A DNA stretch of 60,433 bases, the filler included, from Methanobacteriota archaeon (GTDB taxonomy: Archaea > JACRDV01), in the NCBI GenBank assembly GCA_024860865.1. It is 9 parts of 9 records of this genome, joined end to end, with 100 filler letters (N's around TTAATTAATTAA, not from the genome) between each part and the next. Parts side by side here need not be neighbours in the genome. Positions count along the whole stretch, not along the records: positions 4,922 to 9,838 come from JACRDV010000041.1; 8 more parts are not named here. The stretch is one strand, 5' to 3'. The notes under the pieces are model-generated. The model saw nothing but the letters and a program-made list of their open reading frames with translations, was not told the origin of the DNA and did not search any database. Shown in pieces: positions 1-60,433 of the stretch. Position 1 is the first letter of the stretch. Each line of letters starts with the position of its first letter. A program made the translations under genes and the position numbers.

Positions 1-59
1 GGCAGTTCTTCTTTTGCAAGCTTTAACACTTTTTCGAGAACTTCAGCTTTAGTTGCCAT
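1..59 (-). CDS. 5' part of a small protein (MATKAEVLEKVLKLAKEEL...), probable antitoxin partner of the adjacent PIN toxin; runs off the window
   Basis: ATG at 59 overlaps the end of the PIN ORF; manual translation. Confidence 0.5.
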   Translation of the reverse strand, partial: MATKAEVLEKVLKLAKEEL

Positions 60-492
60 ATTCAATCTCTTTCAGAAATTCTTCAGTGCTGCGGATCTTT
101 ATTTCTGTAATTTTATCTCTCTTATTTAATATTTCATCGTCAACGGATATAAAATATATTGCACCGCCTTCAACAGCACTTGCAATATGATATGCGTCCA
201 TATCCTTTAACCCAACTTTACATATTTCTCTTTTCCTTGATAAAATTTCCTGTGTAACCAGTTCTATTTTTTCAGAAATTGCTTTATCCATGCTTTTCTT
301 AGCGGATTCTCTTTTTTTCCCGCCTTCGATTCTCTCTACTTCTATGTCCAGAAATATTGAACCGACTATGCTAAACTTTCCCTCGTACACCTTCCTCAGA
401 ATTTTTAGGTATGCTCTCCTCTCACTTTCTATTCGGGGCGTCGGCTTGTCAAAAGGTCTGCACCACACGCAGGTATCGAGATAGATTTTCAT
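49..492 (-). CDS. PIN-domain ribonuclease toxin (VapC-like)
   Basis: KIYLDTCVW start, DMDAYHIASA and FISVDDEIL acidic PIN motifs. Confidence 0.85.
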   Translation of the reverse strand: MKIYLDTCVWCRPFDKPTPRIESERRAYLKILRKVYEGKFSIVGSIFLDIEVERIEGGKKRESAKKSMDKAISEKIELVTQEILSRKREICKVGLKDMDAYHIASAVEGGAIYFISVDDEILNKRDKITEIKIRSTEEFLKEIEYGN

Positions 493-611
493 GCTATGGA
501 ATTGCAATGCGAGTTAAAATAATTTTCGTTTTATGAGGCTTCAAAACTCTTTCTCTCTGAAATGAAAGAAGCAAGCTAATTAATATTTGAACGAAGTTAT
601 AATACAAAATA

Positions 612-781
612 ATGAAACTCCTGATCACAGGCTTGCCAGGCTGCGGAAAAACAAGCTTTGCAGGAAAATAATTCAGGCGCTGAAGGATAAAAAGATAGGC
701 GGCAAGCTGCACGTAATCTATGTTGAATACGAGGACCATCTAAGAGTGATAACAACCTTCGTATCGAAGCGGAGGAAGTAA
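612..781 (+). pseudogene. Chimeric remnant: frameshifted N-terminus of a THEP1-type NTPase joined to the C-terminus of a DUF4258/RelE-like toxin
   Basis: ATG612 gives MKLLITGLPGCGKT (Walker A); after a frameshift it continues LCRKIIQALKDKKIGG, then KLHVIYVEYEDHLRVITTF typical of DUF4258 ends. Confidence 0.65.
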
Positions 782-782
782 A

Positions 783-1124
783 ATGCTTAAATTAAAATGT
801 CCGTATTGCAAGGTTAAATACGAACAATCGAAATGCACGATAGAGGTAGTTGGCTTCCAGCTAAGAGGTCTTGACTGCCTTAGATGCCCAGAGTGCGGTG
901 ATGAAATCTTCACTAGTGAACAAATGGAAGTTGTCGAGCACAAAGCTAGAGAAGCAGGTGTATGGGGAACCAAAATTGGGTTAGAACGAACAATATCTCG
1001 TTCAGGAAGACGCCCAGTCATCTCGGTTCCAACCGAGTATGAGAAGCTTGGGTTTAAGGTAGGCACAAAAGTTAGGGTATATGTTGAAGGTGATAAGCTA
1101 GTGCTAAAGCGAAGTACAACTTAA
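783..1124 (+). CDS. Zn-finger (YgiT/MqsA-like) plus AbrB-like domain antitoxin
   Basis: CPYC...CPECGDEIFT zinc finger; C-terminal ISVP...GFKVGTKVRVYVEGDKLVL. Confidence 0.75.
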   Translation: MLKLKCPYCKVKYEQSKCTIEVVGFQLRGLDCLRCPECGDEIFTSEQMEVVEHKAREAGVWGTKIGLERTISRSGRRPVISVPTEYEKLGFKVGTKVRVYVEGDKLVLKRSTT

Positions 1125-1202
1125 CTAACTTATAACCATAACTATTTTAAATGATTTGAAAATTCAAGTTTAAGCCTGTAAATTATTTTACACAAATATG
1201 GT

Positions 1203-1964
1203 TCAAGCAGACAATGCTGCGACTATATAGTTTAAAGCAGTCATCAAAAGGAAGCCTAACATAAATCCAAAGGTTGCTTCACGTTCATATCCATGACCAT
1301 GACTTTCTGGAGCCATCTCATCAAAGATTACATAAAGCATGGCTCCTCCAGCAAATGCTAAAGCTGAAGGGAGGAGGGCGGAGAAAAGCCCGACTATAAT
1401 CAAGGCTAAAATTGAGCAAACCGGTTCCACAGCTCCTGATAAAGTTCCAGCAATAAAACCAGTTTTTTTGGAGTAGCCCTCAGCCCTCATTAGAACAGCC
1501 ACCATTAAACCTTCGGGTATATTTTGTAAAGCAATAGCTAAAGCCACTGAATGCCCAAAAGCAGTGATCCCTTGAGAATAAGCTGTTCCAGTTGCAAATC
1601 CTTCAGGGAAGTTATGAATAGTTAAAGCTACTATAATCATCAAACTTGTTTTCATACTTGGTGTAAGTGGTTTTTTTATTTCTAATGTTTCATGAATATG
1701 TGGTGTATATCTCTCGAAAGGAAAAAGAGCTGCTGCACCTGCCGATATTCCAATGAGAACTTGAAAAATATTCTCTTGATTTTTGCCCAACGCCCCTGGA
1801 ATTAGATTGAAAGCAGTTACAGCCAACATTATTCCAGCAGAAAAACCTGTTAAGCCATCGTATAAACGATGAGTTATTTTACTTATGAGGAATACTAGCG
1901 CAGCTCCTAAACTTGTGGCCATTCCGGCAATAATAACTAATATAGTAGCTTGCGGGTCTAACAT
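1203..1964 (-). CDS. ZIP family metal transporter (ZupT/GufA)
   Basis: HNFPEGFA and LQNIPEGL motifs, multiple TM helices. Confidence 0.92.
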   Translation of the reverse strand: MLDPQATILVIIAGMATSLGAALVFLISKITHRLYDGLTGFSAGIMLAVTAFNLIPGALGKNQENIFQVLIGISAGAAALFPFERYTPHIHETLEIKKPLTPSMKTSLMIIVALTIHNFPEGFATGTAYSQGITAFGHSVALAIALQNIPEGLMVAVLMRAEGYSKKTGFIAGTLSGAVEPVCSILALIIVGLFSALLPSALAFAGGAMLYVIFDEMAPESHGHGYEREATFGFMLGFLLMTALNYIVAALSA

Positions 1965-2158
1965 TTTAATTCCTGTTAAATAATGGGATACCTTTCTAGA
2001 TAACAAATGCCAAAAATTTTTCTTTCAATTATAAAGGAAATTGCTTGCCAAACTATTTATTAAGCTTTAATTGATTCCGAATTTCGGAAATTGAATTTAG
2101 CTAAATTATAAAAGTTAGTACGTGTTAAAATTCAAAAAACAAAAGTGAGGTGGTTTTT

Positions 2159-2494
2159 TTGGCTATTTGGAAATGTAGCGTATGTAAATTCGTATACGAA
2201 GGAGTTGCTCCTCCTGAAAAGTGCCCTAGATGTGGTGCCCCGCGCGAGAAGTTTGAAGAACTCAAAAAAGAATCGGCTGATTTAGTATTCAGGGCAAGAT
2301 TGACAAACAATTTGCACATGGAAATTGCATCAAAATTAGAAGAGATTAAAGCATTAGCTGAAAAAGGAATTCAAGATGCTTTAGATCCGGCTTGTGTTGC
2401 AATATTTAAGAAAGAGAAGGAAGATGCTGAAGCAACAATACAATTTACCAAAGCAGAAATAGAAGTGCATGTAGGAAAGGGTAAATGGGGTTAA
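2159..2494 (+). CDS. Rubredoxin-like domain protein
   Basis: WKCSVC...PEKCPRCGAP and conserved C-terminal H..KGKWG; GAGGTG RBS before TTG2159. Confidence 0.85.
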   Translation: MAIWKCSVCKFVYEGVAPPEKCPRCGAPREKFEELKKESADLVFRARLTNNLHMEIASKLEEIKALAEKGIQDALDPACVAIFKKEKEDAEATIQFTKAEIEVHVGKGKWG

Positions 2495-2519
2495 TCCGAT
2501 ATTTCTTATTGGGGATTAT

Positions 2520-2807
2520 ATGTATTTCTTACTAAACTCAAAACCAAAAGGCCCAATAGATTTAGCCCTTCTAAAAAGGGTACTAACTTTACTAGAGAAC
2601 CCAAAAATCAAATTTGTATGCCATTATGGTTACTTGAACGAACCCGGTGGCATGCACGTTGTGGAAGTAGAAACTATTGATGAGTTAAAAACGACTCTTT
2701 CTCAGTTCCTAAGAACTGGAGAGGTTACAGAGGTGATACCGCTAACTACTCATGAAGAGACAGTTAATGCTCTCAAAAACATGATCAAAAAGTTTGAGTC
2801 TAAATAA
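2520..2807 (+). CDS. Small hypothetical protein, DUF3303-like
   Basis: 95-aa ORF with GGMHVVEVE...EVIPL pattern. Confidence 0.5.
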   Translation: MYFLLNSKPKGPIDLALLKRVLTLLENPKIKFVCHYGYLNEPGGMHVVEVETIDELKTTLSQFLRTGEVTEVIPLTTHEETVNALKNMIKKFESK

Positions 2808-2879
2808 GCAGAAAAGTAACAAAAGTGCTATACAAAGAAAAATGCAACAAGTGTCATCTTGTTTCACTCAAAAAACTTT

Positions 2880-4607
2880 TTAATTCTTCATTGCTTTCCC
2901 TTTTCTTTTTTCTTGTTTTTCATAAAGATATCTAACTTCCTCAACCGTATTAACTTGGTTTACATTTTTATCTTCTCTTATCTTGACAAATCTAGGAAAT
3001 CTTAACCCAAAGGAACTCGTATGTTTCTCATGAGGTGATGGTTGTATCTCTTCATATACAATTTCCCAAACAACATTAGGCTTAAACCAAACATTAGGCT
3101 CTAATTCCGCAACTATCTCCTCTGGTTTTGTTTTAGCAATAATTTCTTTAAACATTTTAGTAAATTCTTCTAATTGTTCATCTGTAAGACCGCTACCTAC
3201 TTTTGTAATAGTATAAAATTTCTCATCTTCTTCATTTCGAACAGCAACTAAATAACTTCCAAATGTACCAGCGCGTTTGCCTTTTCCATACCAAGCCCCG
3301 ACTACGGCCACATCGATAGTTTCAACTTCGGGTTTGAACTTTAACCAAAGAAACTCTCTTCTCCCTGCTCTATAAACAGAGTTTAATTCTTTTACGAGCA
3401 ATCCCTCATGTCCAGCCTTTAGCGATTCTTTCATAAATTTTTCAATTTCTTTTTTGTTCCCACTAACAAGTTGCTTAACAACACTAACTTTATCCGGAAT
3501 TGGTTTGATTGTATTCTCTAGTATTTGTCTACGCTTCAGATATGGTTCGCCCATCAAGTTTTTATTGTTTAATAATAAGATATCGAAAAACTGAATTGAA
3601 ACTGGAATTTCAGTGATTTTTTCTTTAATTTCATATTTTCTTCTTCTTTTCAAAACTTCTTGGAAAGGCATAGGCTTGCCAGTAATTGAGTCGGTGGCGA
3701 TCATCTCTCCATCAACAATTGCAGTCTTTGCTTTAATAGCAGTTTTTTGTGCTTCAACTAAATCCGGAAAAGAAGAAGTGACATCTTCCTGCCTTCTAGT
3801 AAATAACTTAATTTTTTCATTATCTTTGTGAACCAGTATTCTCATTCCATCTAACTTCCATTCCCAAGCAGCTTTACCACCCATTCTTTCCAGTATTTCA
3901 TCAATAGTATCTACGCGCTGCGCTAACATCACATTTAATGGCCTTCCAATAATAGGTCCAACTTTTTCTAAACCTTTAGCACCTTCTTCAGCAGCTATTT
4001 TTGCTACTTCACCATGATCATTCAGGTAGGTATATGCCTGCTCAACAAGCTCTGGTGGTACATTAAAAGCTTCAGCAATAGCATCTCGCAATCTACCTTC
4101 TGCAACTCCAGTTCGCGATTCACCTAAAACTGTGCGAACAATAAACCTTGCTTCAAGTGGATCAGCATCATTTAAAAGTCCGATGACAGAGTTAATTCTT
4201 AGATCTTGTGAACCTGCACCAGTCATCTCCGGTATTTTTGCAAGAATTTCGTGAACTCGCTTTACTGTTAAAGGCTTTCTGAAGAGAGTTACTTGCCTTT
4301 TTTTCTCGAGCAATTTTTGAACAACTACTCCTAAATCTCCTGTTTTTGCAAATTCTTTATCAATGACATTCATATCATAGCCAGTTGCTGAAGCGACTGC
4401 GCGCTTAACTAATTGAACTCCCATACCAAGTTCAAGAGAAACATAAGCAGGATAAACTCGGCCCAACAGCAGCAAGACAACTGAGTTCGTATCTTCTGGA
4501 GAGGTCTCTTTTAACAAACTGACTATAAGCTGAGTTTTTTCAAGATAACTTGGGGTTTTTTCGAGCTTTTCCATGTAATCTGCAAGTTTCGAAAACATCA
4601 ATGACAT
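2880..4607 (-). CDS. lig: ATP-dependent DNA ligase
   Basis: EWKLDGMR motif I, EGLLVK, WLKFK, LRFPRF...REDK. Confidence 0.97.
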   Translation of the reverse strand: MSLMFSKLADYMEKLEKTPSYLEKTQLIVSLLKETSPEDTNSVVLLLLGRVYPAYVSLELGMGVQLVKRAVASATGYDMNVIDKEFAKTGDLGVVVQKLLEKKRQVTLFRKPLTVKRVHEILAKIPEMTGAGSQDLRINSVIGLLNDADPLEARFIVRTVLGESRTGVAEGRLRDAIAEAFNVPPELVEQAYTYLNDHGEVAKIAAEEGAKGLEKVGPIIGRPLNVMLAQRVDTIDEILERMGGKAAWEWKLDGMRILVHKDNEKIKLFTRRQEDVTSSFPDLVEAQKTAIKAKTAIVDGEMIATDSITGKPMPFQEVLKRRRKYEIKEKITEIPVSIQFFDILLLNNKNLMGEPYLKRRQILENTIKPIPDKVSVVKQLVSGNKKEIEKFMKESLKAGHEGLLVKELNSVYRAGRREFLWLKFKPEVETIDVAVVGAWYGKGKRAGTFGSYLVAVRNEEDEKFYTITKVGSGLTDEQLEEFTKMFKEIIAKTKPEEIVAELEPNVWFKPNVVWEIVYEEIQPSPHEKHTSSFGLRFPRFVKIREDKNVNQVNTVEEVRYLYEKQEKRKGKAMKN

Positions 4608-4698
4608 TTTTAATCCTAAAAAATAATTTATTGCAAATTTTAAATAAGGCTTGCTATGCCAAAATTTTTTAAGCTGTAGGTTATTCCTGTGCTATTCG

Positions 4699-4821
4699 TT
4701 ATCCTTTTGGCTTGATGCTAGCTAAAACAATGAATATCAAGAAAAATATTACAAGCAAGCCTATCCAAATCCACTGACTTCTCTTTTGCTTTTTCTGCTG
4801 ACGGAACCACATTTCTTCGCA
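4699..4821 (-). CDS. 3' part of a DUF2116-like Zn-ribbon membrane protein (cut by the gap)
   Basis: Manual translation CEEMWFRQQKKQKRSQWIWIGLLVIFFLIFIVLASIKPKG*. Confidence 0.55.
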   Translation of the reverse strand, partial: CEEMWFRQQKKQKRSQWIWIGLLVIFFLIFIVLASIKPKG

Positions 4822-4921
4822 NNNNNNNNNNNNNNNNNNNNNNNNNNNNNNNNNNNNNNNNNNNNTTAATTAATTAANNNNNNNNNNNNNNNNNNNNNNN
4901 NNNNNNNNNNNNNNNNNNNNN
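4822..4921. other. Artificial contig spacer; identical spacers at 9839-9938, 17209-17308, 24027-24126, 38530-38629, 42823-42922, 55366-55465, 57473-57572
   Basis: N44-TTAATTAATTAA-N44, stops in all six frames. Confidence 0.99.
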
Positions 4922-4946
4922 AAACCTTATATATTATTATATGCTC

Positions 4947-4986
4947 CCCGGTATGGCACTACAGCTCGTCTGTGGGCAATACCGGG
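4947..4986 (+). ncRNA. Candidate small structured RNA (GC-rich hairpin after a TATA box)
   Basis: CCCGGTAT/ATACCGGG closing stem plus inner ACAG/CTGT stem; TTATATA at 4927-4933. Confidence 0.3.
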
Positions 4987-5224
4987 CTAATTATTCTTCT
5001 CTTTTATACACTCATTTTCAACAATATCGTTCAGAAGTATAGATCTATTACAAACCTGTTTTAATAAAGATGACCTACTTATGCGAGTATACAAATAGAG
5101 CAAAGAAAATTGCAAGAGATTCAGTTATATTGCTATTATAGATTAGCTTATAGTATTATAGAAGAAGAAAAGTTGTCAGCGTTACAGCAATAGAAAAGAG
5201 AAAGTCAAAAAAATATGAAGAATT

Positions 5225-5395
5225 TTATTTATGAGTGCCATATTTTTTTCTTATTTGGTCTAGTGTTTTAAATTTACCTTTGTTTATTTCTTCGTCTCCA
5301 CTTTCTGCTTCCTCAATAAATTTTATATCTTCGATCACTCTAAGAAAAGCTTCTACATCCTTCTTAGGCAACTTTAGTGTAACCATTTCTTCCAT
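5225..5395 (-). CDS. 56-aa antitoxin-like protein (below ORF-track cutoff)
   Basis: MEEMVTLKLPKKDVEAFLRVIEDIKFIEEAESGDEEINKGKFKTLDQIRKKYGTHK; GGGGAG RBS. Confidence 0.65.
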   Translation of the reverse strand: MEEMVTLKLPKKDVEAFLRVIEDIKFIEEAESGDEEINKGKFKTLDQIRKKYGTHK

Positions 5396-5416
5396 GATAT
5401 ACTAAACTCCCCCTCA

Positions 5417-5441
5417 TAAGTTACTTATGATAAGTAACTTA
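5417..5441. promoter_or_regulatory. Perfect 25-bp palindrome, probable operator
   Basis: TAAGTTACTTAT-G-ATAAGTAACTTA between the antitoxin-like gene and leuS. Confidence 0.6.
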
Positions 5442-5549
5442 GTATTATTTAACAACCAAAGAACATTTGGCAGTAAGATCTAGAACAATTAAAGAAAGAC
5501 AGAAAAACCTAAAAATTATTAATCTTGACTTACTATCTAGGAGGACGCT

Positions 5550-8490
5550 ATGGTTAATTGGCAAGAGATTGAACAAAAATGGCAAACCCGCTGGGAAGAA
5601 GCTAAGATATTTGAAGCTGATCCTCAACCTGGAAAGCCAAAGTTTTATTTGACGGTTGCTTACCCGTAAGCTAAGGCTAAACCTGGCCGGGAATTTGAGC
5701 GGCCGTCTGCATATTGGTCATGCTAGAACGTATACAATACCTGATGTAGTTGCTCGATTTAAACGAGCGCAGGGGTATGCCGTTCTATTTCCAATGGCTT
5801 GGCATGTAACTGGAACTCCAATCATTGGGATTAGCAAAAGAATTGAAAAGAAAGATGAGTTTGCAATAGAGGTATACAATAAAGTTCATGGAGTTCCAAA
5901 GGATATATTGATGACTTTTACTGATCCATTTAAGCTAGTTGACTATTTTTCAAAAGTTTCAAAGCAAGATATAGGTAGTCTAGGCTGCTCAATCGATTGG
6001 AGAAGAGTTTTTACTACAACTGACCTCGCTTATCAGCGCTTCATTCAATGGCAGTACAACAAACTACACCAACAAGGTTTAGTCATAAAAGGAACTTTCC
6101 GTGTTAAGTGGTGCCCTAGCTGCAAAAATCCAGTTGGCGAACATGACCTCTTAACTGGCGAAACTGCTGATATTAAAGACTATGTTTTGATTAAATTTAA
6201 GTTTAATAGTGAATTTTTACCAGCTGCAACTTTGCGACCAGAAACTGTGCTAGGTGTTACCAACATGTGGATAAACCCTCATGCGAGTTACTCGAGAGTT
6301 AAAGTGAATGGAGAAACTTGGATCGTAAGTGAGGCCTCAGTTAAAAAACTAAAATATCTAGATAAGAATATCCAAGTGGTTCAGACATTCAAGGGAATTG
6401 AACTAATTGGTAAGTTCTGTTATAACCCGGTTACAAATGACCCGATTATTGTTTTGCCAACTAGTTTTGTGAATCCAGAAGAAGCCTCTGGTGTAGTTAT
6501 GTCAGTGCCAAGTCATGCTCCTTATGATTATATAGCATTGAAAGAGCTGCAGCAAAATCCTGCTGAGCTTAGGAATTATAATATCGATGCAGGAAAGGTC
6601 AAGCAGATCAAAATGATACCTCTTATCGAAAATCCAGGGTTTGGGGAGTTTCCTGCTGCTGAAATAGTTGAGAGGATGGGCATTACAAGACAAACCGATC
6701 CTAAGCTCGAAGATGCCACAGTTGAGATCTATACTTTTGAATATTCAAAAGGAACTATGCGAAAGAGCATTAAAAAATATGGAGGAATGCATGTTTCAGT
6801 TGCTCGAGAAACAATTGAGCAGGATATGGTAAACGCTGGCTCAGCCGACTATATGTACGATTTCACTGAAAAGCCAGTAACTTGCAGATGTGGAACTGAA
6901 TGCGTAATAAAAACAGTTCAAGATCAATGGTTTTTGAAATATGCGGATGAAAATTGGAAAAAGAAAGCGACTGATTGCTTCAGTCACATGAAAATATATC
7001 CACAAGAGATTTTGCCTGAATTTTTAAACACAATTAACTGGCTAAAACAAAGAGCTTGCTCAAGACAAGTTGGTTTGGGTACAACTTTACCTTGGGATCC
7101 AAGGTGGCTTATTGAATCTTTAAGTGACTCTACAATCTATATGGCATTCTATATAATATCAAAATACATTAACTTAGGGTTAATTAAACCCGAGCACTTA
7201 ACCGAAGAAATATTTGATTTTATTTTTTTGGGGAAGGGAGATTCTAAATCTCTAAGTAAGAAAGTTAGTTTAAAAGAAGAAGTACTTCAAAAGCTAAAGA
7301 ATGAATTTTACTACTGGTATCCGTTAGACGTTAGATTTTCAGCAAAGGATTTAATTCCAAATCATTTAACTTTCTTTGTTTTTCACCATGCAGCAATTTT
7401 CCCGCCTGAGCTCTGCCCGAGAGCGATTTCAGTCAATGGATATGTTTCAGTGGAAGGGCAGAAGATGTCCAAGTCTAAGGGATTACAAGTTAATCTTGGT
7501 AATGCTTCCACCAAATATGGCGCTGATTTAACTAGGTTTTACTTGATCTCGGTGGCTGAGTTAATTCAAGATGCAGACTGGCGGGAACAAAATGTACAAG
7601 CTACGGAAAAACAGCTTGAGCGCTTTTGGAATTTAGCCAATGAAATAATAGCCTTGAGAGGCGAGGAGGCAGCGGGTGAATTTAAGACGATTGATCGTTG
7701 GTTATTAAATCAAATACAAAAAAGAATAACCGAAACAACTGAAGCGTTTGAGAACTTTGAGCTAAGAAGAGCATTGCACTCTGCGTTCTTCCTTTTCATG
7801 CAAGATGTCAGATGGTATATAAGGCGAAGTGAGCCTGAGATGAGCGATGTAAAAAGAAAAGCTACCGTTGCCAGTTTGCTCCATAAAGCTTTAAACGTCT
7901 GGCTCAGGTTACTGGCTCCGTTTATACCGCATATCTGTGAAGAACTTTGGGAAAAAATTGAAAAACCATTTGTTTCAAAAGCACCTTGGCCAGCAATTGA
8001 ACGCCAGCTAGTTGATGAAAATGCAGAATTGGCAGAAAACCTGATTGAAAAAACACTAGCAGATGTTGAGGAAATAATCAAAGTAACAAATATCAAGCCA
8101 ACAAAAGTTTACTTTTACACTGTTCCAACTTGGAAATTGAAAGTCTTTCGTGAAATAATTAAATCAGCACTAACTGAAAAATCGAATATAAGTAAAATAA
8201 TGAAGACTGCTATGGAAGACCTAGAAATAAAGAAACACGGAGCTGAAGTCGCAAAGTTTGTACAGCAGAAGGCAACAGAGGTGGGCTCTCTCTCAAAATC
8301 AGAAATTGAAAAGTTGGAGAAATTCACCTTGTCTGAACATAATATTTTAGCTGAAGCTTCTCAGTTCTTTAAACAAGCACTTGGGGCGAATTTGGTTCAA
8401 GTTTATAGTGCAGATGACCCAAATCGGTATGATCCTCAAAATAAAGCAAAGTTTGCAGTTCCATTTAGACCTGCTATTTATATTGAGTAG
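5550..8490 (+). CDS. leuS: Leucyl-tRNA synthetase, two exons: join(5550..5668,5694..8490), 971 aa
   Basis: AGGAGG RBS 5539-5544; exon 1 MVNWQEIEQKWQTRW...KFYLTVAYP; HIGH motif, CP1 editing domain (ATLRPET), KMSKS. Confidence 0.96.
5669..5693 (+). other. 25-nt bulge-helix-bulge (BHB) mRNA intron candidate in leuS
   Basis: Central helix CCCG(5663-66)/CGGG(5688-91), bulges TAA(5667-69) and AAT(5692-94), inner and outer stems; removal restores YPYLSGRLHIGH. Confidence 0.88.
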
Positions 8491-8580
8491 CCACTGTTAG
8501 AGAGAATGAATTTGTTTTCTTTCATAGCTTTTCCTGTTATTGTTTTCAGCCAAGAAAAAAACCAAGAAAATTAGATAGTA

Positions 8581-9597
8581 TCACATAAATTTTAAAGATT
8601 TTTTGATTGCAATTTTCAATTTTTCTCTAAGCTCTAACGGTATGGCAGCTATTTTATACATTCTCCCCTCAATACCCATTTTTCCAACAAAAAGAATAGA
8701 GTGAAGCCTGAGCACACCTATTATAGAAGTTGGCGGTTGCTCCACCCACCAGTACCCAATTTCACCATTAAATCTTCTTGAAAGTTGCAAATATTTCGTC
8801 CATCCTCCTTCACTCAAAACAAAATTAATCGCTTCTATCGACTTCTTTGGCAATTTCTTCACAATGGTAAAAAGCTTATCGGAATGGAGTGTTTCAACTA
8901 TTAGCTTAACTTTTTGCCTTTTCTTACCTTTTGTTGATATTCCCAGCGCATTACAAATGCCATTCACCCACTCACCAGGATACTTGTTTAACATACTCGT
9001 TGCTGTAGACATAGGATTTATTATAATATCTTCGGCTTCCTTCAGCATACTCAACTCGAATTGTCCCATCACTACATCCATCATATCAGGACCTGCAAAC
9101 CTGGATCTTTTGAATACCTCTTCGTTACTTAACTTAATGTGAAGTATTCCTGCGAATCTGTGGATGTTGCCCCAAGGGTGTATTCTTCCCATGATTATTC
9201 TACCTGGCTTATATTCCTCGTTGGCATTCCAGACTTTGGCTGGGTATATTTTTCCATCTTTTAAGTCTCTTACCACCAAGTCAACATCATGGCATTCTAG
9301 AATTTCAAACTTTCCTAATCTCATCTGCTCTAGTTGAAGCATCTTTATTTTCAGATCTGATTCAATGTCAAACTTTTCTACAAATTCTCTGACAATAGTT
9401 TTGCCAGTTAAAGGTCGTATTCTCTCTGACATAAACCACTCGATAAAGTCCTTAAAAATAAACTCTCTGTTAAGATTTTCATTATAATATGGAAAATCTT
9501 TAAAAGCATTTTCAAACTCATGAGAGTAATTCTCTACGGTATACTCGAAAAGCATCTGTTTACAGTTTTCTTCAGTTATTTTATTATTTTTTTCCAT
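8581..9597 (-). CDS. Hypothetical protein
   Basis: 338-aa ORF with no motif I can assign confidently. Confidence 0.7.
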   Translation of the reverse strand: MEKNNKITEENCKQMLFEYTVENYSHEFENAFKDFPYYNENLNREFIFKDFIEWFMSERIRPLTGKTIVREFVEKFDIESDLKIKMLQLEQMRLGKFEILECHDVDLVVRDLKDGKIYPAKVWNANEEYKPGRIIMGRIHPWGNIHRFAGILHIKLSNEEVFKRSRFAGPDMMDVVMGQFELSMLKEAEDIIINPMSTATSMLNKYPGEWVNGICNALGISTKGKKRQKVKLIVETLHSDKLFTIVKKLPKKSIEAINFVLSEGGWTKYLQLSRRFNGEIGYWWVEQPPTSIIGVLRLHSILFVGKMGIEGRMYKIAAIPLELREKLKIAIKKSLKFM

Positions 9598-9781
9598 ACT
9601 ATGCTTCCACTTGTATCCACGTTTTTTAAGACTACTGGCAGTATCAAAGGCTAAAAAATTTACTTTTTTATTTTTTATATAACTTTTTCATTTTTCTATT
9701 TCCTCATTTTTAAAAAGTTCGAGGTGCTAAATAAAAAAGTCCAGATTCCTCCGCCTTCAATTCCCTAAGCATCCTTCTGCC

Positions 9782-9838
9782 TTCGGCTGCGACATAGGCT
9801 ACGAGTATGTGAAGATAAATGCGGAGTACACGACATGA
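9782..9838 (+). pseudogene. argJ: Isolated 3' end of ornithine acetyltransferase ArgJ
   Basis: FGCDIGYEYVKINAEYTT* matches the ArgJ C-terminal signature; upstream codons do not. Confidence 0.7.
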
Positions 9839-9938
9839 NNNNNNNNNNNNNNNNNNNNNNNNNNNNNNNNNNNNNNNNNNNNTTAATTAATTAANNNNNN
9901 NNNNNNNNNNNNNNNNNNNNNNNNNNNNNNNNNNNNNN

Positions 9939-10430
9939 TGCTCCAATTATGAAATATTTCATTGCACTTTCTAGCGATCTCGGATCCTTTTTATTAAAGC
10001 CGGCCAGCACATAGGTAGATAGACTAGCTAACTCCAATCCCACGTACAAGGATATTAGGTCATTAGCCAATGCCACTATCATCATACCGGTAGTTGCAAA
10101 CAATAAGAGCGAGTAGTATTCATCCTGATTCGGATTGTCTTTATAATACTTTAATGAGGATATCGCCACAATTATTGCAACACTTAAGAATATAAGATTG
10201 AAAAATTGCCCAAAGCTATCAACTATTAGTGTATTGTAAATAGGATTGCCAAGAAAAACTTCTTTCACGTTTAAAGTGTTTAACGTTAATACCAAGGCAA
10301 CTGTTAATGCAAAAATTGAAAAATATCCTAAGCTCCTTTTCTGTTCTGTCTTTAAAAATAATCCAACGAGAATTATGATTATAGCCACACTAACTAATAC
10401 TAGCTCTGGTGCCAATAAGAAGTAATTCAA
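9939..10430 (-). CDS. nuoN: Complex I/Fpo-like subunit N (5' part, cut by gap)
   Basis: PELVL, GLELASLSTYVL, SLESAMKYFIIGA. Confidence 0.92.
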
Positions 10431-11959
10431 AGCTGTATTCCCCCAATTGGTAAAATGCTAGTGAGACTCCCAGCAGTTGAACGCATGATATTGAATAAAG
10501 GCGTTGGATAAATACCAAGTGCAAGTATTAACAGTATCCATATCAATAGCGCTGTGAGCTCATACCAAGTTGCCTCTGTGATATCTCCAAGATATTCATT
10601 ATACGGCCCGAACATCGCCCTTTGTAGCGCCCATAAGTGATATGCAGCGGTGAGCGGAATGCTAATGATTGCAATAATTACAAAATAAGGTAATTGTGGA
10701 TAAGATCCGGCCAATACTGAAAACTCTGCAACAAAGCCGCTCATCCCCGGTAATCCCATTGAAGCAAAGAAACCTGCAACCATTAAGAACGTAAACTTTG
10801 GCATCTTTTTAGCTAGCCCACCTAAATCCTGGATTATCCTTGTGCCAGTATGGTGCTCAATAACTCCACATGAACCAAACAAGACTGAAGTTATTATTCC
10901 GTGTGAAAACAATTGGAACATCGCCCCGGATTGCGCAAAAATTCTCGGAATCTCATGCCCAGCTGCGATGGAAGCTGCAACCCCCAGGGATATGAATCCC
11001 ATATGACCGATACTCGAGAATGCCACTAGCTTCTTTAAATCAGGCTGTGCCAGCGCTGCAAGTGGGCTATATAATATGCTGACTAACCCAAATATTGCTA
11101 TGGCATAGACAAAAAAATGATGAGCGTTTGGAATCATTGGAATTAAAAATCTAAAGAGCCCATAGCCGCCCATTTTTAGTAAAACGCCTGCCAAGAGTAT
11201 GGAGCCAATCGTTGGAGCTTCCACATGTGCATCCGGTAGCCATGTGTGAAATGGAACTGCCGGCATCTTGATTAAGAAGCTAAACAGCAATGAAGCGAAT
11301 ATGAAGTCCTTCCAAATCCCTTGTAATGGTATTGTGCTGTAGGCTGAAAGCAAAGTTACCATATCAAAAGTGTAAATACCAGTAGCTTTTCCATGGAAAT
11401 GGTACATCGCAAATATTCCTAAAAGCATAATTACGCTGCCGACATGTGTGTATATTATGAACTTTATTGCTGAGTAATCTTTCCTCGGTCCTCCCCATAT
11501 CCCAATAAAGAAGAACATTGGTATTAGCACGAGTTCCCAGAATATGAAAAATAAGAAAAAGTCAAGTGAAACAAAAACACCTGTTAAAGCAAAGTTCATA
11601 AGCAAAAGGATACCGAAAAATTCATTTGGTCTGTGCTTCTCGCCCCATGCATAGATTGCACAAAGAGCTGAAACAAGCACGGTTAATAAAACCATTGGTA
11701 AACCAATACCATCAACACCAACATGATAGCTAATGCCTATAGATGGTATCCAATTGTAAAATTCCTTGAAATTGTTCAAACCCTTTGAGGGATCATAGTT
11801 CAGAAACATAATTGTTGCTAATCCAAGTGCAATCCAGGATGCTGTCACTGCTACTATTCTAGCTTGCTCCCTAGTTCTTGTCAGAAATGCTATTATTGAA
11901 CCGATTAATAGTATTGACAATATAGCCGAAATATACATACTCACACTCCAAAGTACCAA
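10427..11959 (-). CDS. nuoM: Complex I/Fpo-like subunit M
   Basis: FFIFWELVLIPM, PFHTWLPDAHVEAPT, LLKMGGYG. Confidence 0.95.
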   Translation of the reverse strand: MVLWSVSMYISAILSILLIGSIIAFLTRTREQARIVAVTASWIALGLATIMFLNYDPSKGLNNFKEFYNWIPSIGISYHVGVDGIGLPMVLLTVLVSALCAIYAWGEKHRPNEFFGILLLMNFALTGVFVSLDFFLFFIFWELVLIPMFFFIGIWGGPRKDYSAIKFIIYTHVGSVIMLLGIFAMYHFHGKATGIYTFDMVTLLSAYSTIPLQGIWKDFIFASLLFSFLIKMPAVPFHTWLPDAHVEAPTIGSILLAGVLLKMGGYGLFRFLIPMIPNAHHFFVYAIAIFGLVSILYSPLAALAQPDLKKLVAFSSIGHMGFISLGVAASIAAGHEIPRIFAQSGAMFQLFSHGIITSVLFGSCGVIEHHTGTRIIQDLGGLAKKMPKFTFLMVAGFFASMGLPGMSGFVAEFSVLAGSYPQLPYFVIIAIISIPLTAAYHLWALQRAMFGPYNEYLGDITEATWYELTALLIWILLILALGIYPTPLFNIMRSTAGSLTSILPIGGIQL

Positions 11960-13938
11960 ATCACAGTTAATAACAACACTATGCCAAGAAGGATTACGGT
12001 TGCATAATTCTGAACAACGCCAGTTTGTACCCTTCTTATAACGGTTCCAGATTTAACAGTCAGCCAAGAAATGCCGTTAACTACTCCATCGATCACATAG
12101 AGATCAAAAACATCCCAAAGTATCACTAAAGTTATTATGAACTTCTCAGCTACCAAATTCCTATAAACATAATCTAGGTGGTATTTATTCCAAACAATTT
12201 TATAAATCGGATTTCCTTTTTTAATGTACTTCCCAACATCTACGCGGTTATTGAAGTATATGTAGCCTGCAATTCCAATACCGAGAAAAACAAAAACAGT
12301 TGGGAGCAATTCAATATACAAGGGAGTCTCAACATGCTCAAGACCATAAGGATTTCCTCCCATCTTTGCTAAATGCTCGAAGTTAAGAGCTGACATGTAT
12401 GCTGTAGTTGTAGTGAATGTGGTCGAGAGGAAATCATAGAACTTTGTTTGGGTTAAAATTCCAAATATCAATGAACATGCTGCTAATATTATTAAAGGCA
12501 TGATCATGCTGGATATCGGTTTAGGCTCATGCGCATGCTCGGCTAAATAAGTCTTTGGTTTTCCAGTAAATGCTAAAAAATACATTCTAAATGTATAAGT
12601 CGCAGTAAGAAACACCCCAAAGATTAAAAAGATCCATGGAAGGTAATGTACTAAGCCACCTGTTTTACTTGCTATTTCACCGTACTCATATGCTGACTCT
12701 ATAATCTTGTCTTTGCTATAGAACCCGCTAGTGAGTGGAAAGCCTGCAAGAGTAAGTGCTCCTATAAGCATTGTTATTGAAGTAATGCGCATTTTATCTC
12801 GCAATCCGCCCATTTCTTTTATGCTTCTAATATTCCAAAGACCGTGAAGAATACAACCCGCGCCAAGGAATAACAACGCTTTGAAGAAAGCATGGCTAAT
12901 TAAGTGGAATATCGAGTAGCCAACTGCATAAGCACCGATTGCTGCTCCAACACCAAGCATGCAAAGCATGTATCCAAGCTGACTTATTGTTGAATAAGCC
13001 AAAACCCTCTTCAAATCATTAACAACCAAACCCATAGTTGCTGTCAATAATGCTGTGAATCCACCAACAATTGCTACAACCCACAATGCATTGGGTGCAG
13101 CCATGAATATCGGAAAAGTTCTTGCAACTAGATAAATTCCAGCGGTAACCATTGTTGCAGCATGGATTAATGCAGAGACTGTAGTTGGACCCTCCATAGC
13201 ATCTGGTATCCATCCGTGCAATGGGAATTGAGCGCTCTTACCACAGACCCCGGCAAGAGTTAGCAAAGATACTAATGTTAACATTGGAGGAGGTATAACC
13301 CCTGTCTCTAAACTTGAGAAAATTTGAGAGAAAGTTATAGGTTCAGTTATGCCTGGAGCTGAAAACATGTAGTTGTATACGATAACAATTCCTAGCAGGA
13401 ACAATGAGTCCCCTACTACACAAAACATCCATGCTTTTTTAGCCGCTGCAGCTGCCTCCGGTTTATACCACCAGAAACCTATTAGCAGGTAAGAACAAAG
13501 TCCTACAAGTTCCCAAAACAAGAATAGTTGTATAAAATTGTTTGAGAGCACTAACCCAAGCATTGCGCCAGTAAATAGAGCAGTCTCACCAAAGTATAGA
13601 AACTTGTCTGGATCTTCTCCCATGTAACCTATTGCAAATATGTGAATGAGCAACCCAACAAAAGAGACCATGCATACCATTACAATGGAGAGAGGGTCCA
13701 CCACTATACCAAATACAATACCGGGATAAAACCAATTCCAAGATTTCTCGTAAAATGACATGCCTTGAAAGTATACATTGTAAAGTATCCCCAATGAAAT
13801 AATAAGTGATCCAAAAATTGTTAGATTTGCAAACATTCCCCCCCTTCTCCAAGAATACTTCCCAAAGAGGAGGCACAAGAGGAATCCTAAAATTGGTAGA
13901 ATTGGAATTAAATATGCAAAAGGTCTGAAATCGATCAT
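11941..13938 (-). CDS. nuoL: Complex I/Fpo-like subunit L
   Basis: GKSAQFPLHGWIPDAMEGPTTVSALIHAATMV, HAFFKALLFL. Confidence 0.96.
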   Translation of the reverse strand: MIDFRPFAYLIPILPILGFLLCLLFGKYSWRRGGMFANLTIFGSLIISLGILYNVYFQGMSFYEKSWNWFYPGIVFGIVVDPLSIVMVCMVSFVGLLIHIFAIGYMGEDPDKFLYFGETALFTGAMLGLVLSNNFIQLFLFWELVGLCSYLLIGFWWYKPEAAAAAKKAWMFCVVGDSLFLLGIVIVYNYMFSAPGITEPITFSQIFSSLETGVIPPPMLTLVSLLTLAGVCGKSAQFPLHGWIPDAMEGPTTVSALIHAATMVTAGIYLVARTFPIFMAAPNALWVVAIVGGFTALLTATMGLVVNDLKRVLAYSTISQLGYMLCMLGVGAAIGAYAVGYSIFHLISHAFFKALLFLGAGCILHGLWNIRSIKEMGGLRDKMRITSITMLIGALTLAGFPLTSGFYSKDKIIESAYEYGEIASKTGGLVHYLPWIFLIFGVFLTATYTFRMYFLAFTGKPKTYLAEHAHEPKPISSMIMPLIILAACSLIFGILTQTKFYDFLSTTFTTTTAYMSALNFEHLAKMGGNPYGLEHVETPLYIELLPTVFVFLGIGIAGYIYFNNRVDVGKYIKKGNPIYKIVWNKYHLDYVYRNLVAEKFIITLVILWDVFDLYVIDGVVNGISWLTVKSGTVIRRVQTGVVQNYATVILLGIVLLLTVIWYFGV

Positions 13939-13939
13939 T

Positions 13940-14248
13940 TTACCACTTCAACGTAGCTATCTTTTCTAAATCTATGTCTTTATACGCCCTGTAAATGCCG
14001 ATAAATATCGCAAGCCCTACTGCTGCTTCTGCAGCTGCAACGGAAATGGTAAATGTCACAAATACTTGCCCAGTTAAACTAAAAGGAGTATTATATGATG
14101 AAAAGGCCACCAAATTTATGTTAGCAGAATTTAGCATTATTTCAATTGACATCAGCATTCTAATTGCATTTCTTTTCGAAATAACTCCATAGGCACCAAT
14201 GCTGAACAATATTGCTGAAAGCAGTAGATAATATTCTAATGGTATCAT
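13940..14248 (-). CDS. nuoK: Complex I/Fpo-like subunit K
   Basis: LMSIEIMLNSANIN, AAAEAAVGLAI. Confidence 0.95.
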   Translation of the reverse strand: MIPLEYYLLLSAILFSIGAYGVISKRNAIRMLMSIEIMLNSANINLVAFSSYNTPFSLTGQVFVTFTISVAAAEAAVGLAIFIGIYRAYKDIDLEKIATLKW

Positions 14249-14478
14249 TTTGAAGTCTCTCTCTTTGCTAGAAAAATTGCTCCAATCATAGCAGCAAGCA
14301 AAACTATCGAAAGTATCTCAAACGGAACAACATAATTTGTGAAAAGTAACTCTCCTATTAATGGAGTGGATACTACTTGATTTTCTAATGGAATTTCAGT
14401 AGGCCATTCTACTTGGGTGAGAAATAGCGCTAATAAAGCTAGAAAAAGAACAAATGTGATATATTCTAATACTTTCAC
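14245..14478 (-). CDS. nuoJ: Subunit J, C-terminal half (J2)
   Basis: IGELLFTNYVVPFEILSIVLLAAMIGAI. Confidence 0.88.
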   Translation of the reverse strand: MKVLEYITFVLFLALLALFLTQVEWPTEIPLENQVVSTPLIGELLFTNYVVPFEILSIVLLAAMIGAIFLAKRETSK

Positions 14479-14723
14479 TTAGCTTCTCCTCTTTTTGTTA
14501 ACATTATTGCAAATAATATTAGCACAATCACGGCTCCGGCGTATATCAGTATCTGAATAGCAGCAAGAAATTCAGCATTCAACAAAATGAATAAACCCGC
14601 AACACAAACAAACATTAAAGCTAGGTAAAGTGCGCTATGAAAAATTTCTTTAGACTCTAAAACAAGGATAGAGGATACTATCGCCGTCAAGCCCAATACT
14701 AGAAATGCTAAAAGATCGAACAA
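14475..14723 (-). CDS. nuoJ: Subunit J, N-terminal half (J1)
   Basis: HSALYL, LNAEFLAAIQILIYAGAVIVLILFAIML. Confidence 0.9.
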   Translation of the reverse strand: MFDLLAFLVLGLTAIVSSILVLESKEIFHSALYLALMFVCVAGLFILLNAEFLAAIQILIYAGAVIVLILFAIMLTKRGEAK

Positions 14724-15094
14724 AGTTTTTCACTTTTTAAAATTTTGCATTGAGGATTAACACATAGCTCGCAAAATGTATATCTCTATGTGCTTTTTTC
14801 TTCAAATTTGATAATTCTTTGAACCATAAACCGTCACCAGCTAACTATCTCTAGATTGATACTGAAAAGGGGACTTTCTAAGCCTAGGAAGCCCTAGAAA
14901 GCCTACTAGCAAGAAGAAATCAAATAGCTGATTAATAAAACTATCGCTAGAATTCTAGAATTAATTTAATTATAAAAAATTTATAAAAAATTAGTTATTA
15001 AAAAATATGAGTTTCCAACTATTTTTTAGAATTAAAGTACAGACTTAATCCCTTTTGAAGAACTAAAATTTTCGTAAACCTCTCACAAATTACT

Positions 15095-15952
15095 CTACAT
15101 AGGTTTTTCTTGTGCCTCAGCGACTTTAGCTATTTCCGGCTCAGCTATTTCTGCTTTTACCTCTTCTACTCTTTTTATTTCTGGCATAATTTTTTCAACT
15201 GTACATTTAGTATAATAGTCAAAAAATCGGAGATAACCATATCTCGCGTAAAATAGTAATCCAAGAATCATATCTAGTGGCAAAAGAAATGCTTTACCGA
15301 TATTCCTGACTGCTGAATCTAAAATTTTTATCTTTTCCCCACTAACCTTTACGCACCTAATCCTAAACACATGCTTTCCCAGGGTCTGGCCTTTGTATGC
15401 ATCTAAGACAGTGAAATATCCATAACTAGCTAAAAACATCGTAGAGTATGAGGCAACCGTTTCATAGGTTGCATTTATTATTGGAGAGAGATCACCCGAA
15501 GCCAGTAACCAGAAATTCTTATCTAAAAACAATCCAGTGGATAAAAATAAAATGAGAGCATCTAAAGCAAAAGCTAGAATTCGCCGAGATATGATATCAA
15601 GGCTAAGAGGTTTCCCTATTTCTTTCAATCGTTCTTCTTTTAAGCCTATTAAGTGGAGTTTCTTATTAGCATCACAAACAATTTCGTGAGCGATTTTCCC
15701 GCACTCTGATAAAACGTAGGTACCCGAATTTGTTGGTCTAATAAATCTTTTAATTTTTCTTAAATGAAAGTTGAGCAATCCGCTGTCTATCTTCAGTGCG
15801 TCTAAAATTTCAGAATAAGACATCTCGATATTCTCATACAACAATTGAATAATCTTCATACGAATTTCATGGCTAAGTACATCAAAAATATCGGCAACGT
15901 CACAGCAAGGCATTTGTTGCGTTTTATTAGTATTACTCATCAAATTTCCCAT
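15095..15952 (-). CDS. ArsR-like winged-HTH fused to an RDD membrane domain
   Basis: LSHEIRMKII...GLLNFHLRKI HTH; RRILAFALD and GQTLGK RDD motifs. Confidence 0.8.
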   Translation of the reverse strand: MGNLMSNTNKTQQMPCCDVADIFDVLSHEIRMKIIQLLYENIEMSYSEILDALKIDSGLLNFHLRKIKRFIRPTNSGTYVLSECGKIAHEIVCDANKKLHLIGLKEERLKEIGKPLSLDIISRRILAFALDALILFLSTGLFLDKNFWLLASGDLSPIINATYETVASYSTMFLASYGYFTVLDAYKGQTLGKHVFRIRCVKVSGEKIKILDSAVRNIGKAFLLPLDMILGLLFYARYGYLRFFDYYTKCTVEKIMPEIKRVEEVKAEIAEPEIAKVAEAQEKPM

Positions 15953-15962
15953 ATTATTTTTG

Positions 15963-17041
15963 CTAAGATAGGTAAAAAGGTTTTGCAATTTTTCTTTTTT
16001 GTTTAAGTGCCCATCTATTATGCTTTATATCGCATTTTAAGGTCTGACTTTTGCTATTGAAATACTCGACATATCTAGCTATTGCTTCCTCAAGCTCTTT
16101 TTTACTTTTATAGTTGCTGTTGTTTATAACATCCCTTTGAAGTGCTGAGAAAAATTGCTCGATTCTATTCAACCATGGAGTATTTGTTGGAAGATATACT
16201 AGCTCAATTTTTCCATCTTTTTCAACAAATTCTTTAAAAGCTTTAGATCTATGAACAGACCAGTTGTCAAGGATCAAGTATATCTTTTCTTCAGTTTCTT
16301 TCCTAACTTCTTTTAAAAAATCAATCGCTTCAATGGAAGTTTTTCTTTCATAGCACTTTGAAAGAACTTTTTTAGAATGAGGATTGAAAACTGATAAGAG
16401 CTCTGAAGTCTCTTTTACTTCTTGCCTTTCTAGAACTTTTCTTCTCTCTTTGCTCCAGCTTTCGCCTCCATATTCTTTTATTGCAATTGTTCCCTTTTCA
16501 TCGAAGCAAAGGACAGCTCCATCCTCTGGCTTTCTTTCATAGAGCTCAATAACTCTGTTTTTTTTATCTCATAGTTTGGGTCATTGCTTTTCAGCCATTT
16601 CTTCGCTTTTTTGTACTCTATTTCATTTTTCCTTAGGATTCTCCTAATTGTCTCGTTGCAAATCCTCCTAACGATTTTTTTCTCTTTTAAATAGCTTTGA
16701 AGCTTTTCTAAGCTCCAAGTGTTGTAAGGCAGTCCTAGATCAGAAGGTTTTGAAGTTGCTATTCTAACTATTTCCTGCTCTTGCTCTTTTGTGAAGTTTC
16801 CTTTTTTAGTTTTTGGCCATTTTGTAAAAAGACCTTCAACTCCTCTCTCATTGAACCTTTTTATCCACTTTCTAATTGCACAAGGGTGCATGTCAACCTT
16901 TGGATTTATTTCAACTGGATTAAGCCCTTCTCTTGATAGCAAAATTATCTTTGCCCTTTTAGCTATGGCAACATCATTCGAATCTAATAGAGGGTAAAGC
17001 CGATTCAATTCTTCCTGAGAGATTTCTCTAACAAATAACAT
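15963..17041 (-). CDS. IS630 transposase, two overlapping frames joined by a -1 frameshift in a poly-A run (16558-16566)
   Basis: HTH orfA; -1 frame gives KKNRVIELY...LCFDEKG, ILDNWSVH, WLNRIEQFF (DDE). Confidence 0.9.
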
Positions 17042-17123
17042 TATACACCACCTCAAAAATAAATAGTAATGAAAATTTAAAAATCTGTGTCAGACGTTAG
17101 AAAAATTAACCTATTGCCTCTTA
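15964..17123 (-). mobile_element. IS630-family insertion sequence
   Basis: Split transposase; imperfect terminal inverted repeats (CTAAGA..GG.AA..AGGTT..AATTTTTC) with TA at 15964-65 and 17122-23; ends approximate. Confidence 0.8.
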
Positions 17124-17308
17124 GATGGTGCAGTTAAGGTTAAGAAAAAAAGGTTTTATTATAAAGTTATTGAAACCTATGGAACAATAGAAATAGCTGA
17201 TTTTGAAANNNNNNNNNNNNNNNNNNNNNNNNNNNNNNNNNNNNNNNNNNNNTTAATTAATTAANNNNNNNNNNNNNNNNNNNNNNNNNNNNNNNNNNNN
17301 NNNNNNNN

Positions 17309-17819
17309 ACCCTATGTTATTTCCTCTCCAATTACATTCAAAATTCTTGGGACGGAGTTCAATTTAGCAGTATTAACATATCAAAAAGAATTTGCGGAAA
17401 GGATGGTAGCAAAGCCTGGGACAAGTGAATATGGCAGATTGAGCGTTGGAGTTTATTACCGCGCAAGTGTAGAGCTGCTTGAAACAATCCCGCCAAGTGC
17501 TTTTTACCCTGAACCAAAGGTATATTCAACGATTGTAAGACTTCGACCGAAAACTCCTCCATTTAAAGTAATCGATGAAAAATTCTTTTTCAATGTGGTC
17601 AGAGCATTGTTTCAGCACAGAAGGAAAAAAGTAAACAATGCCTTGTTGGACTCATTTCACGAGATTGCTCCTGCTACAAAATGGCCAAAGCAAAAGATTA
17701 AAACTTTCTTGGAAGAAACTGTGAAACTTAATACCAGAGTTTTTCTTTTAAAGCCGGAGGAAATGGGCAATCTTTCAAACGTGCTTTACAATAGTTTAAA
17801 GACCACTTTAACAAATTAG
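17309..17819 (+). CDS. rsmA: 16S rRNA dimethyladenosine transferase (3' part)
   Basis: PYVISSPITF, YQKEFAERMVA, YGRLSV, FYPEPKVYS. Confidence 0.93.
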
Positions 17820-17832
17820 TTAGATAGAGAAC

Positions 17833-18420
17833 ATGCACAGAAAATTTGAATTTAAAGGAAAAACTTTCTTCCTTTTCCCACAAGTGTACTATCCAGCTGA
17901 AGATTCATTTTTGTTAGCTGAAAATTTAATCGTTGGAGAAAATGATAGAGTTCTTGATATCGGTACTGGCTGTGGACTACAGGCAATAATGGCCGCTGAA
18001 ATCTCAAAGCATGTTGTAGCGACAGATACCAATCCACATGCAATTGAAAATACAAAATACAATGCACATCTCAATAATGTAGAAATTGAAACTCGGTTGG
18101 GAGACTTATTTGAACCAATTAAAGAAAAATTTGACCTGATTATTTTCAATCCCCCGTATTTACCAAGTGAAAGCAATTCAGATAGTTTTGAAGAAAAAGC
18201 TTGGAACGGAGGACCAGAAGGAAGGTCAATACTCGACCGATTTTTAGGGCAGTTTTGTAACTATCTTAATCCTAATGGTCGAATCCAATTGGTTCAATCT
18301 TCTCTAACTAATATTGACCAGACTTTAAATAAATTAAAAGCACTAAATTTCAATACAGATGTTATCGCTCAAAAGAAGTTCTTTTTTGAAAAATTGGTCG
18401 TGATCAACGCTCAGAAGTGA
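17833..18420 (+). CDS. HemK2/Mtq2-like methyltransferase
   Basis: VYYPAEDSFLL, LDIGTGCG, FNPPYLP. Confidence 0.9.
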   Translation: MHRKFEFKGKTFFLFPQVYYPAEDSFLLAENLIVGENDRVLDIGTGCGLQAIMAAEISKHVVATDTNPHAIENTKYNAHLNNVEIETRLGDLFEPIKEKFDLIIFNPPYLPSESNSDSFEEKAWNGGPEGRSILDRFLGQFCNYLNPNGRIQLVQSSLTNIDQTLNKLKALNFNTDVIAQKKFFFEKLVVINAQK

Positions 18421-19400
18421 AAAAAATGCCTGCTAACTTGCCACCACAATGGTTCGTGGCCGAAGTAAGGTACAGAGAAGCAAAAACATTTCCAGAAAAA
18501 ATTCAAGCACTTGAAGAGCTCATTCGTCTTACACCCAAGCACAAGGGCAGTGAAAATTTACTTGCGCAGCTAAAGCGAAGGATGGCCAAACTTAAAGAGC
18601 AATCTGAGAAACAAAGATTTGTTGGAGCACATGGAGCGCCTGTTTTTAGCGTAAAAAAAGAGGGAGCAGCCCAGATAGTTTTAGTTGGGCCGGCGAATGT
18701 TGGCAAATCAAGCTTATTTAACAATTTAACTGCAGCCGAGTCTGAAGTTGCCGATTATCCTTTTACAACTACTAGACCAATCCCAGGTATGATGAGATTC
18801 GAAAACATTCAATTACAGCTAGTTGATACTCCTCCCATAGTTGATGGAGAAAAAAGCGGGCAAGTCTTTAGCTTAATTAGAAGTGCCGATGAAATTGCAA
18901 TTATAGTCGACTCTTTCGATCAAATTGATTTTTTAGTTAAAGAATTCGATAGAACGGGCATATTTTTAAATGAAAAACTGCCAGATTTCTTAGACCTTAA
19001 GGGGCAGGTCAGCAAGAAAGCAATAATCGTCTTAAACAAAGCAGACATAAAATCTTTCGATATAGAAAATATTTCACAGAAATATCCGAATTTCAAAATC
19101 ATTCCAGCTTCAGCCAAAACAAAAGCAAACTTAGAATTACTGAAACAAAACATCTTCCAAACATTAGAAATTATTCGAGTTTATACCAAATCACCAGGAA
19201 AAGAGCCCAACTACACCCAGCCTCTTGTCCTAAAGAAAGGCTCAACTATTTTCGATGCAGCAATTCTTATTCATAAGGATTTTGCTGAGAAATTGAAATT
19301 TGCTAAAGTTTGGGGAAATTCGGTTGAATTTCCTGGTAAACAAGTAAAAAGGGAGCATGTTCTTTTGGATGGCGATATAGTTGAATTCCATGTTAGATAA
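18417..19400 (+). CDS. DRG/OBG-family GTPase with TGS domain
   Basis: GPANVGKS, YPFTT, DTPP, NKAD, C-terminal TGS. Confidence 0.92.
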   Translation: MKKMPANLPPQWFVAEVRYREAKTFPEKIQALEELIRLTPKHKGSENLLAQLKRRMAKLKEQSEKQRFVGAHGAPVFSVKKEGAAQIVLVGPANVGKSSLFNNLTAAESEVADYPFTTTRPIPGMMRFENIQLQLVDTPPIVDGEKSGQVFSLIRSADEIAIIVDSFDQIDFLVKEFDRTGIFLNEKLPDFLDLKGQVSKKAIIVLNKADIKSFDIENISQKYPNFKIIPASAKTKANLELLKQNIFQTLEIIRVYTKSPGKEPNYTQPLVLKKGSTIFDAAILIHKDFAEKLKFAKVWGNSVEFPGKQVKREHVLLDGDIVEFHVR

Positions 19401-20112
19401 TATTAGGATTATTTTTGTTGAACCAGAGTATCAGGATAATATTGGATATCTTGCGCGCGTAATGAAGAACTTTGACTTGAAGGAATTAGTGCTAGTCAGT
19501 CCGAAAACCATTGTTGGTGAAGAAGCTTCGCTGAGAGCTGCTCATGCGCAGGACATACTCCAAAATTTAAAAATAATCTCTAGTTTTGAAGAGGCAATAA
19601 AAGATATGGATTTTGTAATTGGGACTACCAGCCGAATAGGAAACGAATCTACTTCTCCGAGACTCGCATTAATTCCTTCTGAATTTGTTGAAAAAATTCA
19701 AAAATTCTCAGGTAAAATTGCTTTGGTTTTCGGGCGGGAAAAACAAGGATTAACAAACAAAGAATTGACTCTATGCGATTCGGTTATCAGCATACCTGCT
19801 AGCAAGGATTATCCCACTTTGAACATCGCTCACACAGCTGCAATTCTTTTCTATGAGTTGTTCAAAGGTCAAATTTCACTTCCAAAGCCCAGGATTGCTT
19901 CAAAAGCAGAGAGAGAAGAATTAATAAGTGCGTTTGAGCGTATCTTAAAACTCGTAAATTACCCAATACATAAAAAAGAAATAGCGGTGTTGATATTTAG
20001 GCGTATTCTTAGCCGAGCAGTTCTAACTGGGCGAGAAACCTTTACAATAAGGGGCATTATTCGCCGAATTGAAAATAGCTTAAAGAAGGGGTTACATGGG
20101 GCTATTCGGTGA
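19390..20112 (+). CDS. trmJ: SPOUT tRNA methyltransferase TrmJ
   Basis: NIGYLARVMKNF, FGREKQGLTN, YPTLNIAH. Confidence 0.9.
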   Translation: MLDNIRIIFVEPEYQDNIGYLARVMKNFDLKELVLVSPKTIVGEEASLRAAHAQDILQNLKIISSFEEAIKDMDFVIGTTSRIGNESTSPRLALIPSEFVEKIQKFSGKIALVFGREKQGLTNKELTLCDSVISIPASKDYPTLNIAHTAAILFYELFKGQISLPKPRIASKAEREELISAFERILKLVNYPIHKKEIAVLIFRRILSRAVLTGRETFTIRGIIRRIENSLKKGLHGAIR

Positions 20113-21220
20113 TTCTACATCGATTTGGCAATCGAATATTTTTAATGCGATTTGGTTTTTGCTTAGCATAGCTTTTATCGCATTCTTTTATTTTTCTTAC
20201 CGCCGATCTATAGCAAATGTAGAGCAAAGAATTGTTGAACTTGAGAATATGGCAAATGAGGCTAAGAAGATCACCGTTCAAACAGCTAAAGATTTAGGCA
20301 AGCCTGAAAAAGACCCGACACAAACCATTAATGAAATAGCTGAACTTTTTGTTATCCCGCCGGTCAGCGCTGATCCTAGAGGCATTCTTAAAAAACTTGA
20401 TCACTTAATCGAAAGTGCAGAGCAGCGCTTTAAAGAAGTTGTTAAGATTGTTGCCCCAAATGCCGATTCTGAAGCGCAGGCAAATATAATAATGACTATG
20501 AAAGGCTCAATTGGTATCTATAATATTGCAAAATTTGCTAGGCATATGTGGGAGACCTTAAGGAAAGCCAGCACTATGCAAGCAGTTTTTTTCCTTCAAA
20601 CGATGTTGCCTCAATTTAGAAAAATTGCAAGCGGATATCTTGAAGGTACAAAGGCTCTTTCAGTTGGAAAACCACTTGGAGACAGCGTTGGTGCAATGAT
20701 TGCACTTCACTTGATCGGAAATGCTCCAACTAATGAAATTGTTGAAGAAACTGTTGCTGCAGAAAAGACGATTGAAAATCGAAGAGTTATTATTGTTAAG
20801 GCCAAAGGACCCGGAGGAAGAGTTGGAAGGCCCGGGGAGGCAGTAGAGAAAATTGTCAAACAAAATGGGAATATTGCTAGAATAGTTACTGTTGATGCTG
20901 CTATGAAACTTGAGGGAGAGAAAACTGGGACTATAGCTGAAGGAATTGGAGCTGCAATCGGTGATCCTGGCCCACAAAAAGCTAGAATCGAAAACATAGC
21001 AACTAAAAGGAAAATTCCTCTAGATGCAATAGCAATTAAAATTGGAATTGAGGAGGCAGTTATGCCGATGAAAAAAGAGATTATAGATGCAGTTAGGCCT
21101 ACGCTTGAAGTTGTTAAACGGGCGATTTGCCGAGCTCCAGAAGGGAGTACCGTTTTAATTGTTGGCGTTGGAAATACTGTTGGAGTAGGACAGCAAATGG
21201 CCCAGGCTGAGGAGAAGTAG
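20096..21220 (+). CDS. DUF1512-family protein with N-terminal membrane anchor
   Basis: GDSVG, VDAAMKLEGEKTG, VGVGNTVGVGQ. Confidence 0.8.
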   Translation: MGLFGDSTSIWQSNIFNAIWFLLSIAFIAFFYFSYRRSIANVEQRIVELENMANEAKKITVQTAKDLGKPEKDPTQTINEIAELFVIPPVSADPRGILKKLDHLIESAEQRFKEVVKIVAPNADSEAQANIIMTMKGSIGIYNIAKFARHMWETLRKASTMQAVFFLQTMLPQFRKIASGYLEGTKALSVGKPLGDSVGAMIALHLIGNAPTNEIVEETVAAEKTIENRRVIIVKAKGPGGRVGRPGEAVEKIVKQNGNIARIVTVDAAMKLEGEKTGTIAEGIGAAIGDPGPQKARIENIATKRKIPLDAIAIKIGIEEAVMPMKKEIIDAVRPTLEVVKRAICRAPEGSTVLIVGVGNTVGVGQQMAQAEEK

Positions 21221-21230
21221 CAATCCTAAT

Positions 21231-21887
21231 CTATTGTGCTCTTACAAATGCCTCTTGTTTTCTACTTTTAATTACCAGCAAAATTACTCCAGTCCAAAGG
21301 ATTATGTATACAGTCAAAATGTAAAAGAAATTCAGTACAGTCTGGCCGATTATATTTGAATATATCATTGAGGCAAAAATTCCAATTATAGTTAATGAAA
21401 CTAAAATAGCACTAGCAATGATTGAGATCGTAGAGTATTTTTTATCCAAAATATCGAACCGAACACTTGTACTTCTCGAGAAATCAGACAATGCACGTGC
21501 AATAACCTTTAGCATAAGAAGACCTTTATCCCAACGTTCTGATGTCTCCTCTTCAAGCGTTTTTGATTCTTCATCGAAGGTTCGCTTAAAACCTTTATAT
21601 TTTCCGGTTGCCCCTCCCCATTCTTCCTTGATATCCTGAACCTCTATTCTAGGGATAAGATGATCGATGTCCTCGGGTCGATATATTCTGATTCTACTGA
21701 TAAATGTCTTTAAAACGCTTTCATCAGCTTCAGCTTCGATTTTTACTGCGCCATCTTTCAGGTTCTTGATTATGCCTTCTACATTCATTTCAATAGCTAT
21801 TTTTTCTACTAGGTTGCGATATCCAACTGTTTGAACATCACCTATGACAGTTAAGACAACTCTCTTTTGAACCAAAGCTGATGCCAC
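21231..21887 (-). CDS. Acylphosphatase domain protein with C-terminal TM helices
   Basis: GDVQTVGYR...GIIKNLKDGAV; two hydrophobic segments at the C-terminus. Confidence 0.75.
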   Translation of the reverse strand: MASALVQKRVVLTVIGDVQTVGYRNLVEKIAIEMNVEGIIKNLKDGAVKIEAEADESVLKTFISRIRIYRPEDIDHLIPRIEVQDIKEEWGGATGKYKGFKRTFDEESKTLEEETSERWDKGLLMLKVIARALSDFSRSTSVRFDILDKKYSTISIIASAILVSLTIIGIFASMIYSNIIGQTVLNFFYILTVYIILWTGVILLVIKSRKQEAFVRAQ

Positions 21888-22062
21888 CTTGGCAGCATAA
21901 AATTAGAAAGAGATTGCAACTTGAACTATTAATAGATTATGATTATGGAAAGGCTTTTACACAAGAAGAATTAGAATTTCCAAACCATTAAACTATAAAT
22001 GATTGAACTCAATCAAAAAGAATAAAAAAGTGAAATCTATTTTATAGTTTGAGGATAAAATT

Positions 22063-23919
22063 TTGTCTTCCAAAATTGCTTTAGATTCACCGGGTACTCG
22101 CGTTCTATTATCAGGCAATGAAGCAATTGCCCGCGGAGCAGTAGAATCCGGCGTTCAAGTTGTGGCATCTTACCCTGGAACTCCAACTGCGGAAATTTTA
22201 GAAAATATTGCAAGTGTTGCTAAACAATTTGGAATCCACGCAGAATGGTCTGTTAATGAGAAAGTTGCATTTGAAGTTGCTGCTGGCGCTTCTTATTGTG
22301 GAGTGCGCTCTATAACATCGATGAAGCATGTAGGAGTTAATGTGGCTTCTGACACCTTAATGACATTGAATTACACAGGAGTAAAAGGCGGTTTTGTTTT
22401 AGTTTCTGGAGACGATCCTTATTGCCACAGTTCCCAAAATGAGCAAGACAATCGATTTTATGCGAGATTTGCTAAAATTTTCTGTTTAGAGCCAAGTTCT
22501 CCGCAAGAAGCAAAGGACATGATAATTGAAGCATTTGAAATCTCTGAAAAGCTCGCATTGCCCGTTATGTTGCGAACAGTCACTCGGACAAGCCATGCAA
22601 AATCTGATGTTATTCTCGGAGAATTACCAAAAGAAAAAAGGAAAGCTGAGTTTGTTAAAGATCCTAAAAATTTCGTTTGCATGCCAATTAATTCTCGACC
22701 TATGCACAAACGACTAAATCAAAAACTAATTGAAATGCAAAAGCTCTCTGAAAACTCAAAATTCAACCACGTAAAATTAGATGGTGACGAAAAAGTTGGA
22801 ATTATTGCATCAGGAGTTTCTTGGAATTATGTCCTCGATGCTTTAGAAATTTTAAAGCCAAAAGAAAAAGTAGCGCTGCTTAAAATTGGCATTGCGCATC
22901 CTTTGCCAGATTTATTGATTAAGAAGATATTAAACTCAGTTGAACTGGTATTAATTGTTGAGGAACTCGAGCCATTTGTTGAAGAGCATGTTAAAGGTCT
23001 GCTCTCAGAAACTAATCCTAAAGTTAAGATTCTAGGTAAATATTCCAATGATATACCTAGAGAAGGTGAATTATCGTTTAAGAAAATTTTACCCGGCGTA
23101 ACAGGATTATTTAGAATCGATTTTAAAATCAATGAAAATTTAACTAGGCAAGCTGGAGAGATTTTGCCTCCTAGGCCTGCAATTCTTTGTCCTGGTTGTC
23201 CTCACATGGGCACTTTTTATGCAATAAAAGAAGCAGCTCCGAATGGAATTTATCCGAGCGATATTGGTTGTTACGGTTTGGGATTTAATCCTCCGCTTAA
23301 AACCGTTGATACAATGCTTTGTATGGGATCAGGTGAGGGAATAGGTCAAGGGATTTACCAAGTTGGCGAAGGACATCCAGTTATTGTTACAATTGGCGAC
23401 TCTACTTTTTTACATGCTGGCATGCCGGCTTTGCTAAATTCCGTCTATAATAAAGCAAAATTAACCGTCGTTATAATGGATAATCGAATAACGGCAATGA
23501 CAGGCCATCAGCCTCACCCGGCAGTCGGAATAACAGCAACAGGTGAGAAAACAAAAAGTGTTAAACTTGAAGAAATTGCCAGAGCTTTGGGAGTAGATTT
23601 TGTTGAAGTAACTGACCCATTCAATATCAAATCTACAACTGAGATTATTAAAAAGGCTGTTGAATATCCCGGGACATCTGTTGTTATTTCCAGACGGATG
23701 TGTAGTCTACTAGCGAGAAGATTGGGCGTTAAAATGAAACCTTATCGAGTGGACCCGGAGATATGCACTTTTTGTTTGACATGCATAAATGGCCTCGGCT
23801 GTCCGGCTTTAGCTCCAAATGCTGAAGCTAGTAAGATGGAAATAGATTTGAGCTTATGTTGGGGATGCAGTTGTTGTGCGCAAGTTTGTCCCTATAATGC
23901 GATCTCAGAGGTTTCATAA
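22063..23919 (+). CDS. iorA: Indolepyruvate:ferredoxin oxidoreductase alpha subunit
   Basis: GNEAIARG, YPGTP, LCPGCPH, GDSTFLH, C-terminal 2x[4Fe-4S]. Confidence 0.95.
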   Translation: MSSKIALDSPGTRVLLSGNEAIARGAVESGVQVVASYPGTPTAEILENIASVAKQFGIHAEWSVNEKVAFEVAAGASYCGVRSITSMKHVGVNVASDTLMTLNYTGVKGGFVLVSGDDPYCHSSQNEQDNRFYARFAKIFCLEPSSPQEAKDMIIEAFEISEKLALPVMLRTVTRTSHAKSDVILGELPKEKRKAEFVKDPKNFVCMPINSRPMHKRLNQKLIEMQKLSENSKFNHVKLDGDEKVGIIASGVSWNYVLDALEILKPKEKVALLKIGIAHPLPDLLIKKILNSVELVLIVEELEPFVEEHVKGLLSETNPKVKILGKYSNDIPREGELSFKKILPGVTGLFRIDFKINENLTRQAGEILPPRPAILCPGCPHMGTFYAIKEAAPNGIYPSDIGCYGLGFNPPLKTVDTMLCMGSGEGIGQGIYQVGEGHPVIVTIGDSTFLHAGMPALLNSVYNKAKLTVVIMDNRITAMTGHQPHPAVGITATGEKTKSVKLEEIARALGVDFVEVTDPFNIKSTTEIIKKAVEYPGTSVVISRRMCSLLARRLGVKMKPYRVDPEICTFCLTCINGLGCPALAPNAEASKMEIDLSLCWGCSCCAQVCPYNAISEVS

Positions 23920-24026
23920 TGGAAGCTTTGAATGTAGTTATAAGCGGAATAGGAGGACAAGGTGTAGTGCTGGCTTCAGATATTCTTGCAGATGCTGCCA
24001 TTAAAAACGGCTTGAAAATAATAGGC
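23919..24026 (+). CDS. iorB: Indolepyruvate oxidoreductase beta subunit (5' part)
   Basis: MEALNVVISGIGGQGVVLASDIL coupled to the iorA stop. Confidence 0.9.
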
Positions 24027-24126
24027 NNNNNNNNNNNNNNNNNNNNNNNNNNNNNNNNNNNNNNNNNNNNTTAATTAATTAANNNNNNNNNNNNNNNNNN
24101 NNNNNNNNNNNNNNNNNNNNNNNNNN

Positions 24127-24339
24127 AAGGAGAACCGCATTATAATTACAAATGATAAGGATTTTGGAAGATTTGCTCTGATTCATAAACCTCCGGGAGT
24201 TATCTTACTAAGACTTAGTGATGAGAGAGCACAGACTAAGATAGCTATTATGAAGGAATTGATAGAAAAGTATGCGGACAGGTTTTATCGAAATATCTTG
24301 ATAGTTTCTGAAAGAAAAATTAGGATTAAACCCATTTAA
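24127..24339 (+). CDS. DUF5615 PIN-like protein (3' part)
   Basis: ENRIIITNDKDFG...PPGVILLRL. Confidence 0.8.
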   Translation, partial: KENRIIITNDKDFGRFALIHKPPGVILLRLSDERAQTKIAIMKELIEKYADRFYRNILIVSERKIRIKPI

Positions 24340-24472
24340 CTGAGAAAGTTGAATATTTTCAGCGGAAGAAAAGTTGCTTAAAGAAGCTAAACAAAGCAAT
24401 TGCTCAAAAAAAGCTAAAACAGCAAAATTGATATTTCTCTTTTAATAAAAAAATTTTCGGGCTGCTATTTAA

Positions 24473-25678
24473 ATGGAAAAAGCTCAGCCAAAACCAAATT
24501 ATGAGCGCTTCTATTTGCGCTGGAATCCTTTTACCGATCTTTCTAGCGAAAGCTTATTTTCTTTTGAAGAGATGCACATACGCCAATCAGTAGATGTCGA
24601 CATCGATCGAACTCTTTCTGAAGTTATTGATAGAAAGGACAGGCTTGCTTTAGCTATAGTTGGAAACCTTGGGATTGGAAAAACACAGAGATTGTTTAAG
24701 ATTAAAAACGCAATTGAAAAAGCAAAGGGGAAAGGAATTATAGTAAAAGTCGAATTAACTAATGTTGTTGAAGTTACTAAAATAATTTTTGACGAAGTTT
24801 GGAGATCTATCCAAGAGAAGCAATCTATTTTTACTAGAGCATTCAATGACCTTAAGTATGCCTTTGGATTAGATAAGAAGAGAAAGGCTGTCTTAGAATC
24901 GACCTTTGAAACATATTATCCTAAAATTTTTAGCGAATATTTGTCCAAGCTCTTATCGCGGTTTAAGCCGTCCGCATTATTACTAGATGAATTTGAAAAT
25001 GTTACATCTGCATATCATGAAGAGCAAAGATTATTTTACGAATTTATAAGAGAATTCTTGCATGTACTTCCGTATTCTTGTTTATTTGCTATTTCAATCA
25101 CACCAGCTGCCCTTGACAAAATTAAAAATGATTTCCCAAGTTTGCCAGCTCGATTTCATAGAGAATTAGTTATTGATAACTTGACTAATGAAGAAGCGCT
25201 TAGTTTGGTGGAAAAACGCCTAGCGCGCGAAAGAACTACATCGGCTGAAAATATTTATCCCTTTACTCCAAAAGCAATTGAATTTACAAATGCAATTGCA
25301 GATGGGAATCCTCGCAAATTAGTTCGAATATTAAGGGATGCTTTAGCAGCAGCAGCTCGGAATGAAAAAGTTTTAATAATTGATGAAGCATTTATTAGCC
25401 AATTCGTTGCTCAACCAAAAACTCTTGAAGAATTTCTATTAAGAGTACCAAGCAATTTGCGAGAAGAAGTGGAAGTTTTAATAACAAAATTTAACGGAGG
25501 CCCTACTACTCTTATTCAAATTGCAAAAGAAACTGATATATCCCCGACCGTTCAATACCAACGGTTAGAAGAACTTGTTAAATTGGGATTTTTAAGGCGC
25601 GATAAAGTGCATTATGAATTACCTCCAGAAATCAGAGGTTCTGTAACTAAACTCAAAACTGCAGGAGTGACTAAGTAG
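24473..25678 (+). CDS. P-loop AAA+ ATPase with C-terminal winged helix
   Basis: WNPF, GNLGIGKT, LLLDEFE, YPFT...GNPRKL, HTH-like tail. Confidence 0.8.
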   Translation: MEKAQPKPNYERFYLRWNPFTDLSSESLFSFEEMHIRQSVDVDIDRTLSEVIDRKDRLALAIVGNLGIGKTQRLFKIKNAIEKAKGKGIIVKVELTNVVEVTKIIFDEVWRSIQEKQSIFTRAFNDLKYAFGLDKKRKAVLESTFETYYPKIFSEYLSKLLSRFKPSALLLDEFENVTSAYHEEQRLFYEFIREFLHVLPYSCLFAISITPAALDKIKNDFPSLPARFHRELVIDNLTNEEALSLVEKRLARERTTSAENIYPFTPKAIEFTNAIADGNPRKLVRILRDALAAAARNEKVLIIDEAFISQFVAQPKTLEEFLLRVPSNLREEVEVLITKFNGGPTTLIQIAKETDISPTVQYQRLEELVKLGFLRRDKVHYELPPEIRGSVTKLKTAGVTK

Positions 25679-25775
25679 TTAATGCAAGTTCAAGATTTAA
25701 AATTTTGAAAATAAATTCTCTTTCAGTTGAACATGACGGGATTCTAAAGAAAACTAGTTTCGTTGGAGGCATACT

Positions 25776-26396
25776 GTGCTTCGTCCAAAGATTGCTATTG
25801 TAGATTATGGCGTTGGAAATCTTCGCAGCATTCATAAAGCCCTTGAAACTTTAGGGGCTATTCCAGAAATAACGAAAGATCGGAGAGTAATTCAAAGATC
25901 TGATGCTGTTGTTTTGCCTGGAGTTGGAGCATTTGGAGATGCTATAAGTGAGCTAGAAAAAATTTCTGGAGCTATTTATGGTGCAGTAGATGCAGGCATT
26001 CCTCTCCTTGGAGTTTGCTTGGGCATGCAACTTTTAATGAGCCAAAGCGAAGAAGATGGCCCGATTGAGGGATTAAATTTAATCTCTGGCGACGTCGTTA
26101 AGCTACCCAACACAGTCAAGATCCCACACATGGGTTGGAATTCCATTAAAATCAAACGGCCTAGTCCATTGATGAAAGGAGTTAAAGACGGAGATTTTGT
26201 CTACTTTGTCCACTCTTACTATGCCAATGTAAGAAATCCAAACACAGTTATTGCAACAACTGAATACGGCACCGAGTTTTCAGCTGTTATAAGTAAGGGA
26301 GATGTTTTTGGAACTCAGTTCCACCCAGAAAAAAGCGGTGATGTTGGACTTAGAATTCTTAGAAATTTTATAAGCATAGTTGTTCAATCCATTTGA
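25776..26396 (+). CDS. hisH: Imidazole glycerol phosphate synthase glutaminase subunit
   Basis: DYGVGNLRS, LPGVGAF, GVCLGMQ, YFVHSY, QFHPEKS. Confidence 0.96.
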   Translation: MLRPKIAIVDYGVGNLRSIHKALETLGAIPEITKDRRVIQRSDAVVLPGVGAFGDAISELEKISGAIYGAVDAGIPLLGVCLGMQLLMSQSEEDGPIEGLNLISGDVVKLPNTVKIPHMGWNSIKIKRPSPLMKGVKDGDFVYFVHSYYANVRNPNTVIATTEYGTEFSAVISKGDVFGTQFHPEKSGDVGLRILRNFISIVVQSI

Positions 26397-26461
26397 TAGT
26401 CAAAAAGTTTTATCTTGGGCCTTTAATAAAGACAAAGATTTAAATTTTTTTGCTTAACATT

Positions 26462-26511
26462 TTAACGGCGTTAACTTTATATACGTGGGTCCTTCTATTT
26501 AACAGCGTTAA
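26462..26511 (+). promoter_or_regulatory. Promoter with two palindromic operators flanking a TATA box
   Basis: TTAACGGCGTTAA 26462-74, TTTATATA 26476-83, TTAACAGCGTTAA 26499-511. Confidence 0.6.
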
Positions 26512-26632
26512 AAATTGATTGAATAATAGGTCATTTTGAGGCGACAAAAACGAGAAAAATTGAACCTATTGTTGGATTGTTTTCCCAGCATCTTTACACT
26601 TGCTATTTTGACTCGATCAAAAGGTGGTTAAA

Positions 26633-26731
26633 ATGAAAAGCGAAGAGGACTGGTTCAATTTCTTATTTGAGACTTTCGTGCTCGAGATGTCTTTCATCAA
26701 GAAAATTGACGACGTAGAGGAATGGAGCTGA
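26633..26731 (+). CDS. 32-aa acidic small protein
   Basis: AGGTGG RBS; MKSEEDWFNFLFETFVLEMSFIKKIDDVEEWS. Confidence 0.45.
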   Translation: MKSEEDWFNFLFETFVLEMSFIKKIDDVEEWS

Positions 26732-26741
26732 GAGTGATTGA

Positions 26742-26972
26742 ATGATCCTAAAACAGGAACTCTCTAAACCAGTCGTAGTTTTTAGGAGGTATTCAATTCT
26801 TGCGAGAAAGGTAGATTACTGGCAATTATTTAAAAAAATATCCTTGGCAACATTAAATCCGGATAAGGCTACTGACTCTGATTTGGTTTTTGTAGCCAAT
26901 ATTATTGAAAAGATGAAAGAATTGGATGAAAGAGAATATTTTGATAATGAAGAATTATTTATTGGAGGTTGA
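26742..26972 (+). CDS. Hypothetical 76-aa protein
   Basis: ORF with GAGTGA RBS-like element. Confidence 0.55.
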   Translation: MILKQELSKPVVVFRRYSILARKVDYWQLFKKISLATLNPDKATDSDLVFVANIIEKMKELDEREYFDNEELFIGG

Positions 26973-27331
26973 TAGCTAGTTTAGAATATTTTTTTTGGCC
27001 CAAATTTTCTTTTAAACTATTAGTGGTAGAAATTCTATGGCAAGAGTTATGCGTGATTTAGGTTTAATTTGCGTATAAGTATTTACGAATGAAAATTCAT
27101 TAACTTTTTTAGCAGCAATTTGGTTAAACTTTCTTTACATGATACTACTGAGGAAAAACTTCTTGTTTCGCCAATTTACATTAAAATTAACACTATTTTT
27201 CATTTGGATAATATTATTTAGCTTAGTGTTTTTGGCAATTTTTGTGTTAGTAGCGATTGCCTACTAAATTTGCTTTTATGAAAAATATAATTTTCATATC
27301 CGGGTTTAAAACTGCTTAAATAAATAGAGAT

Positions 27332-27610
27332 TTATTTTCTCGCATTTGCTTGGAGATATTTTAGAATTTTTTCTTTCTCTTTATCGGAAATCCAAACGGG
27401 ATCTTTGGATTGCATTCTATCTACAGTGGCCGGCCATTCACTTGCAGTGTGCCTTAAAGGAGATCTTAACTCATGACACCTGCTGCATTTTTCTTTGTAT
27501 AGCGCTTCTCCTTCTGTAACCGGGGGTGAGCTTACGCATCCTGCTATCAGAAATAAAATCATCACAATTATAACGGGAATTGCCCGCCCGATAGTTTCCC
27601 TTTTTAGCAT
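27332..27610 (-). CDS. Monoheme c-type cytochrome lipoprotein
   Basis: Signal peptide with IAGC lipobox, CSRCH heme motif, W..TVDRM distal Met. Confidence 0.85.
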   Translation of the reverse strand: MLKRETIGRAIPVIIVMILFLIAGCVSSPPVTEGEALYKEKCSRCHELRSPLRHTASEWPATVDRMQSKDPVWISDKEKEKILKYLQANARK

Positions 27611-27686
27611 ACTATTCCATTGCATAATAAGACTAGTATATAAAATCTTTTTTAAAATTGAAAAAGAGTCCAACCAAATCAATAAA

Positions 27687-28436
27687 TTAACTAACCTTTG
27701 CAGACTTAATTGCAGCAACAATCTTTTCAAGAGAAGATTCTACATTCAAGGTTCTTTCTATAAGAGTTCCAGTCACAATTATATCAGCTCCAGCCTTCAC
27801 TATCTCAGCTGCAACTTGTGGTGCTCGAATTCCGCCGCCAACTATTACTGGTATAGAAACAGATTTTTTTACAGCATGAACCATACTAACTGGAACAGCC
27901 TGATCTGCACCTGAGCCTGCCTCTAGATAAACAAATCTGAAACCAAAATATTGAGCGGCAAGTGAATAAGCAGCAGCTATTTCAGATTTATCCCTCGGAA
28001 TTAATTTTGCCTCACCAACCCAGCCTGCTGCTCCGCCTGGTTCAATGATCAAATACGCCATTGGAATTGGTTCAATTTTATATTTCTTAACCAATAGTGC
28101 TCCAAGAGCTTGAGCTCCAGTGATATAATACGGGTTCGTAGAATTCAACAAACTCATGAAAAAAATTGCATCAACTGAACTACAAACATCGCTTGCGTTG
28201 CTAGGAAATGCGATTAGCGGGAGTTTGACTTCCTTTTTAATTTCTTTTGCTGTTATATCAACTAATTGTCCGGCTCCGATTGAGCCACCTATCATAAGCG
28301 CATCAGTTTTTGCTTTCTCAGCCTGCTTTGCAATTTCAACTGCCTCATGAGGATCTTGTTTAGCTGGGTCAAGCAGAGTAAAATGGGCTACACCATCTCG
28401 TTTTAAAATAGAGTTGATATACTCTTCAACCTTCAA
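27687..28436 (-). CDS. Geranylgeranylglyceryl phosphate synthase
   Basis: HFTLLDP, MIGGS, YLEAGSGA, VGGGIR, VTGT. Confidence 0.95.
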   Translation of the reverse strand: MKVEEYINSILKRDGVAHFTLLDPAKQDPHEAVEIAKQAEKAKTDALMIGGSIGAGQLVDITAKEIKKEVKLPLIAFPSNASDVCSSVDAIFFMSLLNSTNPYYITGAQALGALLVKKYKIEPIPMAYLIIEPGGAAGWVGEAKLIPRDKSEIAAAYSLAAQYFGFRFVYLEAGSGADQAVPVSMVHAVKKSVSIPVIVGGGIRAPQVAAEIVKAGADIIVTGTLIERTLNVESSLEKIVAAIKSAKVS

Positions 28437-28564
28437 GTTTTTTCTTCCTCAATAATTAATGATCCTCTATATCCACAGTCCTCACACTCATAAATTTGAG
28501 CTGTGGTCCACCAAAGAGCATATTTGATTCTTGGGCTTCTGCATTTTGGACAAATTTTAACCAT
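28433..28564 (-). CDS. 43-aa Zn-ribbon protein
   Basis: MVKICPKCRS...YECEDCGYRG; stop overlaps the GGGPS start (TTGA). Confidence 0.75.
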   Translation of the reverse strand: MVKICPKCRSPRIKYALWWTTAQIYECEDCGYRGSLIIEEEKT

Positions 28565-28565
28565 G

Positions 28566-28712
28566 TTATGCCTTTAATTCTTTGCTTTTTGGTCTTAAAG
28601 CAGGATAACCACATTTTCTGCAACGAGTAGCTCCGACTGGATTTCTTGCTTTACATCGCATACAAATTTTTTTCAGTAATAAACGCTTCTCAGCTTCTGG
28701 AAAACGTGCCAT
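28566..28712 (-). CDS. rpl40e: 50S ribosomal protein L40e
   Basis: [42 protein letters not shown]. Confidence 0.96.
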
Positions 28713-28789
28713 GTTTTATCCCATGAAATAACTTCAGGTATCACAGCCTAGCAACAAACTGATTCTTAAACCTATTCTTTTTCACTGTG

Positions 28790-29308
28790 CTACAAAAATA
28801 ACTTTTGTGCTTTTATTATTTCTTCGCTATTTTTAGCCTCGCTGTACATTCTGAGCGGCTCTTTGTTCAAGGAAATGAAGTTTAAACCCCACTTAAACAA
28901 GGAGAGTAAACGCTCAGCATGTTCTTTAAAACCTAGTATATAAAGTGAAGCAGCGAAAGCTTCCACTGTTGATAGTTTGGTAGGGATACCATAGTTTACC
29001 GGATTTGCTGCAATGAGGTATGGCAAGGCCCTAGGTTCTCCCTTCATTCTAAATCTAAAAACTTCATCTGCTTTAATCCACGAGCAATCTATTGCTGTCA
29101 TCCCCTTTTTCAAGGCTGAAGACTTATCTCCTTGAGACAAAGCTTTTCCAGAAAAAGGATCTAAAATGATAGAACCTTCAGGCACTTGGGGTATCCGTCT
29201 AATGAGCTTTACCATATTGAATTTATTTAGTTTTAATGCTGTACATTTTTTTGGATCACATTGATTAAAATGCAAAACATAAAGTTTTACAATTCTTGGT
29301 TCCATCAA
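28790..29308 (-). CDS. tsr3: 16S rRNA aminocarboxypropyltransferase
   Basis: QCDPKKCT, DCSW, LPYLIAANPVNYG, LSTVEA. Confidence 0.95.
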   Translation of the reverse strand: MMEPRIVKLYVLHFNQCDPKKCTALKLNKFNMVKLIRRIPQVPEGSIILDPFSGKALSQGDKSSALKKGMTAIDCSWIKADEVFRFRMKGEPRALPYLIAANPVNYGIPTKLSTVEAFAASLYILGFKEHAERLLSLFKWGLNFISLNKEPLRMYSEAKNSEEIIKAQKLFL

Positions 29309-29338
29309 GCTTCGCTCATAAAAGTAGATAACGCTGAA

Positions 29339-30937
29339 TTAGCGCAAGATTTTTGCTATGTAACCAATGCCCTTGGACTTGCCTTCTCTAAACAAGATCT
29401 TTTGTCCTTCAAAGATATAGTGTGGTGTGAACTTAAAAGTCATTCTAACTGTTCCAACATCTCCAGCTACCATATATTCTTTGCTAAGCGGTTCAAATAC
29501 AACAGCTTCCATTATCGTATCTGAGTGCACGACCGGTTCATATCCTCGTTTAATTCTGGTTGGATGATTGAGTATCATAACTTGGGCCTCAAACTGTTTA
29601 AATGCTTTTGGCTTAAGTTCTGAATCGCAAAGTATCATCCCTCTATCAACTTCCTCGTATTTCAACCCTTTAATAGAAATTCCAACTATATCTCCAGCTC
29701 TTGCCTTTTTCACTGGGTAGTGATGCATTTCAATTGAGCCGATTTTAATTTTCTTAAATTTTCCTTGAGCATCCGGCCCAAGCAAAACTTCCTTGCCCTC
29801 TTCAACAAATCCTTGTTTAATTGCTCCGCTAACAACTGTCCCGACACCAGTTACTGAATAAACTTTGTCAATATATAGTAAAAATGGTTTTGTAATTTCA
29901 ACTTCTAAAGTGCGTTTTGATAAATTAAAGAAAAGTTTGTCCAATAGACTGAGATTTTCTCCAGTAACAGCTGATGCTCTAATGATCGGGACAATTTGTC
30001 CTTCACTTAAAATTTGGGCGATAAACTTCATATCAGATTCAGGTTTAACCTTTAGAGGAATTTTTCCAACAATTTTTAATAAATGACCAATCTCTTTTTC
30101 AACTGAGTTTACTCGTTCTTCACTTACTCTATCGATTTTGGTTATTACGATAACTACTGGGATTTCCATGGCTAGTAAAATACCTAGGTGTTCTCTACTA
30201 ACATGGGTTGCTCCATCATCTGCAGCGATAGTCAACAACCCATAATCAAGCTTTGAGCCAACTAATCCTCTAATGGTTGTTCTAAGCCAGGGCTCATGTC
30301 CTACAGTATCAACAAATGAAATAAGTTTGCTTGATTTTTCAACTATGCTTGCTTCTTCAAATTTATTCAGAGGATTTTTTAGGTGAATCGGTGTGCCATC
30401 ATTATTGAAGCCATAAACAGTAAATGATAGATCGGCTGACAGACCCCGCTCAATTTCATGAGGGAGTACATCTAGAAATAATCTGGTCTTACCAGCTCCG
30501 TCATCAAGTTCACCAGTTATCAAACAGCCAACAAGTGTGGATTTGCCATGATCAACATGTCCCGCCGTACCGACCAAAATATGATCTTTCTCAAATGGCA
30601 GCCGAATTTTTTCAATAGTTACTTTGCCAACTAGCTTTCCATCAGTTGGATGCTTCTCAACCTTAGCAATTCTTGCCCCAATCTCTTTAGCAACAGATTC
30701 AAGAACATCTAAAGTCTCTCTAAATTGCTCTTCACTTAAGCCTCTAGGTGCTCCGTTGTCTGATACACCAACAAAATAGATGGCTTTTCCATTGCCCTCC
30801 AACATTCTATGCTTTAACTGGGCTACTAATCCTTGTTTTCTAAAATCCTTTAAGTGGATTGCTGAGGTTAGAAACTCTTTAAATTCAATATTTTTGCCTT
30901 CACCATGGCTTAGAATTTCGCTGAGTTTGCTATCCAT
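29339..30937 (-). CDS. GTPBP1/2-like translational GTPase with N-terminal AlbA_2-like domain
   Basis: NIEFKE, GHVDHGKST, DTVGHEPWLRTT, TKID. Confidence 0.9.
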   Translation of the reverse strand: MDSKLSEILSHGEGKNIEFKEFLTSAIHLKDFRKQGLVAQLKHRMLEGNGKAIYFVGVSDNGAPRGLSEEQFRETLDVLESVAKEIGARIAKVEKHPTDGKLVGKVTIEKIRLPFEKDHILVGTAGHVDHGKSTLVGCLITGELDDGAGKTRLFLDVLPHEIERGLSADLSFTVYGFNNDGTPIHLKNPLNKFEEASIVEKSSKLISFVDTVGHEPWLRTTIRGLVGSKLDYGLLTIAADDGATHVSREHLGILLAMEIPVVIVITKIDRVSEERVNSVEKEIGHLLKIVGKIPLKVKPESDMKFIAQILSEGQIVPIIRASAVTGENLSLLDKLFFNLSKRTLEVEITKPFLLYIDKVYSVTGVGTVVSGAIKQGFVEEGKEVLLGPDAQGKFKKIKIGSIEMHHYPVKKARAGDIVGISIKGLKYEEVDRGMILCDSELKPKAFKQFEAQVMILNHPTRIKRGYEPVVHSDTIMEAVVFEPLSKEYMVAGDVGTVRMTFKFTPHYIFEGQKILFREGKSKGIGYIAKILR

Positions 30938-30943
30938 TTTAAT

Positions 30944-31789
30944 TCATTCCCTTACCTGAAAATCAACAACAACGTGATAGGTTCCAGGCGAATACTCTTT
31001 AATCATTCTTTTTTCCAGAATTTTTATCTTTTTACCAGTTGCAGTTGTTATTGACTCAATATGGTTTATTGGCTGCTCAAATAAAAATTTAGCGGGCGAA
31101 ACCTCATGGTAATGTATTATTCCACTAGGTTTAACCAATTCAAAGGCTTTTGGCAGAAATTGCTCTGTATTTCTTAAATAACCCATAATTATTCGATCAG
31201 CTTTAGCAAGCTCAACTTCCCTGCAATCGCCCAAGATTGGGGTCATTACATACTCTAAACGGTTAAGTTTGATATTCTCGGATAGATAGTGAAATGTCAC
31301 TGGATTAATTTCAATTCCAAAAACTTTTTTTGGCTTTGAATGAACTGCCATTGGAATACAAAACTGCCCAACGCCAGCAAACATGTCTATTACTGTTTCA
31401 TTTGGATTAGAAATGAAAGCCATCCTTTTTCGCTCATAGTGGTTGCCAAATGAAAACATTAACTTAGCCGGATCGATTTTAAATTTACAGCCAAGCTCTC
31501 TGTGAATAGTTTCTGTATTTGAGTCTCCGGCTAATACTTCGATTTTTTGTTCTCTAATATCTCCGACAATTTTTAGTTGTTGAACTGCGCTTCGAATTCT
31601 AGGGCCATACATTTCCAGAAATGCCTGACCAATAAGATTTCTCTTTTCGTTAAGTTTTGGATTAAGTCGAATAATGAGAATGTCTCCTAAAATTTCCCAG
31701 CCACTGGGCAATAAATTGAGTTCTTCGGTTATTAATTTCTCCTTTAGGAGGTTTATCAATGTAGTTCTTGAAATTTCATATTTTGTCAT
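30944..31789 (-). CDS. Trm5/Taw2 family tRNA modification enzyme
   Basis: DMFAGVGQF, EINP, ADRIIMGY. Confidence 0.88.
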   Translation of the reverse strand: MTKYEISRTTLINLLKEKLITEELNLLPSGWEILGDILIIRLNPKLNEKRNLIGQAFLEMYGPRIRSAVQQLKIVGDIREQKIEVLAGDSNTETIHRELGCKFKIDPAKLMFSFGNHYERKRMAFISNPNETVIDMFAGVGQFCIPMAVHSKPKKVFGIEINPVTFHYLSENIKLNRLEYVMTPILGDCREVELAKADRIIMGYLRNTEQFLPKAFELVKPSGIIHYHEVSPAKFLFEQPINHIESITTATGKKIKILEKRMIKEYSPGTYHVVVDFQVRE

Positions 31790-31993
31790 TCTTGACCAAA
31801 TTAAAAACTTTTAATAACATTCAGAACTTTTTAATATTAAATACACTTACCTTGTATTGTAATTAATTTTTATGAATTGTTTACAATAAATGCCCTTCTT
31901 GGAGTAGGCATGATAACTCCTAGTAATTTAAAGCCTCTTTAAAACAAAAAGGAACTTTTTCAAAGAGCATAATTTTGTTAATATAATGCTTTT

Positions 31994-32413
31994 CTATTTT
32001 TGAAAAACTATTGGATCGATTCTTTTTATTTTTGGAATTTTATCGAAATCTTTATCCGCTGATATTATCTCGGTTACTCCAAGTTTTCTCATCGTGGCAA
32101 TATGTAAACAATCATATGAGCTTATTCGAAATTTCTCATAAAATTCAATAGCTTCTCGTGTTATACCATAGTCAATATCATTTATAACCATATCTAAAGA
32201 ATAAATTGCGTCTGTCATATCTTTGACCTCATTTTCAAAACCATATTTTCTCAAGGCATTTGCAACTTCTAAAATAACTAATGTAGAAATAGCAGCTTTA
32301 ATTTTGCCTTCTTCAATATTTTGAATAATATTTGCACAAGCTTCTCCATATTTAGCATCTAAAATTTTAGCATAAAAGAAAATATTGCTATCAACGTATT
32401 TTGATAATTCCAA
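31994..32413 (-). CDS. vapC: VapC PIN toxin
   Basis: YVDSNIF, YDCLHIATM, IISADKDFD. Confidence 0.9.
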   Translation of the reverse strand: MELSKYVDSNIFFYAKILDAKYGEACANIIQNIEEGKIKAAISTLVILEVANALRKYGFENEVKDMTDAIYSLDMVINDIDYGITREAIEFYEKFRISSYDCLHIATMRKLGVTEIISADKDFDKIPKIKRIDPIVFQK

Positions 32414-32415
32414 AA

Positions 32416-32649
32416 CTATCTACGCTCTATTTTTTCTTCTAACTCTTCAATAGGTACGCTTCGCTTGAATTTTTTCGTACCAATAAGAATTTTGGCAGGC
32501 GCTTTTAACCTCCGAAACCTTTTAATTAAAATTTCTTCTTTGCTTAGTTGTTTCACTATTACCCTTTCGCCAGGTTTAAGTCCGATTTCCTCCCGTACTT
32601 TTTTTGGTATAGTTATTTGGAATTTTTCAGTAACTTTATTTGTTTCCAT
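32416..32649 (-). CDS. AbrB/MazE-type antitoxin
   Basis: KVTEKFQITIPKKVREEIGLKPGERV; tandem AGTATACT palindromes upstream at 32651-32673. Confidence 0.9.
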   Translation of the reverse strand: METNKVTEKFQITIPKKVREEIGLKPGERVIVKQLSKEEILIKRFRRLKAPAKILIGTKKFKRSVPIEELEEKIERR

Positions 32650-32719
32650 GAGTATACTAGTATACTGTATACTATAAATAATTTGCTTATTTAAAAGTAA
32701 AATTGCTACAATTTCAATG

Positions 32720-33832
32720 CTATTCAACTACATAAATTGTTTTATCAATCTTGAGAATGCTAAGTTCTTTGCTGGCTTTAATACCTATCAATGATTTAGG
32801 CCTTTGAACATCAATTGGCTGATAAGTTTTAGGATCAAGTATCTGTAGTTTATCAGGCGTTACAGCTGAAACTAATGCACTTTGAACATCTTCTCTTTTG
32901 GCTGCAAGTTGAATTTTCTCTCTTTCAATTTGTTTCCAAGGCAAAAAAATTTTCTCGCGCGTAAGTAAATTTAATCCAATTATTTTTTGCCCATCTAATT
33001 CTTCAATTCTATGGATTGCCCCTCTATATTCAAAGAAATCTTTGACTCTAAATGCGGGTAATCTAATAGAAACTGTTGTTCGGTAAAGCTTTCGGCCTTT
33101 ATTTCGATCCCAGCCAGTTTGCCTTGATGTCTCTTTCATTTTTCCTCCAAATTTAGCTTGAATCGAATTTACAAGGTATTTAGCTATATGAAGCGAACCT
33201 AAGTAGAAATCTAGTCCCTCAGCTTTTTCTTCAAGCTCTGAAATAAAAGCACCAGGATCTCCTTTTTTTGCAAATTTTTCGATCTCAGCAGTGACTAAAT
33301 TTTTGATTGTTTTATTTTCAAAATCAGTAAGCTTTCGTTCATCTGCTCTTATTTGTAGGATTGCCTGATATTCCTTGCGAGCTGCCTTTGAGCATTTTGG
33401 ACAGGTGACTAGATCAATGATAATATCGACTTCAAATTCTTCTTCATGAGGAATTTTTTGAGCAGGATGAATAACTCCGTAAGCCTTGACTTTAATCGGT
33501 ATGATCGCTTTAGCTCTTAAAGCACGAGCTATTTCTGAGAAACTTGGTTCAATTGAAATCCTTGTTTTTTTAGCATTTTTTGCGAGCTTAATAGATTTTT
33601 CAACTGCTAATATCGCTGCCTCTTGGAGAACATCATTAAATTTAACTGCTTTTGGTTGAACCCATTTTCCTTTCCATTTATAGCTTGCGCAATTGAAACA
33701 AGCTTCAAGAAAAATTTCTTTGGGAACTTCTAACAAAGGGTACTCTAGAGTAAAGCATGTTTGGCAAAGCCCTTCTATTAATGGCCTTTCTCGCGTCTCT
33801 TCGGTCCCGCAGTTAGGGCAGAATCTTGCCAA
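32720..33832 (-). CDS. nmd3: NMD3 family ribosome biogenesis protein
   Basis: FCPNCG, LCQTC, CFNC, CPKC, YQAILQIR. Confidence 0.88.
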   Translation of the reverse strand: MARFCPNCGTEETRERPLIEGLCQTCFTLEYPLLEVPKEIFLEACFNCASYKWKGKWVQPKAVKFNDVLQEAAILAVEKSIKLAKNAKKTRISIEPSFSEIARALRAKAIIPIKVKAYGVIHPAQKIPHEEEFEVDIIIDLVTCPKCSKAARKEYQAILQIRADERKLTDFENKTIKNLVTAEIEKFAKKGDPGAFISELEEKAEGLDFYLGSLHIAKYLVNSIQAKFGGKMKETSRQTGWDRNKGRKLYRTTVSIRLPAFRVKDFFEYRGAIHRIEELDGQKIIGLNLLTREKIFLPWKQIEREKIQLAAKREDVQSALVSAVTPDKLQILDPKTYQPIDVQRPKSLIGIKASKELSILKIDKTIYVVE

Positions 33833-33875
33833 AAGTGAATCACCTATATGTCTGTAATAAAGCAAATGTAAAAAA

Positions 33876-34172
33876 TTAAAGGCGTAAAAACTGAGCGTGG
33901 GGAATTCCATCTATTTTAATAATACTATTCTGGCCAATTAGATTTTCTCTAATAGCTCTCTTAATTATTCTATTACCAATCAAATTTCCAATAGTAGCTT
34001 CTTTGAGCGCTTTGACTGCTATTTCGATGTTAACCTTTTTAGTTCCATAAAAAGCTTCACTAACTTCTAGTTTAAATTCGCCTTCGCGAAAAATTTTTCC
34101 TAAAAGCTCGGCATCACAAACTGCTACTAAAATCTCACCTCTGGTTTTAATTACATTTAAACAATATTCCAA
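33876..34172 (-). CDS. DUF424 protein
   Basis: LVAVCDAELLGK, FYG, ATIGNLIG, GIPHAQ. Confidence 0.88.
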   Translation of the reverse strand: MEYCLNVIKTRGEILVAVCDAELLGKIFREGEFKLEVSEAFYGTKKVNIEIAVKALKEATIGNLIGNRIIKRAIRENLIGQNSIIKIDGIPHAQFLRL

Positions 34173-34538
34173 TTATTTCACTAACCTGAATATTTTTCGT
34201 TGATATTTGAATAAAATTATGAATAACAGAAAATAAAAAGGTTTGGAATGCGCTTTTTTGAAGTTAAAACCTAAAAGAAAAGAGAAAAATTGTTAACGAC
34301 AGGAATAGAGTAGTTAGTGGGGAAGAATCGGGTATTTTCTGAAAGTTTTTAGACCGTAATTAGCGCAGAATAAAACAAAAGAAGAATGGCAACCTTTATT
34401 GCTTACATCGACTCTGGTGCTGTTAGTTAGAACTCAGTCCAAACTATTTCTCCAACAACAAAATTTTCTGCGTCATCATATTATTGTACGTGAAAATATT
34501 TTATACTTGAATCTCATGGTGATTTTTGGATTAAGTTT

Positions 34539-34602
34539 GTTACTATGATAGTAACTTTCTCCTTGGATAGAAAAAGATTTAAATTGTTACGACTATAGTA
34601 AC
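34539..34602 (+). promoter_or_regulatory. Two 17-bp inverted-repeat operators of the AbiE-type operon
   Basis: GTTACTATGATAGTAAC 34539-55 and GTTACGACTATAGTAAC 34586-602 flanking TTTAAA. Confidence 0.7.
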
Positions 34603-34605
34603 ATT

Positions 34606-35424
34606 ATGGCACTAAAATTCACCACAGAACCTCTGAGTCATTTAGAGCAAAAAATCTATCTAATTTTGGAAAGCGAAGGAAGGAACGTTTTCACACTTGA
34701 AGAACTGAAGAAATTAAAACTTCCAATAAAGTATGGCCACTTGCGAGTGCTTCTACATCGCTTAGAAAAGAAAGGGTGGATAACTTCTGTTCGAAAAGGA
34801 GTTTATCTACGCTTGCCAGCAGTGGCTGCTGTTGAGGGCAAAGTTTACCTTGAAGATCCATTTGCCGTTACTTTGAAAGTATTTGATGGATACTTAGCTT
34901 TCCAGAGTGCATTGAGAGTTCATGGACTAAGTGAATATCAGCCTTTCACAATTTTTATAGCAACGAAGAACAAATCAGAAACTCTCAAACTTTTAAAACA
35001 GTATGAAGTCAAGGCAATCAAGCTTGGGGAGAGGTATACTGGATTTGAGAAAAAAGATAATTATCTGGTGTCTTCTGTAGCTAAGACTTTCTTCGATTGC
35101 TTCTATCATCCCCAGCATGCAGGCGGATACTCTGAAGTTCTTAAATCGTTGCACGCTTGCAAAGAGATGGACTGGAATGAATTCCTTTCCTATTTCAAGA
35201 AGTTCGCTTCGAACAGCTTATGCCAGAAGGTTGGCTATCTTTTAACTCTGCTCAAAGAAACAGACTACAAAGTTCCAAATCGAGTGATTGAATACTTAAA
35301 GAATCGAGTTCGTGTAAAGACACGTCTTGATTCAAAGATATCTGGAGGAAAACTAAACAAAGACTGGCTTATAATTGACAACTTGGGCAAAATGGAATTA
35401 CTTTCATGGTGGTTGCATGGTTGA
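34606..35424 (+). CDS. Type IV TA antitoxin, AbiEi family
   Basis: wHTH RLEKKGWI..VRKGVY, YLAFQSALRVHGL, KTFFDC. Confidence 0.88.
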   Translation: MALKFTTEPLSHLEQKIYLILESEGRNVFTLEELKKLKLPIKYGHLRVLLHRLEKKGWITSVRKGVYLRLPAVAAVEGKVYLEDPFAVTLKVFDGYLAFQSALRVHGLSEYQPFTIFIATKNKSETLKLLKQYEVKAIKLGERYTGFEKKDNYLVSSVAKTFFDCFYHPQHAGGYSEVLKSLHACKEMDWNEFLSYFKKFASNSLCQKVGYLLTLLKETDYKVPNRVIEYLKNRVRVKTRLDSKISGGKLNKDWLIIDNLGKMELLSWWLHG

Positions 35425-36226
35425 ACTGAGAGAAGCAAGAAAAATAGCTGCAAAGATTGGCTTAGGACTCCAGTATGTTTTGAAAGAAGCGAGAGTCTTT
35501 GATATATGGGCGAAGCTCAGTCCGATTATACTATCAAAAGAATTGGCCTCTCAGATCACCATAATCTGCAAAGGTGGTACAGTACTAAACAAGGTTTTTC
35601 TCAAGGGTATAGGAAGATTTTCTGAGGATTTGGATTTCGATGCATACTTTACAAAAAAGCTTAGCAAGAAGGAAAAGATGGCGTTCCTAGATAAGAACGT
35701 TTTATTCAATCTCAGGACCAGCTATCAAATAGAAAGACCAAGATTGATGAAGGATGTTGTAAGGTTTACCTGTAGTTTTGTAAATGAAATGGGAGCACAG
35801 GACTGTGTTTTTGTTGAGTTTAACCTGGAGCCAAAAGGCTATAGCGCTTCTGAGATCAAGGAAGCTTACAGTGAGATATTGAACATAGCGCCGGTCAAAA
35901 TTCCATCATACTCGTTTCCAGTTCTTGTAGCGAAAAAGATCAAGACATTCTATGAAAGAGGGAGCGGAAAAGATCTCTATGACATTTTCTATAGCCTTAA
36001 AATGGTGAAAGATGTTAAAGAAATAATTAATGTGCTAAAGAGCGTTTTGAAATTCGAGGGAATTGAATACAAAGATTTTGTTAAGGAATTCATCAGAAAA
36101 CTTGGTGATGAGAAAAGCATAGCAAGAGTGCATGCATCGACGAATCCTTACATCCCAAGAAAGCTAAGGGTTGACTGGATTGAAATTGCGGCGAAAGTGA
36201 AGGATGAGCTAGAACCTTATTTGTGA
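35417..36226 (+). CDS. Type IV TA nucleotidyltransferase toxin, AbiEii family
   Basis: KGGTVL, RFSEDLDFD, KDLYD. Confidence 0.9.
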   Translation: MVELREARKIAAKIGLGLQYVLKEARVFDIWAKLSPIILSKELASQITIICKGGTVLNKVFLKGIGRFSEDLDFDAYFTKKLSKKEKMAFLDKNVLFNLRTSYQIERPRLMKDVVRFTCSFVNEMGAQDCVFVEFNLEPKGYSASEIKEAYSEILNIAPVKIPSYSFPVLVAKKIKTFYERGSGKDLYDIFYSLKMVKDVKEIINVLKSVLKFEGIEYKDFVKEFIRKLGDEKSIARVHASTNPYIPRKLRVDWIEIAAKVKDELEPYL

Positions 36227-36520
36227 GTTTAACGAAATTGAACTTCTTGTTAATCGCTTGCATGTTTTCTCTGAGCACAGCACATAACGCAAAAATTTTA
36301 TGCATTTAAATCTATGCTTCTATCTCTAAATAAATACATGTTTTAAGGTTATTTCATTAAGCGCAGCTTTTTTTAAAGAAAATTCTTATCTGAACAATAA
36401 GAGATTTTTATCTGAACGATAAGGATAGTAGAGTCTTTTACAGCAGCACTTAGTAGTGGCTTTGCTCTTTATTTTTAAAAATTTTTAAAGAATAATTTTT
36501 AAACTTTTGTTATTCTCACT

Positions 36521-36934
36521 TTAGAAGCTTCTAACAGGGGCTCTTGCGCCACATGCCTCGCAAAGCAAATAGTACATTCGCTCTTGTTTTACGATCAGCG
36601 TATCAGGCTTATGACACTCATGGCAAATTATAAACTCATTTACATATGCTTTAATTCTATCATTTAATAAGTGACTTGAAAATTTTCCTTGGAAAACAGC
36701 TCTGGTAGGTTCAAGGTTGCCTGCAGTTGCAAGCTCTTTCGATAAATACTTCATAAGATGTTTAGGATCTCGATTAAGTTTGCTAGCTACTTCACGGATA
36801 TTTTGAATAATTGTTTGATTACCTTCTACAAAAGAAGTGATTTCTGGAATTTTAAATCGCACATCTTCTAAAGTTTTTTTAGGCAACTTAGCTTGAGCGC
36901 GCTCAAGCAAGCTTTCATATTTATATTCCGTCAT
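36521..36934 (-). CDS. Translation initiation factor aIF2 beta subunit
   Basis: YESLLERA, LNRDPKHL, ELATAG, CHECHKPDT, CEACGA. Confidence 0.95.
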   Translation of the reverse strand: MTEYKYESLLERAQAKLPKKTLEDVRFKIPEITSFVEGNQTIIQNIREVASKLNRDPKHLMKYLSKELATAGNLEPTRAVFQGKFSSHLLNDRIKAYVNEFIICHECHKPDTLIVKQERMYYLLCEACGARAPVRSF

Positions 36935-37075
36935 TTTCTCTCCTTTTAACTCTGTGTATTTTTTATCTCTTTTTAGTTGTGCCAAAACCAATTCTCAACA
37001 AATCTTATCTTTAGATTCTAAATTGCCTAACTTTCCTACTAATTTTTTTGCCTTAGCTTAGTATTAATTTGAAAT

Positions 37076-37618
37076 TTACTCCTTCCCTTCTTCAACCGAC
37101 TCTTCAACAACTATTTCTTCTAATGTTGGTTTTGGTTCAATTTTCTTAGGTACTACAACTTTTTCTGGAAGTTTGATGGCTTTCTTTTTAATAGGTTTGC
37201 CTACCTTCAAGCTCAAAAGCTCAAGCTCGCGCAAAAGCTCCCAATTAGGGTCTTCAATTTTTGTTATTAATTCTCCAACTAAATAAACCTCTCCCTCGCG
37301 CTCTTTAACTCTTCCAATTATATCTACAATATCTCCAATATTTGCTTCTTCAAGTAAAGCTCTTTTTTCTTCAAAGCACCAAACCCTGATCGTCTCTGTT
37401 CCATCATCAACTCGGATGAATAATGGATTTCCATCATCAGCTAGGAACTTATACACAACTGTTCCCAATATCCTTGCCCTTGAAACTCTTAATCCAAATG
37501 GAGTTAATAAGTAGCTCGGCTCATATTCTCCTTCGCTTGGGTAAAACTCTCCATTTATAAGTTCTTTAACATGGACTTTATATGCAGTGAGTCTTCTTGA
37601 TGTGACATTTATTTCCAT
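37076..37618 (-). CDS. RPA32-like OB-fold ssDNA-binding protein
   Basis: RRLTAYKV, VSRARILGTVV, VDDGTETIRV, IEDPNWELL. Confidence 0.8.
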   Translation of the reverse strand: MEINVTSRRLTAYKVHVKELINGEFYPSEGEYEPSYLLTPFGLRVSRARILGTVVYKFLADDGNPLFIRVDDGTETIRVWCFEEKRALLEEANIGDIVDIIGRVKEREGEVYLVGELITKIEDPNWELLRELELLSLKVGKPIKKKAIKLPEKVVVPKKIEPKPTLEEIVVEESVEEGKE

Positions 37619-38031
37619 TCTAAAAACCTCTAGAAAGCCTAGTAGCAAGCAATAGAAAATACTTTCGATGTTGTGCTTTGATTCTCTCAACAAAAAAGAA
37701 ATTTAAAGAAAATTATTGAAGCAAAAAATAATTTGAAGCTAGAATGTTTATCTCAAAAAATTAGCTGCCATTCTGCCACTACTCACTAGCACTCGGCGAG
37801 GGCTTCAATCTTGATTTAATCTCATCTACTTTCTTGCACAGAGCTCTCCAAACGCTCACCGGCGGTGTTTCCAGCGAGGCACCAGCAGTTCTCTTCTTCG
37901 AACTTTTTTATAGATAATTTCGCGAGAATACCATTCGCTTTTAGCTGATAGATGAATCGCGAATACTTCCGGTGACCTCCCCCTCCACTTGTGCCATATG
38001 CTGCAAGGTAGGGGCTGACTTGAAGTGGTGG

Positions 38032-38488
38032 ATGCCCTATGCTTTAGCATTGTACTGCAATGGGCATATCGCTTCTTCAAGGCTATCTTGCCCAAATTCA
38101 AGGAGTGTCGGTTTTTCTATCCGAGTCAAGCCTGATCATAGGTCAATTGAGCAAGGCCCTAATCACAAAAATTAGAGAATGCGACTTATTCATTGTTCTT
38201 TATAGTAAGAATTCCCAGAGCTCAACATATGTTCAACAGGAAATAGGTGTTGCAAAAGGCAATAACAAAATTATAATTCCTATACTACTGGACGCAGACG
38301 CTAGACCAGATGCCATGTTACAAGGTGTCAGCTATCTTTCAATCTACGATGAAGAAAAGAGAAATAGGCAGTTACCATTGTTATATAACTACATTCTGCA
38401 AGAGTCGCAGAGGAAGAATGCTTCTCAAGCACTTTTAGTATTGGGTGTCATTATACTGTTGGGCTATGCACTATTTAGAGATAGATAA
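38032..38488 (+). pseudogene. TIR-domain protein with C-terminal TM helix, N-terminus apparently decayed
   Basis: IRECDLFIVLYSKNSQSSTYVQQEIGVA...IIPI; the usual FISHS first strand is out of frame or degenerate. Confidence 0.6.
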
Positions 38489-38629
38489 TTATGAAGCAAA
38501 AATCAAAATTCAAAACGAACTGAGATAGGNNNNNNNNNNNNNNNNNNNNNNNNNNNNNNNNNNNNNNNNNNNNTTAATTAATTAANNNNNNNNNNNNNNN
38601 NNNNNNNNNNNNNNNNNNNNNNNNNNNNN

Positions 38630-38845
38630 GCAGCTGAGGCAGAAGAGATTAATATCATTAAAATAACAGAGCGGAAAGCATTAGAAGAAATCGCTAAACT
38701 AAGATTATCCACTCAGCAAAAAGCTTCAGAAGAAGCTAACAAGTTGATTAGAGAAAGCGAAGAATATGTAAAACTCCTCAAACAAAAGAGCGAAAAAAAT
38801 CTAATTAAAGCAACAACTTCTATTGTTAGCGCAGTCCTAGGTTAG
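38630..38845 (+). CDS. atpH: A-type ATP synthase subunit H (3' part)
   Basis: Charged helical ORF directly upstream of subunit I. Confidence 0.7.
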   Translation, partial: AAEAEEINIIKITERKALEEIAKLRLSTQQKASEEANKLIRESEEYVKLLKQKSEKNLIKATTSIVSAVLG

Positions 38846-38851
38846 TTAACA

Positions 38852-40864
38852 ATGCTTCAGCCTTCTAGAATGAAGAGAATTAAGATAGTGGGATTAGAAA
38901 CTTATCGAGAGCAAATTATTCAAGTAATTCACGATTTGGGTTTAATTCAAATATGTAACTTAGGTGAGCAGTTAGAGCGCCCGGAATGGAAAGTTTTTTT
39001 AGGCAGGTCTGTGCCCCCTTCGGTCTTAAAAGATGTTATATCATGTTTAGCAAAAATCGACCGAACGCTCGAAATTCTCGAATCTATTGAGGGAGAAAAG
39101 GGCGGTACAGCGAAAGAGCTAGCTAAGTTTTTTATGCCGGAAAGAGTTAATCGAATTGTTGTTGAAAATATCCCAGCAGTTGAACTAATCTCTAAAGCAA
39201 ATAATATTTTAAACGAGATTGAAGCAAGAGTCGAAGAAAATCGAAAAAAAATTGAAAACATTGAAAACAGAGAACAAGAGTTAAGAACTCTAGAAAAAAT
39301 TGCACGAGATCTCTTACCACTTAATATTGACTTTGAGCATTTGTATGAGTCAGAGTTGATTTATGTTACAATTGGGAAAACTTCCGTTTCAGAATTTACT
39401 CAACTTAACCAATTATTAGATCAAGTTACGAATGAAGAGATTTTAGTTTATGAAAAATCATTAACTGAAAAAGAAAAAATTGTTTTAATCGCATCGCTTC
39501 AAATTTATAAAGCAAAAATTTTAGAAACCTTAAGAAAAGTTGACTTTGATCAATTTGAATTCCCTAAGGGCATAATTGGATCACCTCTCCAGGTCTTAAA
39601 AAATATAGAACAAGAGCTTAAAGATATTGATACTAAAGGGCATGCTGCAAGATTAGAATTACAAGAAATATCTCAAAATAAGAAACGAGAATTATATGCC
39701 ATAAGAGAACTGCTTGAGATAGAGAAGGAAAGGGAAGAAATCTGCATTAGGTTTGGTAAGACTGAACAGACTTTTGTACTAGATGGCTGGATTCCAGCAA
39801 AAGAAGAGGAAAAAGTTGTAAAAGCTCTGGACGAGGTAACTAATGGATTTGTTATAGTAAGAACGACCGATCCTACAGAACATGATGAGGTTCCAATTCA
39901 GCTTGAAAATTCCAGAATATTTAGGCCATTTGAATGGTTTATAGAGGCCTTCTCTCCGCCTAGGTATAATGAGATCGACCCCACCCCTATCTTTGCAATT
40001 ACATTTCCAATATTTTTTGGAATGTGTTTACCGGATGCAGGTTATGGAATTACAATTGCTGCTGTTTTTTCACTTATAGCGTTAGCTGCGAAAGAAACAA
40101 AGCAAAGCCTTTCTTATTTTTGTACGATTATCGCGATAGGAGGCATTTGGTCTATTATATGGGGATTTCTTGTTGGCGAATTTTTTGGAGAAACAATCGA
40201 AATTTCATCTCTTTGGCATAAACCACTAGAAAATCCAGTTATGTTTCTTGTTGTTGCATTGGTGATTGGAGTAATTCACCAACTCATTGGATTAGCCTTT
40301 GGAATTTATCAACACTTCCATGAGAGAGCATTTAGAGAAGGGTTGGGTGACCAAATAGCACGGTTGTTGCTCTTAATTGGAATAATTTTTGGAATTTGGA
40401 GTGTATACAAGGAGTTAATATTAATTGGGAAACCTCTTAATGCCCAAAATCTTATGGCAACATTTACTCATGGCATTGGTTTGTTTAGCATAATTCTAGT
40501 TTTAGCTTCACTCGTGTTAGTCGTAGGGTTTACTGGAGCTATAGGAATTCTTGAGCTTCCAGTATTTTTTAGCAATCTAGTCTCTTATTCACGACTTTTT
40601 GCACTTCTTATGGCCACTGGAGCTATGAGTATTGCCGCTAGTAAATTATCATTGATGTCTAGCAAGCTTCCTGTAATTGGAGCTATAGCAGGTGCCCTTA
40701 TTTTTATACTAATTCATGGGTTAGATATAGTGTTGGGCGGTTTAGAGGCATTCATTCAGCCGATAAGATTGCATTATTTAGAGTTCTTTAATCGGTTTTA
40801 TTCTGGGATGGGACAAAAATTTACTCCATTTAAAGCTATGCGCAAACTCACATTGATAAAATAA
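38852..40864 (+). CDS. atpI: A/V-type ATP synthase subunit I
   Basis: PRYNEIDPT, SYSRLFAL, RLHYLEFF. Confidence 0.95.
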   Translation: MLQPSRMKRIKIVGLETYREQIIQVIHDLGLIQICNLGEQLERPEWKVFLGRSVPPSVLKDVISCLAKIDRTLEILESIEGEKGGTAKELAKFFMPERVNRIVVENIPAVELISKANNILNEIEARVEENRKKIENIENREQELRTLEKIARDLLPLNIDFEHLYESELIYVTIGKTSVSEFTQLNQLLDQVTNEEILVYEKSLTEKEKIVLIASLQIYKAKILETLRKVDFDQFEFPKGIIGSPLQVLKNIEQELKDIDTKGHAARLELQEISQNKKRELYAIRELLEIEKEREEICIRFGKTEQTFVLDGWIPAKEEEKVVKALDEVTNGFVIVRTTDPTEHDEVPIQLENSRIFRPFEWFIEAFSPPRYNEIDPTPIFAITFPIFFGMCLPDAGYGITIAAVFSLIALAAKETKQSLSYFCTIIAIGGIWSIIWGFLVGEFFGETIEISSLWHKPLENPVMFLVVALVIGVIHQLIGLAFGIYQHFHERAFREGLGDQIARLLLLIGIIFGIWSVYKELILIGKPLNAQNLMATFTHGIGLFSIILVLASLVLVVGFTGAIGILELPVFFSNLVSYSRLFALLMATGAMSIAASKLSLMSSKLPVIGAIAGALIFILIHGLDIVLGGLEAFIQPIRLHYLEFFNRFYSGMGQKFTPFKAMRKLTLIK

Positions 40865-40878
40865 GGAGGTGGTATGAG

Positions 40879-41115
40879 TTGCCAATTGATATAGGAACTG
40901 GTTTAGCTGCCCTTGGAGTTGGAATTGCTATAGGAGTTGGGGCCTTAGGAACTGGAGCAGCTATGGGAAGCGTAGGAGCAGCATCAGTTGCAGCTATAAC
41001 TGAAAAACCTGAATTATTTGGCCGTGCGATAGTCTTCGTAGGTATAACAGAGAGTCCTGTAATCTTTTCGTTCGTTATTGCAGTATTGCTAATGGTATTT
41101 ACAATAATGGTGTAA
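40879..41115 (+). CDS. atpK: A-type ATP synthase subunit K (single hairpin proteolipid)
   Basis: EKPELFGRAIVFVGITES. Confidence 0.92.
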   Translation: MPIDIGTGLAALGVGIAIGVGALGTGAAMGSVGAASVAAITEKPELFGRAIVFVGITESPVIFSFVIAVLLMVFTIMV

Positions 41116-41121
41116 AAACAG

Positions 41122-41763
41122 ATGGCACAAGATAGAGCACAGAGAATTGCGGGAAAAATTAGGGATGGAACCAAAAAACAGGTTGAAAAAATTATTTCAG
41201 AAGCAATGGTTAGAGCTAACGAAATAAAGCAGCGCGCTGAAATGGCAGCAAAGGAGAAGAAAAAGCAAATTGTCGAGAAAGGACAAATACAGTGTAAGCT
41301 TGAAGAGCAGAGAATTATTGCTGAAGCCAAAATTAAAGCGAGACAGCTTAAGCTTAATGCTCAGGAAGAACTTTTAAATGAAGCTTTTAAAAGAGCCGAA
41401 GAACAGTTAAAAAAGATTGTTGAAAAGCCGGAGTATAAAAGCCATTTGCAACATTTGATTGAAGAAGCAGTTTCAAGCATAGGAAGCAGAGATCTTGAGA
41501 TAGTCTGTGGAGAGCGCGAAAGGGCAGTTCTTAAACAGAATAACTTTTTAGACGCGCTTTCGAAAGCTATCTCATCTAAAATGAATGCTCCAGTAAATTT
41601 AGACATTTCAAGTGAAACTGCAAATAAAATTGGCGGAGTCATAGTTCGAACAAAAGATAGAAGGATCGAAGTTGATAATACATTTGAAGCTAGAATGCAA
41701 CGTCTCAAGGATTCATTAAGAACCAAAGTTGCACATATTTTGTTTTCAAAAGAAATAGCATAG
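41122..41763 (+). CDS. atpE: A-type ATP synthase subunit E
   Basis: Coiled N-terminus, IGGVIV...VDNTFEAR. Confidence 0.92.
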   Translation: MAQDRAQRIAGKIRDGTKKQVEKIISEAMVRANEIKQRAEMAAKEKKKQIVEKGQIQCKLEEQRIIAEAKIKARQLKLNAQEELLNEAFKRAEEQLKKIVEKPEYKSHLQHLIEEAVSSIGSRDLEIVCGERERAVLKQNNFLDALSKAISSKMNAPVNLDISSETANKIGGVIVRTKDRRIEVDNTFEARMQRLKDSLRTKVAHILFSKEIA

Positions 41764-41767
41764 AGTA

Positions 41768-42822
41768 ATGCGGTGCACCCTCTTGAGCAGTGGATATTCA
41801 TATTCTGGCTTACTTTTTTCATTGTTAATTATTGTCATATTATTTGCTACAGTATTTGCCTTCATTCCAATTAAATCAGTTGAAGTCGTGGTATTAGTTA
41901 TAGTTGGCGCTATAGTTGGAGTTGCTGTAGCTTTGCCCTTTACTTTTGTTGGGGGATCAGCAGCTTCAATTTATGCTTATCCTATTGTAAGAGTTGCAGC
42001 TATGAGAAGTAGATTGGTCACTGAATCAAAGATTGATGAAATAGTTCGAGCTGAAAATTTAGCTGAAATAATTGCAATTTTGGAAGGCACGGATTGTGGG
42101 AAGCACTTGAATCAAGCTATGAGCGAATACGACAAAATCGGTGTTATAGCACTGGAAAGGTCGCTCAATCAGCATTTGGTTGATGTTTACAAAACTACTC
42201 TTGGTATAGTTCCGGACGAGATTAAATCATTACTCAAGATGTTGGCAAGAAAATGGGAAATTAAAAACTTAAAAACTATTTTCAGAGCAAAGCATGTTGG
42301 GTTACCAAAGAAGGAGTTGGAGGCATCTCTTCTTCCATTTGAAGGTTTGCTACATTCAGGGTTAGTAAAACAGATAATTGAAGTAGAGTCAATTGAAGAA
42401 ATTTTTAGACTGCTTTCAGATATGAAATATGGAATAATATTAAAAGAAGCAATCGAAGAGTATCAAAAAAGAAAATCGTTAGTTATAATAGATGCAGCAC
42501 TGGATCGATATTATTATGGAGAGACGGCGAAAGTATTGTATCAACTCGGTGTAAGAGGACGAGACGTTAAGCGTTTATTTGAGTTAGAAGTCGATATAAC
42601 TAATCTTAAAATTATTTTAAGATGCAAAAAGGAGAATATTCCAAAGGAAGAAGTTGCTAAATTTTTGATTCCATTCGGTTTTGAATTAGTCGGTAAAAGG
42701 TTGGAAGAATTAATTGAGGCTGAAAATATCGAAACAGTACTGAGTAGACTGGAAGGTACATCTTATATTGAAATTTTGAATGCTGTCAGAACCGAGTACG
42801 AAAAAACAGGGTCGCTATTGCC
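41768..42822 (+). CDS. atpC: A-type ATP synthase subunit C (cut by gap)
   Basis: YAYPIVRVAAMRSRL, WEIKNLKTIFR, EVDITNLKIILR. Confidence 0.9.
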
Positions 42823-42922
42823 NNNNNNNNNNNNNNNNNNNNNNNNNNNNNNNNNNNNNNNNNNNNTTAATTAATTAANNNNNNNNNNNNNNNNNNNNNN
42901 NNNNNNNNNNNNNNNNNNNNNN

Positions 42923-43233
42923 AATACCGCTAGAGCAAGGACGATTATAGAGATTATAGAATGGAAAATAACAATAGGCAAGTATACATACTTATAGGCA
43001 ATTGGAAAAGTTAGTTTAGGAAACTCTGTGCGTCCTTCTATTAATGATTTTACCATATAACTCACTAGAAAACCGATATCAAGGGCAAGAGCTGATAGCA
43101 TTATTCTATGATGGAAAATACTTTTGTGCTTTCGAGCATAAAGCACCCCTATTGTAAAAGCGATTGTTGTGCATATTTCTAAAACCATGCTTAAATCAGA
43201 GTAGAAGCCAGCTTTTGTACCTAAAAAACCCAT
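42923..43233 (-). CDS. DUF420 membrane protein (5' part)
   Basis: HHRIML, FLVSY, IVIFHSIIS. Confidence 0.75.
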
Positions 43234-43574
43234 GTGAAAATGTTAATGGAATCATTTTAATAAGCCTTTCTTTAGAGGGCAAACCCCGCGTTTCGATAAC
43301 AGAACCTATGAAAAAAGCGAGAGGGTCTATTTTTCGAGATTTTTCGCCTTTCTATGAAGAGTTAAAAACTTTGAAGCAAATCGGGCTCTTTAATTTTTAT
43401 ATATTAAAACTGCAGTTCCGTAGTTGTAATTAAAATCCATCCAACTTGGATGCTCCAAGGGTCTAAACTCTTTGCAATATCGTAAACTATGTGCAAGCCT
43501 AATTCTCGGCGTAGCGCCCGAAGACCTGTCCTGGCTTGATGCTGATTTTCTGCATTCCGATGCATTAATTTTAT

Positions 43575-43620
43575 ATACACTGGTGCATCTATACATTAGT
43601 GTATAAATACACTGGTGAGT
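43575..43620 (+). promoter_or_regulatory. Three 14-bp quasi-palindromic repeats at 16-nt spacing before the ATPase gene
   Basis: ATACACTGGTGCAT, ATACATTAGTGTAT, ATACACTGGTGAGT. Confidence 0.6.
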
Positions 43621-43622
43621 AA

Positions 43623-44717
43623 TTGAGGATTGGAAAAGAAGTCGTAGGTGAAGGATTCATCGACAGAGAGAAAGAGTTGAGGAAAATTAGAGGATTAATC
43701 CAAAAAAGTAACATAGTCATTTACGGTCCTCGACGCATAGGAAAAAGCTCATTGATGTTAGAGGCGGCAAGACGGTTGAGGCGAAGATACGCTTGTGTCA
43801 GAATAGATGTGCGGCGCCTCATCCCGCTCGATCATAAAAATTTTATCAAGCACCTCGGGCTAGCTGCACTTGAAGCTTACAGCGATGCAACCGGTGAAAA
43901 GCTTTTGCTATTTGTTGAACGAGTGAAAATGGAGCTACCTGAGTTGTTGAGTCGCATTCGCGTGCACATTAAAGACTGGGTTGAGCTGAGCATTGCTCCA
44001 AGCCCAGACCTCACGGATTTCCTAAAACGTACTTTTGAGATGGGCGAGCAACTTTCTTGGAAAGCTAAGAAAGATTTCATCCTGATGATAGATGAGCTAC
44101 CGGGACTCGTGAGGTTAACGAAGGGGCGCCCCGACAAAAAAGATCTCGATTTTCTATGGGCGCTCCGCGGTCACATGAATGAAGCAAAACATGTGCATTA
44201 CATTGTCTCCGGCTCGGAGGTAGGGATGATGGAACGCCTCTGCGGTTCTAGGGAAGCGCCGTTCTACGGTTCGCTCATCCCGATAAAACTCGGCGGGCTC
44301 GAGAGGAGAAGCTCGTTGAAGTTTTTGGAGATGTTCATACCAAGCGAGTTCGCGAACGTCATTGTTAAAGAAACCTCATGTTTTCCCTTGTACCTGCAAG
44401 CTTACGCGACTGCTGCAAAGCTGGATGGTAAAACTCTCGAGAGCCTCCATACCTCCGTATTCGAGCTACTTCACCTGCACTTCAGCGACCTAGAGAACCA
44501 TCTCTCGCCACAGCAGCGACTGATCCTCAGAACTATGGCGTCAAAAAACATTAGGACGACGCGAGAGACATCAAAGGCGTTAGAGATGCCATACACAACC
44601 ATACATTCAAACCTCGAGAGGGCAGTCCTTACTGGTTTTTTGCAGAAGGTTGGTGAGGGAAAGTACGAGTTCACCGACCCGCTATTTCCAAAGTGGTTGG
44701 CCCTGCCTCTCCTATAA
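43623..44717 (+). CDS. Archaeal ATPase (STAND-like) with C-terminal winged helix
   Basis: FIDREKEL, GPRRIGKSSL, MIDELP, SGS, FTDPLF. Confidence 0.88.
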   Translation: MRIGKEVVGEGFIDREKELRKIRGLIQKSNIVIYGPRRIGKSSLMLEAARRLRRRYACVRIDVRRLIPLDHKNFIKHLGLAALEAYSDATGEKLLLFVERVKMELPELLSRIRVHIKDWVELSIAPSPDLTDFLKRTFEMGEQLSWKAKKDFILMIDELPGLVRLTKGRPDKKDLDFLWALRGHMNEAKHVHYIVSGSEVGMMERLCGSREAPFYGSLIPIKLGGLERRSSLKFLEMFIPSEFANVIVKETSCFPLYLQAYATAAKLDGKTLESLHTSVFELLHLHFSDLENHLSPQQRLILRTMASKNIRTTRETSKALEMPYTTIHSNLERAVLTGFLQKVGEGKYEFTDPLFPKWLALPLL

Positions 44718-44747
44718 ACTGGTGGCTGGGATATAGATTAACGATTG

Positions 44748-44924
44748 ATTAATAGGCAGCTTAATGCTGCTCTTAATCTATTAAAAACCCAAAATGAAGG
44801 AGTGCGGTTCGCTCCGAATAGCTGGGCGAATGTAGTTTTGATGCGGAACGAGGGATTAATGAACTCTAATCCGCTGAGCATAAGCCCAGAAGTTGCAAGC
44901 GCGCCTAATATGCAACAGAACTAG
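44748..44924 (+). pseudogene. 3' remnant of a tnpB gene and element right end
   Basis: INRQLNAALNLL resembles the TnpB RuvC-III motif DRDxNAAxNI. Confidence 0.6.
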
Positions 44925-46465
44925 AATAACTCCATATCTTGAACATAACTTTTGCCAGTTTTTAAAGAAGTCTCAGCTTTTTCTAACTCTCTACCTAAAT
45001 ATGCTGCATGGTCAAATCTAGAAATAAGATTATGGCTAATAATTGTATCGCAAATCGCTTTTGCAGATTTTCCTTTGATAATTAAATTTTGTTTACCTTG
45101 TGGAGAATATTGAATGACTACAATTTTGTCTTTGTCAATTAGAATCTTGAAAATCCCCTTTGGATCTCCTACAAAAACTTCGCTTTCTTGAGAATTAATC
45201 ATTTCAACATCTTTTTCAATTGTTGGATCATATTCTTCTCCACGTCCGATTTTTTCTTTTACAGCCAATAAATCAATTCCAATATCTTTTGGATGTGAAC
45301 CTCTTTGTCTCGCCAACATCATCATTTTACTTGCTGTTAAAAGTTCTTCAACCGAACCTTTTGTTTTGGATGAAGCTTCAGGGGTAAAAATTATACTTAC
45401 GCCTAACTCGAAAGCTATGCCGGCTAGAAGAGCATTAACCCCAATTGAATCAGCATCAATTAATTCTACCACATTCCCAGCGCCAAAGAACAGTGGAACA
45501 GTTGGATTTCTTTGCGCAAACTCATAATATGCAACAATCGATTCAACCAATCCAAAATTAATCGGATCAAGAACCGGATCAGCAATAATTTTAGAAATAC
45601 CAAGTTGATGTGCAAGCTTAATGTTGCTTTCAAGTGATTGAACTCGTTCATATGGCTTTTTTGGAATTTCTCCATTACCAGGTAAAATAACTACCGGGAT
45701 ATTTTTTACTGCTTCCGCTACTTGCTCTACATTGCTTCGATTTATACTTAAAACTAAATCAGCGCCTGCTTTAACTCCTGCTTTAATTTCATCCGGGTCA
45801 GCAGTATCGATGCTAACAGAAACTTTAAGTTCAGTTTTTATTTTTCCAATCATTTCTTCAATTTTTTCTGGCCGAGGTTGATTAGCAATCATCCCAAGGT
45901 CAATCATATGAGCGCCTGAAGCAACATAGTATTTTGCTCTCTCAATGAGTTGAAATGTAGTTAAAGCTGGGGCGTTGACTATTTCAGCTAAAATTCTTGC
46001 TGGAAAATCTTTTCCAATAGGTAATTCTCCAATTAAAAAATTGCCAGGCTTTTTGAGCAAATTTTGGATATCAAGCTTTTGTTCAAATTCTTTTAATTGC
46101 TTTAAGGCTCTTTCTTTGAGTTTACTTGAAAGGAGTTTATCAGCAGGAATTGCTGCTGAAAGTTGGACATCAGCTAGGTTATCCAACACAAATGGTAGAT
46201 CAGCAACATCCCTAGGGCCCTTAAATGTAGGTATCCCAATTGATTTTTCAACTTCTGAGACATCAGCATGTACTAGGCCAGGAACTAAAATTAGATCAAA
46301 CTCCTTTAAATCAAGGCGCATTAAAAAATTTTTAATTATAGTTGGGCTTAAGAAAGCAGCAATTGGAACTGACAAATCAACTACAGTGGTTTCTGCCTTG
46401 CTTAACTTAGAAAGGTTTTTTACTCTGTCCTTTGCAAGTTGACCAGTAACTAATAATACCTTCAA
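44921..46465 (-). CDS. Dihydropteroate synthase-like protein with DUF4346 C-terminus
   Basis: LLVTGQLA, ILAEIVNAP, SIDT, IIADPVL, ELIDADSIG, HAAYLGREL. Confidence 0.9.
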   Translation of the reverse strand: MKVLLVTGQLAKDRVKNLSKLSKAETTVVDLSVPIAAFLSPTIIKNFLMRLDLKEFDLILVPGLVHADVSEVEKSIGIPTFKGPRDVADLPFVLDNLADVQLSAAIPADKLLSSKLKERALKQLKEFEQKLDIQNLLKKPGNFLIGELPIGKDFPARILAEIVNAPALTTFQLIERAKYYVASGAHMIDLGMIANQPRPEKIEEMIGKIKTELKVSVSIDTADPDEIKAGVKAGADLVLSINRSNVEQVAEAVKNIPVVILPGNGEIPKKPYERVQSLESNIKLAHQLGISKIIADPVLDPINFGLVESIVAYYEFAQRNPTVPLFFGAGNVVELIDADSIGVNALLAGIAFELGVSIIFTPEASSKTKGSVEELLTASKMMMLARQRGSHPKDIGIDLLAVKEKIGRGEEYDPTIEKDVEMINSQESEVFVGDPKGIFKILIDKDKIVVIQYSPQGKQNLIIKGKSAKAICDTIISHNLISRFDHAAYLGRELEKAETSLKTGKSYVQDMELF

Positions 46466-46475
46466 GGTAATCACT

Positions 46476-47069
46476 TTGCTTAGCAAATATAAAGAACAAG
46501 GAGATAGAATTTTTGGCGGCTTAGGGAGAGCTTTAGGCGATTTAGGTTTAACTCCAAATATGATAACTTTTCTTAGTTTCATTTGTGCTACATTGGTAGG
46601 AGTTGCCTTTGCTTTAAAATTTCTACTTCTCGCAGGGTTATTAACTATTTTAACTGGATTTTTTGATGTCCTCGATGGAGTAACTGCCCGTGTAACTAAG
46701 CAAACAACAAAGTTTGGCGGAGTTTTTGATTCTATTTTGGACCGATATTCTGAAGTTATTATCTTTGCCGGAATTATATGGTATGGAGTTAATTGGATAA
46801 TCGGGTTGCTAGCACTTGCAGGTTCATTATTGGTGAGTTATACTAGAGCTAAAGGTGAGATTTTAGGCATTCAAATGTCAGGAGTTGGATTTGCAGAAAG
46901 ATTGGAGAGATTAATTTTACTTGCCCTTGGAGCAATTACTGCTTTTCTGATTCCTCAAGTCTTTGGATTTTTAACTCTTGGGTTATTTGTTGTTCTAATT
47001 GCCCTTTTGTCTCATATTACTGCTTTACATAGGTTCTTCTATATTTGGCAACAACTTAAAAAGCAGTGA
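46476..47069 (+). CDS. CDP-alcohol phosphatidyltransferase (probable archaetidylinositol phosphate synthase)
   Basis: TPNMIT, DVLDGVTAR...GGVFDSILDR, VSYTRAKGE; close to ino1. Confidence 0.88.
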   Translation: MLSKYKEQGDRIFGGLGRALGDLGLTPNMITFLSFICATLVGVAFALKFLLLAGLLTILTGFFDVLDGVTARVTKQTTKFGGVFDSILDRYSEVIIFAGIIWYGVNWIIGLLALAGSLLVSYTRAKGEILGIQMSGVGFAERLERLILLALGAITAFLIPQVFGFLTLGLFVVLIALLSHITALHRFFYIWQQLKKQ

Positions 47070-47075
47070 AGGAAA

Positions 47076-47702
47076 TTGCTTAAAGTAGATTTACACATTC
47101 ATACAAAATATTCTTTTGATTCAAAATCTTCCATTGAAGAAATTATTGAAAAAGCAATTGAGAGAAAATTAGATGCTGTTGCCATAACTGACCACAATAG
47201 CTACGAAGGTTGCTTACAAATCAAGCAAATAGAATTACCTAAAAACTTAATAATTATTCCTGGAATTGAATTGCGCACAAAAGAAGGCGATATTTTACTT
47301 TTAAATACCATGCATAGATTTGAAAAAGGTCTTTCTCTCTTTAAAGTTTTAGAAGTTGCTCAGAAGTTTAGAATAATCACAATAGCTCCACATCCATTCG
47401 CTATAACACAGCCTGGGATCAAAGATTTTATTAAATTAGAAGAAATAAACGCAGTAGAAGTTATTAATGGCAGAGATTTTTTTGGTAGAGCAAATTATAA
47501 AGCATTAAAAGCAGCCCAAGGATATAAAAAAATTGGGATTGCTTGCAGTGATGCGCATAGCGCTGATGATGTGGGGAATGTTTATACTTTAGTTGAAGCA
47601 GAACAGTCAATAGCTAGCATTTTGAACTCTATCATTGGGGGAAAAATAAAAATCCCGGAGCAATTTCTGCCATCTAAATTTTGGTCAAAACTTGGATTCT
47701 AA
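47076..47702 (+). CDS. PHP-domain phosphoesterase
   Basis: DLHIHT, AITDHN, PHPF, SDAH. Confidence 0.9.
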   Translation: MLKVDLHIHTKYSFDSKSSIEEIIEKAIERKLDAVAITDHNSYEGCLQIKQIELPKNLIIIPGIELRTKEGDILLLNTMHRFEKGLSLFKVLEVAQKFRIITIAPHPFAITQPGIKDFIKLEEINAVEVINGRDFFGRANYKALKAAQGYKKIGIACSDAHSADDVGNVYTLVEAEQSIASILNSIIGGKIKIPEQFLPSKFWSKLGF

Positions 47703-47707
47703 AAATA

Positions 47708-48046
47708 TTAATTACTTTTATCAAATAAAGTACGAATTAAACTTTCTAAATATTCTTTTGCTTTTAAAAGGAGTTCTTCACCCTTTGGGGTAATTCTATA
47801 ATATTTCCTAGGCAAAATTTCACCGTTTTGCCACTCAGACATAACATAACCTTTGCCTTCTAATCGGTATAGAACGACATATGCAGTAATTATTGCTGGT
47901 TCCCAACCAAATCGTTTTTTAATTTCGCTCTGGATCTCATAGGCATACATTGGGCGCTCTTTTAAAAGTCTGAGAACATACATCCAAAGATTTTCATAAG
48001 TGGTTTTGTCCCTTAACCTATCGATAGGCAGACGTTCAAGAGGCAT
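47708..48046 (-). CDS. PadR family regulator
   Basis: PMYAYEI, YVVLYRLE, RKYYRITPKG. Confidence 0.92.
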   Translation of the reverse strand: MPLERLPIDRLRDKTTYENLWMYVLRLLKERPMYAYEIQSEIKKRFGWEPAIITAYVVLYRLEGKGYVMSEWQNGEILPRKYYRITPKGEELLLKAKEYLESLIRTLFDKSN

Positions 48047-48053
48047 GTTAGAT

Positions 48054-48131
48054 ATTTTATGACCGTAAAATATATTAATTTAGCTGTTTATACTACTTTT
48101 AGGCTTATTTAGAATTTTATTGTCATAAAAT
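48054..48131. promoter_or_regulatory. Pair of palindromic operators in the padR/ino1 divergent promoter
   Basis: ATTTTATGACCGTAAAAT 48054-71 and ATTTTATTGTCATAAAAT 48114-31 (16/18 identical in inverted orientation). Confidence 0.7.
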
Positions 48132-48141
48132 AAGGGTCTCT

Positions 48142-49227
48142 ATGACGGAAATTCGCGTTGCGATAGCTGGAGTTGGCAATGTTGCATCAGCTCTTGTGCA
48201 AGGAATAGCGTTTTATGCTCAAGCAGAGAACGAAGACAGCATTTTAGGTCTAATGCACCCTGAGATAAATGGATACAAAGTAAATGACATTAAAATTGTT
48301 GCTGCTTTTGATGTGAATAAGCACAAAATTGGAAAAGATATCAGCCAAGCTATTTTTCTTGAGCCAAACAATTGCCTCATATTTTCAGAAGTCCCGAAAA
48401 TTGGAATTGAGGTGAAGAAGGGACCAGTGCTTGATGGGATTGGAGAAACATTAGTTGATTCAGTTCCAGTGGATGAAAACCAAAAGCCTGTTGACGTTAA
48501 AAAAGAGCTTGAAAATTCCAATGCCGATGTTTTAGTGAATTTAGTTCCTGTTGGATCTGATAAAGCAGCTAAATTCTATGCTGAGGCCGCAATTGATGCT
48601 GGCTGCGCAGTTATAAATGGAATGCCTGCATTTGTCGCAAATAATAAAGAAATTGTTGCTAAAGCTGAAAAAAGTGGAGTTCCAGTAATCGGAGATGATG
48701 TTAAATCTCAAGTTGGGGCAACTATTGTTCATAGGGCATTAGTTGATTTACTAGTAAACCGCGGTGTGAGACTCAAGAATACTTACCAATTAAATTTTGG
48801 CGGGGACATGGACTTTAAAAATATGCTTTCAAGAGAGAGGCTAAAAACAAAAAAAATCACAAAAACTGAAGCTGTTCGGAGTTTGATACCTGAGGATTAT
48901 AGGGAGAGAGTCGGAATTCACATCGGACCAAGCGATTATGTTCCATTTTTAAACAACCAAAAAATTGCTTACATAAGGGTCGAAGGAGAGAAGTTTGGTA
49001 GAGTTCCAATGTATATAGATGTAAAATTGCATGTCCATGATGCCCCAAACTCTGCCGGTTGTTTAGTTGATTGTATTCGATGTGCAAAAATTGGATTAGA
49101 TCGGGGCATCAGCGGAATTTTATATTCGCCTTCTGCGGCATATATGAAATATCCCCCTGAGAAGATGCCGGATCCACAAGCATTTAAATCACTCGAAGAG
49201 TTCATAACAGGGAAAAGAGAACGTTAG
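48142..49227 (+). CDS. ino1: myo-inositol-1-phosphate synthase
   Basis: GVGNVASALVQG, GDDVKSQVGATIVHR, QLNFGG, DAPNSAG. Confidence 0.95.
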   Translation: MTEIRVAIAGVGNVASALVQGIAFYAQAENEDSILGLMHPEINGYKVNDIKIVAAFDVNKHKIGKDISQAIFLEPNNCLIFSEVPKIGIEVKKGPVLDGIGETLVDSVPVDENQKPVDVKKELENSNADVLVNLVPVGSDKAAKFYAEAAIDAGCAVINGMPAFVANNKEIVAKAEKSGVPVIGDDVKSQVGATIVHRALVDLLVNRGVRLKNTYQLNFGGDMDFKNMLSRERLKTKKITKTEAVRSLIPEDYRERVGIHIGPSDYVPFLNNQKIAYIRVEGEKFGRVPMYIDVKLHVHDAPNSAGCLVDCIRCAKIGLDRGISGILYSPSAAYMKYPPEKMPDPQAFKSLEEFITGKRER

Positions 49228-49276
49228 TTTGCAAAACTAAAAAAACTTGAAGAACATACTCTATGCAGGTGATAAT

Positions 49277-49504
49277 TTGGTATTTGCGTACGTATTAATT
49301 GCTGTTAAACCAGGAAAAATAGACGATACAATCAAAGCATTGAAAGATATCAAAGGCGTTGAAAAAGTTTCAGCAGTTTATGGGGAAGTAGATGTCGTAG
49401 CTGAATTGAGTGCAACTGACCTTAATTCGCTCCGAAAAGTAGTTCTTGGCCAAATTCACAAAATCGATGGGATTAACAAGACTACAACTTTGCTCCAGAC
49501 TTAA
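49277..49504 (+). CDS. Stand-alone Lrp/AsnC ligand-binding (RAM) domain
   Basis: AYVLI, VYGEVDVVAE, IDGINKTTT. Confidence 0.88.
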   Translation: MVFAYVLIAVKPGKIDDTIKALKDIKGVEKVSAVYGEVDVVAELSATDLNSLRKVVLGQIHKIDGINKTTTLLQT

Positions 49505-49530
49505 ATTTTCGCAATTTAAGTTGGCAAAAC

Positions 49531-50428
49531 ATGTACTTTGACTTAGCTGTTATTGGAAACCTTACGCTTGACCATATAGTAACGCCATTTACTGAAATCA
49601 ATACTTTTGGCGGAACAGCAGCTTATACTAGCATTACAGCGAGAAGATTAGGCAGTTCAGTTGGAATAGTTTCTAAAATTGGATCTGATTTTCCACAAAC
49701 ATATCTTAACCAATTAAGAAAAGAAGATGTTGATCTCTATTGTGTTGAGGTTTCAAACGCAACAACGCAATTTGAACTAGTGTACGATCACAACTGGAAT
49801 AGAAGACTTAAATTAAAAGCACAATGTGCTAAAATCCTTCCAGAAGATATTCCTAAAAAATTTTTTGATACTAAGATCATTCATTTTGGTCCAGTTTTTC
49901 AGGAAATTGATTATAGAATAGTATCGTTTGTAAAAGATAACTTTACTGGCGAAATTTCACTGAGCCTTCAAGGACTGGTTCGAGTAGTTAAAAATGATAC
50001 TATTGAAATTTCTCATCCTTCTGATCTCGACCGGATTTTGGAAGCTGTAGATATTCTCTTTGCTAATGAGACAGAGATCATTTTCGATCCAAGTAAAGAA
50101 CTTAATCAAAACATAGAGATATTCAAAAAACTCGGCCCGAAGATTATCATCATCACATTAGGTAAGAAAGGTTCGATTATTTTTTCAGGCGATGATAGCT
50201 TTCATTATTCCACCAGTTAAGGCAGAAACTCGAGATCCCACGGGTGCTGGCGATTCATTTGTTGGAGGTTTTATTGGCGAATATCTTAAAACTAAGGACA
50301 TTAAGCGGGCTGGACTAGTTGGTTCCGTGGCAGCTTCTTTTGTAATTGAGGATTATGGGCCTTTTAATTTCCCAAAAAGCCCAAATGAGATTTTTAAGCG
50401 CTTAAGAAGCCAAAATATAGCTTTTTAG
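49531..50428 (+). pseudogene. PfkB/ribokinase-family kinase with a 1-nt frameshift near 50200 (mutation or sequencing error)
   Basis: GGTAAY and TLGKKGS in one frame, DPTGAGDSF in the next; deleting one base gives normal spacing. Confidence 0.85.
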
Positions 50429-50531
50429 ATATAGAGAAGGAGTCTGACATTAGTCTGACAAAAACGAGACATTTATATTGCTGTGAATACTAAAAGAGAG
50501 ACGCAGACGGTTCTTTGGAGGTAAATAAGGT

Positions 50532-50972
50532 ATGGGATTCTTTGATAAACTAAAAGAATGGTTCCATATTGGCGAGGAAAGAGAGCCAGAAGAGGCTGCG
50601 CCAAAAGTGGAGGAGTCAATCCAATTTAATGAAAATTTAAAACCTGAGTCAGTTGAGTCTCGATCAGATTCTCAAGCGAGCGAAATCTTAGCTGATTTTC
50701 CTTCTCCTGCTATAGAGACAATTGAACCAATTAAACTTAATGAAACGACTGAAGCAGCATATGAAGTACCTAAGATTGAGGAAATTGAATTAAATAGACC
50801 AATTGAAGAATCTAAGGTAGAGCCTTTAATTGATGAAATCAAAGTTGATGAAATAAAAGTACAACAACCAATTGAAGAACCTAAAGTTGAAGAGATAATA
50901 CCTCTCACTGTAAAGACTCGGGCTAAGAAAGGGAGAAGAAGTCGCGGCCGACCAAGAAAAAGATTATCTTAG
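50532..50972 (+). CDS. Acidic low-complexity protein with basic AT-hook-like tail
   Basis: GGAGGT RBS; MGFFDKLKEWF, Glu/Pro-rich repeats, RRSRGRPRKR. Confidence 0.7.
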   Translation: MGFFDKLKEWFHIGEEREPEEAAPKVEESIQFNENLKPESVESRSDSQASEILADFPSPAIETIEPIKLNETTEAAYEVPKIEEIELNRPIEESKVEPLIDEIKVDEIKVQQPIEEPKVEEIIPLTVKTRAKKGRRSRGRPRKRLS

Positions 50973-51686
50973 TTTAATGATTGATTCGAAAATCTCACTT
51001 GGATGGCGAAGAACAACTACTCCTTCGAAGTTTCTTAACTTACTTAGATTATCCAGGTCTACTTTCCTCGTCTGAATTTTAATTTTTTTATTTTCAATGA
51101 TAGCTTGTGCTGGACAAACTTCTATACATTTTCTGCATTGGTTACATTTAAGTAAATTAATTCTTGGACCAATTGTTATTGCCTCACTCGTACAAACTTT
51201 CACTGCTAAGCACACTTCACATTTTATACATTTTTCATGATTAATGTGAATAGGCAATGATATTTCTGTTATTTTTGTTTGTTCAACAGGGACAAAATGG
51301 ACCTTGATTGAGTTTTTCATGGCTTGAGCAATGGCATTCGTTAGCAAACTGTCAGAAATTCCATGAACAACTTTAGCAACGATATTAGTTGTAGTTGGCG
51401 AAATTATTAGCACTTTATATAAACCCGTTGAAAAACGCCCAATTATAGGGAAACTTGCCCCTTGTTCGGCACTTTCAAATATTTCTTCACAGTAGTTACC
51501 TGGGGAAATTGCTTTCAATCGGCTCCATAGCCCATAAGTTTTAACAAGTTCTTTTCCTGCCCTTGAAAGTAAAGTTGTTATTTTAATGTTATTATTACGG
51601 CATTTTTCCATAGCATCAAATGTTTCAAATAAAAAATGAGCGGCACCAGTTATCCCCCATGCGATAAAAAAAGGCACTGCCACCAC
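50964..51686 (-). CDS. Archaeal flavoprotein with two [4Fe-4S] motifs (dihydromethanopterin reductase-like)
   Basis: AWGITGAAH, PTTTNIVAKVVHGISDSL, CxxCxxC motifs. Confidence 0.82.
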   Translation of the reverse strand: MVAVPFFIAWGITGAAHFLFETFDAMEKCRNNNIKITTLLSRAGKELVKTYGLWSRLKAISPGNYCEEIFESAEQGASFPIIGRFSTGLYKVLIISPTTTNIVAKVVHGISDSLLTNAIAQAMKNSIKVHFVPVEQTKITEISLPIHINHEKCIKCEVCLAVKVCTSEAITIGPRINLLKCNQCRKCIEVCPAQAIIENKKIKIQTRKVDLDNLSKLRNFEGVVVLRHPSEIFESIIKLR

Positions 51687-51781
51687 CTGTTATTTGTTAC
51701 TTTATCTAATAATCAATAAAGTTAACAGAACCGATTTATGAGACAACCTCCATAATTTCCATTAATCGCTGCATGTCAGCA

Positions 51782-52195
51782 TTATTGTTCCATTAATTTT
51801 AACAATTCAGCTGTACTAAATACTCTTATTTCTTTTTTCCCTTCATAATCAGGATCATTGGTCCAAATACTATTGCAATTCAAAGCTAGATAACAAGCAA
51901 CATAGGGCACATCTTTTACATCCTCTTTCATTATTGCTTTAGCGTTTTCTTTGTAAGCTTCATATTCATCGGCCGTAATTATTGTTATTTTCTCAAAAAT
52001 TAGCGCCATTAATAGTTCAAACTCATCTTTAGTTAATCCAGCTTTTTCGCATATTTCAGATTCATACTTGTAAATCTCATCAAAGACAAAATCAGGTGAA
52101 ACAAATTCAAACTTGTTGCTCATTATGATTTCTCGAGCTTTGCTATCTTTGACCAAAGCAGCTATAATCATGTTTGCGTCAATGACAATTTTCAT
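51782..52195 (-). CDS. PIN-domain toxin
   Basis: IVIDANMII, DVKDVPYVA, IWTNDPD. Confidence 0.9.
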   Translation of the reverse strand: MKIVIDANMIIAALVKDSKAREIIMSNKFEFVSPDFVFDEIYKYESEICEKAGLTKDEFELLMALIFEKITIITADEYEAYKENAKAIMKEDVKDVPYVACYLALNCNSIWTNDPDYEGKKEIRVFSTAELLKLMEQ

Positions 52196-52419
52196 ATTAT
52201 TAATCTATGTCTTCTAGCCACTTCTTTCTTTATCTTCCTGCCTATTTCCAGAGCTTCCTTCTCTGTCAACTTGCTTTTAGACACTAACTTATCCATTAAT
52301 TCTAATTTCTTCGCATGCTCCCACATTGCTTGTCTTGCCACTTCACTCCATTTTACTTCCTTATGCTTGTTCATTATTTTTTTTAAATCTTCTGGAATAG
52401 CTAAAGTCATGTTTGTCAT
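52192..52419 (-). CDS. Ribbon-helix-helix antitoxin
   Basis: MTNMTLAIPEDL...EVKWSEVARQA; overlaps the PIN start. Confidence 0.85.
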   Translation of the reverse strand: MTNMTLAIPEDLKKIMNKHKEVKWSEVARQAMWEHAKKLELMDKLVSKSKLTEKEALEIGRKIKKEVARRHRLII

Positions 52420-52562
52420 TTAAATCCCTAAGTATAATAAGTATAATTACTTATTTAAGGTTTTTTTAAAACTTATATGTCCACAGCCACTCCCTACGAT
52501 TTCATATTGGCTCTCTTTGCGGCGACTCTCTACACTCAAAGACAAGGGCAAAAAACTTTGCT

Positions 52563-52736
52563 AGAGTAGATGCAAAAGTATTTTCACCAAACGATGAGAT
52601 GAATCCAAAATTTGGTAATGCTCTGCGGAAGGCTGCTTTAGAAGGCATTGAAATATATGCCTATTCATCACAATTTATCGGAAATGAAATAAAGTTAAAG
52701 AAAAAAATTGATTTATTTATAAAAATAATTAAGTGA
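52563..52736 (+). pseudogene. sfsA: C-terminal remnant of SfsA nuclease
   Basis: RVDAKVFSPNDEMNPKFGNALRKAALEGIEIYAY with no N-terminal part. Confidence 0.7.
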
Positions 52737-52934
52737 ACGAAATTATATAGCCTTCTCATGCTTTACATTTTTATGCAGTATCCTTCGTAGCCTCAATTAT
52801 GTTTATCTATTAATAAGTCAAGTCGAGATTTTGGCATTGTAATCTTTTCCATTCTTAAGAAAAGATGGGACAAAGCATGCGACTAAATTAAGATTTTACT
52901 AAGAAGCAAACGTATCGCAATAAATTAGAGTGCC

Positions 52935-53582
52935 TTATTCAACTTGACCTAGGCTATACTCCTGAATTAATTTTTCAATATATTCTGCAGCCCGTTTTTC
53001 TTTTGGTAAATTTTTTGCAACAGTAATTGTCTCCTCTAATTTTTTCCTAAGCTTTTTAGCAATTACTTCTTTGTTTCTTCCTAATGCAACTTGAAGTTTT
53101 GTTGCAACTATTATAGCTCTAAGCGAAGGTGAAGTATTTCTCTTAAAAACAGGAACAAAATTTTTAACATAGATTTTTTCAATTTTTGCTTCAACTTTTG
53201 AAATTTCTGATTCTCCTAAATCATCTTTTTTCATATAATCAAAAAAATCAGTTGGGATAAACTCAATAAAGCCATCAGCAGCTTTTAATCTAGGAGCATT
53301 TACTACATCAGCACGCTCAAATTCATTTAATTGGAATTGCTTCTTAATAGCAGCATTTGCAAAGATCTTTAAATCTCTTGTTACATTCACTACGCCTGCT
53401 TCATTTGCAATGAGATTTTTGTAAGTATCTGTTTCCTCATAAATGTGAAAAATGAGTTTTTGATTTTGATATTCTAAACCCATAGGGGCAGCATTAGGAA
53501 TTTTGGAGTTTGGAAAATAAGTTGTCAAAATTATCTCAACTGGCTCACGAGTTATCCCAAGTTTCTCTAGAATTTCTTCCAT
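52935..53582 (-). CDS. DUF447 family protein
   Basis: EIILTT, PNAAPMG, TYKNL, PRLKAA. Confidence 0.85.
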   Translation of the reverse strand: MEEILEKLGITREPVEIILTTYFPNSKIPNAAPMGLEYQNQKLIFHIYEETDTYKNLIANEAGVVNVTRDLKIFANAAIKKQFQLNEFERADVVNAPRLKAADGFIEFIPTDFFDYMKKDDLGESEISKVEAKIEKIYVKNFVPVFKRNTSPSLRAIIVATKLQVALGRNKEVIAKKLRKKLEETITVAKNLPKEKRAAEYIEKLIQEYSLGQVE

Positions 53583-53603
53583 TTTCTAAACCAGTTAAAT
53601 CCA

Positions 53604-54548
53604 TTACGGCCTAAAGCTGAGAAGTATTGCTACCAGCAAAGAAGAAGCAGTTAGATCAGCAGTTGTTCCAGGATTTAGTTTATTGTTCTGAGTTCGCAAA
53701 CTTTTATCAAAATCTTGGAGTTTTTGAAAACCTTCCTTACTTAGTACCCCAGTTCTTAAAATTTTTTTCGCTTCATTTGAAACTTCCATTGCTTTTTCCC
53801 TACCAACTTTTCTCGCAATCAATGTATCAGGATAGTTTGCCAGTATAGTTAAGAAAGTTTCTATTGTTGCGGTATTGATATTTTTTGTCTCTTTATAAGC
53901 TTTAATAAATGTTGGGCACCCAACTTCAAAAGTTATTCTTAAATCGGTTATCCATTCTTCAGAAATTCTATCATAAGGTGCAGAAATTGCCATTAAAACG
54001 TATAAAGTTGTATTCATTTTTAATATTTCAGATTTTGTCGAATCTTCATATACATCAAGGTATTGAATTTTGCTAAGACCGCCTGGAGCCGCAAGTTTTA
54101 TCGCATCAATAAAATCTAGAGCATCTTGAACTGTTGTAGAGTGAATCACCATCCTTAGGTTATCTCTAAGTTTTTTAGATTCGAATTCTTTCTCCTCACC
54201 CAAGGATTTTCCTGCAGCAGCTATTAGCGGCATAAATAGCAGCAAAGTCCCTAAATTCGTATTCCCCCCAGTTTGCCAACGGATAGTTTCATAAACTCCT
54301 TCTTTGATATGGGCCCCAATCTTAAGTTCATTCAAACTAATGGAGCCGCTACCCGCTTTAAATCCAAGCTCGGCCTGTTTTTTAAAGACTGGCCCAACAG
54401 CTGCTGTGCTGGCTAAAAAGTGTTCATACTTTGTTTCCTTAAAATCGGCAGTTCTGTGAACGCAACCGGGTTTGGGGGAGCCGCTAATCTCTAACAAAAT
54501 TGCCAATTGGGCTGCTCGCATTATGTCATCAATTTCCAAAAAAATCAA
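53604..54548 (-). CDS. CitG family triphosphoribosyl-dephospho-CoA synthase-like protein
   Basis: PKPGCVHR, NTNLG, PDTLIARK, NPGTTADL. Confidence 0.92.
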   Translation of the reverse strand: MIFLEIDDIMRAAQLAILLEISGSPKPGCVHRTADFKETKYEHFLASTAAVGPVFKKQAELGFKAGSGSISLNELKIGAHIKEGVYETIRWQTGGNTNLGTLLLFMPLIAAAGKSLGEEKEFESKKLRDNLRMVIHSTTVQDALDFIDAIKLAAPGGLSKIQYLDVYEDSTKSEILKMNTTLYVLMAISAPYDRISEEWITDLRITFEVGCPTFIKAYKETKNINTATIETFLTILANYPDTLIARKVGREKAMEVSNEAKKILRTGVLSKEGFQKLQDFDKSLRTQNNKLNPGTTADLTASSLLVAILLSFRP

Positions 54549-55315
54549 CCAGATTTAGAAACCCAACAGTGAATTTGATTTTTAATCTTGCCTGAGCGAA
54601 TTAAATCTAAACTTTTAGCCGCTAGATGGGCAGCCTCTTCAGCTAACTTGCCCTGCCCAATTCCAACTTTTAATTTAACATTAGTTGTGCTTTCCACTGA
54701 ATCAAAAATTTTCTTAAAATCAGATTCAGAAACGCCATTTGATGGTGAGATAAAATTATCACCACCAGCATAAAACACGAGAGCCCCTCTTTTTAACAGT
54801 TCTTGCATTAAAATTTGGTGGACTTTATTCACAATTATATAACTATCATAAATTGGTTTCGTATCGGTGTAAATAGTTGTGCCGTTAATATCGATGTGGG
54901 CAATTTGAACAAGACTATTAGCTCCATTAACTAGCTCATTGCCTATGGCTAAAACTTCTTTTCGTGCACTCGACTTCGAGCTTCCAAATTTTTGTAACGC
55001 TTCAGTGGCAATCTTTTGGGCTTCATAAGCAGTGCTTCCAGAACCAATTCCCATACTAATTGTTATTGGATATCGATATCTAATGCTCTGTTGAATTTCT
55101 TGATGATCTTTCTCAGTTAGGCCATTAGAGATAACAAACATATTATCGAACCTGCAAAAGAAAGCTAAAGCTCCCTTTGATGCGAATAAACGCTCGATGT
55201 CAGCATACAGTTCGGCTTGAAGAACTTGAAGATCAGCTTCTCTTTTAGGCTCAGGCGTAACTGTCCATGGGCCGTAGTTATCAATCTGAACCACCGTCAC
55301 TTGGATTTTGCTCAC
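54545..55315 (-). CDS. gch3: GTP cyclohydrolase III (IIa)
   Basis: QIDNYGPWT, RFDN, AHIDIN, GGDNF. Confidence 0.93.
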   Translation of the reverse strand: MSKIQVTVVQIDNYGPWTVTPEPKREADLQVLQAELYADIERLFASKGALAFFCRFDNMFVISNGLTEKDHQEIQQSIRYRYPITISMGIGSGSTAYEAQKIATEALQKFGSSKSSARKEVLAIGNELVNGANSLVQIAHIDINGTTIYTDTKPIYDSYIIVNKVHQILMQELLKRGALVFYAGGDNFISPSNGVSESDFKKIFDSVESTTNVKLKVGIGQGKLAEEAAHLAAKSLDLIRSGKIKNQIHCWVSKSG

Positions 55316-55465
55316 AAGATCACCGTCACTTCATATTGAAAAAGAGCACTATTAAAATTTTGGGTNNNNNNNNNNNNNNNNNNNNNNNNNNNNNNNNNNN
55401 NNNNNNNNNTTAATTAATTAANNNNNNNNNNNNNNNNNNNNNNNNNNNNNNNNNNNNNNNNNNNN

Positions 55466-56194
55466 AATTCTAGTTTTAACGAAGTTTCTCTCTGCCCTTC
55501 TTATTTTTTTGAGCCTGCTTCTTGCCCTGCAATTGTTTTTAGACTGAAGTTTAGATCTTCTGAGCTCGAAAAGAATTCTTTTGTGCTTTACATCCCTTCC
55601 AAAATAGAGCTGCTTCAAAACTTTGTTTTTAGCTGGGTCAAAAACTGTTGCTGCAGCAAGGCTCGCAGAGCCAACATCTATTCCAACAACAGTTTCTCCT
55701 ATAGAGACCTCAAAATTTTTTTGAATGACTGCTTTGATTTTGTTTTTAACCAAAAGAAAGCTTTTGAAATTCCAGTTATCTCTGAGCAAATCTTGAAACC
55801 TATGGTAGTTCCTGTTTTGCTTAATTGGAATAGCAATCCTTTTTCCAATTGTTCTGAGCAATATTACTGGATTTCCCCTTTCAGTTTTAGCAAGCTTGAA
55901 AAGCCTAGTATCGAAAGTAACTGGGATATTTTTTGGCATTCCATTCATTCTACTGTTCCAAGCAAACCTCCTTGCCTGCTCCACGAGCTGGCTCGGGAGA
56001 TTTGTTTTCTCTCTAACAATTTTGTAAGTAAGGTAGTGGAGCTCAGTTGAAGTTTTTGGGTGTAGATTATTGATTGCATCAAAACAAATTCTAAAGGCCT
56101 CTGAATACTCAAAAGAAAGATTAGCTAAGGCTGTCTCTTTGATATTTGTTAATGGCAGTGTATCTAGTTCAATGGCTCTAAAAGAGGTCTTCAT
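55466..56194 (-). CDS. tnpB: TnpB-family RNA-guided nuclease (5' part)
   Basis: LPSQL, VVGIDVG RuvC-I, basic bridge region. Confidence 0.85.
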
Positions 56195-56264
56195 GCAATT
56201 ATATGCTACTTTCCAAATATATAAGTTGACAGAGGTGGCCGAAAGTATTCTTTAAAAGCTTCCG

Positions 56265-56305
56265 AACTTCCTCCCACTGCTGAAGCAATGGGTATCCTTT
56301 CGGGG
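56265..56305 (-). mobile_element. IS200/IS605-type end hairpin upstream of tnpB
   Basis: CCCACTGC-TGAA-GCAATGGG (56273-92) within TTCCTCCC...GGGTATCC. Confidence 0.7.
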
Positions 56306-56311
56306 TTATCT

Positions 56312-57313
56312 ATGAAGGCTCTTGTAAATTTCCTAAAGAAATCAGTTGATGGTGGAAAAATATTGCTACTTTGCCATCATAATGCTGATTTAGACGCGGT
56401 TGGCAGCGCAATTGCCCTATCTGAGGTTTTTAAAGAAAAATTTCCAAAGGCACAAGTAAAAATTGGAGTTGCGGAAAGCGTGAGCAAAGCAGGTTCAAAA
56501 CTGCTGGCTGAACTTGGACATGAAGCAGCAATTAATCCTAATCCAACTGATTTTGATATCATCATAACGCTTGATATTTCGACTCCGAGCCAAGTCTCTC
56601 CCATTCAACTCCCCTTGGATAAACCGATCGTTGTGATTGACCATCATTACAGCAATCAAAAATTGGAACAATTTACGAAATATTCGCTTACAGATGAGAA
56701 AGCCGCGGCCACAGGGGAGCTCGTTTATCGGCTTTTAACTGAACTAAAAGCTAAAATAACTGAAAAAATTGGATCAGCATTAATAGCTAGCATTATCACA
56801 GATAGCGCTCATTTGAGAACCGCTTCTCCAATTACATTTAGGATTATCGCAGAGATTCTTGAGAAAACAAAGATTAATTTCCATTCTGTACTGGCTTTGT
56901 TAGAAGAGCCACTTGATTTGTCTAAAAAAATTGCCCACTTAAAGGCTGCTCAAAGGTTAAAAATTCATAGAATAAATGATTGGGTTGTAGTTACTTCAAC
57001 TGTTAGTTCGCACGAAGCTTCAGCATCAAGAGGATTATTGCAACTTGGAGCAGATGTAACGCTAGTTGCTGCTACAAAAGAAGACCAAGTTAGAATAAGT
57101 GGAAGAGCACGACCTGAGATTATCCAAAAAACTGGCTTTCATTTGGCTCGAGATGTGATGATTAAAATCGGAGAAACAATTGGTGGGACTGGCGGGGGCC
57201 ACAATGCTGCTGCCGCAGCCAATGGCCCTTTAGTCGAGAAAACTGAAAATGCACTGAAAGAGGCTGTCAAATTAATACGCGAGTATTTGAGAATTCATCC
57301 TACTAAAGCATAG
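56312..57313 (+). CDS. DHH/DHHA1 phosphoesterase
   Basis: HHNADLDAVGS, IDHH, TDS, GGGH. Confidence 0.92.
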   Translation: MKALVNFLKKSVDGGKILLLCHHNADLDAVGSAIALSEVFKEKFPKAQVKIGVAESVSKAGSKLLAELGHEAAINPNPTDFDIIITLDISTPSQVSPIQLPLDKPIVVIDHHYSNQKLEQFTKYSLTDEKAAATGELVYRLLTELKAKITEKIGSALIASIITDSAHLRTASPITFRIIAEILEKTKINFHSVLALLEEPLDLSKKIAHLKAAQRLKIHRINDWVVVTSTVSSHEASASRGLLQLGADVTLVAATKEDQVRISGRARPEIIQKTGFHLARDVMIKIGETIGGTGGGHNAAAAANGPLVEKTENALKEAVKLIREYLRIHPTKA

Positions 57314-57572
57314 CCTGCAACAAGATAAAAATTTCTTCATCAGTTTTCACGGTAAAAGGTTTGAAAAATTTAGTATATTAATATTTAATACACTACACTT
57401 AGACCTGGGAGCAACTAATATGGCGATAAGAAGTGAATTCAAAAATTTGATTAGAAATATAGAGCATGCTATNNNNNNNNNNNNNNNNNNNNNNNNNNNN
57501 NNNNNNNNNNNNNNNNTTAATTAATTAANNNNNNNNNNNNNNNNNNNNNNNNNNNNNNNNNNNNNNNNNNNN

Positions 57573-57705
57573 TTCTGAGTTTATGTACGCGAATCCAATC
57601 TGCTTCTGTTGAAATTCTCGCTTCACCAGTTCTAGTTGCTATCTTTCCGTCTAAACTCATAGCAGCATTCAAAATAACATATGGTCTCTTCAAGCCATCT
57701 ACCAA
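57573..57705 (-). CDS. RibD-C-type pyrimidine reductase (5' part)
   Basis: RPYVILNAAMSLDGKIAT...VHKLR. Confidence 0.88.
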
Positions 57706-57803
57706 GGCAGACTTTATAAAAAAATAACGAGCTCCCTATATAACCCTAACTAAGGCAAGAAAAGTAGTTAACAATCTCGCAAAAACCAGAAGAGTTTAAA
57801 ATT

Positions 57804-58058
57804 CTATCTTGCTTCTTCAAACTGGGTTAGCCTACGAATTAGCACTATGTCGCCGATAGCTATGATCATGTTGTACGGTATTATTACTCCTTTTTTTCCG
57901 CCTAATTCTGTTAAAGCACTGCCTCTAGTTGGGGCAGCAGCAATTCCTGTTACTTTTCCAACACGAGCATCAAGTGCAATATCTTCAACCTTGCCTATAT
58001 AACGAGCTGTCTCAGAGAAGATATCCATACCGTATAAGTCAGACATTTTAAAGGCCAT
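57804..58058 (-). CDS. PRC-barrel protein (CdpB-like)
   Basis: LYGMDIF...YIGKVEDI...IIPY..IIAIGDIVLI. Confidence 0.88.
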   Translation of the reverse strand: MAFKMSDLYGMDIFSETARYIGKVEDIALDARVGKVTGIAAAPTRGSALTELGGKKGVIIPYNMIIAIGDIVLIRRLTQFEEAR

Positions 58059-58335
58059 ATTTTGCCACCAACCGCTTATAGTCCTATGCCAAGAATATAG
58101 TTTTTTCGTTTCGTTTTGGGCCAATCGATTAAAATAAGAGTTAATTATAGAATTGTTATCCTATTAGCAACTTGAAACTGGACATTTTCTAAGCTCTTTT
58201 TCTCTAAATCTACAAAATTTTAAGCTTATGAAGCGCAAAAAAGTCACTTATCAAGCACTGAAGAGCGTTATTTAACTGTTCGAAAGTTTAATAATTTAAC
58301 TTCTATTATCTATCACATACTTCTCGAGGATTAAA

Positions 58336-59622
58336 ATGCAATTTAAAAAGATTGCAGAAGATGTCCAAAATTTAGTAAAAACTCACCATGAATGGATGGA
58401 CACTACACTTAATATGATAGCTAGTGAAAATATAACAAGCCCAGCTGTTAGGAAGGTAATAGCCTCTGATTTTTCGCACCGATATGCAGAGGGAGAACCA
58501 AGAGATAGACTTTACCAAGGATGTAAATACATAGATGAGGTCGAACTAATCGCAATCAACTTAGCCAAAAAACTTTTCGATGCGGAGCATGTTAACGTCA
58601 AGCCAGTTTCTGGTGCTGTGGCAAATCTTGCTCTTTTTACTGCCTTAACTAAGCCTGGTGATACTATAATGGCTCTCAGCGTGCCAAGTGGAGCTCATAT
58701 ATCAACTGCAAAATTTGGCGCTGCTGGCGTTCGGGGATTAAATGTTGAGAGTATTCCATTTAATCAAAAAGGAATGACTGTAGATGTAGATGGAATGATT
58801 AAAAAAATTAGAGATATTAAACCAAAACTAATTTTATTTGGCGGGAGCATATTTCTATTTCCTCATCCTGTAAAAGAAGCGCGCACAGTTGCTGATGAAA
58901 TTGGAGCTTATGTTGGCTATGATGCAGCTCACGTATTCGGTTTAATAGCTGGAAAACAGTTCCAAGATCCACTCCGCGAAGGTGCTGATGCCATAAGCTC
59001 AAGTCGGCATAAGACTTTCCCCGGACCACAAGGTGGGCTTATTCTTTGCAAACAAAATTTAGCTAAAAAAATTGATAATGCTGTATTCCCGGGTTTGGTT
59101 AGCAACCATCACCTCCATCATATAGCTGGTCTGGCTATTACATTAGCTGAAATGCTAGAATTTGGAGAGGCATATGCAAAACAGATCATAAAAAATGCTA
59201 AAACTTTAGCTGAAGAACTTCATAATTCCGGACTTAATGTTTTATGCGCAGACAAAGGTTTTACTGCTTCCCACCAAGTTGTAATTGACGTTTTAAAGAA
59301 CGGTGGAGGAGGGCAGATAGCTAAAACCCTTGAAGAAGCAAATATCATTGTTAACAAAAACTTATTGCCTTGGGATAGCATTGATCACGCAAAAAATCCT
59401 TCAGGCATAAGGTTAGGCGTTCAAGAACTAACTCGGCTTGGGATGAAAGAAGGAGAAATGGCAAAAGTAGCAGAGTTAATTAAAAGGATTGTTTTAGATA
59501 AAGAAAATCCATTAAAAGTTCGCTCTGAAGTTATTAAGTTTAGGCAAAACTTCAAAAAAGTTCACTATTGCTTTGATTCTGCTCTTGAAGCCTATAGATA
59601 TGCTGAGCTTAAGTTAGGCTGA
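58336..59622 (+). CDS. glyA: Serine hydroxymethyltransferase
   Basis: [32 protein letters not shown]. Confidence 0.97.
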
Positions 59623-59639
59623 TAATTTGAATTTAACTT

Positions 59640-60433
59640 CCTCGGCGAGAAGTCCCCTTTCAAAGGGATGAGAGCGATTACTTTCGGGGACCTCTCCCCA
59701 AAAATCATATGTAGGGGAACCGAATTCAGTTGATGCGATGCTGAGCTACAAGTTTCGCATATACCCATCTAAGACAATTAAGCAAAAGCTGGTTGAGCAG
59801 CTTGAGCTGTGCAGATGGCTTTACAATCGCCTACTAGAGGAATTGGAAAAAGCCAAGAAAGAAGAAAGAGAACTGAAACCAATAGAAACGCAAGCCCTAA
59901 TTGTGAAACTGAAAGAAGAGAAGCCAGGGCTTAAGACAGTGTATTCTAAAGTCCTGCAAATGGTGAACTATCAGCTCTGGTCAAATGTTAGAGCACTATC
60001 GGAGCTAAAGAAGAATGGTAAAAAAATCGGAAAGCTTCGGTTCAAGGGCAAGGGCTGGTTCAAAACTCTCAACTATAACCAATCGGGCTTTAGAATAAAT
60101 GGCAAGAAACTAATGCCATCTAAAATTGGAGAAATTCCAATAAAAATTCACAGAGAAATCGATGGCAAAATCAAAGGAGTTATAGTGAAGAAAGAATGCT
60201 CAGGTAAGTGGTTTGCGATAGTTCAAGTAGATGCTGAACCAGAACCACTACAAAAGACTGGAAAAGTTGTTGGAATTGACGTAGGAATAAAACATTTCCT
60301 TACTGATAGCGAAGGACATCAGATAGAGAATCCAAAATTCTATGAAAAATCCTTAAACCGCGTAAGGATTGGACAGAAGAAATTATCAAAGAAACAAAAA
60401 GGTTCTAAAAACAGAGAGAAGCAAAGAATAAAA
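59640..60433 (+). mobile_element. IS200/IS605 (IS1341-type) element: structured left end plus tnpB, runs off the window
   Basis: GAGAAGTCCCC...GGGGACCTCTC stem directly before tnpB; no tnpA upstream. Confidence 0.75.
59738..60433 (+). CDS. tnpB: TnpB nuclease (5' part, not in the ORF track)
   Basis: MLSYKFRIYPS, CRWLYN, LRFKG, YNQSGF, VVGIDVGIKHFLTDS, KGSKNREK. Confidence 0.93.
   Translation, partial: MLSYKFRIYPSKTIKQKLVEQLELCRWLYNRLLEELEKAKKEERELKPIETQALIVKLKEEKPGLKTVYSKVLQMVNYQLWSNVRALSELKKNGKKIGKLRFKGKGWFKTLNYNQSGFRINGKKLMPSKIGEIPIKIHREIDGKIKGVIVKKECSGKWFAIVQVDAEPEPLQKTGKVVGIDVGIKHFLTDSEGHQIENPKFYEKSLNRVRIGQKKLSKKQKGSKNREKQRIK

What the first reader, a model, noticed from the sequence alone, without database searches (positions are those of the whole stretch)
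5651..5707. tRNA-type bulge-helix-bulge intron inside the leucyl-tRNA synthetase mRNA
Seen: the leuS start (RBS AGGAGG, ATG5550) reads 39 codons to ...TVAYP and hits TAA (5667-69), while the rest of the enzyme is in another frame. The intervening DNA folds as a BHB: 4-bp central helix CCCG(5663-66)/CGGG(5688-91); 3-nt bulges UAA(5667-69) and AAU(5692-94); inner stem GCUAAGG/CCUGGC with one bulged A and loop CUAAA; outer stem GACGGUUGCUUA/UGAGCGGCCGUC with one extra U beside the 3' bulge. Cutting after the second base of each bulge, the archaeal EndA rule, removes exactly 5669-5693 (25 nt) and gives TAC CCG TA|T TTG AGC GGC = YPYLSGRLHIGH and a 971-aa LeuRS. Structure and protein homology independently give the same splice. 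Established: EndA and RtcB splice BHB introns in tRNA and rRNA; the classic mRNA case is crenarchaeal cbf5. I do not know of one in an aminoacyl-tRNA synthetase gene. Inference: this archaeon splices an essential mRNA and may carry more such micro-introns annotated as frameshifts.
Basis: partly seen in the sequence, partly recalled or inferred. Interest (0 to 1): 0.96.

Follow-up and report, generated by a model that had tools for sequence, protein, structure and literature searches.

The report
Likely tRNA-type intron in leucyl-tRNA synthetase gene
An uncultivated groundwater archaeon carries a 25-base insert in its essential leucyl-tRNA synthetase gene, and the insert folds like the introns that archaea cut out of tRNAs, so it is probably only the second kind of archaeal protein gene known to need this splicing, although no RNA data yet show the cut.

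Summary
leuS starts at ATG 5550 behind a strong ribosome-binding site and reads 39 conserved codons into TAA 5667-5669. The other 931 codons run from 5695 in the +1 frame.

The one flaw is a 3' bulge of 4 nt instead of 3.

Cutting after the second bulge base removes 5669-5693 and rebuilds a Tyr codon. That Tyr is invariant in 119 of 119 homologues, and the product aligns to them without a gap.

The insert is real. Contigs from two studies carry it, and one strain is about 2% diverged. Of its listed substitutions, 25 are synonymous and 12 are not, so the interrupted gene is still under selection. The helix arms are GC-rich and use rare codons.

Not shown: spliced RNA, the splicing enzymes EndA and RtcB (no genome is held), or any relative with the intron. 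No second such intron lies in the window, which is nine contigs joined by linkers.

Verdict: a very probable BHB pre-mRNA intron, a new member of a kind known so far only from crenarchaeal cbf5.

The parts
5539..5544 (+). Shine-Dalgarno-like AGGAGG, 5 nt upstream of the leuS start
   Evidence: Read directly from the sequence. A variant strain carries a different but also G-rich stretch at this place (table 5c).
5550..5668 (+). leuS exon 1: 39 codons plus the first two bases (TA) of the junction Tyr codon
   Evidence: ORF 5550..5669. The peptide is collinear with LeuRS N-termini of Hadesarchaea-type homologues. The same peptide is called on Logan contigs of runs X1 and X2.
5651..5662 (+). 5' arm of the 12-bp outer helix (h), made of exon-1 codons
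   Evidence: Minimum-energy fold. Includes rare codons: ACG is 9% of Thr codons and CCG 16% of Pro codons.
5663..5666 (+). 5' strand of the 4-bp central helix (H), pairing with 5688-5691
   Evidence: Pair probabilities 0.986-0.999.
5667..5669 (+). 5' three-nt bulge, which is also the in-frame TAA stop. Predicted cut between 5668 and 5669.
   Evidence: Unpaired with P of at least 0.999. The cut rule follows from PMC4090602, section 4.
5669..5693 (+). Predicted 25-nt BHB intron
   Evidence: Removing it restores the frame and gives a gapless match to the family profile, 223.5 bits. It is a single copy in the window. It is present with 0 gaps in the X1 and X2 contigs.
5670..5687 (+). Inner hairpin (h'): 6 bp with one bulged A (5674) and a 5-nt loop (5677-5681)
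   Evidence: Minimum-energy fold. Pair probabilities 0.91-0.99.
5688..5691 (+). 3' strand of the central helix
5692..5695 (+). 3' bulge, 4 nt in the minimum-energy fold (canonical is 3). Predicted cut between 5693 and 5694.
   Evidence: All four bases are unpaired with P of at least 0.996. The strict 3-nt alternative costs 3.4 kcal/mol more.
5696..5707 (+). 3' arm of the outer helix, made of exon-2 codons
   Evidence: Rare codons: CGT is 5% of Arg codons and CTG 6% of Leu codons.
5694..8490 (+). leuS exon 2: the last base of the Tyr codon, 931 codons and the stop
   Evidence: ORF and translation. LeuRS Pfam domains and 48-49% identity to archaeal LeuRS. On record at NCBI nr as a 931-aa protein on a 4917-bp contig.

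Best explanation
Positions 5669-5693 are a 25-nt archaeal bulge-helix-bulge (BHB) intron inside the coding sequence of the leucyl-tRNA synthetase mRNA.

Proposed mechanism: the transcript folds so that exon-1 codons 5651-5662 pair with exon-2 codons 5696-5707. This presents two bulges, 5667-5669 and 5692-5694/5, across a 4-bp helix. The tRNA splicing endonuclease EndA cuts after the second base of each bulge. An RtcB-type ligase then joins 5668 to 5694. That makes a Tyr codon (TA + T) and a continuous 971-codon LeuRS frame. Unspliced mRNA ends at the TAA formed by the 5' bulge and yields only a 39-aa peptide.

Shown here: the structure, its statistical distinctness, the exact fit of the predicted cuts to protein homology, the presence of the insert in independent assemblies, and continued purifying selection on the interrupted gene.

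Inferred: cleavage by EndA, ligation by RtcB, and that splicing happens in vivo.
For: 1. The minimum-energy fold is the BHB: -28.9 kcal/mol, z = -3.99, 0 of 200 shuffles as stable. It is kept in a 400-nt context, with central-helix pair probabilities of at least 0.986.

2. It is the only one of 1045 loose BHB hits in the window with an outer helix of at least 12 bp and an inner helix of at least 4 bp. There were 0 such hits in 8 simulated sequences.

3. Cut rule: the first two anticodon bases lie in the central helix and the splice site is at 37/38, so the cut falls after the second bulge base (PMC4090602 section 4). Applied here, it removes exactly 25 nt. Known tRNA introns are 11-129 nt, with medians of 12-25 nt (same passage).

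4. The spliced product aligns without a gap to a profile of 119 homologous N-termini at 223.5 bits. A +1-frameshift product scores 206.7 bits and exon 2 alone 154.3 bits. The junction Tyr sits in a motif present in 119 of 119 homologues.

5. The contigs of X1 (5549-6416) and X2 (5540-7649, 43 differences) both cross the site with 0 gaps. They come from two studies. The exon-1 peptide ends at the same residue in both.

6. Of the 37 listed window-versus-X2 substitutions in leuS, 25 are synonymous and 12 are not. P = 2.7e-6 against a 30% neutral expectation. Both strains carry the insert, so selection continued after it arose.

7. The BHB region is 58% GC against 36% for the window, and the exonic helix arms use rare codons: ACG 9%, CGT 5%, CTG 6%.
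Against: No RNA evidence was obtainable.

The 3' bulge is 4 nt in the energy model, not the canonical 3. EndA types with strict specificity (alpha4, alpha'2) might not accept it (PMC6379350).

EndA and RtcB could not be looked for, because no genome is held and none of 50 scanned window ORFs matches them.

There is no covariation. No listed strain difference falls in 5651-5707, so the structure is untested by evolution. Six of the 43 X2 differences were not listed and could lie there.

No relative carries an intron at this site. 16 of 16 distant loci are uninterrupted, and no other short exon-1-like ORF is in the protein collection.

Run X1 may be the sample the window was assembled from, so only X2 is surely independent.
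Confidence: 0.78

Rival explanations
1. The 25 nt stay in the mRNA, and the ribosome makes a programmed +1 frameshift at or just before the TAA (CCG-TAA). The resulting LeuRS carries 8 extra residues, and Lys replaces the conserved Tyr.
For: The two frames differ by +1, and a stop codon directly after a Pro codon is the kind of context used by known +1 sites (recalled, not tested). The frameshift product still scores 206.7 bits against the family profile. A second +1 frame break lies in a pfkB-family gene of the window.
Against: It scores 17 bits less than the spliced product. It puts an 8-residue insertion into a motif just before HIGH that is present without a gap in 119 of 119 homologues, and it loses the invariant Tyr. 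It does not explain the BHB geometry, the 12-bp exon-exon helix or the rare codons.
Confidence: 0.06
2. This leuS copy is a pseudogene disabled by a 25-nt insertion, and a functional LeuRS is encoded elsewhere in the unsampled genome.
For: The genome is not available, so a second copy cannot be excluded. The assembly is fragmentary (nine short contigs) and holds at least one other frame-broken gene.
Against: Both strains carry the insert, yet their divergence is 25 synonymous to 12 nonsynonymous substitutions, P = 2.7e-6 against neutrality. Both exons are intact over 971 codons. A random insertion would not form a BHB whose cut sites restore the frame exactly.
Confidence: 0.07
3. LeuRS is made in two pieces, a 39-aa peptide and a 931-aa protein started at TTG 5695, which assemble without a covalent link.
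For: TTG 5695 is a possible start, and the public annotation calls a 931-aa protein from it. Split LeuRS is known from Aquifex (recalled, not checked here).
Against: No Shine-Dalgarno-like sequence precedes 5695, whereas 5550 has AGGAGG. The break falls inside a motif that is invariant in 119 of 119 homologues and would lose the Tyr. Exon 2 alone scores 69 bits less than the spliced form. The BHB is left unexplained.
Confidence: 0.04
4. The insert is an assembly or sequencing artefact.
For: Coverage is low, with word depth of about 5-12, and the assembly is fragmentary.
Against: The window and two separately assembled Logan contigs from two studies all carry it with 0 gaps. One of them is a strain about 2% diverged. 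Exon 1 ends at the same residue in both contigs.
Confidence: 0.01

Closest known systems
BHB intron in the cbf5 (pseudouridine synthase) pre-mRNA of Crenarchaeota (Desulfurococcales and Sulfolobales; Watanabe 2002, Yoshinari 2006, Yokobori 2009)
   Same: A short tRNA-type intron inside a protein-coding sequence. Its splice sites lie in a BHB-like structure, and the gene is read as frameshifted or truncated by annotation pipelines (PMC2738675: abstract and passages).
   Different: The host gene differs (an aminoacyl-tRNA synthetase). The host lineage differs: an unplaced, long-branch groundwater archaeon whose LeuRS does not group with any named clade. The motif here is near-canonical hBHBh', whereas cbf5 introns often have the relaxed motif linked to the heterotetrameric EndA. 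Splicing of cbf5 was shown by experiment; here it is only predicted.
BHB intron in the 5' UTR of HVO_1309 mRNA of Haloferax volcanii (Schwarz et al. 2020)
   Same: A BHB in an mRNA cut by EndA. It shows that a strict alpha2-type enzyme can act on an mRNA (PMC7714728 passages).
   Different: That intron lies in the untranslated leader and does not interrupt a reading frame. Here, splicing would be needed to make the protein at all.
Canonical archaeal pre-tRNA introns at position 37/38
   Same: The same geometry: a 4-bp helix, bulges carrying the splice sites and a cut after the second bulge base. The size class is also the same, with medians of 12-25 nt (PMC4090602; PMC6379350).
   Different: There is no tRNA body (ARAGORN and Rfam find nothing). 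The outer helix is 12 bp of coding sequence rather than a 5-bp anticodon stem. The 3' bulge is one base longer.
HAC1/XBP1 unconventional mRNA splicing in eukaryotes (Ire1 plus tRNA ligase/RtcB)
   Same: Spliceosome-independent removal of a short intron from an mRNA by an endonuclease and a tRNA ligase. It changes the reading frame of the product (mentioned in PMC4090602 and PMC13149111).
   Different: The endonuclease differs (Ire1, not EndA), as does the RNA motif (twin stem-loops, not a BHB). It is regulated by stress, and no regulation is shown here.

Membership tests
Archaeal BHB (hBHBh') intron cut by EndA | 4-bp central helix with a 3-nt bulge on the 5' strand carrying the 5' splice site | tested here: met
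   5663-5666 pairs with 5688-5691 (P of at least 0.986). Bulge 5667-5669 is unpaired with P of at least 0.999.
Archaeal BHB (hBHBh') intron cut by EndA | 3-nt bulge on the 3' strand, symmetric to the first | tested here: inconclusive
   The minimum-energy fold gives a 4-nt bulge, 5692-5695. The strict 3-nt form exists but is 3.4 kcal/mol less stable. Whether EndA tolerates this was not testable.
Archaeal BHB (hBHBh') intron cut by EndA | Flanking helices h and h' on both sides of the BHB core | tested here: met
   The outer helix is 12 bp (5651-5662 with 5696-5707). The inner helix is 6 bp with one bulged A.
Archaeal BHB (hBHBh') intron cut by EndA | Cutting after the second base of each bulge gives a functional joined RNA | tested here: met
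   Removing 5669-5693 gives an open 971-codon frame and a gapless profile match of 223.5 bits. The junction Tyr is invariant in 119 of 119 homologues.
Archaeal BHB (hBHBh') intron cut by EndA | Intron length within the known range | tested here: met
   25 nt. Known archaeal tRNA introns are 11-129 nt, with medians of 12-25 nt (PMC4090602).
Archaeal BHB (hBHBh') intron cut by EndA | Spliced RNA, or the excised or circular intron, exists in vivo | not testable with these tools
   No listed run is on record as RNA. Only DNA contigs could be laid.
Archaeal BHB (hBHBh') intron cut by EndA | The organism encodes EndA and an RtcB-type ligase | not testable with these tools
   No genome is held. 0 of 50 window ORFs scanned against Pfam match either family. 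The window is only about 60 kb, made of nine contigs.
cbf5 pre-mRNA intron family of Crenarchaeota | The intron sits in the cbf5 gene of Desulfurococcales or Sulfolobales | tested here: not met
   The host gene is leuS. The LeuRS does not group with Crenarchaeota. It is the same mechanism class, not the same intron family.
Programmed +1 ribosomal frameshift site | The shifted product, with the insert retained, is the conserved functional protein | tested here: not met
   The shifted product needs an 8-residue insertion in an invariant motif and scores 17 bits below the spliced form.
Archaeal-type class I leucyl-tRNA synthetase | Class I catalytic core with the HIGH motif, the leucyl editing domain and the anticodon-binding domain | tested here: met
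   Precomputed Pfam families PF00133, PF09334, PF13603 and PF08264. E = 0 and 48-49% identity to archaeal LeuRS over 100% of the query. HIGH is present as HIGH just after the junction.

The most novel reading that the evidence does not exclude
BHB micro-introns in protein-coding genes are not a crenarchaeal oddity limited to cbf5. They occur in other, poorly sampled archaeal lineages, where pipelines record them as truncated or frameshifted genes. Here the public protein record is the 931-aa exon-2 ORF. In this organism, LeuRS synthesis would depend on the tRNA-splicing enzymes. That could tie production of an aminoacyl-tRNA synthetase to the cell's tRNA-maturation capacity, with the unspliced message ending at a stop codon built into the 5' splice site.
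Probability: 0.25. Interest if true: 0.8.

Novelty: new member of a known kind. Interest (0 to 1): 0.62.

Why it matters
Protein-coding BHB introns have been confirmed in only one archaeal gene family, cbf5, since 2002. One further case lies in an untranslated leader (PMC7714728; PMC2738675).

A near-canonical BHB intron in an essential aminoacyl-tRNA synthetase gene of an unrelated, uncultivated lineage would show three things:
- EndA/RtcB splicing of mRNA is more widespread than thought.
- Gene callers systematically mis-annotate such genes.
- Expression of a core translation enzyme can depend on the tRNA-splicing machinery.

It also offers a compact, well-defined substrate of about 60 nt for testing how EndA types handle a 4-nt 3' bulge. 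Six full-text searches found no report of a BHB intron in an aminoacyl-tRNA synthetase gene. Subscription-only papers are not covered by these searches.

Tried and rejected
**Genome and earlier notes.** The window's own genome is not held, so EndA type, RtcB, tRNA introns and a second leuS could not be checked.

**RNA evidence.** No RNA holder is listed. Runs X3 and X4 have no cover at the site.

**Close relatives.**
- A genome-contig scan gave 6 loci at 36-40% identity.
- A metagenome-contig scan gave 10 loci at 28-46% identity.
- All 16 loci have an uninterrupted leuS at this site.
- A search with the exon-1 peptide for other short exon-1-like ORFs found only its own cluster.
- The protein search found nothing closer than 49% apart from the window's own protein.

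**Placing the organism.** In a quick LeuRS tree, the window is an isolated long branch (0.67) with an unresolved position.

**Second intron in the window.**
- The BHB scan combined with ORF merging gave 47 candidates. All but leuS have weak helices or join neighbouring genes.
- The candidate at 2479-2494 lies between two separate small genes.
- The candidate at 41519-41546 in ATPase subunit E is in frame, is not the minimum-energy fold and is not required by homology.
- The intron sequence has no other copy in the window at up to 3 mismatches.

**tRNA mimicry or known RNA family.** There are 0 tRNAs and 0 Rfam matches.

**Translational bypassing.** I considered it from the sequence. The only CCG landing codon after the take-off CCG (5687-5689) leads into a stop within three codons, so I rejected it (sequence).

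**Transposon footprint or tandem duplication.** There are no direct repeats at the insert borders.

**Papers.** Supplementary files of papers were not consulted.
Full report
**1. What is in the sequence**

AGGAGG lies at 5539-5544. ATG 5550 opens a frame of 39 codons that ends ...TVAYP and runs into TAA at 5667-5669. A second frame, shifted by +1, is open from 5656 to 8490. From 5695 it reads LSGRLHIGH and continues as a leucyl-tRNA synthetase.

The 931-aa part matches archaeal LeuRS over its whole length at 48-49% identity, E = 0, with the expected Pfam families. The N-termini of the 119 listed homologues run on through the break point without interruption. Those that start MVNW..., which the named cluster members identify as Hadesarchaea, are collinear with exon 1. 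All 119 carry the motif [YF]PY..[GS]..H.GH.

Exon 1 supplies the residues up to the Pro, and exon 2 supplies everything from the residue after the Tyr. Only the Tyr itself is missing from both frames.

**2. The fold**

It has these parts:
- a 12-bp outer helix, 5651-5662 with 5696-5707
- a 4-bp central helix, 5663-5666 with 5688-5691
- a 3-nt bulge at 5667-5669
- an inner hairpin, 5670-5687, with one bulged A and a 5-nt loop

Its energy is -28.9 kcal/mol against -18.1 +/- 2.7 for shuffles. That gives z = -3.99, and 0 of 200 shuffles fold as well.

The same structure appears when 5500-5900 is folded. Central-helix pair probabilities are 0.986-0.999, and the bulge bases are unpaired with P of at least 0.996.

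The one departure from the textbook motif is a 4-nt 3' bulge (5692-5695). A strict 3-nt version (5662 paired with 5695, 5696 bulged) is 3.4 kcal/mol less stable.

**3. Is it more than chance?**

A simple BHB scanner run on both strands gave 1045 loose hits (introns of 12-150 nt, outer helix of at least 5 bp). This is the only hit with an outer helix of at least 12 bp and an inner helix of at least 4 bp. Eight simulated sequences with the same dinucleotide content gave 0 such hits each.

The stretch 5651-5707 is 58% GC in a 36% GC window. The exon codons that make the outer helix include rare ones: ACG is 9% of Thr codons, CGT 5% of Arg, CTG 6% of Leu and CCG 16% of Pro. This is what selection for an RNA helix laid over a coding sequence would produce.

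**4. Do the cuts fit?**

In archaeal pre-tRNAs the first two anticodon bases lie in the 4-bp helix and the intron follows position 37 (PMC4090602, section 4, passage read). The 5' cut therefore falls after the second bulge base, and by symmetry so does the 3' cut.

Applied here, the rule removes 5669-5693, which is 25 nt. [quoted passage not shown] TA from the 5' bulge joins T 5694 to make the missing Tyr codon, and the frame continues for 971 codons.

I scored three candidate products against a profile built from the N-termini of the 119 homologues:

| Product | Score (bits) | Alignment |
|---|---|---|
| Spliced, 25 nt removed | 223.5 | no gap |
| +1 frameshift at the stop | 206.7 | 8-residue insertion in the invariant motif |
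| Exon 2 alone | 154.3 | N-terminal part absent |

Structure and homology are independent lines of evidence, and they give the same splice.

**5. Is the insert real, and is the gene alive?**

No RNA run is listed for this sequence. DNA contigs from two studies could be laid on it.
- A contig of run X1 covers 5549-6416 with 3 differences and 0 gaps. It has a different upstream region.
- A contig of run X2 covers 5540-7649 with 43 differences and 0 gaps.

Runs X3 and X4 do not cover the site. X1 may be the window's own sample, so X2 is the sure independent witness.

The exon-1 peptide is on record from both contigs and ends at the same residue in each.

Of the 37 window-versus-X2 differences that were listed within leuS, 25 are synonymous and 12 are not. 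P = 2.7e-6 against a neutral share of 30%. Both strains carry the insert, so this selection acted on the interrupted gene. That argues strongly against a pseudogene.

No listed difference falls in 5651-5707, so there is no covariation evidence for or against the helices. Six of the 43 differences were not shown and could lie there.

**6. What could not be tested**

- No genome is held for the window.
- The window is nine contigs joined by linkers of N44, TTAATTAATTAA and N44. The leuS contig is 4922-9838, which is 4917 bp. This is the same length as the contig on which the 931-aa protein is recorded at NCBI nr. Genes on either side of a linker are therefore not true neighbours.
- None of 50 window ORFs scanned with Pfam is EndA or RtcB. 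There is no tRNA gene and no Rfam match.
- The lineage is poorly sampled. The closest LeuRS among 5.8 billion clustered proteins is 49% identical. Scans of genome and metagenome contigs found only relatives at 28-46% identity, and all 16 have an uninterrupted gene at this site. No other short exon-1-like ORF is on record. In a quick tree, the window's LeuRS is an isolated long branch of unresolved position.
- The EndA type, and therefore its tolerance for the 4-nt bulge, is unknown. Strict alpha4 and alpha'2 enzymes require the canonical motif, while (alpha-beta)2 and epsilon2 enzymes also accept relaxed ones (PMC6379350).

**7. Rival explanations**

- **Programmed +1 frameshift.** It would keep the 25 nt as 8 codons inside an invariant motif and lose the Tyr. 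It leaves the BHB unexplained.
- **Pseudogene.** The 25:12 substitution pattern contradicts it.
- **Two-piece enzyme.** It lacks a ribosome-binding site before 5695 and breaks the same motif.
- **Translational bypassing.** The only matching landing codon leads straight into a stop (sequence).
- **Assembly error.** Three separate assemblies exclude it.

I put the BHB intron at 0.78.

**8. More such introns?**

Combining the BHB scan with a test for ORF merging gave 47 candidates. Only leuS has strong helices and joins two halves of one gene.
- The candidate at 2479-2494 sits between two separate small genes.
- A BHB-like hairpin in ATPase subunit E (about 41510-41561) would remove 27 nt in frame. 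It is not the minimum-energy fold and homology does not require it.
- The only other broken gene found, a pfkB-family kinase, has a 1-nt frame change near 50200-50210. That is too small to be an intron.

It remains open for the rest of the genome.

**9. Comparison with what is known**

The class is known. BHB introns interrupt the cbf5 coding sequence in Desulfurococcales and Sulfolobales (PMC2738675: abstract and passages). In 2009 that paper stated that no archaeal pre-mRNA splicing had been confirmed for any gene other than cbf5.

A 2020 study of Haloferax added one BHB intron in the 5' leader of HVO_1309. It stated that cbf5 was the only other reported mRNA case (PMC7714728 passages).

Later papers I opened did not add coding-sequence cases in the passages I saw: PMC12397907, PMC13149111 and PMC12558985. 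Six full-text searches returned no report of a BHB intron in an aminoacyl-tRNA synthetase gene. The library lacks most subscription journals, and I saw no supplementary files.

This is therefore a new member of a known kind: a new host gene, a new lineage and a more canonical motif than is usual for cbf5.

**10. Verdict**

It remains unverified at the RNA level.

Interest is 0.62. It is a notable find for archaeal RNA biology and for gene annotation, but it is neither a new mechanism nor yet experimentally shown.

Noticed in passing
window 4822-4921, 9839-9938, 17209-17308, 24027-24126, 38530-38629, 42823-42922, 55366-55465, 57473-57572: The window is not one contiguous piece. Eight identical linkers (44 N, TTAATTAATTAA, 44 N) join nine contigs of about 2-14 kb. 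Genes on either side of a linker are not true neighbours, and the contigs may come from a binned assembly.
   Followed up: yes
window 49531-50430, break near 50200-50210: A pfkB-family sugar kinase gene is broken by a single-base (+1) frame change. The frame from 49531 stops at 50218-50220. The C-terminal ~75 codons, with the GAGD motif, continue in the +1 frame. It is too small to be an intron, so it is a sequencing error, a real frameshift mutation or a programmed shift.
   Followed up: partly
window 5399-5549: The region just upstream of leuS varies between strains. The X1 and X2 contigs skip about 100-109 nt (5440 to 5539 or 5548) and carry 1 or 9 other letters there, which gives a different ribosome-binding stretch. 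In the X2 strain the exon-1 ORF is called with 8 extra N-terminal residues.
   Followed up: partly
window 41510-41561 (+), inside the A/V-ATPase subunit E gene 41122-41763: A stable hairpin (-24.3 kcal/mol, z = -3.2) can be drawn as a strict BHB that would remove 27 nt in frame. The minimum-energy fold lacks the 5' bulge. Alignment to solved subunit E shows only a 6-residue length difference in a variable region. It is probably a chance match.
   Followed up: partly
proteins P0144 and P0145 (cluster of P0063): A Hadesarchaea assembly records LeuRS as two proteins of 289 and 666 aa on one 9963-bp contig, while cluster mates at 90% identity or more are single proteins of 963-971 aa. This could be a frameshift or another interruption. 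Its DNA could not be fetched.
   Followed up: no
window 2802-2872 (- strand), downstream of the DNA ligase gene 2880-4607: This is the only other BHB-scan hit with a 12-bp outer helix (70-nt spacing, inner helix only 2 bp). It lies in an intergenic stretch and is probably a terminator-like inverted repeat.
   Followed up: no
window 34606-36226, 38060-38488, 49-507, 31994-32413, 51782-52195, 59738-60433: Defence and mobile-element genes are scattered over the contigs: an AbiEi/AbiEii toxin-antitoxin pair, a TIR-domain protein, three PIN-domain proteins and an IS605 OrfB (TnpB-like) gene cut off by the window end.
   Followed up: no
window 8581-9597 (-), 55418-56194 (-), 50532-50972 (+): Three ORFs of 338, 258 and 146 aa have no Pfam match at E of 0.001 or better. 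The 338-aa ORF is the only other sizeable gene on the leuS contig.
   Followed up: no
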